A stretch of 64,000 nt of DNA from NCBI GenBank assembly GCA_951406725.2, contig OX597842.1, forward strand, positions 11,222,001 to 11,286,000. Direction: 5' to 3'. The notes beneath the pieces are model-generated. The model searched no databases, was not told the origin of the DNA, and worked only from the letters and a program-made list of their open reading frames with translations. Below, in pieces: positions 1-64,000 of this stretch; positions within the stretch are counted from its first letter, which is position 1, and each line of letters opens with the position of its first letter. This DNA is from Octopus vulgaris. Its lineage: Eukaryota. Made by a program: the position numbers and the translations under genes.

Positions 1-2
1 AA

Positions 3-140
3 ATACGAGACTCCAATACTAGACAGATTCCACTGAGAGTACACATAGGCATATGTGCAAAAAACAAGTCTCCCAAATTGCAGGTCTACCCATTCTACCT
101 TTGTTTAGCGAATACCACAGATAGTATAACCAAGACTTAA
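3..140 (+). pseudogene. Probable Penelope-like element GIY-YIG endonuclease C-terminal relic
   Basis: Frame from nt 3 reads IRDSNTRQIPLRVHIGICAKNKSPKLQVYPFYLCL, which resembles the IRD..TRQIPLS.H...C....F..FPFY C-terminus of PLE ORFs (recognised from memory). A decayed HHR-like core (CTGACGC 360-366 ... GAAACGCCTA from 380) lies downstream. Confidence 0.55.
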
Positions 141-594
141 TAAACTTTAAATATTCACACACAAAATTCATTCTGCCACTCATCCTGAGGAAACTACACA
201 GCTAACAACCTAAGTTTTAGCCACTGGTCTACATACAAACAGATCTTGTCCACTCTCCCACCAGACAAACTAAATACGGAGTGCCTTGAGTATAACCAAA
301 CCTGTTCACTCAACCGTGTTGGCCTTCTTTTTAAGCGCAAAATATACTTTCACGTGACACTGACGCACGAACTTAGCGAGAAACGCCTAAGAGGTTATAA
401 ACTCAATCACTTGTTCATTCAATACAAACATTTGACAGAAAACATTCAGAGCATTGATTGTTCGGACATGTTCAGTCAACCGTGTCAGCCTTACGGACAT
501 GTTCTTATTGACAGACAGACGGTGATCTGCTTCGTGTTTATAGTATCAGATATAAAAATCTGTTGAGTGAGTGTGCAATATTTCTTTTATAGGA

Positions 595-992
595 AGGCAA
601 CGAGCTGGCAGAATCGTTAGCACGCCGGGCGAAATGCGTAGCCGCATTTCGTCTGCCCTTACGTTCTGAGTTCAAATTCCGCCGAGGTCGACTTTGCCTT
701 TCATCCTTTCGGGGTCGATTAAATAAAATACCAGTTACGCACCGGGGTCAATGTAATCGACTTAATCCGTTTGTCTGTCCTTGTTTGTCCCCTCTGTGTT
801 TATCCCCTTGTGGGTAGTAAAGAAATAGGTATTTCGTCTGCCGCTACGTTCTGAGTTCAAATTCCGCCTAGGTCGACTTTGCCTTTCATCCTTTCGGGGT
901 CGATAAATTAAGTACCAGTTACGCACTGGGGCCAATCTAATCCACTGTCCCCGTCTCCTAGCATTGCGGGACTTGCGCTTAGAGTAGAAAAG
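595..992 (+). mobile_element. tRNA-derived SINE family B with internal partial duplication and 18-bp TSD
   Basis: Head AGGCAACGAGCTGGCAGAATCGTTAG ... GAGTTCAAATTCC (A/B-box-like). TSD AATATTTCTTTTATAGGA at 577-594 and 993-1010. Homologous copies at 24881 and 46891. Confidence 0.85.
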
Positions 993-1566
993 AATATTTC
1001 TTTTATAGGACAAAAAATTACGCTATTCATACATAGCTTTAATTGCTTCGAGATTCACTGTCCCAAAACAAAAATTTATATTTGGTCAGAGGTTACATCT
1101 TGCAAGACACTTGCCCAAGACGCTTGCCCAAGAGGAGCTAAACCCGAAACCTCGCGGCTCCAAGGCAAATATCTTCTCATCACAGCCAAGCCTACTTTTC
1201 GAATAACCTCGTAGAAACGTTACAGGAATGGTGGAAACCAAGATTAATTAATTATTAAGAGTAATACCTACCGTGGATTTCCAATAAAGCTTTCGCGTCA
1301 TATTTAACGTATCATATATGTGCGAAAAGAAATATATGCACATATATATACACGCATACACATACTACACATACACATATAACAAGTATGTTCGTGTATA
1401 TATCTGTGTGTGTATGTGTGTGTGTATACGTGTGTGTATGAGCTTGATTATTGGCATATAATCCGTTCGTCTTTATTAATATTATATACTGACACACACA
1501 CACACACACACACATACAGATATATATACATATATATATATGTATATATGTATGGGTATATATATG

Positions 1567-1598
<32 letters not shown>

Positions 1599-1754
1599 TT
1601 TTATATATATATATATATATATATCAGCAATGATACACGTAACCCCGGACAAATCCATATATGCACAAAGAGAAAGATGTGTATATATATATATATATAT
1701 ATGTGTGTGTATATATATACATCTATATATATGTATGTAAGTATATATATATAC

Positions 1755-1785
<31 letters not shown>

Positions 1786-2174
1786 TACACACATATATAT
1801 AGAGAGAGATAGAAAGGGAGACAGAGTATATATACACATATAGTATATATTTATTCTTATAAATATTTCATTCGTGTGTATATAATTCGTATTATATAAC
1901 CACGTAATTGTATGCGTGTGTATAAAGACGCGTATATATATATGTGTGTGCATATATAATCTCATACATATCCAGATGTATTTGCAAATGTTTCTATTAA
2001 GAAATGAAATGGTTTGTTCCACTCACACATAAATAAAAATGTTTCCTGTATACACACACGCAAGCACACACATACATATACATACATACATATATGCACT
2101 TAACCGTACACGAATATATGTATTCTAATCAGGGTCACACACAGAAATGGACACAGGCATAGACAAACACATAC

Positions 2175-2208
<34 letters not shown>

Positions 2209-2493
2209 ATATATATATATATATGCGCTGCGTGTGTGTATGTGTATACATACATATGCGTATACATAAACATACACAACCGCAGGTATGTATACGTAAT
2301 CTAACGACAGATAATCGAGTAAGCGAAGTGTGAACAACATCTCGTTCAAAGCACGAGATTTATAGTATTAAATTATGAAGAACACATGTGTGTTTATACA
2401 TACATATATACACGCATAACTATATATATACATACATATATGTGTGACGAGTGTATGTGTATATACATATGTGTTTATCTCTCTCTATCAGTC

Positions 2494-2582
<89 letters not shown>

Positions 2583-2589
2583 CTATATA

Positions 2590-2623
<34 letters not shown>

Positions 2624-3023
2624 AGTGTGTCTATATATATACATATATATACATATATGAATATATGCATATATATATATACATACATATTTATACATAT
2701 ATATATTTATATATTGATATATATATATATATATGTGTGTATATATATGTGTGTAAATATATGTATATATATATATATGATCACATGACACGCATTGGAT
2801 GTGTACAGGCGTCTACGAGAAATGTATTTAGTATACATATTAATGGACGCATCTATGCACGCCTATATATATATATATATATGCATATATGTATGTATAA
2901 TTATACACACGCACACACTCACATATATATATATGAATGAATTTGTGTGTGTACAAGTGTGTAGTGGGTGTATAATATTCACTGTGTAATACAGTCGCTG
3001 ATATGGAGATATTTCGAGAAATT

Positions 3024-3076
<53 letters not shown>

Positions 3077-3235
3077 GTTTTATATATGTTTTATTTTTTC
3101 TTTATATATTCTTTTAAAACTGTTTTCTATTAACAGCCAAAACACATCATCCATGTAGAATACTTTCACATAAGAGTGTAGATGTGTGGGGGGCTGCGAG
3201 TGTATACGTGCGCACGCACGTGTGTGTGTGTGCAC

Positions 3236-3402
<167 letters not shown>

Positions 3403-3560
3403 TGTGTGACTGTGTTTTTGCATATGTGTATCCTTTACATATATATGTGTATAAATTTAAAAACATCCTCATACAAAGACATCTACGTGTATATATTTAT
3501 TTGTATACATACTTACAAATATATATTTATAGATATACATCTATATCCAGTAATTTTCCT

Positions 3561-3610
<50 letters not shown>

Positions 3611-4049
3611 ATATGTATATATTTATATATATATATATATGTATGTATATATATATATATGTGTTGTGTGTGTGTGTATGTATGTATATAAATATATGTG
3701 AGCAGATATACACATATGTCTGTATAATTCCTAAATGTATAAACACACATAGATCCATAGAAACCAATTTATACACACGGACACACAGACACACACACAC
3801 ATTGAAACTCATATTACTGAAATTATTAATATCTCGCTTACAATCAATAACAAAAACTATCTGCTCGTTCATCAACATTAACTCCTGACGGCTACATACC
3901 AGTCTCTAATATTAATTATAAATATACACACGCACAGATATATAACACATTTATACACACACACACACACATATATATATATACACCTACACATAAACAA
4001 ACAGTATATTTGCATACACGTACACATATATAAATACATATATATAAGC

Positions 4050-4155
<106 letters not shown>

Positions 4156-4389
4156 GGGTCTCTGTGCTTGTGTATATATGTGGTTATATGTGGTTTTATG
4201 TCCTTAGGCTGGCCTATGATACATTTCCTTTACGTTTCGTTAATTAAGAATTGACGGTTGATAACAGTACGTTACTGTCCCATGTCCTCATATTAAGACC
4301 ATTTGCGATGTGATATCCCCCGTGGTATAACCATGAATTTTGAACATCTTCGCGTATGAGAAAGTCACGCACATACACGCCTGCGCAGA

Positions 4390-4464
<75 letters not shown>

Positions 4465-4468
<4 letters not shown>

Positions 4469-4769
4469 GAAAGAATGGAGTCGAACGACGATTTAACAAA
4501 ATCCCTTTATTCTCGACATATGTTTCGAAGACTGCATATGCTTAATTCCGAAGGAATAAAGGGTGCATTATGCCGTCTTCTCATCAGGAAAGACAAGGAA
4601 CTTGTGTCAGCATCTTGACGAACAAAAACTTTTAGATGACTGCCCACACGGTGTCCATAGTGATAATGCACCCTTTATTCCTTCGGAATTAAGAATATGC
4701 AGTCTTCGAAACATATGTCGAGAATAAAGGAATTTTGTTAAATCGTCGTTCGACTCCATTCTTTCATTT
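4465..4769. mobile_element. HHR-bearing mini-element with 107-bp inverted repeat
   Basis: 4465-4571 is the near-perfect reverse complement of 4663-4769. A partial copy lies at ~18891-18996. Confidence 0.85.
4502..4600 (-). ncRNA. Type I hammerhead ribozyme
   Basis: Minus strand: UUCCUUGUCUUUC-CUGAUGA-GAAGAC...GUCUUC-GAAA-CAUAUG-UC/GAGAAUAAAGGGA. Stem II has 6 bp, stem III is palindromic, stem I has an internal loop. GUC cleavage predicted between 4515 and 4514. Confidence 0.85.
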
Positions 4770-4945
4770 ATCTATAAAAAAACACACAAATTTCCACACG
4801 AAAGCACATGATTTCTGCCCTTGGCATGTGGCTTCAACCGTGCTTTCTGATGTAAATTTGCTTCCCGGGTATCGGTTAACCGAATTATCCATACTAGGAT
4901 AATTTATTCAACTACTTAAACATTTATATATAGATATAGATATAG

Positions 4946-5076
<131 letters not shown>

Positions 5077-5077
5077 G

Positions 5078-6657
5078 TATGTAAGAGAGTCCTAGCAAGA
5101 CCACTGCAGTTCCTCTTTCAGAGCTTCCTTGCAGCTGGCAAACTTCCAAGAAAACTGAAGGAAGGTCCATTCATAAATGAGGTAGCAGAGCGGAGGCCAA
5201 GAACTACAGACCTATCTCTCTGACCTCACACATCAGCAAGGTCATGGAACGAATAGTCAGAAGGAAACTAATCACCTTCCTTGAAGAAAATGACTTGCTG
5301 CCTGACACCCAACATGGTTTCCGACCAGGAAGAAGCTGCTTAACTCAGCTCCTGCAGCACTATGACTGGGTGCTGAAACAACTGCTCAACCACTCAAATG
5401 TGGAAGTCATATATCTCGACTTCGCAAAGGCCTTCGATAAAGTCGATCATGGAATGATATGTCACAAACTGCGTGATCTTGGCATAGTTGGAAAACTAGG
5501 AGAATGGCTTCATGACTTTCTGAAGAATAGAAGTCAGGTGGTAGCACGCAAATAGTGAGCGGTGTTCCGCAGGGCACTGTTTTGGGACCACTACTGTTCA
5601 TAATGGACCTCTCAGACATGCCCTCAGCCACGCAGAGAGCCACGATCACAAGTTATGCAGATGATACAAAAGTTTCACAGGCAATACAGAACCCTGAAGA
5701 CACTAAGCACCTGCAATGTGAGCTGGACGAAATATACAAGTGGGCTGAAAAGAATAGCATGCAGTTCATTGCTGAAAAGTTTCAAGCTTTATACTATCAG
5801 CATGCAAAACTAAATGCAATACCCAATGAATACACTGGACCCGGAGGGATTGCAATCCCAGAGGCACAATCAGTGCGTGACCTGGGTATTCACATGAGTG
5901 ATGACGCGACCTTTCATGTACATGTTGCTAAACTGACAATGAAATGTAGACGGCTGGCTGGATGGATTCTTAGAACCTTTAGAACAAGAGAACAAGAAAC
6001 CATGATGGTCCTCTGGAAGACACTTGTCCTAAGCCACTTTGACTATTGCTCTCAGCTATGGTCACCATCCAGTGTCAAGTTGATCACAGAACTTGAGGCG
6101 ATCCAACGAAGCTACACGAAGAAGATAGCCTCTGTGCAGCATATGAGCTACTGGGAGAGACTCAAGAGATTAAAGCTCTATTCCCTGGAGCGTAGGCGAG
6201 AAAGATATGCCATAATATATATCTGGAAGATCCTGGAAGGTCTTGTCCCAGACTTTGGCATCGAGAGTCACACAAATGCCAGAACCGGACGCCACTGCGT
6301 AGTACCAAGGACTCCAAATTTGCCATCAAGATGTAGGACAAGATATTGTGATAGCCTGGGCTTCAGAGGCCCACGGCTCTTCAATATCCTCCCGAAGAAC
6401 CTGAGGGACCTGCATGGTGTAGATGCGGATGTCTTTAATGTAGGACTGGATTTCTTCCTGTCAGGTGCCCCGGATGAACCAACTTCACGGCAGGAGGTGC
6501 AGATGAGGGCAGCTGCATCGAACTCTCTCATGCATCAGATGGCGTTTGCTAAAAAGCATCCGTGAGGTAAAACCGTATAGCAAACCAAATGGCGGTGCCC
6601 CAGCATGGCCACAGCTCATTAGCTGAAACTGGAAAAATCAAAATCAAAATCAAAATC
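5078..6657 (+). mobile_element. 5'-truncated CR1-type LINE (reverse transcriptase) with frameshifting deletion, inserted in (TA)n
   Basis: ORFs 5244-5555 and 5555-6565 carry NYRPISLTS (just upstream), QHGFRPGRSC, YLDFAKAFDKV, SGVPQGTVLGPLLF and YADD. In-frame stop near 5178. 3' (AAATC)n tail at ~6635-6657. Confidence 0.93.
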
Positions 6658-6715
6658 ATATATATATATATATATATATATTTCTGTAAATGTAATATGT
6701 GACAATTATTCAGTA

Positions 6716-6784
6716 GCCATGTAAAACTCCGAGTTTCGGATGCCGAGGTGGAAATCCACGCCGCCATCTCTTCAGTTATCCGGC
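6716..6784 (-). ncRNA. Type I hammerhead ribozyme in a short inverted-repeat element (6683-6890)
   Basis: GCCGGAUAA-CUGAAGA-GAUG...CAUC-C-GAAA-CUCGGAG-UU/UUACAUGGC, with one extra C before GAAA. Inverted repeat 6683-6721 vs 6785-6824. Family fragments at ~7823-7920 and ~45330-45380. Confidence 0.65.
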
Positions 6785-8026
6785 CATGGCTACCGAATAA
6801 TTGTTACATATTTACATTTACAGATAAATTCCTCTCTTTACATAATATCGAGGTCTCTTTCTTTTGTTATCTTATCGTTTTTTATCAATATATATATATA
6901 TATATATACGTAATTCTATGTGTGTGTATGTGTATATATATAAATATAAGATCTAGGCATCGAGGTGTAGGAAGAAAGTTAGCTTCAAGTAAACTGCAGT
7001 AAATATTTAAAAAATCAACATTCAGGGACAATAGTGGTGTATTGACGCGGGAGGTTGCGGATATTTTTCCTATCGTTGTATGATAACTTGAAACAAAAGT
7101 TATTATATTTCACGGTAGGTTACCTTGGTTACCGGGTATCCGATTAAGAATACAAGAGTTAAAGAAAGGAGTAGATGAGATCCGGGTTACATACGTTTCA
7201 TAGCGAACCGAACCTCAGAAGTTATAAATCTCCAATTGAGATCTTTACCACAGACTGCTTTCCGGGCCAATTTTGACCGTTATTAAGACAAAAGAGCTTT
7301 GGAATGACCGCTAAGTTAGGGGAGGGAGTAACGGTAAGGGAGTAAAAATGTTCATAGTAATCGCGTAAGCCCGCATGTCCATACACACACATGCGCGCCC
7401 GGAAACCCACGTACATGCGCCTATATGTATATATTCATCCACCCTCACTTGAAACACACACATACTCACCCACACATTCGCCAAAAATATATATATATAG
7501 CTGCATACACGCTCGCACACACGCACACGCGCACACAAAGGTTCATACACATGTCTATATATGCACATGCACAAGAAAAAACAGGGCTGAAAGCAAAATG
7601 CAGAAAATGTGTAAAAAAGTGTAAAAAAATATGCAATAATATCAAAACACGTATATATACGCACATACTCGCATACACGCACACACACGTCTTATATGCA
7701 TATACACGCACACATGCACACATCCACACGCGCGCACAAAAAAATTCCATACACACGTCTATATACGCACAGGAAAAATGGATGGTGGAATGTAGAATAC
7801 AGAAAAATTGTGTAAAAAATATATAATTGTCACATTTTATATTTACAGATAAATTCCTCTATTTAAATAATATCGAGGTCTCTCTCATTCCTTTTTATGT
7901 CTCGCCATTTCTATCAATATATATAAGCATAGAGATATAAGCATGCGCAAATGAAGACATACAATAGAAATGCAAAATGGCTGACGGTTAGTAAGGAGAG
8001 ACACAAATAAGAAAGAAGAAAACAAA

Positions 8027-8071
8027 GGACCACTGATGCGGTCACAGGAGTGTGACGAAAGAACTCTGGCC
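8027..8071 (+). ncRNA. Hammerhead ribozyme with A9C core mutation, in element ~7925-8190
   Basis: GGACCA-CUGAUGC-G-GUCAC-AGGAGU-GUGAC-GAAA-GAAC-UC/UGGCC. The paralogue at 42316-42360 has intact CUGAUGA. Confidence 0.7.
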
Positions 8072-8198
8072 GAAATAAGATTAAGATTAATGTAAAAAAT
8101 AAGTAACACTGAAGCAAAATAACACCAAATATATAGTGCATGTGTTTTTATTGGCTAAACTGGCAAAATGACCATTCCGAAATATAACAATATATATA

Positions 8199-8260
<62 letters not shown>

Positions 8261-8583
8261 CAAAATGGGACAAGGACGCAAAACATCCAGGGATTTAGGC
8301 GATACAAGAAAGGGACACAAAAACATCCAGATAGACGATACAAGCAAAACAAGGACGGGTCATTCGGAGTTTTTTCCTCAGTCGAGTTCCAGATTATCTT
8401 TGCAATTTCGGCTGATTATTCTTGAGATTGCTCCAATGTGGCCAGCCCCAAGCAAAAACTAAGTTAAGTGCATTAAATTTCTTGGAAGAATGCAGCGAAT
8501 GTACACAAAAACAAGGACGGAATGAACGGAGAAATTTACAGTGGCATACGTATACTTTGGTCTCTCTCTCTCTCACTCTCTCT

Positions 8584-8985
<402 letters not shown>

Positions 8986-9000
8986 TATATATATATATAC

Positions 9001-9074
<74 letters not shown>

Positions 9075-9155
9075 CAAACACTTTCCACGCTGCAATTGTT
9101 TTCGTTCCAACACACGATCTCAGATCAAATCACTTGCTATGCGAGTACATCTCCC

Positions 9156-9216
<61 letters not shown>

Positions 9217-9480
9217 TATCTGTTCCATACCTTGACTCTTGTATTCTTATTCGCGTACCCGGCAACCTTGGTGCCAGCTGTGCTATATATAATTTTTTTT
9301 TTTTTATTTATCGTAATTCGATACGAAAACACTCCACAACCTTCCGTCTCAATAAACCAATATTATCCCTGAAATTTGCTTTTCATATTTACTACGGATT
9401 GCTCGAAGCAAACTTTCTTCCTGCACCTTGATACTTGGATCTTATATATACCAATTATCTTATATAATACATATACACAT

Positions 9481-9513
<33 letters not shown>

Positions 9514-9517
9514 CATA

Positions 9518-9580
<63 letters not shown>

Positions 9581-9581
9581 T

Positions 9582-9647
<66 letters not shown>

Positions 9648-10295
9648 ATAAATGCAACAGAGGGCATTAAAACGTTCGGACAGATAGACAACACAAAGGC
9701 ACATAAGAGAAACAAAAGCTAGAAGGACAGGCAAAGCATTCTTGGCGTTCTTTCATCAGTCAGGTACCACAAGTCACTACTATTTCGGACAGTTACACTT
9801 GAGATAGTTCTATCTGGTTGTCGCCAAAAGAGTCTAAGGTAAGAGCATTAGACCCCTTTGTAAGAAAGCTGGCGAATGTGTACTGCAACAAAGACAAAGA
9901 CAAATAAAATGGAGTAAATGGTACGCAATTACGAATACAACAATAAATAACAACAGGCGTCTTTCGACTGAGAACGATTCAAATTGAGCTGGAGTGTATG
10001 AAGTGAAAGCCTAAAGGCAGGAACATGGGAGATGGACAAAAGACGCGTTGGCGATCGGCAGTCAGGCCAAGAAACAAAGATCATGGCTGACCGGTCACCG
10101 GTCACGTGGAAGGAGGAGAGATGGGTACGGGACAGCGGGATTGGAATATTTGAAAAAAAAATCAAAGGGAAAGGTGAAGGGGAGGTAAACGAGTGGGAAA
10201 TAGAGGGAATTAAAGAAAGAGAGGGCCAAGAAATCTGAGAGAGGGGGAATAAAAGATAGATACTTGGATCTTACACACACACACACATATATATA

Positions 10296-10723
10296 CTCTT
10301 TTTTTACTCTTTTACTCTTTCTACTTGTTTCAGTCATTTGACTGCGGCCATGCTGGAGCACCGCCTTTAGTCGAGCAAATCGACCCCGGGACTTATTCTT
10401 TGTAAGCCCAGTACTTATTCTATCGGTCTCTTTTTGCCGAACCGCTAAGTGACGGGGACGTAAACACACCAGCATCGGTTGTCAAGCAATGCTAGGGGGA
10501 CAAACACAGACACACAAACATATACACACACACACACATATATATATATATACATATATACGAGAGGCTTCTTTCAGTTTCCGTCTACCAAATCGACCCA
10601 CAAAGTATTGGTCGGCCCGGGGCTATAGCAGAAGACACTTGCCCAAGATGTCACGCAGTGGGACTGAACCCGGAACCATGTGGTTGGTTAGCAAGCTACT
10701 TACCACACAGCCACTCCTGCGCC
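10296..10723 (-). mobile_element. tRNA-derived SINE family A (Octopus OK/OR-type), full length
   Basis: Minus-strand head AGGAGTGGCTGTGTGGTAAG...GGTTCAGTCCC, internal (TA)/(TG) tract and (AAAAGAGT)n tail. More than 15 copies or fragments in the window. Confidence 0.9.
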
Positions 10724-10777
10724 TATATATATATTATATTATATTATATTATATTATATTATATTATATTATATATA

Positions 10778-11011
10778 CAGGGTTGGCCAAAAGTCAGCTG
10801 ACAGTAAATCAATACCATTTAATTCCAAGATTTATTTATTTGTAACGACTGAATGATTTTAATAAGAGCATCTAAATATGAAACATTATGAAATTTGTTC
10901 AATCGGAAATCCTTTTTAACCAACGCCATTTTCCCAAATGATTAAATAAAATTGAATATTAAGTACAGACGGAGTTCTGATTTACTGTCGGGTGACTTTA
11001 GGCCAACCCTG
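10778..11011. mobile_element. Tc1/mariner-type MITE, 234 bp
   Basis: 34-bp TIRs CAGGGTTGGCCAAAAGTCAGCTGACAGTAAATCA / TGATTTACTGTCGGGTGACTTTAGGCCAACCCTG, with TA on both sides. Confidence 0.88.
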
Positions 11012-11026
11012 TATATATATACATAT

Positions 11027-11431
11027 CTCTTTTACTCTTTTACTTGTTTCAGTCATTCGACTGCGGCCATGCTGGAGCAATGCCTTTAATCGAGCAACTA
11101 GACCCCGGGACTTATTCTTTTGTGAGCCCAGTACTTATTCTATCGGTCTTTTTTGCCGAACCGCTAAGTAACGGGGACGTAAACACACCAGCATCGGTTG
11201 TCAAGCAATGCTTGGGGGACAAACACAGACACACAAACATACACGCACACAAACATATATATATACATATATACAACGGGCTTCTTTCAGTTTCCGTCTA
11301 CCAAATCCACTCAAAAGGCCTTGGTCTGCTCCATGCTATAGTAGAAGACACTTACCCAACATGACAGAGAGCGGGACTGAACCTGAAAACGTATGCTTGG
11401 GAAGCAAGATTCTTACTACATAGCCACGCCT
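11027..11431 (-). mobile_element. SINE family A, diverged copy
   Basis: Homology to 10296-10723. Confidence 0.85.
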
Positions 11432-11534
11432 ACGTATATGATACATATATATATGTATATACACACACACACACATACACACACATATATATATATATAT
11501 ACACATATATATATATATATATACATACATATAT

Positions 11535-11570
<36 letters not shown>

Positions 11571-11583
11571 GATGAGAAACATA

Positions 11584-11636
<53 letters not shown>

Positions 11637-12178
11637 CATACATGTATGTAATATAAATTTCTGAATTTTGTGAATCTTCAGATTTTTCCAATATGCAAGG
11701 CCACTGGTTTAAATTGATATTAATCAAATTAATATCAATTTTTTAGCTTTATTACTTAAATGTATATATATATATACATACAAATTTATGTGATATTGTG
11801 GTTTATTTGTGTATTTTTCGACATTTATTTCTAGCAAAGCTGTTACTATCTTGTACCCTTGATTATAAATAATATATATTTAGCTTTTTGGTTTTTATGC
11901 CTGCTAGCCAGTTACATTATTATTATTTATTAATAACATCTTAATTTTATTAATAATATCTTTATTTATGTATAATTATACACTTGTAACTTTTGAATTT
12001 GGCGCTAGTCTTTCAACGATTTTAACAAGCAGGACGAAGTGAGACCCACTTTAGAGAACTAAGGTTAATATCTCAGAGTTAGACATCACGTGATATGGGT
12101 ATATCTGAAAATTCATTTGCCTCTTTCCTTCGCAAATGCGGTGAGCTGGTAGTGTCGTTAGCAGGTCGGTCGAAATAC

Positions 12179-12812
12179 ATGATGTTTGGAGGCAAGGATT
12201 ATGGCAGCATTGACCAACTTAAACAAGGAGACCGTCAAGAAGACTTACAAGAGATTCTGAAGTCGTCTGGTAGGCCGTGGTTGAAGCCAATGGCGATTTT
12301 ATTGAATAAATTTACTCTTTAGTATTTCAAGATATTTTTATACAATTTTGGTAAATATATCTGTGATCACTAGTGATGGTGACGTTATACTTCCATTCAT
12401 CTTCTCACATGACCTCAGACTCGACACAGAGACCCACATCAAGGTCCTGGAGGAAGTAGTGCTGCCTTGAGTCAAGAGGGTGGCTCTTGGAAGACCCTAT
12501 GTTTTGCAACTAGACACTGATCTATGCCACACAAGCAGAACACAACTCCCCACACTACACACCTCTTGATTATTAATTGTGATGCGCAGTTGAATGAGAG
12601 ACCAAGAGAACTCCTTGTAATACCAAAGATGAACCCTAAGGCAAGGATTATGGCAGCATTGACCAACTTAAACAAGGAGACAGTCAAGAAGACTTACAAG
12701 AGATTCTGAAGTCGTCTGGAGGCCGTGGTTGAAGTCAATGGCGATTTTATTGAATAAATTTACTCTTTAGTATTTCAAGATATTTTTATACAATTTTGGT
12801 AAATATATCTGT
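12179..12812 (+). pseudogene. Tc1/mariner-superfamily transposase relic with internal duplication
   Basis: Reads MMFG|VITSDGDVILPFIF..LRLDTETHIKVLEEVVLP*VKRVALGRPYVLQLD...CHTSR...KARIMAALTNLNKETVKK..KRF*SRLEAVVEVNGDFIE* (stop 12755-12757). 12190-12364 duplicates 12639-12812. Confidence 0.8.
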
Positions 12813-13217
12813 TAAAATGAGATGTCAGAGTTATTTTCATTTTTGTGTAATTTAGATGACAGTAAATGCACTTTATTCGATGAGGGCGCTGCTTGTACGT
12901 GACCTTGGCCAACGTCACTAAAATCTAGCTAAGATCATATTGAGACGTATTGTATGGATTGAGGCGATGATGGCGAAGATGGGGATGATGATGATGGTGG
13001 TGAGGTGGTAGTGGTGGTGGTGGTCGTCGTATTGGAGTTTGCAGAGACGCAACCAGAGATTTATGCATATTAGGTATTTCAGAGGTGTGTGTGTGTGTGT
13101 ATGTCTATCAGTGGATGGGTGACTGTGGTTGTGTGTGAATGCGTGTATACATGATGTATGTAGGTATATATACATATGAATGTGTGTATCTATGTATATA
13201 TATATATACATATATAT

Positions 13218-13461
<244 letters not shown>

Positions 13462-13592
13462 GTATATATGCATGTGTGTAATATCTATATATTACCAGCA
13501 CAGACATTTCAACGCTCTCACTCCTATGTATGCGTAACAAAAGATATCTTCTCTATATACACACATTTTCACTTATATAAATGTGTAGTGTA

Positions 13593-13624
<32 letters not shown>

Positions 13625-13630
13625 CGTGTA

Positions 13631-13690
<60 letters not shown>

Positions 13691-13984
13691 CTTAGTTGTA
13701 ATTACATATGTATACTAACTCGTATAGCTCTCTCGTTCCTCCTCTCTGTCTCTCTCTCTGTAAATATATGCGTGTATATAATTTTGGATCAGATGCATAT
13801 ACATATATATATATATATCTATATGCATGTAATCATATATGTAATAATAAATACATACACATACGCGCGGAAACACACACACACACACACATATGTATAT
13901 ACGTAAATCTGCATATATGCATGCATGTATGTATCTATTTATATATATATATATACCTGTGCGTGTGCATGAATGTATTTATAA

Positions 13985-14028
<44 letters not shown>

Positions 14029-14323
14029 GTACGTATATATTCATATGTATATATATATACATATATATATACATATATATATAATATATATATACATATA
14101 TATATATATGTATATATAAATGTGTGTGTACCTGTTTATATATACATATACATATATATATACATATATGTATATATATTTATATATACACACATATATA
14201 TGTACATATATATATATATGTTTGTTTATATATATATATATGTGTGTGTGTGTGTATGTGTATATACACACATACACATATATATATATATACACACATA
14301 CATATACATATACACATACATAT

Positions 14324-14370
<47 letters not shown>

Positions 14371-14380
14371 TATATATATA

Positions 14381-14416
<36 letters not shown>

Positions 14417-14857
14417 TATTTATATATATATATATACATATATATATACATATATAGATACGCATATATATACATATATATACATGGACTTTTCTACGTG
14501 AGTAATAATACCTGAAATGCTTGCAATTTCCCAAATTTCCAGATTTAAATATTTCTCTCCGCTCTCCTCATTTACATCTCGACCGACAGCCGTTACGCCG
14601 TTTCCCCACACCATAACCCGGGACTATTTGCCGCTATTAAGGGTTGTCTAACCGCTATCAGCCCCTTACAGACACAATTGGTGTGCATCCAACTTTAGAG
14701 CTCAAAATATTTCAAAGGAAAAAAATACATGCTGTCTTGTTGATATTTTCGTTTTAAATTTCTTTTATAATGGATGCGCCATTTTCTCTGCATCCAAGAA
14801 ATTAGCTTTCTTTGTATAATATACAGAAATATATGCAGTTATATATCCGTGCATATT

Positions 14858-14900
<43 letters not shown>

Positions 14901-15097
14901 GCAGGCATTTAGAGATAGACAGACTGACAGAAAGAGATAAATATATACACAGAGGTAGATATATATATATATATATATAAATAGAGAGAGAGAGAGAAAA
15001 AGAGATTGATAGATAGATATACCTATAGATATACACATATACATATATATGAGTGTATATATATATGATATATATGGATGCATGCACACATGAATAA

Positions 15098-15132
<35 letters not shown>

Positions 15133-15618
15133 TAATGCATATATAAATATATATATATATATGCAAAGCAAAATATTAATGTATGAATTTATGTGTACAT
15201 ATAGATATATACATACTCTTATATCTTCATGCATTTTTATATATATATATATATATATTCACGCACACACGTATATGCGCACGCACGCACACACACACAT
15301 ATGTAGATATAGATATAAACACATGCATATGCATATATATATATATGTATGTGTATATGCATCTATGTATGTTCGTTTCTACATGTGTGCGTGTATATAT
15401 GTGTATATGTATATATGTATATATGTATATATGTGTAAGTGTGCATCTGTCCGCAAAAAAATGCGAATATTTTAAAATATACATTCGTCCATTGTTATAT
15501 GTGCAATATATCCAACACACATTTACACACACAAACACACATGGCTAAATTGTTATTCTTGTCTATTGCTAGATAAGCATTTTGCTTCTTGTACGCTTGC
15601 CGAGCAGACATAATTGCA

Positions 15619-15688
<70 letters not shown>

Positions 15689-15986
15689 TATACATCGCTG
15701 CTTTCACATTGGTATGCATTGGTGTGCCATGAGACGATGCAATGTGTGCCGCAGTGTAACCTGGATATAATGTTTTCTTCCTGTACCTTTAGCTATATTT
15801 CTAATTCAGGTGTTCCGCAGAATTTTCAATAGTATATAATTGTACCGTAAGGGTAAAATCGATGCGGAGCACAGCCACTCAGCTTGCGAAAATGAGTTAA
15901 TCTTGCGACGGACTGGCGTCCCGTCCTGGAGCAGAATATATATGTATACTATGGAAGCCAATAAACATCTCCTATGAGTCTATATA

Positions 15987-16385
15987 CTCTCTTTTACTCT
16001 TTTAAAAGTTTCTGTCATTTGACTGCGGCCATGCTGGAGCACCGCCTTTAGTCGAGCAAATCGACCCCGGTATTTATTCTTTGTAAACCCAGTACTATCG
16101 GTCTCTTTTTCCGAACCGCTAAGTGACGGCGACGTAAACACACCAGCATCGGTTGTCAAGCAATGCTAGGGGGACAAACACAGACACACAAACATATACA
16201 CACACATACATATATATATATACATATACGACGGGCTTCTTTCAGTTTCCGTCTACCAAATCCACTCACAAGGCATTGTTCGGCCCGGGGCTATAGCAGA
16301 AGACACTTGCCCAAGATGCCACGCAGTGGGACTGGACCCGGAACCATGTGGTTGGTTAGCAAGCTACTTACCACACAGCCACTCC
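15987..16385 (-). mobile_element. SINE family A
   Basis: Homology to 10296-10723. Confidence 0.88.
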
Positions 16386-16748
16386 GACTAGGGAAAGAAC
16401 ATTACTCCTTTTTACTAGATTTGCAGGGGATTCAGGTGCTTCGTCTTGAGTATCCAGATATGTTTGGAGAGGGATGTCGAGTTTCCCTGTCCCTCTACGT
16501 AAATATAAGTAAATTGTTATTGTACTCAAATTTTTCACAATTATTTCTTGATCATTTCATTGGCTGTCGTCCACAATTGTTTTAAATGCATGACGTAACA
16601 CATGTTGTTAGATCGGAAATATTCCAATTGGCATTTGGTTTCGGTCTTCACGGTGTACATTTTCAATCGTAGTCTTTGAACAAGGACTGGTCTTGTCCAA
16701 GCAGGTACAGCTACCCTTAACGGTTTTTGTTACTTCTTGTGTCTAGAT

Positions 16749-16849
16749 CAGTGGTTCTCAAACATTTTTGTATCTATGGGTCCCTTTTGATTGCTATTTT
16801 ATTCTGGTGGACTCCCATAGGGTTAGGGTTAGGGTTAGGGTTAGGGTTA

Positions 16850-16880
<31 letters not shown>

Positions 16881-17048
16881 GGTTAGGGTTAGGGTTAGGG
16901 TTAGGTTAGGGTTAGGGTTAGGGTTAGGGTTAGGGTTAGGGTTAGGGTTAGGGTTAGGGTTAGGGTTAGGGTTAGGGTTAGGGTTAGGGTTAGGGTTAGG
17001 GTTAGGGTTAGGGTTAGGGTTAGGGTTAGGGTTAGGGTTAGGTTAGGT

Positions 17049-17089
<41 letters not shown>

Positions 17090-17470
17090 GGTTAGGGTTA
17101 GGGTTAGGGTTAGGGTTAGGGTTAGGGTTAGGGTTAGGGTTAGGGTTAGGGTTAGGGTTAGGGTTAGGTTAGGGTTAGGGTTAGGGTTAGGGTTAAAACT
17201 AGTTCTCAAGGATCTTCTTTCAAATTTCCTATTTTGTTTTTCACACATTTAAATTTTTTAGGTTGAACTATATAACATGTTAGAGAAAGAAACCTCACAG
17301 TTTTATGCAATACATACATCTAAATCAGGGTTTCTTAAATATTTTTTATCTATGGACCCCTTTGTTTATCAATTTATTTTCGTGGATCCCATAACTATTC
17401 GTTGTTTAAAAACTAGTTCCCTAGGATCTTCTTTCAAAATACCTACTTCGTTTGCCACACATTAACTTAT
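16749..17470 (+). mobile_element. hAT-like non-autonomous element, two tandem diverged units
   Basis: Starts CAGTGGTTCTCAAAC; second unit CAGGGTTTCTTAAAT at 17326. Related pieces at ~18000-18226 and (reverse) ~49490-49650. Confidence 0.5.
16818..17195 (+). repeat. Interstitial telomeric repeat (TTAGGG)n, ~63 units
   Basis: Near-perfect TTAGGG array with a few TTAGG/TTTAGGG variants. Confidence 0.97.
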
Positions 17471-17479
17471 AAAGGTCGT

Positions 17480-17998
17480 TCTCTTTGACTCTTTTACTCT
17501 TTTACTCTTTTACTTGTTTCAGTCATTTGACTGCGGCCATGCTGGAGCACCGCCTTTTAATCGAGCAACTCGACCCCGGGACTTATTCTTTGTAAGCCCA
17601 GTACTTATTCTATCGGTCTCTTTTTGCCGAACCGCTAAGTGACGGGGACGTAAACACACCAGCATCGGTTGTCAAGCAATGCTAGGGGGACAAACACAGA
17701 CACACAGAGACACACAAACACATACATATATATATATATATATGTACGACGGGCTTCTTTCAGTTTCCGTCTACCAAATCCAGCAAGCTACTTACCACAC
17801 AGCCACTCCTGCGCCTATATATATATACATATATACGACAGGCTTCTTTCAGTTTCCGTCTACCAAATCCACTCACAAGGCATTGGTCGGCCCGGGGCTA
17901 TAGCAGAAGGCACTTGCCCAAGGTGCCACGCAGTGGGACTGAACCCGGAACCATGTGGTTGGTAAACAAGCTACTTACCACACAGCCACTCCTGTGCC
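17480..17998 (-). mobile_element. SINE family A with internal head duplication
   Basis: Homology to 10296-10723; extra deleted head at ~17745-17815. Confidence 0.85.
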
Positions 17999-18244
17999 TA
18001 TGTAAAATGTTAGGGAAAGAAGTCTTACCGTTTCTTGCAATACATACCAATACAAACATCTTATGCAGCCCTTTATTATGAACCCTTAAAATATAATCAC
18101 TGTTCTCCATTTTATTCTTTTGCTTGCATGGATCCTTTTGATTATTAAGTTATACTCGTGGACCCCAGAGTCATCCGATGTTTTCAAACTTGTGCAGGTT
18201 GAACTCTGTAAAATGTTCGAGAAAGAACATATATATATATATAT

Positions 18245-18843
18245 GGCGCAGGAGTGGCTGTGTGGTAAGTAGCTTGCTAACCAACCACATGGTTCCGGGT
18301 TCAGTCCTACTGCGTGGCATCTTGGGAAAGTGTCTTCTGCTATAGCCCCGGGCCGACCAATGCCTTGTGAGTGGATTTGGCAGACGGAAACTGAAAGAAG
18401 CCTGTCGTATATATGTATAAATATATATATGGCGCAGGAGTGGCTGTGTGGTAAGTAGCTTGCTAACCAACCACATGGTTCCGGGTTCAGTCCCATTGCG
18501 TGGCACCTTGGGCAAGTGTCTTCTGCTATAGTCCCGGGCCGACCAATGCCTTGTGAGTGGATTTGGTAGACGGAAACTGAAAGAAGCCTGTCGTATATAT
18601 GTATATATATATGTAAATATATGTATGCGTGTGCTTTTGTGTTTGTGTTTGTCCCCCTAGCATTGCTTGACAACCGATGCTGGTGTGTTTACGTCCTCGT
18701 CACCTAGCGGTTCGGCAAAAGAGACCGATAGAATAAGTACTGGGCTTACAAAAGAATAAGTCCCGGGGTCGATTTGCTTGACTAAAGGCGGTGCACCAGC
18801 ATGGCCGCAGTCAAATGACTGATACAAGTAAAAGAGTAAAAGA

Positions 18844-18844
<1 letters not shown>
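18245..18844 (+). mobile_element. SINE family A: tandem head (18245-18410) plus full copy (18431-18844)
   Basis: Two GGCGCAGGAGTGGCTGTGTGG starts and one tail. Confidence 0.88.
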
Positions 18845-18890
<46 letters not shown>

Positions 18891-19275
18891 TAAATGAAAG
18901 AATGGAGTCGAACGAAGATGTTAACAAAATTCCTTTACTCTCGACACATGTTTCGAAGACAGCATATTTTTATTCCGAAGGAATAAAGGGTGCATTCATT
19001 CATCTACTATATATATATATATATATACATTCATAGCAACATAAGAAACGGAACAGTTTGTCCCGTCTAAATTTTTCCCGTCACCCCATTTTTTTCCAAT
19101 ACAATTAATGATAAGAATATTGAACCGTGGTACAAGTGGGTGGGTGTGCATGTGCCTATGGTTCAAAACATTGATATATATTCCAAAGTGTGTGTATCTA
19201 TATGTAAACATATAACGGATACATATAAATATAAACACATAGACCACAAACGCACATATATATATGACTATACAT

Positions 19276-19370
<95 letters not shown>

Positions 19371-19383
19371 TTGTCCTTAATTG

Positions 19384-19419
<36 letters not shown>

Positions 19420-19442
19420 GCATATATGTATTGATCATTACA

Positions 19443-19473
<31 letters not shown>

Positions 19474-19789
19474 TTATACATATTTGAATATTTAAATATA
19501 TGTATATACGTATATATTTAAATGTAATTACATTTGCCTTGATGAATATATGTATATATATATATGTGTGTGTATATATATATATGTGTGTGTGTGTGAC
19601 AGAGAGATAGATAGAGTGTGTGTGTGTGTGTGTGTGCGAGAGAGTGCATGTGTGTGTATACAGTATATATTTATAAACATATACGTATATTATATAAATA
19701 TATATTTTCTAAATCTATGAGTTCCTTTGTATAAATATATATAAATGTCCATATACATATATATACACACACATATATATATATATATA

Positions 19790-19820
<31 letters not shown>

Positions 19821-19865
19821 GGATATTCTCCTTTTTACTAAACATCTAAACAGACCCACACACAA

Positions 19866-19930
<65 letters not shown>

Positions 19931-20099
19931 TATATATGTGTGTGTGTATGTGCAGATAGTAGCACGCGTGCACATGCGCACTTGTAGCGAAACAGCGAAA
20001 TTCAGTTTATCTCCTTGAAACACTAATTGAATTATGTTTTGGAGTTCATTGGAGTGAGTGTATAAATGGCGTTGGTGTATAGCTGGGTGTAGATAGAAG

Positions 20100-20600
20100 G
20101 GTATAAAAAAGGAGAGAGAGGAGTGCGGGAGATGATGGTGAAGCGAAAGGGGAGAGAGTAATGAAACTGAAGAAGATGGGAGAGGATTAGGAGCTGTGCG
20201 GATGGCAGGTGGATGAATAGGGAAGGAAAATAGGGAAGATGGAGAGGAAGGAGGGAAGAGAGGAGGGGAAGGAGAGAAGGTGGGAGGGAGAGGGGTGTGT
20301 AGGGTTGAGTTAGAGGATGAAAGAAGGATAGGAATGGACGGAGGGAGGGAAGGAGAGATGGGAGGAGAAAGGAGAGGAGAGAGGAGAGAGGAGCAAGAGA
20401 GAGGAGAGAGGAGCAGAGAAGAGAAGAAGGATTGGGTGAAGGAAAAGAATGAGCACGAAGAAGAGAGAAGTGGGTAGGAGATGACAGTGGGGGAGAGAAG
20501 GAGAGAGAGAGAGAGACAAACAGACAGACAGAATACAAAAGGAGAGAAGTTATGAAGGGGGGAAGAAGAGAAATAGAAGAGGGAGAGGAAGTGAGGATAG
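20100..20600 (+). repeat. Polypurine (GA-rich) low-complexity tract
   Basis: Almost entirely G/A on the + strand. Confidence 0.85.
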
Positions 20601-20715
20601 ATGTATAAAATATTAAATATCAAATATTCTCATCACGTGATCGACTTCTATGTGCCACATGGTCATAATTCTATACGTGTGTGTGTGTGTGTGTGTGTGT
20701 GAGACTGTGTGTAGG

Positions 20716-21310
20716 GGAAGGAGTGGTTGCGTGGTAAGAATCTTGATTCCCAACCACATGGTTCGAGGTTCGGTTCCACTGCGTGACACCTTGATTATGT
20801 GTCTTCTACTATCACCGTGGGCTGACCAAAGCAGTGTGAGTGGATCTGGTTGACGGAAACTGAAAGAAGCCCATCGTATATATATATATACGATGGAGTG
20901 GCTGTGTGGTAAGTAGCTTGCTAACCAACCACATGGTTCCGTGTTCAGTCCCACTGCGTGGCATCTTGGGCAAGTGTCTTCTACTATAGCCTCGGGCCGA
21001 CCAAAGCCTTGTGAGTGGATTTGGTAGACGGAAACTGAAAGAAGCCTATCGTATATATGTATATATATGTATGTGTGTGTGTGTGTGTGCTTGTATGTCT
21101 GTGTTTGTCCTCCTAGCATTGCTTGACAACCGATGCTGGTGTGTTTATGTCCCCGTTTCTTAGCGGTTCGGCAAAAGAGACCGATAGAATAAGTACTGGG
21201 CTTAAAAAAGAATAAGTCCCGGGGTCGAGTTGCTCGATTAAAAAGGCGGTGCTCCAGCATGGCCGCAATCAAATGACTGAAACAGGTAAAAGAGTAAAAG
21301 AGAAAGAGAG
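20716..21310 (+). mobile_element. SINE family A: diverged head plus full copy
   Basis: Homology to other copies. Confidence 0.85.
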
Positions 21311-21988
21311 TATATATATATGAGTGTGTGTGTATGTATGTATATATATACATGTGTGTCTGTGTTTGTTAGGAATTGCAAAAATATCGTGTTCACTGGA
21401 ACGGCTCATGTACTGAGAAGAGCATTATCGCTGTGAAAACAACATCCGTTCATGAATTTATTTATTTATTTATTAATTTTTTAAATACATATTTTATCTG
21501 TGAATTTGCGTGTGTAATCTGCGAATGCATACAATGAGCTTCTCTGCCCTAGGTGTACGGAAAACACTCGGCGAGAAACCGAAGAAAATTTGAAGAAAGA
21601 ACGAAAAATAAAAATAATAATAATAATAAAATTTTATTAATCAGGGGAAAATGCTTCATAAGCTCTCTCTTAATACAAAAAACAAACAGGCTAACAGAAT
21701 TTTCTAGATTATTCAAGAACTCTGCATATTTTTGAGGAAGGCTCCGAAGTTACAGTTCATCAACGTTCTATATTGTACATCTATAATTTTATTCCAAGTT
21801 AGACTGGTCTTTTACACAGGATGCTATACGAGACAAGGCTTAAATAAAAGTCTTTGCGTATTTCTTCATAGTAGTAAATTCGCCTTACAGTTGTTTACGG
21901 TAATCAGTGTAGGTTAGTTCATTGACCAGATGAGGAAAATTCAACGGCCAGAAAGAATTTATGCTATCCTCATCGGTGACGAAGCATA

Positions 21989-22121
<133 letters not shown>

Positions 22122-22143
22122 GAAGATAGATATTTAGATAGAG

Positions 22144-22235
<92 letters not shown>

Positions 22236-22245
22236 GGATGGATGA

Positions 22246-22413
<168 letters not shown>

Positions 22414-22782
22414 GGAGATAGATAGATAGATAGATAGATATGCATATACATATATTTATCTATTTATTTATTGAGTTAGAAAACAGAGAGAGCTAATGGA
22501 TAGAAATTAGTCTATTAATTAATGAACATTTTAACCATATCTTGATTAATTAATAAATTACTTTACATCCATTAAATGTCTCTGTTTTCTAGCGCAAATG
22601 TTTGATATCTTATGATATTCTATATAATATGTTCATTGAAGCGTTTTTGCTTCAAAATTTAATATATTAAAACAGTGTACCGTAGACAAATCTCCCTACA
22701 AGAGGTTTGGATATCTTCATTGTAACAATATATATATATATATATACATACATATATATGGATGTATACATATATGTATGTA

Positions 22783-22860
<78 letters not shown>

Positions 22861-22900
22861 CATAAATAAATAAAAATATATATATATATATATACGTATA

Positions 22901-23115
22901 CTCTTTTACTCTTTTACTTGTTTCAGTCATTTGACTGCGGCCATGCTGGAGTACCGCCTTTAGTCGTGTAAATCGACCCCGGGTCTTATTCTTTGTAAGC
23001 CCAGTACTTATTCTATCGGTCTCTTTTGCCGAACCGCTAAGTGACGGGGACGTAAACGCACCAACATCTGTTGTCAAGCAACGTTAGGGGGGCAAACACA
23101 GACACACAAATACAT

Positions 23116-23166
<51 letters not shown>

Positions 23167-23329
23167 TACGACAGGCTTCTTTCAGTTTCCGTCTACCAAA
23201 TCCACTCACAAGGCATTGGTCGGCCCGGGGCTATAGCAGAAGACATGCCCAAGTTGCCACGCAGTGGGACTGAACCCGGAACCAAGTGGTTGGTTAGCAA
23301 GCTACTTACCACACAGCCACTCCTGCGCC
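22901..23329 (-). mobile_element. SINE family A
   Basis: Homology to 10296-10723. Confidence 0.88.
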
Positions 23330-23360
<31 letters not shown>

Positions 23361-23379
23361 GTATATATATGTATATATA

Positions 23380-23443
<64 letters not shown>

Positions 23444-23687
23444 CATATATATACATATATACATATATATGTATATATGTATATATATATATACATATAT
23501 ATGTATGTATGTATATAGATATATATATATGTGTATATATATCTATAACTATATATATATATAAATATAGATATATATATATATATATATGTGTGTGTGT
23601 ATAAGTACTAAAGCACTAACAATACAAACAAAACAAATCACTCACAAATACAGTGTACACACCCCCGGAAACTGCATAAACCATACC

Positions 23688-23725
<38 letters not shown>

Positions 23726-23947
23726 CGTACACAAAACGCATGTGCACACACATACACACCACCCAGATAAACCCAGCACACACGGACACACACAGAACCC
23801 CTGATAAATACAACACACTTACACACACATACACACCCACACACACATACGGTTGCTCACACACACACACTACAAGGACAATTAAAACAACACAGAGACA
23901 CACACAAACGCTCACGTACACACACACACACACACACGAAATCAACA

Positions 23948-24350
23948 CTAATAGGCCGGGTAGAATTGTCAAATATCACCAAGAAATATATTGCTTTCTA
24001 ATTGATGTATCTATCCTAATAGATGATAATGTTTCTGTAAAAGAAATGGAGAAACTTTCAATATACAAAGATCTGGAAATAGAGGTAACTCGAATGTGGA
24101 ATCTAAAAACAGAAACAGTTCCTATCATAGTAGGTGTATTTGGTATGATAAAAAAAAATTCAGACAAATACATAACAAAAACACTAGGACTTACAAACAC
24201 ATATAACATACAGAAAATTGCACTACTGGGTACCGCACACATTCTACGTAAAACACTTTCAATACAGTAAAAATAAGAGCATCACAGCAAACCACAGCAC
24301 ATACCCAAGGCACACAGAGCTGTACTTGGTAGCACAGTAAAAGCACGTGG
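23948..24350 (+). mobile_element. R4/Dong-clade non-LTR retrotransposon 3' end (restriction-like endonuclease)
   Basis: NRPG..V......CFLIDVSI..D.NVSVKEMEKLSIYKDLEIEVTRMWNLKTETVPIIVG...IQKIALLGTAHILRKTL* matches the PD-D-K RLE C-terminus. Followed by a 3' UTR and (GAA)n. Confidence 0.82.
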
Positions 24351-24394
24351 TAACAATAAGACTACTGAAGAAGAAGAAGAAGAAGAAGAAGAAG

Positions 24395-24425
<31 letters not shown>

Positions 24426-24462
24426 GGAAGAAGTGAATGAACAAGAAGAAGAAGAAGAAAAA

Positions 24463-24741
24463 GAAGAAAGCCTAATCATAGCGGCCCAGGACCAGGCATT
24501 GAATACCAACTCAATGAAAGAGACTGTATACCACTAAAGTGCATCTGCGGAATGTGTGAGAGGAGGGTTGGAAGTGTGACTCACACATTGTTAGTGTAAA
24601 ACAGTCTTTCAATACAGTAAAAATAAGAGCACGACAGCAAGTAGCTCACAGCACATACCCAATGGCCGTACAGTGTGGATATGACGTTACCGGTGCTTGG
24701 TACCAACATATACCGGAAAATGTGGTAACAATAAGACTACT

Positions 24742-24773
<32 letters not shown>

Positions 24774-25170
24774 AGAAGAAGAAGAAGAAGAATGTTCAAA
24801 AGCTGGGGGGATTGTGAAGCTGGAGGTAGGAGGAAGCTGTGGGAGAGGTCCGGCAAGATTGGTTTTCAGAGGAGGGGTAGACGAGCTGGCAGAGTCGTTA
24901 GCACGCCGGGCGAAATGCTTAGCGGTATTTCGTCTGCCGTTACGTTCTGAGTTCAAATTCGGCCGAGGTCGACTTTGCCTTTCATCCTTTCGGGGTCGAT
25001 AAATTAAGAACCAGTTACGCACTGGGGTCGATATAATCGTGTGACTCCCATTGTTAGTGCTTGTGAAAGTCTTGTGGGTAGCAGAAAGAGTACAAGCGAA
25101 GACACGACAAAGTAGCTCAAAAAGCCAATGGCCGTAAGTGTGGATATGACGTTACCGGTGCTTGGTACCA
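24463..25170 (+). pseudogene. Second R4/Dong-like relic (zinc-knuckle region), scrambled and interrupted by SINE B
   Basis: ESLIIAAQDQALNTN...CGMC.......THIVS at 24463-24597, GYDVTGAWYQHIPENV at ~24676-24723, IVSACESL..QKEYKRRHDKVAQK at ~25050-25123. Confidence 0.65.
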
Positions 25171-25265
25171 GTTACGCAATGGGGTAGATATAATCGACTT
25201 AATCCGTTTGTCTGTCCTTGTTTGTCCCCTCTGTGTTTAGCCCCTTGTGGACAGTAAAGAAATAA
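24881..25265 (+). mobile_element. SINE family B, split in two
   Basis: Homology to 595-830: head 24881-25040, tail 25165-25265. Confidence 0.8.
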
Positions 25266-25609
25266 GAGAGTGAGTAGAAGGTGGGCGAAGTGAGGATAGA
25301 GGAGGGTTAAGATGGTTGGCGTGTGCCAAGGCAGAAAGTGACGGACGATGTTGGAGCGGAGGTGTGAGGTATGGAAGATGCAAAGGAGGTAGTTGCGGGT
25401 GGAGACCCCGGGATCAACGCTTGTTACAAGAGAAAGGATATGTAATTGGGAGTGGCCGGTTGAGGATGCTGGAACGAGGAGGGGTCACGTTGTTAATAGC
25501 AGGAAGCTTGTGAAGAATAGTGCCGAGGATGGTGTCGGGATAAAATTCAGCAGAAAAAGAGATGGGGCATTCGTGGTTGAGTGAAAAACGCAGAGAGGGC
25601 AGCAGTGAC

Positions 25610-27550
<1,941 letters not shown>

Positions 27551-27706
27551 CTGACGTCTGGTTGTTTACTCAGAGAATTAATATTCAAACTGAATACAAA
27601 CTTGTATATATCACCCGAGGGAATGTACATAATTATACACACACATGAGCGTCAGAGTATGTATATATGCGCACATACATACATACATACATACATATAT
27701 ACATAC

Positions 27707-27738
<32 letters not shown>

Positions 27739-27753
27739 GCATATATACATGAA

Positions 27754-27827
<74 letters not shown>

Positions 27828-27949
27828 TATACATATATGTATAGGTATATATACATACATATATATAAATATAGGTGTATGTGTGTAAATGAAAACAGAT
27901 TTAGAGGTATATACGTAATACAGAAATATATTACATTTTAATGTGTGTG

Positions 27950-27981
<32 letters not shown>

Positions 27982-28230
27982 CACACACATATATATATAT
28001 ATATACATATATATACATATATATATCTTTGTAACAGAAGCACAATTTGACCTGTGTATATGCAGGTGTCTCTCTGTTTGACTGTGTTTTATAAATATGT
28101 ATATATATATCCACATATACAGATATATATATATATGCATATACGTACACACACATTTATATGTATATATGTATGTGTGTGTCTATATATTTTGTGACTA
28201 AGAGGAGGCTTCAAATCTGTTCCATTGCAC

Positions 28231-28277
<47 letters not shown>

Positions 28278-28494
28278 CATGCATACAGACACGCTCAGGT
28301 GACGAGGTGGTGAGGTAGGTGTGTATATGTTTGCACTGGTGTTTATGAACAATCCCTGCAGGCAAAACAGGAAAATTTTAATGAAGCAACAGATGATATA
28401 TACTACATCTTTTCATGATATATACACGCATTATATAAATATATCTGTATACGCACACACGCAAATAAACAAACAAACACTCATACACACATAC

Positions 28495-28527
<33 letters not shown>

Positions 28528-28545
28528 TGTATGTATGTATGTGTA

Positions 28546-28578
<33 letters not shown>

Positions 28579-28667
28579 ATGTATGTATGTATATATGTAT
28601 GTATGTATGTATGTATGAATGTGTGTATGTATGCATGCATGGATGTATGTATAGATATATAGTGAGG

Positions 28668-28735
<68 letters not shown>

Positions 28736-29288
28736 CAGATATACACACACTCAATTATATATATATATATATTTATGTATATCAAAGCAGAAATCTGTTT
28801 TTATATCTATGTATATATATATGTGTGTGTGTATATATGTGCGTATATATACATATATGCATACATACAACAAACATACACTCACACACACACGTATAAT
28901 GAGAAAGTAATGACTATGTATCTGTGTCAAATTATAGGTACATGTATATATATATATATATGTATGTATATATATACATATATGTATATGTAAATATATA
29001 TGTATGTATATATATATACATCTACATATATCTATATACATATATATTTACACACATATGTATATATATATATATGTATGTGGGTATAAATATATTTATA
29101 TATATATATGTATAGATATATGTGTATATATGCGTTTATTCCTGCATATGTATGCAACAACTTCTACTCTTGTGTGCATATATATTTGTCTTGATATATT
29201 ATATACAGCTATATATTCTGCAGGTATTTGAATATATGTAAAAATAAATATATATATATATGCATGTATATAAGTATATATGTGCATA

Positions 29289-29333
<45 letters not shown>

Positions 29334-29547
29334 AATGGAACAAGAGCACAATAGGTGACATTATAACATTCAAGCAGATAGACGATACAAAGGCGGACAA
29401 GAGAAACGACAATTTGAAGGACATGCAAAAAAAGACAGATCATTCGTGGCCTTCTTTCCTCAGTCAAGTTCCAGAAATCACGACCATTTCGGGCAATAAC
29501 ACTTCAGATGCTTTGATCCGGTTGCCCACCAAAAAGTCTAAGCTAAG

Positions 29548-29574
<27 letters not shown>

Positions 29575-29582
<8 letters not shown>

Positions 29583-29848
29583 ATCACGTGACCGACCAGA
29601 CAATCAGATGTTGCTACACATCGCTAGTCACAATGCGTTCGCATTGTTTTAGCCTTCGAATGACGCCACCCCGCTGGCTAAGCGAGCAGGCCAACAGAAG
29701 AAAGAGTGAGAGAAAGTTGTGGCGAAAGAGTACAGCAGGGATCGCCACCAACCACTACCCGAGCCTCGTGGAGCTTTTAGGTGTTTTCGCTCAATAAACA
29801 CTCACAACACCCGGTCTGGGAATCGAAACCGCGATCCTACGACCGCGT
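29575..29848 (-). mobile_element. tRNA-derived SINE family C variant with TCACGTGATCACGTGA-type tail
   Basis: Head shared with 49729. The tail is also present alone at 37818-37937 and 38598-38718. Confidence 0.8.
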
Positions 29849-29976
29849 ATAATTTCAGCAAAATTTAGATTCAAATGAATATGGTACTTAATTTAGATGC
29901 ACCAGAATTTTGTATGGTGTTATCCATATAAATCCATGGGTTGTCATAATCAAAATAAGCAACAAGAATAACTTCG

Positions 29977-30076
29977 GTAATTTGGTACGATCGTTTCACG
30001 CTACATCATTTTATTAAATGTTGTAAGTATTACAACAGTATTACAACAAAATGCTGAACACTCATCAAGCATTAAT
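29977..30076 (-). ncRNA. Decayed hammerhead ribozyme
   Basis: UUGAUGA (30068-30062), long stem II (CAUUUU/AAAAUG), GAAA, palindromic ACGAUCGU and GUA triplet. Stem I and the base of stem II are eroded. Confidence 0.45.
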
Positions 30077-30597
30077 AGAGGTTTTCCATTAATACATAAT
30101 TATGTATAAGTCCCGGGGTCGAGTTGCTCGATTAAAGGTGGTGCTCCAGCATCGCCGCTGTCAAATGACTGAAACAAATAAAAGCGAGAAAGAGATATAC
30201 ATAGATAGATACATATATTTATGTATATAGATATAGATATACATATGCATATATACACATATATATACATTTGCTTTTTCCCTATATTATATAACTATAA
30301 ATATAGTGTAAACACGTTTGGAAACACGTTTGCCTGTTTATGTCTTCGTCGCGTAATTCATATATATATTTATATAAAAGCAATTAATTCTCCAGAATTC
30401 AAACCTACTTCATTATGGATGGTTTTACATTTTCATTTTCTGTGAAACTAAGAGGTTTTTTAAAATACTTTTTTAAAACCTGTTATATGACTGTGCAACA
30501 TTAAAGAACTTTGGAAGTCCGTTTATTATCTAAATCTGATTTTTATTGAACTATCCTTGATGTTTCAGGAGTGTAGCCTCACCCCCTTAGATGTTTT

Positions 30598-30688
30598 TTT
30601 CGACTGATGAGTACGGGTCACTTGTATTTGCTGCAATATTTTGCAGCCTTAATAAAGGTGGTCTTCGTACGAAACAATTGTACCGAAA
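30598..30688 (+). ncRNA. Type I hammerhead ribozyme in element ~30372-30720
   Basis: UUUCGA-CUGAUGA-GUACG GGUCAC...GUGGUC UU CGUAC-GAAA-CAAUUG-UA/CCGAAA. Long stem II and palindromic stem III; the first pair of stem I is an A-C mismatch. Confidence 0.82.
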
Positions 30689-30894
30689 TATTGATTCATT
30701 TTTGTTGCTTTTTTCTTGTATATATTTATATATATATACATACACGCACAAATATTGATGACTGGTATGTTTGATATTATTTATTGCATATTACATTGGT
30801 AAACATGTGGAAGAAGAAGAAAACTCCCATTAGCAATGCATCAGGTAGACACCTCAAATATCATATATTATAAACACACGTATGCATGTATATA

Positions 30895-30946
<52 letters not shown>

Positions 30947-30982
30947 CATACATATATATATACATATGTATATATATGTATG

Positions 30983-31017
<35 letters not shown>

Positions 31018-31019
<2 letters not shown>

Positions 31020-31419
31020 TTTTTTACTCTTTTACTCTTTTACTTGTTTCAGTCATTTGACTGCGGCCATGCTGGAGCACCGCCTTTAGTCGAGCAAATC
31101 GACCCCGGGACTTATTCTTTGTAAGCCCAGTACTTATTCTATCGGTCTCTTTTTGCCGAACCGCTATGTGACGGGGACGTAAACACACCAGCATCGGTTG
31201 TCAAGCAATGCTAGGGGGACAAACACAGACTCACAAACACATACATATATATATATATATATACATTTATACGACAGGCTTCTTTCAGTTTCTGTCTACC
31301 AAATCCACTCACAAGGCATTGGTCGGCCCGGGGCTATAGCAGAAGACACTTGCCCAAGATGCTACGCAGTGGGACTGAACCCGGAACCATGTGGTTGGTT
31401 AGCAAGCTACTTACCACAC
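31018..31419 (-). mobile_element. SINE family A
   Basis: Homology to 10296-10723. Confidence 0.88.
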
Positions 31420-32063
31420 ATATATTTATATATATAGTATATATACAGAGATGGTGACAGAGAGGGGGAAAGAGTGAGAATTATGCACATAGGTACGAAA
31501 TAATTTTGAGAAATAGTATTCGAATACGAAAGGTTGAAAATGAATCTTCCTAAAGCTGACGTAGAATTCACAAAATCTTTCTCAGTTTCACGTCGCACAG
31601 TTGCGATAAAACAGATTAGTAAAGATATAAATATATGCAAAAGAATTTGAAATGCACTGGGCGTCATTTACATTGTTTATTTTTTAAACACTTAACCGGT
31701 TTCAACATGATATTTCTGATTTTCAAATGTTAAGATTGATAGAATGGCGTAGGATTACGCTACAACTGTTCCCAACCACAAGGTTTCGGGTTCAGTCCCT
31801 CTGCATGGCACCGAGGGCAAATTCTTTCACCTATAGCCTCGAGCAGATCAAATCGTTATGAGTGGATTTCCGAGAAGGCCCGTCGTATATATATATATAT
31901 ATATATATATATACTTACTATACTTATTCCACGTCCTCGCGTTGTTGTGTTTTCTCTTTGTGTTTTCATGTTTGGATTAACTTTATATATATATATATAC
32001 TTTTCACCTAATTAAATACACTCTCCCTTACTTAAATTATTTTGTCAGCATTTTCTTCATTTC

Positions 32064-32105
<42 letters not shown>

Positions 32106-32795
32106 CGAAAGGAATGTATCTTTCTGCCCATTTCCTTCCTAAAGATAAGACGTGCTTATACCTGTCTCCTCTCATAAGCTCGTCCCCCTAGCGATCATAA
32201 TAATTTTTCTATCGTCTTGGCTTAACAGCCCTCGCCGTTTGTTTTTACTGTCTTGTTTTCACTGTCCTGTTTTCGTTACCACTTTCACCCTCCACAAAAA
32301 AAATTCCAAATCTTATTTAATTTGCTTTGCGGGAAGGACTGTTTCAACGACGTCGCGTATTGTCCTAACCTTCGTAACGTAGAATAGATGAAACAGGGAC
32401 AATTGATGGAGGGAAATATTCTTTATGTTGTATGTCTCATTTCTCTGTTTTTTGTGTTGATCGTTTTCTGTTTTTGTTTTCGTTTTCGTTTCTCATTCTA
32501 TCCACGTTCTTTTTTTTTATGTCATTTTACCCATATATGCATGTATATATATATACAGATATATGTAGGTATGTATGTATATATGCATATATTTATATAT
32601 TATTTATATTATTACATATGTATATATATATTTATATATATATATAGTAAAAGCAATTAAGCCTGTTATAGGACTGTGCATCATTAGAGAACTTTGGAAG
32701 TATGCTTACAATCTAAATTTGCTTTTTGTAGAACTATCTTCGATACTTCATGAGTGTAGCCTCACCCACTAGGATGCTTGGAGAACCCATATGTG

Positions 32796-32886
32796 TTTTG
32801 GCCGATGAGTACGGGACACTTGTATTTGCTGCAATATTTGCAGTTTTTAATAAAGCTGGTCTTCGTATGAAAGAATTGTACTGAAA
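32796..32886 (+). ncRNA. Diverged paralogue of the 30598 hammerhead (element ~32645-32918)
   Basis: UUUUGG-CCGAUGA-GUAC...GUAU-GAAA-GAAUUG-UA/CUGAAA. Confidence 0.6.
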
Positions 32887-32939
32887 AACTAATCCATTCT
32901 TGTTGCTTTTGTCTTGTGTATATATATATATATATAGTG

Positions 32940-33620
32940 GTTGTCTACTCCTTATGCAGAGTCTGACCACCTCTAGTATTTACACCTTAGATCCGTCATG
33001 GCATCGGATGTGGGTTTTTTTAAAACCAGACAATATATTGAAAAGACACCCACATAGATTGCACATCCGATTTGGACCACCAAGAGCTGCAGTTCTCATC
33101 ATTGTAGATCTTAAAATGTTTCTATATTTGCAGACCTTAAGGTATGCTCGACTTTGAAAGGTATGTCCAGATATATAGGCCGAGTAGTTGTTGGTGGAGG
33201 TTCGTCTTCCATCGGTCCGCAAATGAGGTTTGAGACCAGCAAAAGAAAGTCATGGTCTGTCACAATCTGTGCACACAAAAAGGTCACTGAGATTCACCTT
33301 CTCGATCGTAACATTCTTCTTCAAATTTCTCTTGAGTCTTGCATGCATTATCCTGGCCTCCTCAAACGCAAATGGTTTCCATTCTATTTGGATCCATCTT
33401 AAGTGACTTCATCGCAGTCCTTGTGTCGTCCTCTCTTTAGGTTTACACCAACAGCATTTCCTCTCTGCCAGGTCGCCATAAAACTGCTGTTTGGGAGTTC
33501 GTTCATCCGCCATTCGAACAATATGGCCAGATCATCTCATTTGCTTTTTTCAGAATCATTGCTTTAATTAAAATGATGCCTGCAAACGCAACGACATCTG
33601 TATTTAAAGTACCAAAAACC
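32940..33620 (-). pseudogene. RTE-clade LINE 3' relic
   Basis: Minus frames give QMR*SGHIVRMADERTPKQQFYGDLAE (cf. QLRWAGHVVRM...PKQLFYGEL) and a terminal CNLC...THIRCH zinc finger. Confidence 0.72.
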
Positions 33621-33712
33621 CAATTTCATCGTGTCTCCAGCTGGCTTTAGGCACATTATCTGTGCCCTTATGGTATTTGCAAAGGGAGGTCATCCCTCTT
33701 TCGTAAACCCAA

Positions 33713-33771
33713 GTGATACGCACGGATTGCAGTTTCGAGGTATTTGCCTCTTGTCAACGTACGGTAATCAC
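33713..33771 (-). ncRNA. Type I hammerhead ribozyme, U3-A8 variant, in DR-bounded element 33627-34025
   Basis: GUGAUUAC-CGUACG-UUGACAA-GAGG-CAAAUA-CCUC-GAAA-CUGCAA-UC/CGUGCG-UAUCAC. ~40-bp diverged direct repeats at 33627-33670 and 33985-34025. Confidence 0.8.
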
Positions 33772-34296
33772 CGGTTTTCGATGAAGAGAGACCTGTTTGC
33801 GAATATTTATTTAATGTTTTTCCAGTAACTTCCGTCACTGATTTCGAAAAACTGTCTGCAAGCAATAATAAATATCTGAACGAGATGTAAACAATAACCG
33901 CTCGACATCGTAAAGTATCCTAGCCATCTCTATATGGCTAACCACTAAGGGTGGGTGTTACTGTAGCTTTTAGCCCCGGGAGATCATCGTCTCCTGCTGG
34001 CTTTAGGCACACTTTCGTGCCCTTATATATATATGTATATATATAAAGGACAATAGACAGCCAGTCAACCACAGTTGAAACATTCCTATCACAACCTGGG
34101 ACCTTGAAGACTGCTTTAATGCAAGAAAGTATACTAGTCCCTTAATATTTGATATTCAATATTTCATCTAATCAATAAGACAATCAATACTTCATTTCAT
34201 TATACTATATATACTATTCATACTATATATTCTATATTCTACATTAATAATATAAAGAATATAAATAAAACATAAAAAAGAGTTGGAATTTCTTTG

Positions 34297-34337
<41 letters not shown>

Positions 34338-34361
34338 CACACATCTGTGTATCTGTGTGTA

Positions 34362-34397
<36 letters not shown>

Positions 34398-34605
34398 ACA
34401 CACACACACACACATATATATATGTATAGCTGTTGGGGGTATTTGTCTCCCCTTCGTAAATATATAAGGACACAGGAAATGTGTCAAGGCAGACAGGAAG
34501 CGTCGATGCTTCCTAGGGCTAAACACCGGTGCTGTAATTCCCTTACAGGACCGTCACGTTAAGTTGACAGTATGCAACCACTCAATATATATGTATGTAT
34601 ATAAA

Positions 34606-34722
<117 letters not shown>

Positions 34723-35089
34723 TACGCAGTGATTTTGAAATCTTTAAGGACAACCCTTGTCATATTATTTCCCTTCGTGGACAATATTCGTTAATATGAT
34801 GCTGGAACGCATAAAGGAATTCAACACCGCGCAAGGCATGTCTACCAAATCCTAGATTAAGTATTGAAATACATCGAATGAGATTATTTTTTTTGTGAAA
34901 ACGAATCAGTCAAAAACTGATCCAGTTTTATTTTCTGCTATGATGACTGTACATACATGTAACGTAGTACAAATTTCTTTTCACACACATACGCACACAT
35001 ATATATATATATATATTTACCATTAATTAACAGTGAGAGAGAGATTTCGTATTAGAATTTTATGGTTCTCTACTCAACATTTAAACACA

Positions 35090-35697
35090 GTGGCTGTGTG
35101 GTAAGTAGCTTGCTTCCGTACTATATGGTTCCGGGTTCAGTCCCACTGTGTGGCACCTTGGGCAAATATCTTCTACTATAGCCTCGGTTCAACCAAAGCC
35201 ATTTGACTGCGGCCACGCTGGAGCACCGCCTTTAGTCGATCAAATTGACCGCAAGACTTATACTTTGTAAGCCTAGTACTTATTTATCGGTTCTTCTGCC
35301 GAAGCGCTAAGTTGCGGGGACATAAACATACCAGCATCGGTTGTCTTCTACTATAGCCTCGGGCCAACCAAAGCCATTTGACTGCGGCCATGCTGGATCA
35401 CCGCCTTTAGTCGATCAAATTGACCGCAAGACTTATACTTTGTAAGCCTAGTACTTATTTATCGGTTTCTTTTGCCGAAGCGCTAAGTTACGGGGACGTA
35501 AACACACCAGCATCGGTTGTCAAGCGATGTTGGGAGGACAAAGACAGACACATATATATATACATATACATATATACGACGGGCTTCTTTCAGTTTCCGT
35601 CTACAAAATCCTCTCACAAGGCTTTGGTCGGCCCGAGGCTATAGTAGAAGGCACTTGCCCAAGGTGCCACGCAGTGGGACTGAACCCGGAACCATGT
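35090..35697. mobile_element. Rearranged SINE family A (inverted head, duplicated junction)
   Basis: Plus-strand head 35090-35200 fused to a minus-strand tail; junction block repeated with ~175-bp period. Confidence 0.75.
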
Positions 35698-35805
35698 ATG
35701 TATGTATATATATATATATGTATAAGGATGAAAAGGAACAGACGAGTTGATATATATGAAAAAACAAGTCAAGATAGAAAATGCTAAAATAATTTTATAA
35801 AGAAC

Positions 35806-35850
35806 ATTTCAGTACCGGTTTCGGTCATTTGAGACCTTTTCAACTGTAAC
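35806..35850 (-). ncRNA. Type I hammerhead ribozyme, U3-A8 variant
   Basis: GUUACAG-UUGAAAA-GGUC-UCAAAU-GACC-GAAA-CCGG-UA/CUGAAAU with palindromic stem III ACCGGU. Confidence 0.82.
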
Positions 35851-35992
35851 GATTAAATAATTAGATTTAGAAAAATTAAAAGAAAAGTTTTTTTAAAGGA
35901 ATATTTGTATAGTGTTCAAATATAAGTGGCATTTTCCTTGTCTCTGCCTTGATCTGTCTCTCTTGTTCACCCTTGTGGGTTCGAGGTCCTTG

Positions 35993-36065
<73 letters not shown>

Positions 36066-36157
36066 TGTATGTATGTATGTGTGTGTTTGTGTGTGTGTAA
36101 TCTATACGTGTGTATATATGCGTATAATATATATATACTGTTTTTTTTGTAATAGAT

Positions 36158-36217
<60 letters not shown>

Positions 36218-36392
36218 ATATGTATGTATGTATATATGTATGTATGTACGTATGAAGAAAAGAAGAGTAAAGTTACAGCTTGCTAAAATTGTAGTCAGCT
36301 CATTATTACTGTTTCAAAAGAGTAATAAATACTTCACATATATATGTATATTTTTATGTATGCATATATAACTATATATGGTAATATATATT

Positions 36393-36424
<32 letters not shown>

Positions 36425-36573
36425 CGTGTGATATCAATTTAATACTTTCTGTATACATGTGTATATGTATTTACCATTATATTAGGTATGTGTGTGTGAG
36501 TGTGTATAACGTGCATACATGTATATATGTATCTGCTTGTGCGTCTGAGTACTATGTAATCATTTCTATATAC

Positions 36574-36641
<68 letters not shown>

Positions 36642-36658
36642 CTGTATATATATATATC

Positions 36659-36699
<41 letters not shown>

Positions 36700-36718
36700 G
36701 TATATATATATATCTGTA

Positions 36719-36752
<34 letters not shown>

Positions 36753-36972
36753 CGTACATACGTGTGTGTGTGTTGTGTGTCTAGATATATGCATTTGTGA
36801 GAGGACGTGTGTGTGGGGGGGAGGAGGCATGCGTGCGTGATTGCGCGTGCGTGTAATATATAATCATTTCCCTGCATTGAACAGCACCAATATTATTTAT
36901 CGATCTGTTCCCTGACAGCTGAGATGAGATTCGCCCTCTCTCTCTCTCTCTCTCTCTCTCTAGCTGCAGTGC

Positions 36973-36986
36973 GTTGCCATGACAAC
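36973..36986. promoter_or_regulatory. Candidate RFX X-box
   Basis: GTTGCCATGACAAC matches GTHNYY-AT-RRNAAC inside a non-repetitive island (36840-37075). Confidence 0.35.
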
Positions 36987-37100
36987 TGCGCCCCCTAAGG
37001 TGTTCTTGAAAAACGTGATGGTAACCGGAAACCCCGAGTGGAAACGGAGAGAAGCGTCGCTTCTGTATGCTCCAGGTGTGTGTGTGTGTGTGTGTGTGTG

Positions 37101-37122
37101 TGTAAGTTCATCAGCGTTCGTG

Positions 37123-37183
<61 letters not shown>

Positions 37184-37236
37184 GTATATATATATGTGTG
37201 TGTGTGTGTGTGTAAGTTCATCAGCGTTCGTGTATG

Positions 37237-37291
<55 letters not shown>

Positions 37292-37314
37292 AAGTTCATC
37301 AGCGTTCGTGTATG

Positions 37315-37375
<61 letters not shown>

Positions 37376-37410
37376 CTGTGTGTAAGTTCATCAGCGTTCG
37401 TGTATGTATA
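37101..37410. repeat. Composite tandem repeat: 4 x TGTAAGTTCATCAGCGTTCGTGTATGTA separated by variable (TA)n(TG)n
   Basis: Units at ~37101, 37211, 37289 and 37381. Confidence 0.9.
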
Positions 37411-37430
37411 TATGTATATATATATATATC

Positions 37431-37472
<42 letters not shown>

Positions 37473-37934
37473 CGTGTGTGTGTGTGTATACATACACATA
37501 TATATGTGTGTGAGTGTATATATGTATATATATATATATATATATATTTACCTTTTACTTGGTGCAATCATTAGAGTGCGCCCTTGCTGGTGCACCGCCT
37601 TGAAGAACTTTTAGTCGAGTGCATCCCCCACCGACCTACATCAGTACTTACTTTTCATGAGCCTGGTACTTATCTTTCCGGGAACTTTTGCCGAACTGCT
37701 AGGTTACTGGGAAATAAACAAACCAGCATCGGTTGCCAAACGGTCGAGGGGGAGAACACAGATAGACAGACACACACACACACACAGACACACATACTTA
37801 TATATATATATATATACCACCGTGATCACCGTGACCGACCAGACCATCAGATGTTGCTACACATCGCTGGTCACAATGCGCTTCGCATTGTTTTAGCCTT
37901 CAAATGACGCCACCCCGCTGGCTAAGCGAGCAGG

Positions 37935-38025
<91 letters not shown>

Positions 38026-38028
<3 letters not shown>

Positions 38029-38396
38029 CACTTCGACGGTTGCGACGACGAGGGTTCCAGTTGATCCAATCAACGGAACAGCTTGCTCGTGAAATTAACG
38101 AGCAAGTGGCTGAGTACTTCACAGACACATGTACCCTTAACGTAGATCACAGGGAGGTTCAGTGTGACACAGAGTGTGACAAGGCTGGCCCCTTTGAAAT
38201 ACAGGTACAACAGAAACAGGCAGAATGAGTGAGAGAAAGTTGTGGTGAAAGAGTACAGTAGGGATCGCCAGCACCCCGTGACGGAGTCTCGTGGAGCTTT
38301 AGGTGTTTTCGCTCAGTAAACACTCACAACGGTCGGTCTGGGAATCGAAACCGCGATCGTATGACCGCGAGTCCGCTGCCCTAACCACTGGGCCAT
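38026..38396 (-). mobile_element. tRNA-derived SINE family C
   Basis: Head TGGCCCAGTGGTTAGGGCAGCGGACTCGCGGTC...GGTTTCGATTCCC; homologous to 49729-50110. Confidence 0.85.
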
Positions 38397-38742
38397 AAAT
38401 AATATATCTCTGTGTGTGTATGTGTGTGTGTGTGCAACGGGCTTCTTTCAGTTTCTCTCTAACCAAATTCACTCACAAAGATTTAGTCGGGCCGAGGCTA
38501 TAGTAGACACTTTCTCAAGGTGCCATGCAGTGGGACTGAATCCGGAACCATATGTTTGGGAAGCACGTTTCTTACCACGTAGCCACGCCATATATATATC
38601 ACCGTGGTCACCGTGACCGACCAGGCTATCAGATGTTGCTACACATCGCTGGTCACAATGCACTTCGCATTGTTTTAGCCTTCAAATGACGCCACCCCGC
38701 TGGCTAAGCGAGCAGGCTTTTATATATATATATATATATATA

Positions 38743-39681
38743 TAAGTAATACTAAGCAATAAAGGGTTTAGCAACGAATTGCCTTACCACAGACCGAATT
38801 TAGAAATAGCAGTCAAAGAGTTATAGCTATTTCTTCTACTAAAGAGGGAGATCTCAGTAAAAAACACAGCAATTGGAAGGCAGACACAAACAGGTAAGAG
38901 AGAATGAATTGACGGCAATCTATCATACAATTTTAAGTTATCTACGGACGCACGTTTCGAAATCAAGTTTTTAGGAAAGCATAAGAATTAAATATTACTT
39001 AAATTTTCCTCGAATGAGGCTTTTACATGCCGAAGACTACTTGGTGTAATTGATAATTATTCCAAATTAATTAATTTCACCCTTCATTATTACGGATAAC
39101 CATATTTTATCTCAGTAGATGACCATAGCATCTTGTTTTGGCTACACGCGGGTGGGAAGGGGCTGGTGACACAATCCTTTCATTCACACTTTGAGTTTGG
39201 TGATACTAGTTGCGGATTCTAGCTCGCTCTGATACTGAGTTGAGTTGGTGCCTTCTAGTATCTCAAAATTCAATATATAATCACTTATGATTATAGTATT
39301 CTACGCTGAAGAGAAAAGAAGTTTGGGTAATGTAGAATTATTTAATATTTAATTCTTATGCTTTCCTAAAAACTTGATTTCGAAACGTGCGTCCGTAGAT
39401 AACTTAAAATTGTATGATAGATTGCCGTCAATTCATTCTCTCTTACCTGTTTGTGTCTGCCTTCCAATTGCTGTGTTTTTTACTGAGATCTCCCTTTTTA
39501 GTAGAAGAAATAGCTATAACTCTTTGACTGCTATTTCTAAATTCGGTCTGTGGTAAGGCAATTCGTTGCTTAACCCTTTATTGCTTAGTATTACTTAAAT
39601 TTTCCTCGAATGAGGCTTTTACATGCCGAAGACTACTTGGTGTAATTGATAATTATTCCAAATTAATTAATTTCACCCTTC

Positions 39682-39686
<5 letters not shown>
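38743..39686 (+). mobile_element. HHR mini-element: 254-bp inverted copy + 596-bp monomer + 98-bp direct repeat
   Basis: IR 38743-38996 / 39344-39597; DR 38993-39090 / 39589-39686; flanked by (TA)n on both sides. Confidence 0.9.
39300..39399 (+). ncRNA. Type I hammerhead ribozyme
   Basis: UCUACG-CUGAAGA-GAAA...UUUC-GAAA-CGUGCG-UC/CGUAGA. Perfect 6-bp stem I; GUC cleavage predicted after 39393. Confidence 0.87.
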
Positions 39687-39749
<63 letters not shown>

Positions 39750-39843
39750 ATCCAAACAAGAAAACACAAAAAAACACAGCAACGCGAAGACGTGGAACAA
39801 ATAAAGTATTATTGGACGCTCAGGAAAGGAGGAAAGAACGAGG

Positions 39844-39878
39844 GTTTAACGTTTCGATCGGAGCTCTTCGTCGGAAAC
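39844..39878 (-). ncRNA. Minimal hammerhead-like motif (CCGACGA core) in element ~39746-39960
   Basis: GUUU-CCGACGA-A-GAGC-UCC-GAUC-GAAA-CG-UU/AAAC. Paralogue at 49197. Confidence 0.6.
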
Positions 39879-39958
39879 AAAGGAGAAGGAAAGATTCCGA
39901 GAAAGGAAGACAGAGGAAAAGAATTGCTGGCGGTGCTCACGAGGTCACATGTTGAGGT

Positions 39959-40019
<61 letters not shown>

Positions 40020-40021
<2 letters not shown>

Positions 40022-40533
40022 TCACAATCAAGGAACGGCCATAATAGGCCATTCACCCACTAGAAATAACAGCCAAAGCTTCAACCGCAAAATAACATTA
40101 ATTCCGTAAACCAGGAGAAAATTAAAAAACATTTACCCTGTAATTTCTTATACGATGCACCGTTTCATCTACTGTTTAATGGTAAACTAACCTGATTAAA
40201 TTAAATCAAGCCAATCTTCCATATGCCCTTAGATTCGTCAGTAAGAAATAGCCAGATCGGAACAGGTTAGTTTACCATTAAACAGTAGATGAAACGGTGC
40301 ATCGTATAAGAAATTACAGGGTAAATGTTTTTTAATTTTCTCCTGGTTTACGGAATTAATGTTATTTTGCGGTTGAAGCTTTGGCTGTTATTTCTAGTGG
40401 GTGAATGGCCTATTATGGCCGTTCCTTGATTGTGATGTTGAACTTAAAAATGGTCTATGACTATTTAAATTTTTTCCCACTAGGCCGCTGGTGGCAAAAA
40501 AATTCTACAAAATTTTTTGCCACCCTATATTGA

Positions 40534-40535
<2 letters not shown>
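40020..40535. mobile_element. HHR mini-element with 175-bp inverted repeat
   Basis: 40020-40194 is the reverse complement of 40263-40437; flanked by (TA)n. Confidence 0.88.
40143..40249 (-). ncRNA. Type I hammerhead ribozyme
   Basis: AUUUCUUA-CUGACGA-AUCUA...UAGAU-GAAA-CGGUGCAUCG-UA/UAAGAAAU. Perfect 8-bp stem I, 5-bp stem II base, near-palindromic stem III, GUA triplet. Confidence 0.9.
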
Positions 40536-40564
<29 letters not shown>

Positions 40565-40953
40565 CAGTGGTTGGACAAAATAATAGAAAGACCTAGCATT
40601 TTAGCATCATAATTCTGAAGTATCTACAAAGCAGTCAAAAGATTGTTTATGTTTATGTTTTTTGATTTATTATTAGTGTTGCTTAATATATTTTGCTAAA
40701 TTGCTGTTCCTTTTCAGATATCATCAGAAAAAAGGTAATTAAAATTCATTAAAATGACAGATCTATCGGACTTGTTGGAGCTCTTATGGTTGCAGAACTA
40801 ATTCAAGAGGGAAATGCACTCTTTCGGGATAACAATGCACCAATTCACACAGCTAAAGATGTCACTGAATGGCACGAGGAACATTCTAGTGAAGTTGAAC
40901 ATCTTATCTGGCCACCACAGTCCCCAGATCTCAATAGTATTGAACATTTAGGG
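40565..40953 (+). pseudogene. Tc1 (DD34E-type) transposon relic
   Basis: TA|CAGTGGTTGGACAAAATAAT terminus, then DNNAPIHTAK.VTEWHEEHSSEVEHLIWPPQSPDLNSIEHL. Confidence 0.82.
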
Positions 40954-41028
40954 TGCTAAGAATCTCGGGCGGCGTGCTAACGACCCCGCCAGCTCGCCGC
41001 CTTCAATGTCATTTATCATAGTAATACA

Positions 41029-41634
41029 TCTTTATATATAAAAGTCAAGTTGTTTGTCTGTCTCCTACGATTTTGATTCCTAACTACTCCCACATTTTGC
41101 GGTGCAGTTTAACCAAATTCGGGTATCTTATTGTCGTGATTCATATCGAGCCCTTCTGGGTATTAGCGCGCGTCTACGATGAGTCTACGATTTAAAAATA
41201 AAATTTACCATGATTTTTTTCCATTTTAATGCATTTTTTTCGCTATTAAATAAGGGAAGTAACTCTCTAAAAATGTTTGCGATGAGTCAACGATATTTCA
41301 AAAAAATTTATCATCATTTTTCTCATTTTAATGCATTTTTTTCGCTATTAAATAAGGGAAGTAACTCTCTAAAAATGTCTACGACGAGTCTACGATTTAA
41401 AAAAAAAATTTACCATCATTTTTTCCCATTTTAATGCATTTTTTTCGCTATTAAATAAGGGAAGTAACTCTCAAAAAATGTCTGCGATGAGTCAACGATT
41501 TTAAAAAAAATTTACCATAATTTTTTTTCCATTTTTAATGCATTTTTTTTTGCTATTTTTTGGCTATAACCCTCTAAAAATACTTTATAGTTATTTCCCT
41601 TACAAAGCCGAGCAACGCCGGGCGATACTGCTAG
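41029..41634 (+). mobile_element. Non-autonomous Helitron
   Basis: A|TCTTTATATATAAAAG 5' end, subterminal hairpin GCCGAGCAACGCCGGGC, CTAG|T 3' end, internal ~106-bp tandem repeats. Confidence 0.82.
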
Positions 41635-42315
41635 TTGTGTATACATGATGTGTCTGCTTGTTTCCTTCGTGTCATCTATCATATTAATCTCGTTGTCTGC
41701 CTCCAATCATCTCCATTACAAACATCGTTAATTTTATTTACAACACACACTTTATCTTTATATCTTTTTAAGATGACACACTCTATCGTCCTTTCCCTTT
41801 TTACTCTTCATCTTTGTCTATCTCCCTCCGTCTACATCTCTCCCCACCTCCTTACCTTATCCTCGTCCCTCGAACGAGTTCCTAATCGTATCGCCGTGAT
41901 TATAAGGCTTGCAATAGTTTCCGCCACAGACTTTCCTAGCCATCTTCGTTCGTTGGGTCATTTTGCACTCTGTCCTCGATTAAGAGAAATGCTATGTGCT
42001 GTTACTTCTCTTTCTTCTCCCGCAATAAAAAACCACCAGGTTTCCTGCATGCTATGATGGTGCATCAACAAAAAAACAACTATAGTCAACCTCAACTCAT
42101 CTATATTATTGTGTGTATATATATATATATATATATATACGTTTAAATATTTGTTGTGCAAGATTTTTTATGTGAAGTCGTGTGTTGAAACAGATATTGT
42201 TATATTTCGGAATGGTCATTTTGCCAGTTTAGCCAATAAAAACACACGCACTATATATTTGGTGTTACTTTGCTTCAGTGATATTTATTTTTTACATTAA
42301 TCTTAATCTTATTTC

Positions 42316-42360
42316 GGCCAGAGTTCTTTCGTCACACTCCTGTTACCTCATCAGTGGTCC
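42316..42360 (-). ncRNA. Hammerhead ribozyme in element ~42142-42752 (~65-bp inverted repeat)
   Basis: GGACCA-CUGAUGA-G-GUAAC-AGGAGU-GUGAC-GAAA-GAAC-UC/UGGCC. IR ~42195-42260 / 42686-42752. Confidence 0.75.
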
Positions 42361-42869
42361 TTTGTTTTCTTCTCACTTACTTGTGTCTCTCCTTACTAAC
42401 CGTCAGCCATTTTTTATTTCTATTGTATGTCTTCATTTGCGCATGCTTATATCTCTATGTGCGTCTATGTTTATTTAGTGTGTGTGTGGGGGGATGCCTG
42501 TAATATTTGTATCTTCTGTTTATATATGTTCATGTAATTTGTATTTTGTTTTTGTTGTTTTTGTTTATTCTTATTTTGTTCATGTGTTTACATCCACTTA
42601 TTATTATCATTACATATGCTTGTATGTATGTATGAATGTATAACAACAATACTAGTAATAATAATAATAAATCGAATCGAAAAAAAATATATATAGTGCG
42701 TGTGTTTTTATTGGCTAAACTGGCAATATGACCATTCCGAAATATAACAATATATATATATATATATATATAATGGGAAGGTTTACGAAAATAAACAAAA
42801 GACGAAGGCAGGTGGAGTACAAACAAACAATTGTATTAGTATGGCGCTCAGGAATAGAAATAGAACAAG

Positions 42870-42907
42870 TCTTTTACGTTTCGAGCCTACGCTCTTCGAC
42901 AGAAAGA
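42870..42907 (-). ncRNA. Minimal hammerhead-like motif (CUGUCGA core)
   Basis: UCUUU-CUGUCGA-A-GAGC-GUAG-GCUC-GAAA-CG-UA/AAAGA. A decayed inverted relative lies at 43386-43423. Confidence 0.62.
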
Positions 42908-43509
42908 TACACAGAAAAAAATAAGGAGAGAAAAAATGCGTGTAGGAGCTAACGATCTATCATGGCGTTCTGACTTCAGGCAGAGGTCAGAGGTCAGAGG
43001 TCAGACGTTAGAAGCTAGAGGGACAGTAGGGGAGATAACAGGGTCAAGTGACTTCCAAAACGAAGGTGACCCCAACACAAAGGTGCGTGTGTGTATAAGA
43101 GAGTATGTATGTGCGTGTGAAAGAGGGCGGGTGGTCTGGACGTGTGTATGTATGTGTGGGTGTGGAGATATGGGGATGGGTGTGTGGGTGGTGTGTTCTG
43201 ATGTGATATGTGTATGTATGTGTAGGTGTAAAGATGTGGGGATGGGTGTGTGGGCGTTGTGCTGTGGGTGGTGTGTTGTGATGCGATGTGTAATATATAT
43301 ATACATATGCACACGTACATACACATATTGATCGCTAGCTCCAAAATTTTTTTTTAAATTCTCTCTCTGTTTATTTTCTCGTTTTCCTTTCTGCTGGAGA
43401 ACGTAGGCTCGAAACGTAAAAGACTTTCTCACCTTCCCGAGCGTTAAACTAATACATATATTTGGGATTTATACACCTGTTTTCGTCTTTTGTTTTTCTG
43501 TAAAATTTC

Positions 43510-43563
<54 letters not shown>

Positions 43564-43652
43564 GGTATTTGTATTTATAGCAATTTAATGCATCCCGTCG
43601 GTTTCCGAATATCAGTTCATGCAATTGATAAAACCGCATTATTTATGGGATG

Positions 43653-43759
<107 letters not shown>

Positions 43760-43936
43760 TATATAAAATAATAGTTATCGCCATACTAATATGGCATTCT
43801 TATAAAAATAAGAAAAAAGCTGTCCGCCTATTAGCTCCATGAGGCCATCGCCTTAAGTTAGCTATTTGATACACAAACTGTATCCATATAACCTTCGAAC
43901 AAGGGAGGTCAGTCGCTCCACACTACTTGACCGGCA

Positions 43937-43978
43937 GCTACAGACGCGTTTCGGGGTATTGCCCCTTTTCAATGCAGC
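43937..43978 (-). ncRNA. Type I hammerhead ribozyme, U3-A8 variant (inverted copy)
   Basis: Exact reverse complement of 44102-44143. Confidence 0.85.
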
Positions 43979-44101
43979 GTAGAGAGACTTAGTTATTTTA
44001 ATATTTCTATTATTGAAAACAAGTGGATGTATTCCACCGAAACTAGGTAAATAAAACCATCGAACAGAGATTGTCGGAAGCGACACCTACTGGCTGGCTA
44101 C

Positions 44102-44143
44102 GCTGCATTGAAAAGGGGCAATACCCCGAAACGCGTCTGTAGC
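44102..44143 (+). ncRNA. Type I hammerhead ribozyme, U3-A8 variant
   Basis: GCUGCA-UUGAAAA-GGGG-CAAUA-CCCC-GAAA-CGCG-UC/UGUAGC. Palindromic ACGCGU stem III; cleavage predicted after 44137. Confidence 0.87.
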
Positions 44144-44370
44144 TGCCGGTCAAGTAGTGTGGAGCGACTGACCTCCCTTGTTCGAAGGTTATATGGATAC
44201 AGTTTGTGTATCAAATAGCTAACTTAAGGCGATGGCCTCATGGAGCTAATAAGCGGACAGCTTTTTTCTTATTTTTATAAGAATGCCATATTAGTATGGC
44301 GATAACTATTATTTTCCGGGAACGCTGCCGCTGTTCTCTTTTAGAGAGACTTAGTTATTTTAATATTTCT

Positions 44371-44489
<119 letters not shown>

Positions 44490-45053
44490 TATATTAAATT
44501 AGAGATAAAACCACTATTAGGCAAATCATACAATGAAAAACTTAAGCCAATACATAAGATTAATTCATTTATATTATTTTAAATATATCAAAATTATTAA
44601 AAAAAGATAATTAGTATAACACTACGATCGTATATATATATATATATAATAATATAATGTAATATAGTATGATATAAATAACATATATAGGCATATATAC
44701 ATACATGTATGTACATACATTATTACGTATATATACACATGCATGTGTGGACACAGGACGTCACGAAACGTGTACAACAAAAAATACGAAGTAAAAGTAC
44801 AGCGAAAGACACGAATGGAAAACAAGACAAACAACATACAGAACGACCCTTCATCGGGTGTTGGCTGTTTTTCTAGTCTCGTATTTCGAGCATTTAACAA
44901 CAATATACGCTTTCGATAAAACAGTTGCTTCCGCAAAGTAAATTAAATAAAAGTTGGGATTTTGTGACGGGTCAAAATAGGTAACACAAACAGGACAGTG
45001 AAAACAAACAGGAAGGGCTGCTAAGCCTAAACGAGGGTGTGGGGGCATATATG

Positions 45054-45120
<67 letters not shown>

Positions 45121-45125
45121 ATATG

Positions 45126-45169
<44 letters not shown>

Positions 45170-45201
45170 CATATATATATATATGTATGAATGTATGTAT
45201 T

Positions 45202-45238
<37 letters not shown>

Positions 45239-46040
45239 AGCGTCTGTTGCCGAAGAGAAGGTATCGTAGCTTTTTGCACCGCCATTTGTAACTCTGAGTA
45301 CTATAATGGCAACATTTTTTTTGTTTGTTCTAAATTATAACATATAAATATTCCTTTATTTCTCTAATATCGAGGTCTCATACATATATACATATATATA
45401 AATATATGTAGATGTGTATATATATATATGTGTGCGTGTGTGTAAATATGTATGTATGTGTGTGCATGTATGCATATATGTATGTGTATGTATGTACGTA
45501 CGTATGTATGTATATGTGAATCTCTGTGTATACACACATTAACACAGAGAAATCCTAATCGCCCTTATCATATTCTGTACATATACACACATTGTTTAGT
45601 ATCTTCCGCCATTTTTGGCCATTTACACACAAAAACTGAACAAAAACCCCCCAAAAAAAAACAAATAAACTAAATCTTCTAAATAACCGAAAAACGAACA
45701 AAAACCAAAACACAGCAAAAAACAAACATACAAATATAAACAAAATTTAAATAAATAAAATCGTAAAAACACAATTTAAATAAATTTAAATAAAATAAAA
45801 CTGGTTTTCTTTCGCGAATGAACGGCGGAGATTCTGGCAACGAAACCATTGCATGATGGGAAAACGCTGGTGTAAAACGATTGGTCGGCTTGGTGGTTCG
45901 CTATCCCATGATTCCGTGTGTAATTGATGGCGTTGGGTGAGTCAGCGTTGAATTAGTTCAGATGAAAACGACATCGGGACTTTGGAGACAATCAATCTTA
46001 ATTCTCGGCTGAAAAATTTATCGGCCGCCATCGCGATCGG

Positions 46041-46416
46041 AAGAAGAAGAAGAAGAAGAAGAAGAAGAAGAAGAAGAAGAAGAAGAAGAAGAAGAAGAAG
46101 AAGAAGAAGAAGAAGAAGAAGAAGAAGAAGAAGGTAAAGAAGAAGAACAACAACAAGAAGAACAAGAACAAGAAGAAGAATCTTTAATTTCGTTATTATT
46201 GTTTTTTTGTTTTTGCGTTGCTTTTGTTTAAAATCAAGACAGTAGCACCAACACCACCAGCAGCAGCAGCAACAGTAGTAGTAGTAGTAGTAGTGGTGGT
46301 GGTGTGGTGGTAGTGGTGTGGTGGTGGTGGTGTGGTGGTGGTGGTGATGGTAGTAGCAGTAGTAGTAATAGTAGTAGTAGTAGTAGTAGTAGGAATAGTA
46401 TTATTATTATTATTAT

Positions 46417-46458
<42 letters not shown>

Positions 46459-46482
46459 GAATAGTATTATTATTATTATTAT

Positions 46483-46515
<33 letters not shown>

Positions 46516-46542
46516 GAATAGTATCATTATTATTATTATTAT

Positions 46543-46575
<33 letters not shown>

Positions 46576-46811
46576 GAATAGTATTATTATTATTATTATT
46601 ATTAGTAGTAGTAGTAGTAGTAGGAATAGTATTATTATTATTATTATTATTAGTAGTAGTAGTAGTAGTAGTAGTAGTAGGAATAGTATCATTATTATTA
46701 TTAGTAGTAGTAGTAGTAGAAGGAATAGTAGTTGTAATAGAAGTAGTAGAAGCAATTAAAAGGTAAAAAGTAATAATAATAATCATGATAATAATAATAA
46801 TAATAACAATA

Positions 46812-46880
<69 letters not shown>
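46041..46880. repeat. (GAA)n, (GGT)n, higher-order [(TAG)nGAA(TAT)n] and (TAA)n arrays
   Basis: Direct inspection; about six higher-order units at 46380-46730. Confidence 0.92.
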
Positions 46881-46881
<1 letters not shown>

Positions 46882-46890
46882 GTAAAGAAA

Positions 46891-47100
46891 TACCTATTTC
46901 TTTACTACCCACAAAGGGCTAAACACAGAGGAGACAAACGGATTAAGTCGATTATATCGACGCCAGTGCGTAACTGGTACTTAATTTATCGACCCCGAAA
47001 GGATGAAAGGCAAAGTCGACCTCGGCGGAATTTGAACTCAGAACGTAACGGCAGACGAAATACCGCTACGCATTTCGCCCGGCGTGCTAACGTTTCTGCC
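46891..47100 (-). mobile_element. SINE family B
   Basis: Reverse complement of 595-830. Confidence 0.85.
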
Positions 47101-47576
47101 AGGTCAATACTAATCCTTTCTAATCTAATATACGAAGAAGGCCTGAAATTTGGCGGGAGTGGGGGGGGACGGGGTAATTGATTATATCGACGCTACATCG
47201 GCAGCATTGGAACTTAGAACGTATTGAGCTCCTTAACATTTCGCCCGGTGTGTGAACCATTCTTCCAGTTCACAAAAGGCTTTGAGATTGGGATGGAGAA
47301 ATACAGGATATAGATGCGAAAATATGGTAAGCAATTCCGTTACTGGATCACCACGATTGCAAACAATTCTACAGATGAAAGGACAGCCTTGGAAGATTGC
47401 CAATCGTTGAAGTCCAGCACGAACAATGGCTTTCTTGGTGGCCGTCCATATTTCCTTCAGTACGTTATTCATGAAAGATAGAAATGAAAGGCCTTTATCC
47501 ATGCTTTATCTGTTTAAGAACTCACTAAATTCACAGGTAGACTGGGCTGCGTGTTCTCGTAATTATGCTGATATGG

Positions 47577-47609
<33 letters not shown>

Positions 47610-48018
47610 ATAGTAATAGTACTACCAGCGGGAAACTGACTGGAAACCCGTTATGTATACATACTCAAGCATATATAAATGCCTATATATACAGGAGTGG
47701 CTGTGTGGTAAGTAGCTTGCTAACCAACCACATGGTTCCGGGTTCAGTCCCACTGCGTGGCATCTTGGGCAAGTGTATTCTACTATAGCCCCGGGCCGAC
47801 CAATGCCTTGTGAGTGGATTTGGTAGACGGAAACAGAAAGAAGCCTGAAACAAGTAAATATATTTCGATAGGAGAATGAACTATCCTATGTTTATCGTCA
47901 GCATGGAAAATTCGATGAACCGACACCAGGGTAGCAAATTCACGTCAGAAACACGGTCGTAGCGACCTGTCCAAGGGTAGAAATGACTGAAACAAGTAAA
48001 AGAGTAAAAGAGTAAAGA

Positions 48019-48049
<31 letters not shown>

Positions 48050-48050
<1 letters not shown>

Positions 48051-48835
48051 TAGCAGTATAGCCCGGCGTTGCTCGGGTTCGTTTCAACCCTTTAGAATTG
48101 GAATTTTTGATAAGTAAATATTTTGCATTATGTAGCTTGTTATTCTCTTTAAGTGAACCTTTTTCTGTTTGAAATACACCGAAAAATGGCGACACAGCAG
48201 TCAAAAAATCGTAAAAAAATTGGGATTTTCATAGAAAAAAAAAGCACCTTTTTGATGTAAATAATTTTTGGCGTTAACATGGTCCGATTTGAATTTTATC
48301 TTCTACGGAAGGAAGAGCAAGCCTTCTTCTATCATACTCTCAATTTCGGTCAACTTGTGCTGCAGGGTCTCGGAGGAGATAGTGTTAGTTTGAAGGCTAC
48401 CAAACCTGCCACACACAGACAACTTCAGCTTAATATATGTAGACTAGCAGTATCGCCTGGCGTTGCTCGGGTTTGTTTTGACCCTTTAGAGTTGGAATTT
48501 TTGAAAAGTAAAAATTTTGCATTATGTAGCTTGTTATTCTCTTTAAGTGAACCTTTTTCTGGTTGAAATACACCGAAAAATTGCGACACAGCAGTAAAAA
48601 AATCGTAAAAAAATAAGGATTTTCGTAGAAAACAAGGCACCTTTTTGATGTAAATAATTTTTGGTGTTAACATGGTCCGATTTGAATTTTTTCTTTTTAC
48701 GGAAGGAAGAGCAAGCCTTCTTCTATCATACTCTCAATTTTGGACAACTTGTGCTGCAGGGTCTCGGAGGAGATTGTGTTAGTTGATGGCTACCAAACCT
48801 GCCGTACACAGACAACTTCAGCTTTATATATATGT
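48050..48835 (-). mobile_element. Head-to-tail dimer of a 394-bp non-autonomous Helitron
   Basis: Units 48050-48443 and 48444-~48835, each with the CTAG end and subterminal hairpin. Minus-strand junction CTAG|TC. Confidence 0.8.
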
Positions 48836-49057
48836 ATATATATATAGTCTTTTACTTGTTTCAGTCATTTGAATGTGGTCATGCTGGAGCACCACCTCTT
48901 AGTCGAAGAAATCTACTCCGGAATGGGATTAGAAACTGGAACTATGTGGTTAGGAAGTATGCTTCTTACCACTCAGCCATACCTGTGCCTATATATGTAT
49001 GTGTGTGTGTGTATGTATGTATGTATGTATGTATGTATGTATGTATGTATGTATGTA

Positions 49058-49101
<44 letters not shown>

Positions 49102-49196
49102 TAATCCAAACAAGAAAGCACAAAAAACACAACAACGCGACGACGTGGAACAAATATAGTATTATTGGACGCTCAGGAAGGAAGGAAAGAAGGAGG

Positions 49197-49231
49197 GTTT
49201 AACGTTTCGAGTGGAGCTCTTCGTCGGAAAC
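49197..49231 (-). ncRNA. Minimal hammerhead-like motif, paralogue of 39844 (element ~49098-49298)
   Basis: GUUU-CCGACGA-A-GAGC-UCC-ACUC-GAAA-CG-UU/AAAC. Confidence 0.6.
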
Positions 49232-49728
49232 ATAGGAGAAGGAAAGATCCAGAGAAGGGAAGACAGAGGAAAAAAATCGCCAACAGTACACACGAGGTAT
49301 ATATGTATGTATTTCTCTCTCTCTCTACTAAATCTGTGTACTAAATCCATTCACAAGGCTTTGGTCGACCGAAAGCTATAGTACGAGACACCTGCACAAG
49401 GTGCCACGCAATGGGACTGAACCTGGAGCCATATTGTTGAGAGGCAAGCTTCTCACCACACAGCCACGCCTGTGCATATAGAATACACAAAATACTTCCA
49501 TAATTATTTTTATACAATTCCTCACAGTATTTAATTTAATAAATACAATAGGATTTTTGAAATACCGAAGGGATCGGAGGGTCCACCCGAGCAAAAGAGA
49601 AATCAAAGGGTTCCATAGAGCGGAAAAAGGGTTGGGGAAAATTCTTTAGATCCATAAATACAAATACTTAGAATTTTGACATTGGTATAAAATATGGAAT
49701 CGCTTCATAAGTACACGACCATTTTGTG

Positions 49729-50350
49729 GAAGCGTAATGGCCCAGTGGTTAGGGCAGCGCACTCATGGTCATAGGATGACGGTTTCGATTCTCAGACCCG
49801 ACGTTCTGAGTGTATATTGAGCAAAAACACCCAAAGCTCCACATGGTTCCGGCAGGGGTTGGTGGCGAACCCTGCTGTACTCTTTCACCACGACTTTCTC
49901 TCACTCTTTCTTCCTGTTTCTGTTGTACCTATATTTCAAAGGGGCCGGCCTGGTCACACTCTGTGTCACGCTGAATCTCCCCGGGAACTATGTTAAGGGT
50001 ACACGCGTCTGTGGAGTGCTCAGCCACTTACACGTTAATTTCACGAGCAGGCTGTTCCGTTGATTCGGATCAACCGGAACCCTCGTCGTCGTAACCGACG
50101 GAGTGCTCCTGCAGGGGGTTGTGGCGAACCCTGCTGTACTCTTTCACCACGACTTTCTCTCACTCTTACTTCCTGTTTCTGTTGTACCTGTATTTCAAAG
50201 GGACCGGCCTTGTCACACTCTGTGTCACGCTGAATCTCCCCGAGAACTATATTAAGGGTACACGTGTGTGTGGAGTGCTCAGCCACTTACACGTTAATTT
50301 TACGAGCAGCTGGAACCCTCGTTGTCGTAACAGACGGAGCGCCACGACAC
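49729..50350 (+). mobile_element. SINE family C with tandem duplication of the body
   Basis: tRNA-like head at 49729; body ~49850-50107 repeated at ~50110-50345. Confidence 0.85.
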
Positions 50351-51714
50351 AACCCTTCCTATGACGTTTCTTAAAATATTAGCAAGGAATATCGTGGCCC
50401 TGGGTGGGGTTGGACATTAACTAAGGAACCAACCACGTCCTGATTATGTTTTCGGTAAAGATCTTTGGTGTTATGCTCTCAGGGTCTTTATTTATTATTT
50501 TTTTTTGTCTTTTGCAGAATCCACGTCACAGGAAACTATTTCCTTACCAATTTGCACCGAATTTCGCAGGAAATAATCTTGAAAATCGGTTTAATGGGAT
50601 TTTAGTAGTTCTTCGTTGGCTACGCGAAGAAATGGGAATTACGATGGGAAAGTGGAGGCCTGGGGGAGTTCACTAACACACACACACATACACACATATA
50701 CACTACAAGCGCTTACACGTACATGTGTTCTCAATTCACATACATGCACATATATACACTCACATATATATAAACACATACACACACCCTCCATCTCACA
50801 CACATATACAGACACACATACTCATGCACATACATACATTAACAATTTACATTCACACACACACGCACTCACATATATATACACACATATACGTATATAT
50901 ATACATACATTAACAATTTACATTCACACACATACACAATCACACACACATGAAAACACTAACACATACGCACACACGCACTTATGCACACTCACTCACA
51001 CACACATATACAGACTAACATATACAAACACTCTCCATACATACACATACACACCGTTACGCATACACATACATCACAAGACAAATACACACACACACAT
51101 ATACACACACAAACATATACACACACCTTCCAACACATGCATACGCACATACATTCACAAGTCTCATACACACACATACACACGCCCTCCAAAACACACG
51201 CATACTCACATTCAAAAGTCACATACATACACACATACCAAACACACAAACACATATTCACGCCACCAACACACGTGCATACACACAATCAAAAGTCACA
51301 CACACACATACACACACAAACACATACATACGTCCTCCAACACACACGCATACACACAATCAAAAGTCACACACACACACGCCCTCCAAAACACACGCAT
51401 TCAGACATTGAAAAGTCACATGCACACACAAACACATACACACGCCCTCCAACACACACACTCATGCACACATACAAACACGTACAAACACACAAATACA
51501 CTTTCACCCAGACATATACTCCGACTTGGTCAATGCGATACGCATTCACACAGTCACACACTCGTAAACAGGCACACGGTCAAAAACACATACGCAGAGA
51601 CGCAGACACATTTAACCTAGAATCTCCTCCATTCCGTCCCTTTCCGGTGTTCTTATTGATTTTCCTGCTCTCCTCAAAAATCACTCACCTCTTCTCGCTT
51701 TACATCACTTTTAT

Positions 51715-52088
51715 TGAGACATAGCATATCAAGGACTACATCATCTGAATGTATAGTATTTGTGGTTATAGTCGTTCTTATTGTTGTTGCTGTTGTTTTA
51801 GCCCCAGGTCTGTCCTCATCCAGACGGACCTATGATCAAGGATGTTCCAGCTGTGACAATCCCATCTTTTATTCAGTCATAGTGTATCTATGACTCCATT
51901 ATCTAATGTATAGTATAGGAGTTAGTATTAGTAGCTATAGTTGTTGTTTAACCCCATCAGTCCCGATCCAGACAGACCTATGATCAAAGACATTCCACCT
52001 GTGACCATCCCATCTATAATTCAGGCATAGTGTATCTAAGACTACATTGCCTAATGTACAGTATAGGAGTTAGTATTAGTGGTAATAG

Positions 52089-52119
<31 letters not shown>

Positions 52120-52140
52120 AGTTGTTGTTGTTGTTGTTTG
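51715..52140. repeat. ~158-bp tandem repeat (2-2.5 units), probably a SINE tail ending in (CAA)n on the minus strand
   Basis: GACCTATGATCAA...CCCATC...TAGTGTATCTA...GTATAGGAGTTAGTATTAGT repeated. Confidence 0.7.
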
Positions 52141-52582
52141 TAAAACTATAAGGGTTATAATACCTGATGTGTTTGTTGTTTTCACGGATATGTTGCGTTC
52201 GGAATATTACCTTCTTGTCTGTTAGAATACGACATACATTCGACTCCTTTAAAAACAAAATGAAATTTTGCTTACATTTGTCGTTATTGCATACATGCAC
52301 TCACATACCCAAACACAAAGGTTGTTCTTCAGTTCTTCAGTCTCCAGAAAAATGGCTAAAACTTTGCCCTATTTTTGATTATACCACATGCTACATATTT
52401 ACTATATCATGCCTTGATACTGTGTGGACTAAGACCCCCGTTGACCGGCCACTGGTATTTATAGTGTTAAACACTTGCGGTATGCAAATTAGGGACTCGT
52501 TCATAGAGTAACTGCTGCATTTGTTGAGTATATAAACAGTTTGGTTGCTTGTTTCTCCGGAGACTGTCAGAATGATTTAGAC

Positions 52583-52625
52583 GCCTCTGATGAGAAACCA
52601 ATAAGGTTCGAAAATCGATTAAGGT
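52583..52625 (+). ncRNA. Type I hammerhead ribozyme in DR-bounded element 52318-52704
   Basis: GCCU-CUGAUGA-GAAACC-AAUAA-GGUUC-GAAA-AUCGAU-UA/AGGU. Palindromic AAUCGAUU; cleavage predicted after 52621. Confidence 0.8.
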
Positions 52626-52955
52626 TGTTCATCGTATTTTTTTTTTCAGTCTGCGAAGAAATAGCTAAAATTTGCCGTTTATAATTATACCATATGTTGT
52701 ATATGCAGTGGTACCTTGACTTACGTGTTTAATTTGTTCCCTGACGGAGCTCGTAACTCAAATTACTCGTATGTCAAATCAAATTTCCCCATTGAAATAA
52801 ATTAAATGCCATTAATCCGTTCCGAGCCCCCACCAAAACCGCAATTATTTTTGTTATTTGTTTTTAAATAAGAAAAATTTATTTATAAATAACGAATATT
52901 GTATAAAAAAAACAGTACAATAGAATGTACTGAAATAAACTGGTTTTATTAAGCA

Positions 52956-53442
52956 CTAGCAGTATCGCCCGGCGTTGCTCGGGTTTGTAAGGGAAATAAC
53001 TATATAAGCATTTTTAGTGAGTTATAGCAAAAAAATAGCAAAAAAATGGATTAAAGATGGAATAAAAAATGATGGTAATTTTGGTGTCTTCAAGCCATGA
53101 AGTCGTTGTTCTAAAAGAACGCTGGTCTCCTTGACAATACTTTACGACGTTGATTTCCTTACACTCCCTTCCCCACAGCTTCACGAGGGAGGGAAGAAGG
53201 GGGAGAAGCAACGCCATCGACACACGAAAAAATATGCATTAAAATGGAATAAAATGATGTTAAATTATTTTTAAAATCGTAGACTCATCGTAGACGCGCG
53301 CTAATACCCAGACGAGCTCGATATGAATCACGACTATAAGATACCCGAATTTGGTTAAACTGCACCGCAAAATGTGGGAGTAGTTAGGAATCTAAATCGA
53401 AGGGGACAGACACTCACACAACTACAGTTTTATATATATAGA
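52956..53442 (-). mobile_element. Non-autonomous Helitron (41029 family)
   Basis: CTAG end at 52956, hairpin, TC start at 53442, A|T target. Confidence 0.8.
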
Positions 53443-53489
53443 TAAGGTACAGCATTTACCTTGGGGATGAGACAACTTGAGGATGCTGA

Positions 53490-53780
53490 CAGAGGTGGAG
53501 GAGAAAAGCTCTATCTACGACGATTTCATCTCAATCGAAGGAGAGGGGCTTTCTCCGTCCGGGTTGCGGATCCGTGGAATAAGCTGCCGGACGGGATAGT
53601 GAAGATGCCGACGAACGCTCGGTTCAAAGTTTCTCTTGACCAGAAATGGCCTGAACTCTTTGTATGACCACCCTCCTTGTATATAACTCCCTGTCCCCCT
53701 ACATGGCCTTGCTTTTGCTTTTTGAGCCAATAAAAATTGAATTGAACTGAATTGAAAAGGCTGAACTGAATAACTGAATC
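53490..53780 (+). mobile_element. CR1 LINE 3' fragment
   Basis: EKLYLRRFHLNRRRGAFSVRVADPWNKLP...FKVSLD, followed by an (AACTG/AATTG)n tail. Confidence 0.75.
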
Positions 53781-54582
53781 TTATTCGCTGATTTTTGTCC
53801 TTTGCGCCACGCTTTCCTCACTTTCCTCTGCAGGAATTTTTGATGAAAATCTGTCCAATAAGGCCTGTTTCATCCTAACTTTTAGAGTGTTTTTGAAATG
53901 TGTTAGGCAAGTGTCATTAAATAGCGCCATCACATGCCCAGTTGCAAGTTTCTCTGGGTGTTTCCTATGAATAAAATCTGAAAGTTTCTCCCACATTACC
54001 CACATTTCCTTTATCGCACTGGTAGAGGTAACCTCCTCCGCCTCCTCCGCCTCCTCCGCATTTCCTTTTTCCTGCAAAACCTCCGTGTGCCGCTGCGTCT
54101 GTAGCTCCTTTAGCTCCCGCACTATGACCCCGCAACTCCGGGTCATAGTGCTAGTATATATATATATATATAAATGGCCAAATGTCTGTGTGTGTGTGTG
54201 CCCTTTATACAAATCCACAATTTTTCAGTTAGAGGGCTCGCAGTTTCTATGGTCATTCCTTGGAGTGCTCCTCAATGATCTCATTAATGTAACCGCCATT
54301 CACGTCGAGGTCCATGGACTTGTCCAAGGATACAATCTCCTCCACAACTGCCGCTTCGAGTTCGAGTCTTTCAAAGTCCGTTTCGGACACAACCATAGGC
54401 CACAGCTTCTTCCACGCAGAGGTCAAGGTCCTTTTTGTACACCCTGCCAGGCCATATTGATAATTTTGAGGAATATCACGATGTTATAGTGGTCCTTCCA
54501 GAACTCTATAAGGGTGGGGTTTGTGCTCTTCCTCGTCTCAAAGCAGCGGCGGAACAGGATAGATGTCCGCTGTCGAGAGTCC

Positions 54583-54745
54583 CAGATGGACCTACCTAAC
54601 GACAAGAGGTGCAAATGAGGGTAGCTACATCAAACTCCATTCTTCACCAAGTGCAACATATTAGAGGAGGCTCTCAGTAATATCAGTGTAGCAAAACGGT
54701 GGTGCATCAGCATGGCCGCAGCTCTGAGCTGAAACTACAGCAAAA
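54583..54745 (+). mobile_element. 3' fragment of the 5078-6657 LINE family
   Basis: QEVQMRVATSNSILHQ and 3' UTR GGTGGTGCATCAGCATGGCCGCAGCTCTGAGCTGAAACT. Confidence 0.72.
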
Positions 54746-54911
54746 AAACTGTAAAAGATAATTAAGAGGTTCGGCTGGGATCAATTTCTTCGACTAAAGG
54801 CGGTGCTCCAGCATGGCCGCAGTCAAATGACTGAAAGAAGTGAATGATTAAAAGAATATATGTGTGTATGTATGCGTGTATATGTGTGTGTATGAACGTT
54901 TTTATCAAATA

Positions 54912-55307
54912 CTAGCAGCATCGCCCGGCGTTGCTCCGATTTGTAAGGGAAATAACTATATAAGCATTTTTAGAGAGTTATAGCCAAAAATTAGCAAAAA
55001 ATGCATTAAAAATGGAAAAAAATGATGGTAATTTTTTTTTTAAATCGTTGACTCATCGGAGACATTTTTAGAGAGTTACTTCCCTTATATAATAGCGAAA
55101 AAAATGCATTAAAATGGAAAAAAATAATGGTAATTTTTTTTTAAATCGTAGACTCATCGTAGACGCTCTCTGATACCCAGAAGGGCTCGATATGAATCAC
55201 GACTATAAGATACCCGGTTTTGGTTAAACTGCACAGCAAAATGTGGGAGTAGTTAGGAATCTAAATCGTAGGAGACAGACACACAACTTCACTTTTATAT
55301 ATAAAGA
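54912..55307 (-). mobile_element. Non-autonomous Helitron (41029 family)
   Basis: Same termini and internal repeats as 41029-41634. Confidence 0.82.
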
Positions 55308-55810
55308 TTAGAGAAGTTGGTACGAAACTATATCAGCGCGATGGGGCGAACGGTAGCATTCTTTAAGCTGTGGGGCACGAAAGACCCTCAACTATACATT
55401 GAGACACGATACTGCAAGAACCTAAGATTCAAACGCTCAGGGCTTTCCAGTAACTTGTCTGAAAACCAGAGAGACCGAAACAGAATGGATTTCAACATAT
55501 TGGAGAATTGAATAAATATTTGGAACAGCTTCGCGTCTACGATTGCCGTAGAATCGACAAGAATCCGAACCGAGGGCAGATGTACTAAAGAACAAGATTT
55601 TACAAAAACACAACTCGAAGAATAATGTAGGTTGGAGGGGGGGAGGGAAATGGTTGTGAAGAATGTGGTGGTATTTCTGTATTATCAGAGCCCTTCGGGT
55701 GCTGGTGTGAGAAGATAAATATCCACAGAGAGTGGGGGGAGTGGGAAGGAAGGTGACGGGGGTAGGGGGAAAACAGGAAAGCGAAAGAGGAGAGTGTGAA
55801 GAAGAGCGCA

Positions 55811-55856
<46 letters not shown>

Positions 55857-55875
55857 GCATATATATATGTATGTG

Positions 55876-55906
<31 letters not shown>

Positions 55907-56157
55907 GCACACATACACCTACACGTATGTATGTACATTTATATATATATATATATATATACATACATATGTATGTATGTATATATATTGTACATATGTA
56001 TGTATTATCTCTCCTGCTGTGCGTTCGCCTTGCGGCGAGTTTCTGTTATGTATATATGTATATATACCTATATATATGTACATATATATATATACATATA
56101 TATATATATGTATATATATATATAAATATATATATATGTATATAGATAGATAGATAC

Positions 56158-56189
<32 letters not shown>

Positions 56190-56286
56190 ATATATATGTA
56201 GATATATATATACACATATGTATATATATATATATGTGTTTATACACATACGTATGTACTTGTGTATAATTATAGACACATATATG

Positions 56287-56336
<50 letters not shown>

Positions 56337-57040
56337 CATATTCATATATATCTATGTATAAGTATATATTTATATATATATGTATGTATGTATGAGTGTA
56401 TACATATTCATAGAGATAGACAAATGCACTTAAGGAACATAAAAGGTTGGACATAGACAATAGAAATGGAAGCAGTGTCACACGTATATAACCTTGAGAG
56501 GCATCTATACACATATATACATATACACTTACATATATACGTACATAACCACATAAGCACGACGTAAAGACAGACAGAGACACAGGCAAACAGACATGAT
56601 AGTTAAAAGGCTGGTTATAGTGATCTATATACGATAACAACGACAACCACTTCACCTACAGATATATATATATACATATATATACATATATATACATATA
56701 TATACAAAGTGCTTAATGAAAAACAGTTCGACAAATAGGCGTAAAATTGAATGGGAAAGGTTAGATATACACACGCGTGTATATATTGTAACATTCAGAA
56801 ACTTTGTACGTAACCTAGAGCTGAACAGACTGACTGACAGAAAGACAAACTGGCGGGTTGACGAACAGACAGACGGAGAAATAGATGTGTTAATGGGTGA
56901 CGAAAATGGCCGCTATCAGCTTCTGGCGGAGAAATTTTCTATAAACACGTTTATCGAGAGGGGATGTTACCGGTTTCTCCCCCTGTAAATTCCCACAGAC
57001 AACTTAGGTCATGTGCGCATGCGTGTGTTAGGTGTGTGTT

Positions 57041-57080
<40 letters not shown>

Positions 57081-57169
57081 TAGGAATATATGTGTTATAA
57101 AGCTGTTTGCTAGAGGTAGACCATAAGTACACAGAGATAAGTAGCTTGTCGAAAGATGTATATGAATGC

Positions 57170-57203
<34 letters not shown>

Positions 57204-57287
57204 GCATACATATATATATGTATACCTATATATATATATATATATCTGTATATATGTATATACTTGTATATATATAACATCTACTTG

Positions 57288-57320
<33 letters not shown>

Positions 57321-57647
57321 GCATATACACAAACATATATATATACGCATACCAGCCTGTGTAGATATGTATGTGTGTCTACGCATTAATAAATATGAGA
57401 AGTATACCACGTACGATCTGTGAGAGTGTGTATATACATGAATACGAGTGCGTGTATACGCTTAGAAATATAAATATTCATAAATATATATATATATATA
57501 TATAAATATATAATATATATATATATACGTAGGTATGTATGTATATATATACATATATATATATATGTATGTATATATATATACATATATATATATATGT
57601 ATATATATACATATATATATATATGTATGTACATATATATATATACA

Positions 57648-57738
<91 letters not shown>

Positions 57739-57953
57739 TAAATTAAACAGATGTAGGCTAATATAATTAGTTCTCTAGAGGCCACCTATATCATTGGTCA
57801 AATGAACTAGCTTTCCAATAATATTATCATGGACGTAAGGGGCTATAAATCAAATATATTGAATATAGTCTTCCGTTGATATTTTAATATTTTTCCATCT
57901 TTTGTACTAATTCGTTCTGCTTGTGTATGTATGTAATGTGTGTGTGTGTGTGT

Positions 57954-57999
<46 letters not shown>

Positions 58000-58074
58000 T
58001 TTGTGAAACAACCGTTGAAATGAATATAATGGGGCGTCACAAATTCGTATGTACACAAACACTTATATCCGCAC

Positions 58075-58146
<72 letters not shown>

Positions 58147-58180
58147 ATTTGTATGTATGTATGTATGTATGTATGTATGT

Positions 58181-58218
<38 letters not shown>

Positions 58219-58286
58219 GTATATGTAGATAGATAGATATAAATATATATACAGATAGATGTATATATATATATATATATATAGTG

Positions 58287-58324
<38 letters not shown>

Positions 58325-58410
58325 CTATATATATACATATACACAGATAAATGTATATATATATATAGTATATATATATATATATATATATATTCATATA
58401 TATATATATA

Positions 58411-58812
58411 CTCTTTACTCTTTTACTTGTTTCAGTCAATTGACTGCGGCCATGCTGGAGCACCGCCTTTAGTCGAGCAAATCGACCCCGGGACTTATTC
58501 TTTGTAAGCCCAGTACTTATTCTATCGGTCTCTTTTGCCGAACCGCTAAGTGACGGGGACGTAAACACACCAGCATCGGTTGTCAAGCAATGCTAGGGGG
58601 ACAAACACATACACACAAACACACACATACATATATATATTTATACATATATACGACAGGCTTCTTTCAGTTTCCGTCTACCAAATCCACTCACAAGGCA
58701 TTGGTCGACCCGGGGCTGTAGCAGAAGACACTTGCATAAGATGCCACGCAGTGGGACTGAACCCAGAACCATGTGGTTGGTTAGCAAGCTACTTACCACA
58801 CAGCCACTCCTG
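58411..58812 (-). mobile_element. SINE family A
   Basis: Homology to 10296-10723. Confidence 0.88.
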
Positions 58813-58813
58813 C

Positions 58814-58930
<117 letters not shown>

Positions 58931-59494
58931 GAGTGAAAGACAAGAATAAAAGATAGATATATACACACGCACATATAAAATTATGTATGCATACACACTC
59001 ACACAAGCACATATATACATACAAACACATATATATGTATGAATATATATATATATATTATTAAGCATGCACATATATTCACACACATATACGTGTATAC
59101 ACACACGCACACCAATACATATACATACATAATATAGTTTATACATTGTATATTATTGTGTCTATATATATGCATACGCATATGTGTGCGTGTATGCGTG
59201 TGTGTGTGTGTGTGTGAGCATAAATGTATCAATGCGTGTGATTAGACGTACGTCCATATATGGTGATGTGGAGATTGTGTAGATTCTATTGTATGAGTTT
59301 ATATAAGTGTGCTTGTGTGCGTTCACACGTGTGTGTATACATATATTTATAAATATAATATACATATACGTATGTATATTTATGTATATATTTATATAGA
59401 TACACACATACACACACACACATATATATATATATACATATATATATAGATACATACATACATATATTCATATATATACATACATATAAATATA

Positions 59495-59546
<52 letters not shown>

Positions 59547-60190
59547 TATACATATACCTATATATACTTTTATACACACACGTGTGTGTGTATTGTGTTT
59601 ATTAACGTCTCGTTATTTATATTTAGAGTTGCTTAAGGAGTCTATAATATTTAGGTTATGTAGATACGTTGGTTTAGTAAGTGGAGAAGGAGTGACAGTG
59701 GGAGCGTTGGTTTAGAAGAAGGATAGGGTGTGCTGGTAAGTGGTGTACTGTTGACAAGTGAGGGATAGAGAGAGACAGAGAGAGAGAGAGAGACAAACAG
59801 ACACATAGCAAGTGGATTGAAAGATATATAGACAAATAGATGATAGATAGATATATACATACATACATACGCACACGCATACATGCATGCATACACACAT
59901 ACATACATACATACACACACATACATACATATATACATACATACATACATACATATATACATACATACATACATATATACATACATACATACATACATAC
60001 ATAATACTTACATACATACATACATACACACACACATACATACATACATGCATACATACATACATACATACATACACACACACATACATACATACATGCA
60101 TGCATGCATACATACATACATACATACATACATACATACATACATACATACATACATACATACATACACACACATACATACATACATACA

Positions 60191-60224
<34 letters not shown>

Positions 60225-60379
60225 GACAGTGAGAGAGTGAGGTAGAGTGAGAGGGTGAAAGAGATGAGAAGATAAAAATATAGATCAATAGATCGATACG
60301 TTGATAGATACATATATATATAGAGAGAGAGAGAGAAGGAGAGACGGCACGGATAGACAGATACATAGATGGATAGAGT

Positions 60380-60413
<34 letters not shown>

Positions 60414-60533
60414 TATAGATGGACATACAATCACACAAATAGGCAGACAGAAAGAGTTATGGATCAATTTATAGATAACTTTCTTTTATTAGCCACACAG
60501 GGCTGAATACAGAGGGGACAAATACAAATGCAG

Positions 60534-60850
<317 letters not shown>

Positions 60851-60858
60851 TATATATG

Positions 60859-60965
<107 letters not shown>

Positions 60966-60986
60966 GTAGGTAAGTAGGTAGGTATG

Positions 60987-61109
<123 letters not shown>

Positions 61110-61134
61110 GTAGGTAAGTAGGTAGGTATGTAGG

Positions 61135-61182
<48 letters not shown>

Positions 61183-61187
61183 CAGCC

Positions 61188-61237
<50 letters not shown>

Positions 61238-61304
61238 GTATAGATAGGTATAACACGCATATATCGATATAGATAACAAAATAATCACTGTTGGATTTGC
61301 CTAC

Positions 61305-61417
61305 TTGGCCAGGTCTGGCCTAGGGCTATATAACAGCAATAACAGCATGATCAACAACGCCAGTGCAGACGAATATTTACTGCAGCCACTCCCCACGATG
61401 CTTCAATTTCTCTGCAA
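61305..61417 (-). other. Candidate host exon (5' UTR + signal-peptide-like start)
   Basis: Pyrimidine tract TTCTTCTTTTCACATCTGTTTTTTATCAG| acceptor, ATG at 61348 giving [14 protein letters not shown], donor CAA|GTAGGC; non-repetitive context. Confidence 0.3.
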
Positions 61418-62556
61418 CTGATAAAAAACAGATGTGAAAAGAAGAATCGGCTGTTTGTTAGAACAAGGTAGCGATGATTAAATATAGAAATGTTTTAGAA
61501 ATATTGCGGGCCAATTATGTAGGATATAATGTTTTTTTTTTTTTTTTTTTCTTTTCCCCGTTGGTACTTGGAAATTTCTCAATAATTGACTACGGAAATG
61601 TCTGCAAGAATTCAGCATTTCAGATTTTATCTTCGGAATTACAAAAGACTCTAATGGCATGTTAAACAGTTCCGCCAGACAGAGATCACATCTTTTGCTG
61701 TAACAAATAATTTAGTGAGACACGTGTGTTTTGTAATGTGGCAATCGATGGCATAATTGTTAATATTATCATCTTTTAGACTCCAGATATATTTAGAGAG
61801 TGAAGTAGTAGATTCATCATTTTTTATCTTTGTTACTTTTTTTGTGTATATATGTTTTCGTGTAATATATTTTTCTTATTTTATTATCAATTCATTTCCG
61901 GAATGAATACATATGCTGCAAGAATATTTTTACTCAACGATTTTCATTATATCAATATAGTTTTATTGTCTTCAACAAAGTCGACATTAACTCTGCCAAC
62001 TAGAGAAAGCGACAATCCGTTTAAACGGCAAATATTAAGGATCTTGCAACAAAATATTAGGGGTAGAATTTTAGTATCCCTACTGAAAAGGTTCCTGCTC
62101 TTTATATTGTCTATAAAATCCCGATTTTATTCACTAAACAGCTTCTAATATCTATATAATATACCTTATATATAATAACTTACTATAACTATGTTCAATG
62201 GAGAAGAGCTTATTTATAAAGCTTAATAAATTCCTAACAATATTAAACCGCAAATATATACAAAATAAAAGGAGAATCATACGATTTAATCTTTCGTTTT
62301 CCCTCTTTGATTCCTGTAGCGCAATTTATTCGCTTTGAAGCGATTCGCTTCTAATGCCTTGTTGTAATAATGCGTTGCGAGATTTAATGAATTATTTGCA
62401 GTTCCTGGATAAGCTGGATATGCGCTTATTGAAGTTATAAGGGATTTTAAGGATTAATGGGGGCGGGGAGGGCGGTTGGTAAATATTTCCCTTACACTGC
62501 AGTCTCTGGATAGCTTTACTGCAAGGAAACATATAGATCTACAGAAACTGTATATC

Positions 62557-62688
<132 letters not shown>

Positions 62689-62772
62689 GTATATATATAT
62701 ATATATATTACTCTACCACTGGTATTTGAGTACTCTTTTTTCCACCTTGTTTCACATTTATGTGTTTACTCC

Positions 62773-62810
<38 letters not shown>

Positions 62811-63177
62811 AATATATGTGTATTTGTGTCGTTACAAATGTATAGATTCTCAGTCTCCCTCTCACCCCCTTCTCTCTCTCTCTCACTCTCTTTATACATA
62901 CATACATATATATATATATATGGTTTTATTTGTTATTTGTTTCAGTTTTTTGAAGGCGACCATGCTTGAGCACCGCCTTTGTTCGAACGAATAGATCCCA
63001 GTACTTATTCATTGTAGCCCCAGTACTTATTCTATCGATCTCTTTTGCCGAACTGCTCAGTTACAGCGATGTAAACACATCAACATCGGTTGTCAAACCG
63101 ATGTTGGAAGTGACAACCACAGACACATCAATACATACACACATACACACACACACCCACACACACACACATACATG

Positions 63178-63278
<101 letters not shown>

Positions 63279-63618
63279 CAGAAAAGCAGGTAAGTTATTC
63301 CTCTACAATTTTTGTAACTTCTCAGATATATAAATATACCTCCTTCTGTGTATACATATACTACTAAACAAACATGATTTTTCTTGAACTCCTAATACTT
63401 TTTGGAGTCCCGTTCTGATTACTTTCTTAGATACTTTCTTGAAAACTGTTTTTAACATTTTCTTATTATCATCAAAGAATGTATTTATGTTTTTTAATAC
63501 TTTTGTGACAACCAGTACTTAACATAACAAAGCTTATACAAAGTGAAACCGGTCAAGTGAATAAACATCTTTAAAATGGCATTTTCAAACCTTCTTTCAT
63601 ATATCTATCTATGCTTTG

Positions 63619-63690
<72 letters not shown>

Positions 63691-63717
63691 CAAAATAAGA
63701 AAATGGAGAAATACATC

Positions 63718-64000
63718 TTGCCGAACCGCTAAGTGACGTGGACGTTAACACGCCAGCATCGGTTGTCAAGCAATGCTAAGGGGACAAACACAAACATATA
63801 CACACACACTTATATATATATATATATATACATATATATGTCCATATATACGACAGGCTTCTTTCAGTTTCCGTCTACCAAATCCACTCACAAGGCATTG
63901 GTCAGCCCGGGGCTATAGCAGAAGGCACTTGCCCAAGATGCCACGCAGTGGTATTGAACCCGGAACCATGTGGTTGGTAAGCAAGCTACTTACCACACAG
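63718..64000 (-). mobile_element. SINE family A, tail missing and cut by the window edge
   Basis: Homology to 10296-10723; a diverged tail fragment lies at 62935-63130. Confidence 0.85.

Follow-up and report, generated by a model that had tools for sequence, protein, structure and literature searches.

A non-coding hammerhead element of Octopus vulgaris with two fixed end sites, probably inserted by Penelope-type priming of both target strands

Results

Architecture of the locus

The window, a 64,000-nt stretch of the Octopus vulgaris genome (contig OX597842.1, positions 11,222,001 to 11,286,000), contains at 38721-39745 a compound insertion in a (TA)n run. A left remnant of the target (38721-38744) is followed by an inverted, 5'-truncated arm on the minus strand (38743-38997; locus L001), a forward arm on the plus strand (38993-39686) and a right (TA)31 remnant (39684-39745). 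Because (TA)n lies on both flanks, a target-site duplication is unreadable at this locus. The forward arm of 694 nt consists of one 596-nt unit plus 98 nt, and the two arms meet head-to-head at a 5-nt microhomology (38993-38997), five letters that match both. Within the stem II of a hammerhead motif lies the beginning of the inverted arm, whose outer end is at a position termed here site A and carries no tail; the outer end of the forward arm is at a second position, site B.

The sequence-only reading had described a 254-bp inverted repeat, a 98-bp direct repeat around a 596-nt unit, and (TA)n on both sides, and all three are present. Positions 38743-38996 match the reverse complement of 39344-39597 over 254 nt with two mismatches (38769/39571 and 38844/39496), and at one of these the inverted arm has the letter typical of the family. 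The direct repeat (plus strand, 38993-39090 and 39589-39686) is free of mismatches over 98 nt, with a period of 596. Across the family, outer ends are fixed at two sites approximately 100 nt apart, and the direct repeat is therefore the A-to-B “tail” segment; its second copy is the tail itself, ending at site B. Tandem units of 583-597 nt follow each other seamlessly and have no ORF; the longest open frame in the 596-nt unit is 67 aa, and an ORF for reverse transcriptase (RT) and GIY-YIG endonuclease is absent from it. The window copy is typical of its family, which is of a known kind but apparently undescribed.

Several other repeats share this neighborhood. Directly to the right of (TA)31, at 39746-39960 (minus strand), another repeat of high copy number is represented by its truncated end, which has a minimal hammerhead-like motif; relatives lie at 49100-49298 and at 21 of the other loci examined, and it is probably the pLTR of another Penelope family. 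Further minimal hammerhead-like motifs are found at 33763 (-), 43978 (-), 44102 (+) and 49233 (-), the inverted pair 43978/44102 probably being another head-to-head Penelope end. At 40020-40437, next to (TA)n, two perfectly matching inverted arms of 175 nt are separated by a 68-nt spacer; their sequence recurs in loci L158/L159 as a tandem with a period of about 491 nt, and may represent another non-autonomous tandem family that also has inverted copies. Flanked by TA runs, a 128-nt repeat (29568-29691, 37809-37936 and 38591-38718) has very deep coverage in DNA runs; the 596-nt element is inserted in the TA run at its end. The window also contains a (TAGGGT)63 telomere-type repeat (16818-17195), a tandem repeat of 102-103 nt period with 3.7 copies of alternating variants (41172-41557), and a 344-aa open stretch (5531-6562, plus strand), which we take to be a LINE reverse transcriptase-like fragment.

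The hammerhead motif and the fold of the unit

The motif at 39300-39399 (plus strand) is a type I hammerhead, intact as had been claimed, with a predicted cut after 39393. Its parts are a 6-bp stem I, a CUGAAGA core, a long stem II (~70 nt), GAAA, and a stem III that is self-complementary, the palindromic form that PMC4209133 treats as a feature of dimers. Core and stems are complete in the common unit variants. Rfam searches at the gathering score gave no match within the window, the hammerhead falling below threshold, and its local fold alone is unexceptional (z -1.2). When 12 selected variants of the family and of one sister family are aligned, pairing is retained in 96.5% of cells, with compensatory changes in two pairs. 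In the distant relative L057 stem I is fully changed and the core is of the U3-A8 type, a hammerhead variant also described in PMC4209133. The assignment as a hammerhead draws on the complete core, the two compensatory pairs and this relative; ribozyme activity may be presumed.

The monomer as a whole is predicted to fold more strongly in the sense than in the antisense orientation (z -4.2 vs -1.75, 100 shuffles each), and the predicted circular fold of the unit reaches z -6 against 40 rough shuffles. Internal array junctions at the predicted cut site are scar-free. Each unit also has a TATA-like stretch (39274-39280 in the window) about 20-25 nt upstream of the hammerhead, a candidate internal promoter.

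A young dispersed family

A search of the 2.8-Gb genome with the unit gave 2008 candidates, and the 40 that were scored include full-length matches at 98-100%. A 29-mer near the 3' end of the unit has 1277 exact matches genome-wide and a 24-mer below the ribozyme has 674, with none for either reversed control; a lower count of 499, set against these 674, mostly reflects a sub-lineage variant. Copies of the family are 96-100% alike. A sub-lineage with a 583-nt unit is ~88-90% identical, and older sister families are 70-79% identical overall, one of them with a tandem unit of about 600 nt and the same ribozyme. The window itself holds such an older relative at 8702-8993 (~79% identical, sister family 3), a short head-to-head insertion in (TA)n with one arm tailed. 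Family sequence was detected in contigs of all four sequencing runs, one under another species label. The proposal of a recent insertion, originally drawn from the near identity of the arms, is retained in that the family is young; arm identity is a weaker basis for it than the family-wide identity.

We mapped 98 insertions on two contigs (C1 and C2), picked by internal motifs (59 by the 24-mer, 6 by a 75-nt tail match and 33 by the 29-mer, the latter set omitting four C2 loci among the first 100 matches), and 26 further loci from the first search, a length-biased set. Left out were L217, with an internal deletion and under the identity filter, and duplicated copies in L170 and L004/L184. The median insertion length is 517 nt; an arm exceeds one unit in 29 of the 98 insertions, the longest array has 5.2 units, and some copies have two or more hammerheads. 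Within arrays, units differ by a mean of 1.1 substitutions (22 unit pairs), compared with a median of 12 between loci (719 pairs, 10% of which have two or fewer differences).

Two regions carry the same insertion repeatedly, three times with the same flanks within ~10 kb in L170/L171 (C1:216.17-216.18 Mb) and twice within ~10 kb, beside an assembly gap, in L003/L004 (C2:199.95-199.97 Mb). These represent either local duplication or assembly duplicates.

Fixed outer ends and variable inner ends

The outer (3') ends fall at site A in 86 of 145 cases, at site B in 51 and elsewhere in 8. Site A lies around 39591 (range 39581-39601) and site B at 39683 and up to 15 nt beyond. Nearly all outer ends (140/145) are within 20 nt of (TA)4. 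The longest TATA stretch of the unit has none, and microhomology with the target alone is therefore insufficient to explain the choice of site.

Each site lies just 3' of a predicted plus-strand hairpin whose closing pairs are GGU...ACC and which is followed by CU, hairpin A at 39552-39579 and hairpin B at 39639-39679. A conserved long-range helix of 9 bp, likewise predicted and formed by 39542-39550 with 39622-39630 on the same strand, encloses hairpin A and site A. In the consensus fold of 10 relatives from which this helix was derived, pairing holds in 95.9% of cells, and both sides have changed in 4 of 35 pairs; since the sequences are related and the structure comes from the same alignment, this covariation gives moderate support to the conservation of hairpins 5' of both end sites.

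The inner (5') ends, on the other hand, are scattered, occupying 112 distinct positions in 147 arm segments of the 98 insertions; permutation points and inverted-repeat lengths do vary between copies, as the sequence-only reading had anticipated. On C1, 6 of 91 passes end 1-5 nt below the hammerhead cut, where 1-1.7 are expected, and C1 and C2 together have 13 independent arms with 5' ends near the cut among 101 matches. Genome-wide negative-letter patterns in the 9 nt below the cut returned 16 hits, comprising 13 independent truncations (8 of them on C1 and C2), one indel and two duplicates. Control windows returned 20 hits downstream (15-16 truncations) and 17 upstream (8-9 truncations), with classes in this test assigned by eye from 15 printed letters. 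[quoted passage not shown] A hint of a role for the cut site comes from three arms that start exactly there and from the near-perfect palindromes (inner ends no more than 15 nt apart), which make up 14 of 47 head-to-head insertions compared with 3.7 expected by permutation; five of the 14 are centered 5-20 nt below the cut.

Pairing of unlike ends in head-to-head insertions

The two end sites are not combined freely. All 47 head-to-head insertions on C1 and C2 have either one end at A and the other at B (41) or one end elsewhere (6), with no A+A and no B+B; the subset fetched after the pattern had been noticed is uniformly A+B (14/14, P 6e-5 at even odds). Of the insertions with a single arm, 41 have their outer end at A, 8 at B and 2 elsewhere, and an independent choice of ends would therefore give mostly A+A. 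The window copy obeys this rule, with its inverted arm at A and its forward arm at B. A similar preference is seen in sister family 2, where 17 insertions selected on their B end comprise 13 A+B and 4 B+other, with no B+B. The 18 inverted copies of the length-biased set divide into 10 A+B, 3 A+A, 4 A+other and 1 B+other. Among the 41 insertions ending only at A, an inverted B stub was recognizable in just two, one of them a weak 9-mer.

Most head-to-head junctions have 0-6 nt of overlap or a small gap. The inner end of the forward arm adjoins the outer end of the inverted arm, as it does in the window, in 4 of 47 cases, which is about chance; classical L1-type twin priming is therefore not the rule, and this arm contiguity was rejected as an explanation. 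Titles and abstracts of open-access papers gave no earlier report that each strand has its own start site; subscription literature and the supplements of bioRxiv papers may bear on this.

Penelope elements as potential partners

The genome holds Penelope elements whose RT and GIY-YIG frames are open, many of them of 781 aa, the RT match being just below the Pfam cut-off. Among 45 GIY-YIG loci (30 of 150 scored out of 6136 candidates, plus 15 longer stretches), none was an autonomous element sharing the sequence of the unit. No partner emerged from this sample: the pLTRs of the sampled Penelope-like element (PLE) families have no DNA similarity to the unit, and those relatives of the unit that neighbor GIY-YIG genes were inserted separately into (TA)n. 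Matches to PLE proteins near unit copies are likewise separate insertions.

One young autonomous Penelope family (L065:1744-6960, also L061-L068) has an open frame of about 480 aa upstream of the 781-aa RT/GIY-YIG frame, a 504-nt pLTR, and a hammerhead-like motif with a U3-A8 core. Its repeated boxes are presumably CCAAT- and CRE-like. In L067 there is a 40-nt tail on the forward end and none on the inverted copy.

Discussion

Relationship to known elements

Two described groups resemble the family. Metazoan non-LTR retrozymes, as presented in PMC7229834 and bioRxiv 10.64898/2026.07.22.740005, share with it a non-coding tandem unit, a type I hammerhead, low GC (35% here), a highly self-paired monomer, dispersed monomers and multimers, and co-existence with autonomous PLEs. 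The unit of 596 nt is longer than the 170-400 nt given in PMC7229834 (Cervera and de la Pena 2020) and falls within the 51-972 bp range of the preprint (Li, Clavereau and Pollet 2026); the stem II of about 70 nt is unlike that of the retrozymes covered there. Inverted copies, tails and fixed end sites do not appear in the searched text of these two sources, where “inverted” occurs only in one reference title. Retrozymes are defined also by self-cleavage and by accumulation as circular RNA.

The second group is the EN+ PLEs. PMC3846280 (Arkhipova et al. 2013) and PMC8557442 (Craig et al. 2021) describe Penelope insertions as partial tandems with an adjoining inverted, 5'-truncated copy and a tail of 30-40 bp, often at one end only, along with microhomology junctions, microsatellite targets and a hammerhead in the repeat. 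All of these traits recur here, except that there is no ORF and no measurable target-site duplication, the tail is about 95-110 nt, and A+B pairing has been scored in 47 insertions. Chlamydomonas is known to have non-autonomous tandem PLEs. According to PMC8557442 and PMC9977147, Chlamys MRC1 and Chlamys-N4 form head-to-tail multicopies with 5' truncation and a microsatellite target, but they resemble an autonomous family at the 3' end, while our unit matches none of the sampled families, and the Chlamys clade is without canonical hammerheads, which are present here. Absence of an ORF above 67 aa, short tandems, head-to-head inversions and the (TA)n target bear out the earlier proposal of a non-coding PLE satellite. 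By its sequence the family falls within the definition of a non-LTR retrozyme, and it would work like a non-autonomous Penelope element.

A third point of comparison is biochemical. PMC11167929 (Frangieh et al. 2024) reports that the protein of PAc, an Anolis Poseidon element, is a predicted dimer that cuts and extends both strands in vitro, prefers AT-rich DNA, and starts reverse transcription, independently of ribozyme cleavage, at two internal sites that define the tail. An AT-rich target is common to the two systems, as would be two internal start sites downstream of the hammerhead and cutting and extension of both strands. That element differs in being autonomous and in having its sites near each other, within the start of the ORF; coupling of one site to each strand is not reported for it.

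A model of insertion and its alternatives

Taken together, the data favor, with a probability of roughly 0.6, a non-autonomous PLE of the non-LTR retrozyme type in which an RT/endonuclease acting in trans primes both cut strands, one at A and the other at B. The template would be an RNA of more than one unit, circular or else multimeric and uncut, to which a Penelope RT/GIY-YIG protein from another element would bind. The protein would cut a (TA)n run, and reverse transcription would start inside the RNA, just 3' of hairpin A on one strand and of hairpin B on the other. The two cDNAs would stop at variable points and then be joined head-to-head via short microhomology. At the window locus, the left strand would have been primed at A, with about 255 nt copied, and the right strand at B, with 694 nt copied. 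Several observations weigh against this model: the 45 GIY-YIG loci include no autonomous element that shares sequence with the unit, the length-biased set has only 10 A+B and as many as 3 A+A among 18, near-perfect palindromes are in excess, L1-type contiguity of the arms is at chance level, inverted B stubs are recognizable in just 2 of 41 A-only insertions, hairpin covariation is modest, and PMC11167929 does not report that the strands differ in start site. In a more specific and more tentative version, which we think possible, the priming would be coupled and asymmetric, with a dimeric RT/endonuclease placing one subunit on each hairpin of a single circular 596-nt RNA, so that each strand has its own site.

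More than one pass around a 596-nt template had been suggested for the window copy, and arms longer than one unit agree with this; the outer ends are not freely permuted but fixed at the two sites. A circular template is plausible, being consistent with the seamless junctions, the homogeneous arrays and the strongly folded sense monomer. An uncut linear multimer also fits, and the few mixed arrays fit a multimer or later conversion.

One priming event could also suffice if the cDNA folded back, the endonuclease resolved it at A on one side and at B on the other, and central deletions later shortened the palindromes. Such a route, which we consider rather unlikely, naturally explains the excess of near-perfect palindromes (14/47) and is compatible with 24 of the 41 A+B pairs. 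Palindromes are deletion-prone, in favor of the later central deletions. As for its individual steps, PMC3846280 proposes self-priming, and PMC8557442 proposes that the endonuclease resolves the tail. The remaining 17 of the 41 pairs do not fit a simple fold-back of one cDNA and need an extra deletion, eight have no sequence common to the two arms, and the copies are 93-100% identical to the unit. Double priming and fold-back may both be in operation.

Another proposal concerns array length only, not the A+B ends. One or two units would be inserted from linear RNA, and longer arrays would arise through later unequal exchange at the DNA level (satellite birth), with no rolling around a template. 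Unequal exchange is put forward for retrozymes in bioRxiv 10.64898/2026.07.22.740005, and some arrays are heterogeneous: one of the five units of L173 lacks the private variant of its array, and L175 and L177 are mixed. Against it, private variants are common to the tandem units and the inverted arm in L172 and L173, and the arrays are dispersed and short (no more than 5.2 units) and share the A or B end sites of other copies. We regard this explanation as improbable, somewhat more so than fold-back. An assembly fold-back artefact at the window locus is very improbable, given that the arms differ at two positions, the inverted arm having the family letter at one, and that the ends follow the A+B pattern of 41 other loci with different junctions. 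A MITE or other cut-and-paste DNA element, which the long inverted repeat, the TA flanks and the missing coding capacity might suggest, is refuted by variable inner ends (arms of 20 to >1800 nt) and unequal outer ends, with 51 of 98 insertions free of inversion and tandem units and a hammerhead present; the earlier exclusion of a TIR transposon was correct.

Implications

The origin of tandem, inverted and tailed Penelope insertions is called undefined in PMC8557442, and the dependence of retrozymes on Penelope proteins has so far been argued, in PMC7229834 and the 2026 preprint, from co-occurrence and sequence kinship. The family described here is a retrozyme-type unit with the full Penelope integration signature, present in about a thousand young copies and with start sites spaced widely enough to be scored. 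While the architecture itself is already known, the long tail, the twin hairpins and a countable A+B rule are added. Mirror-image copies whose ends fall, with few exceptions, at two different fixed points are a clue to Penelope-type integration, and the rule (41 of 47, with no like pairs) places a quantitative constraint on any mechanism, testable in the existing in vitro system. If the coupled, asymmetric priming of the more tentative version is confirmed, a single step would give rise to both the “tail” and the head-to-head inversion seen in Penelope elements, and this small RNA, whose two similar hairpins lie far apart, would lend itself as a substrate for proof.
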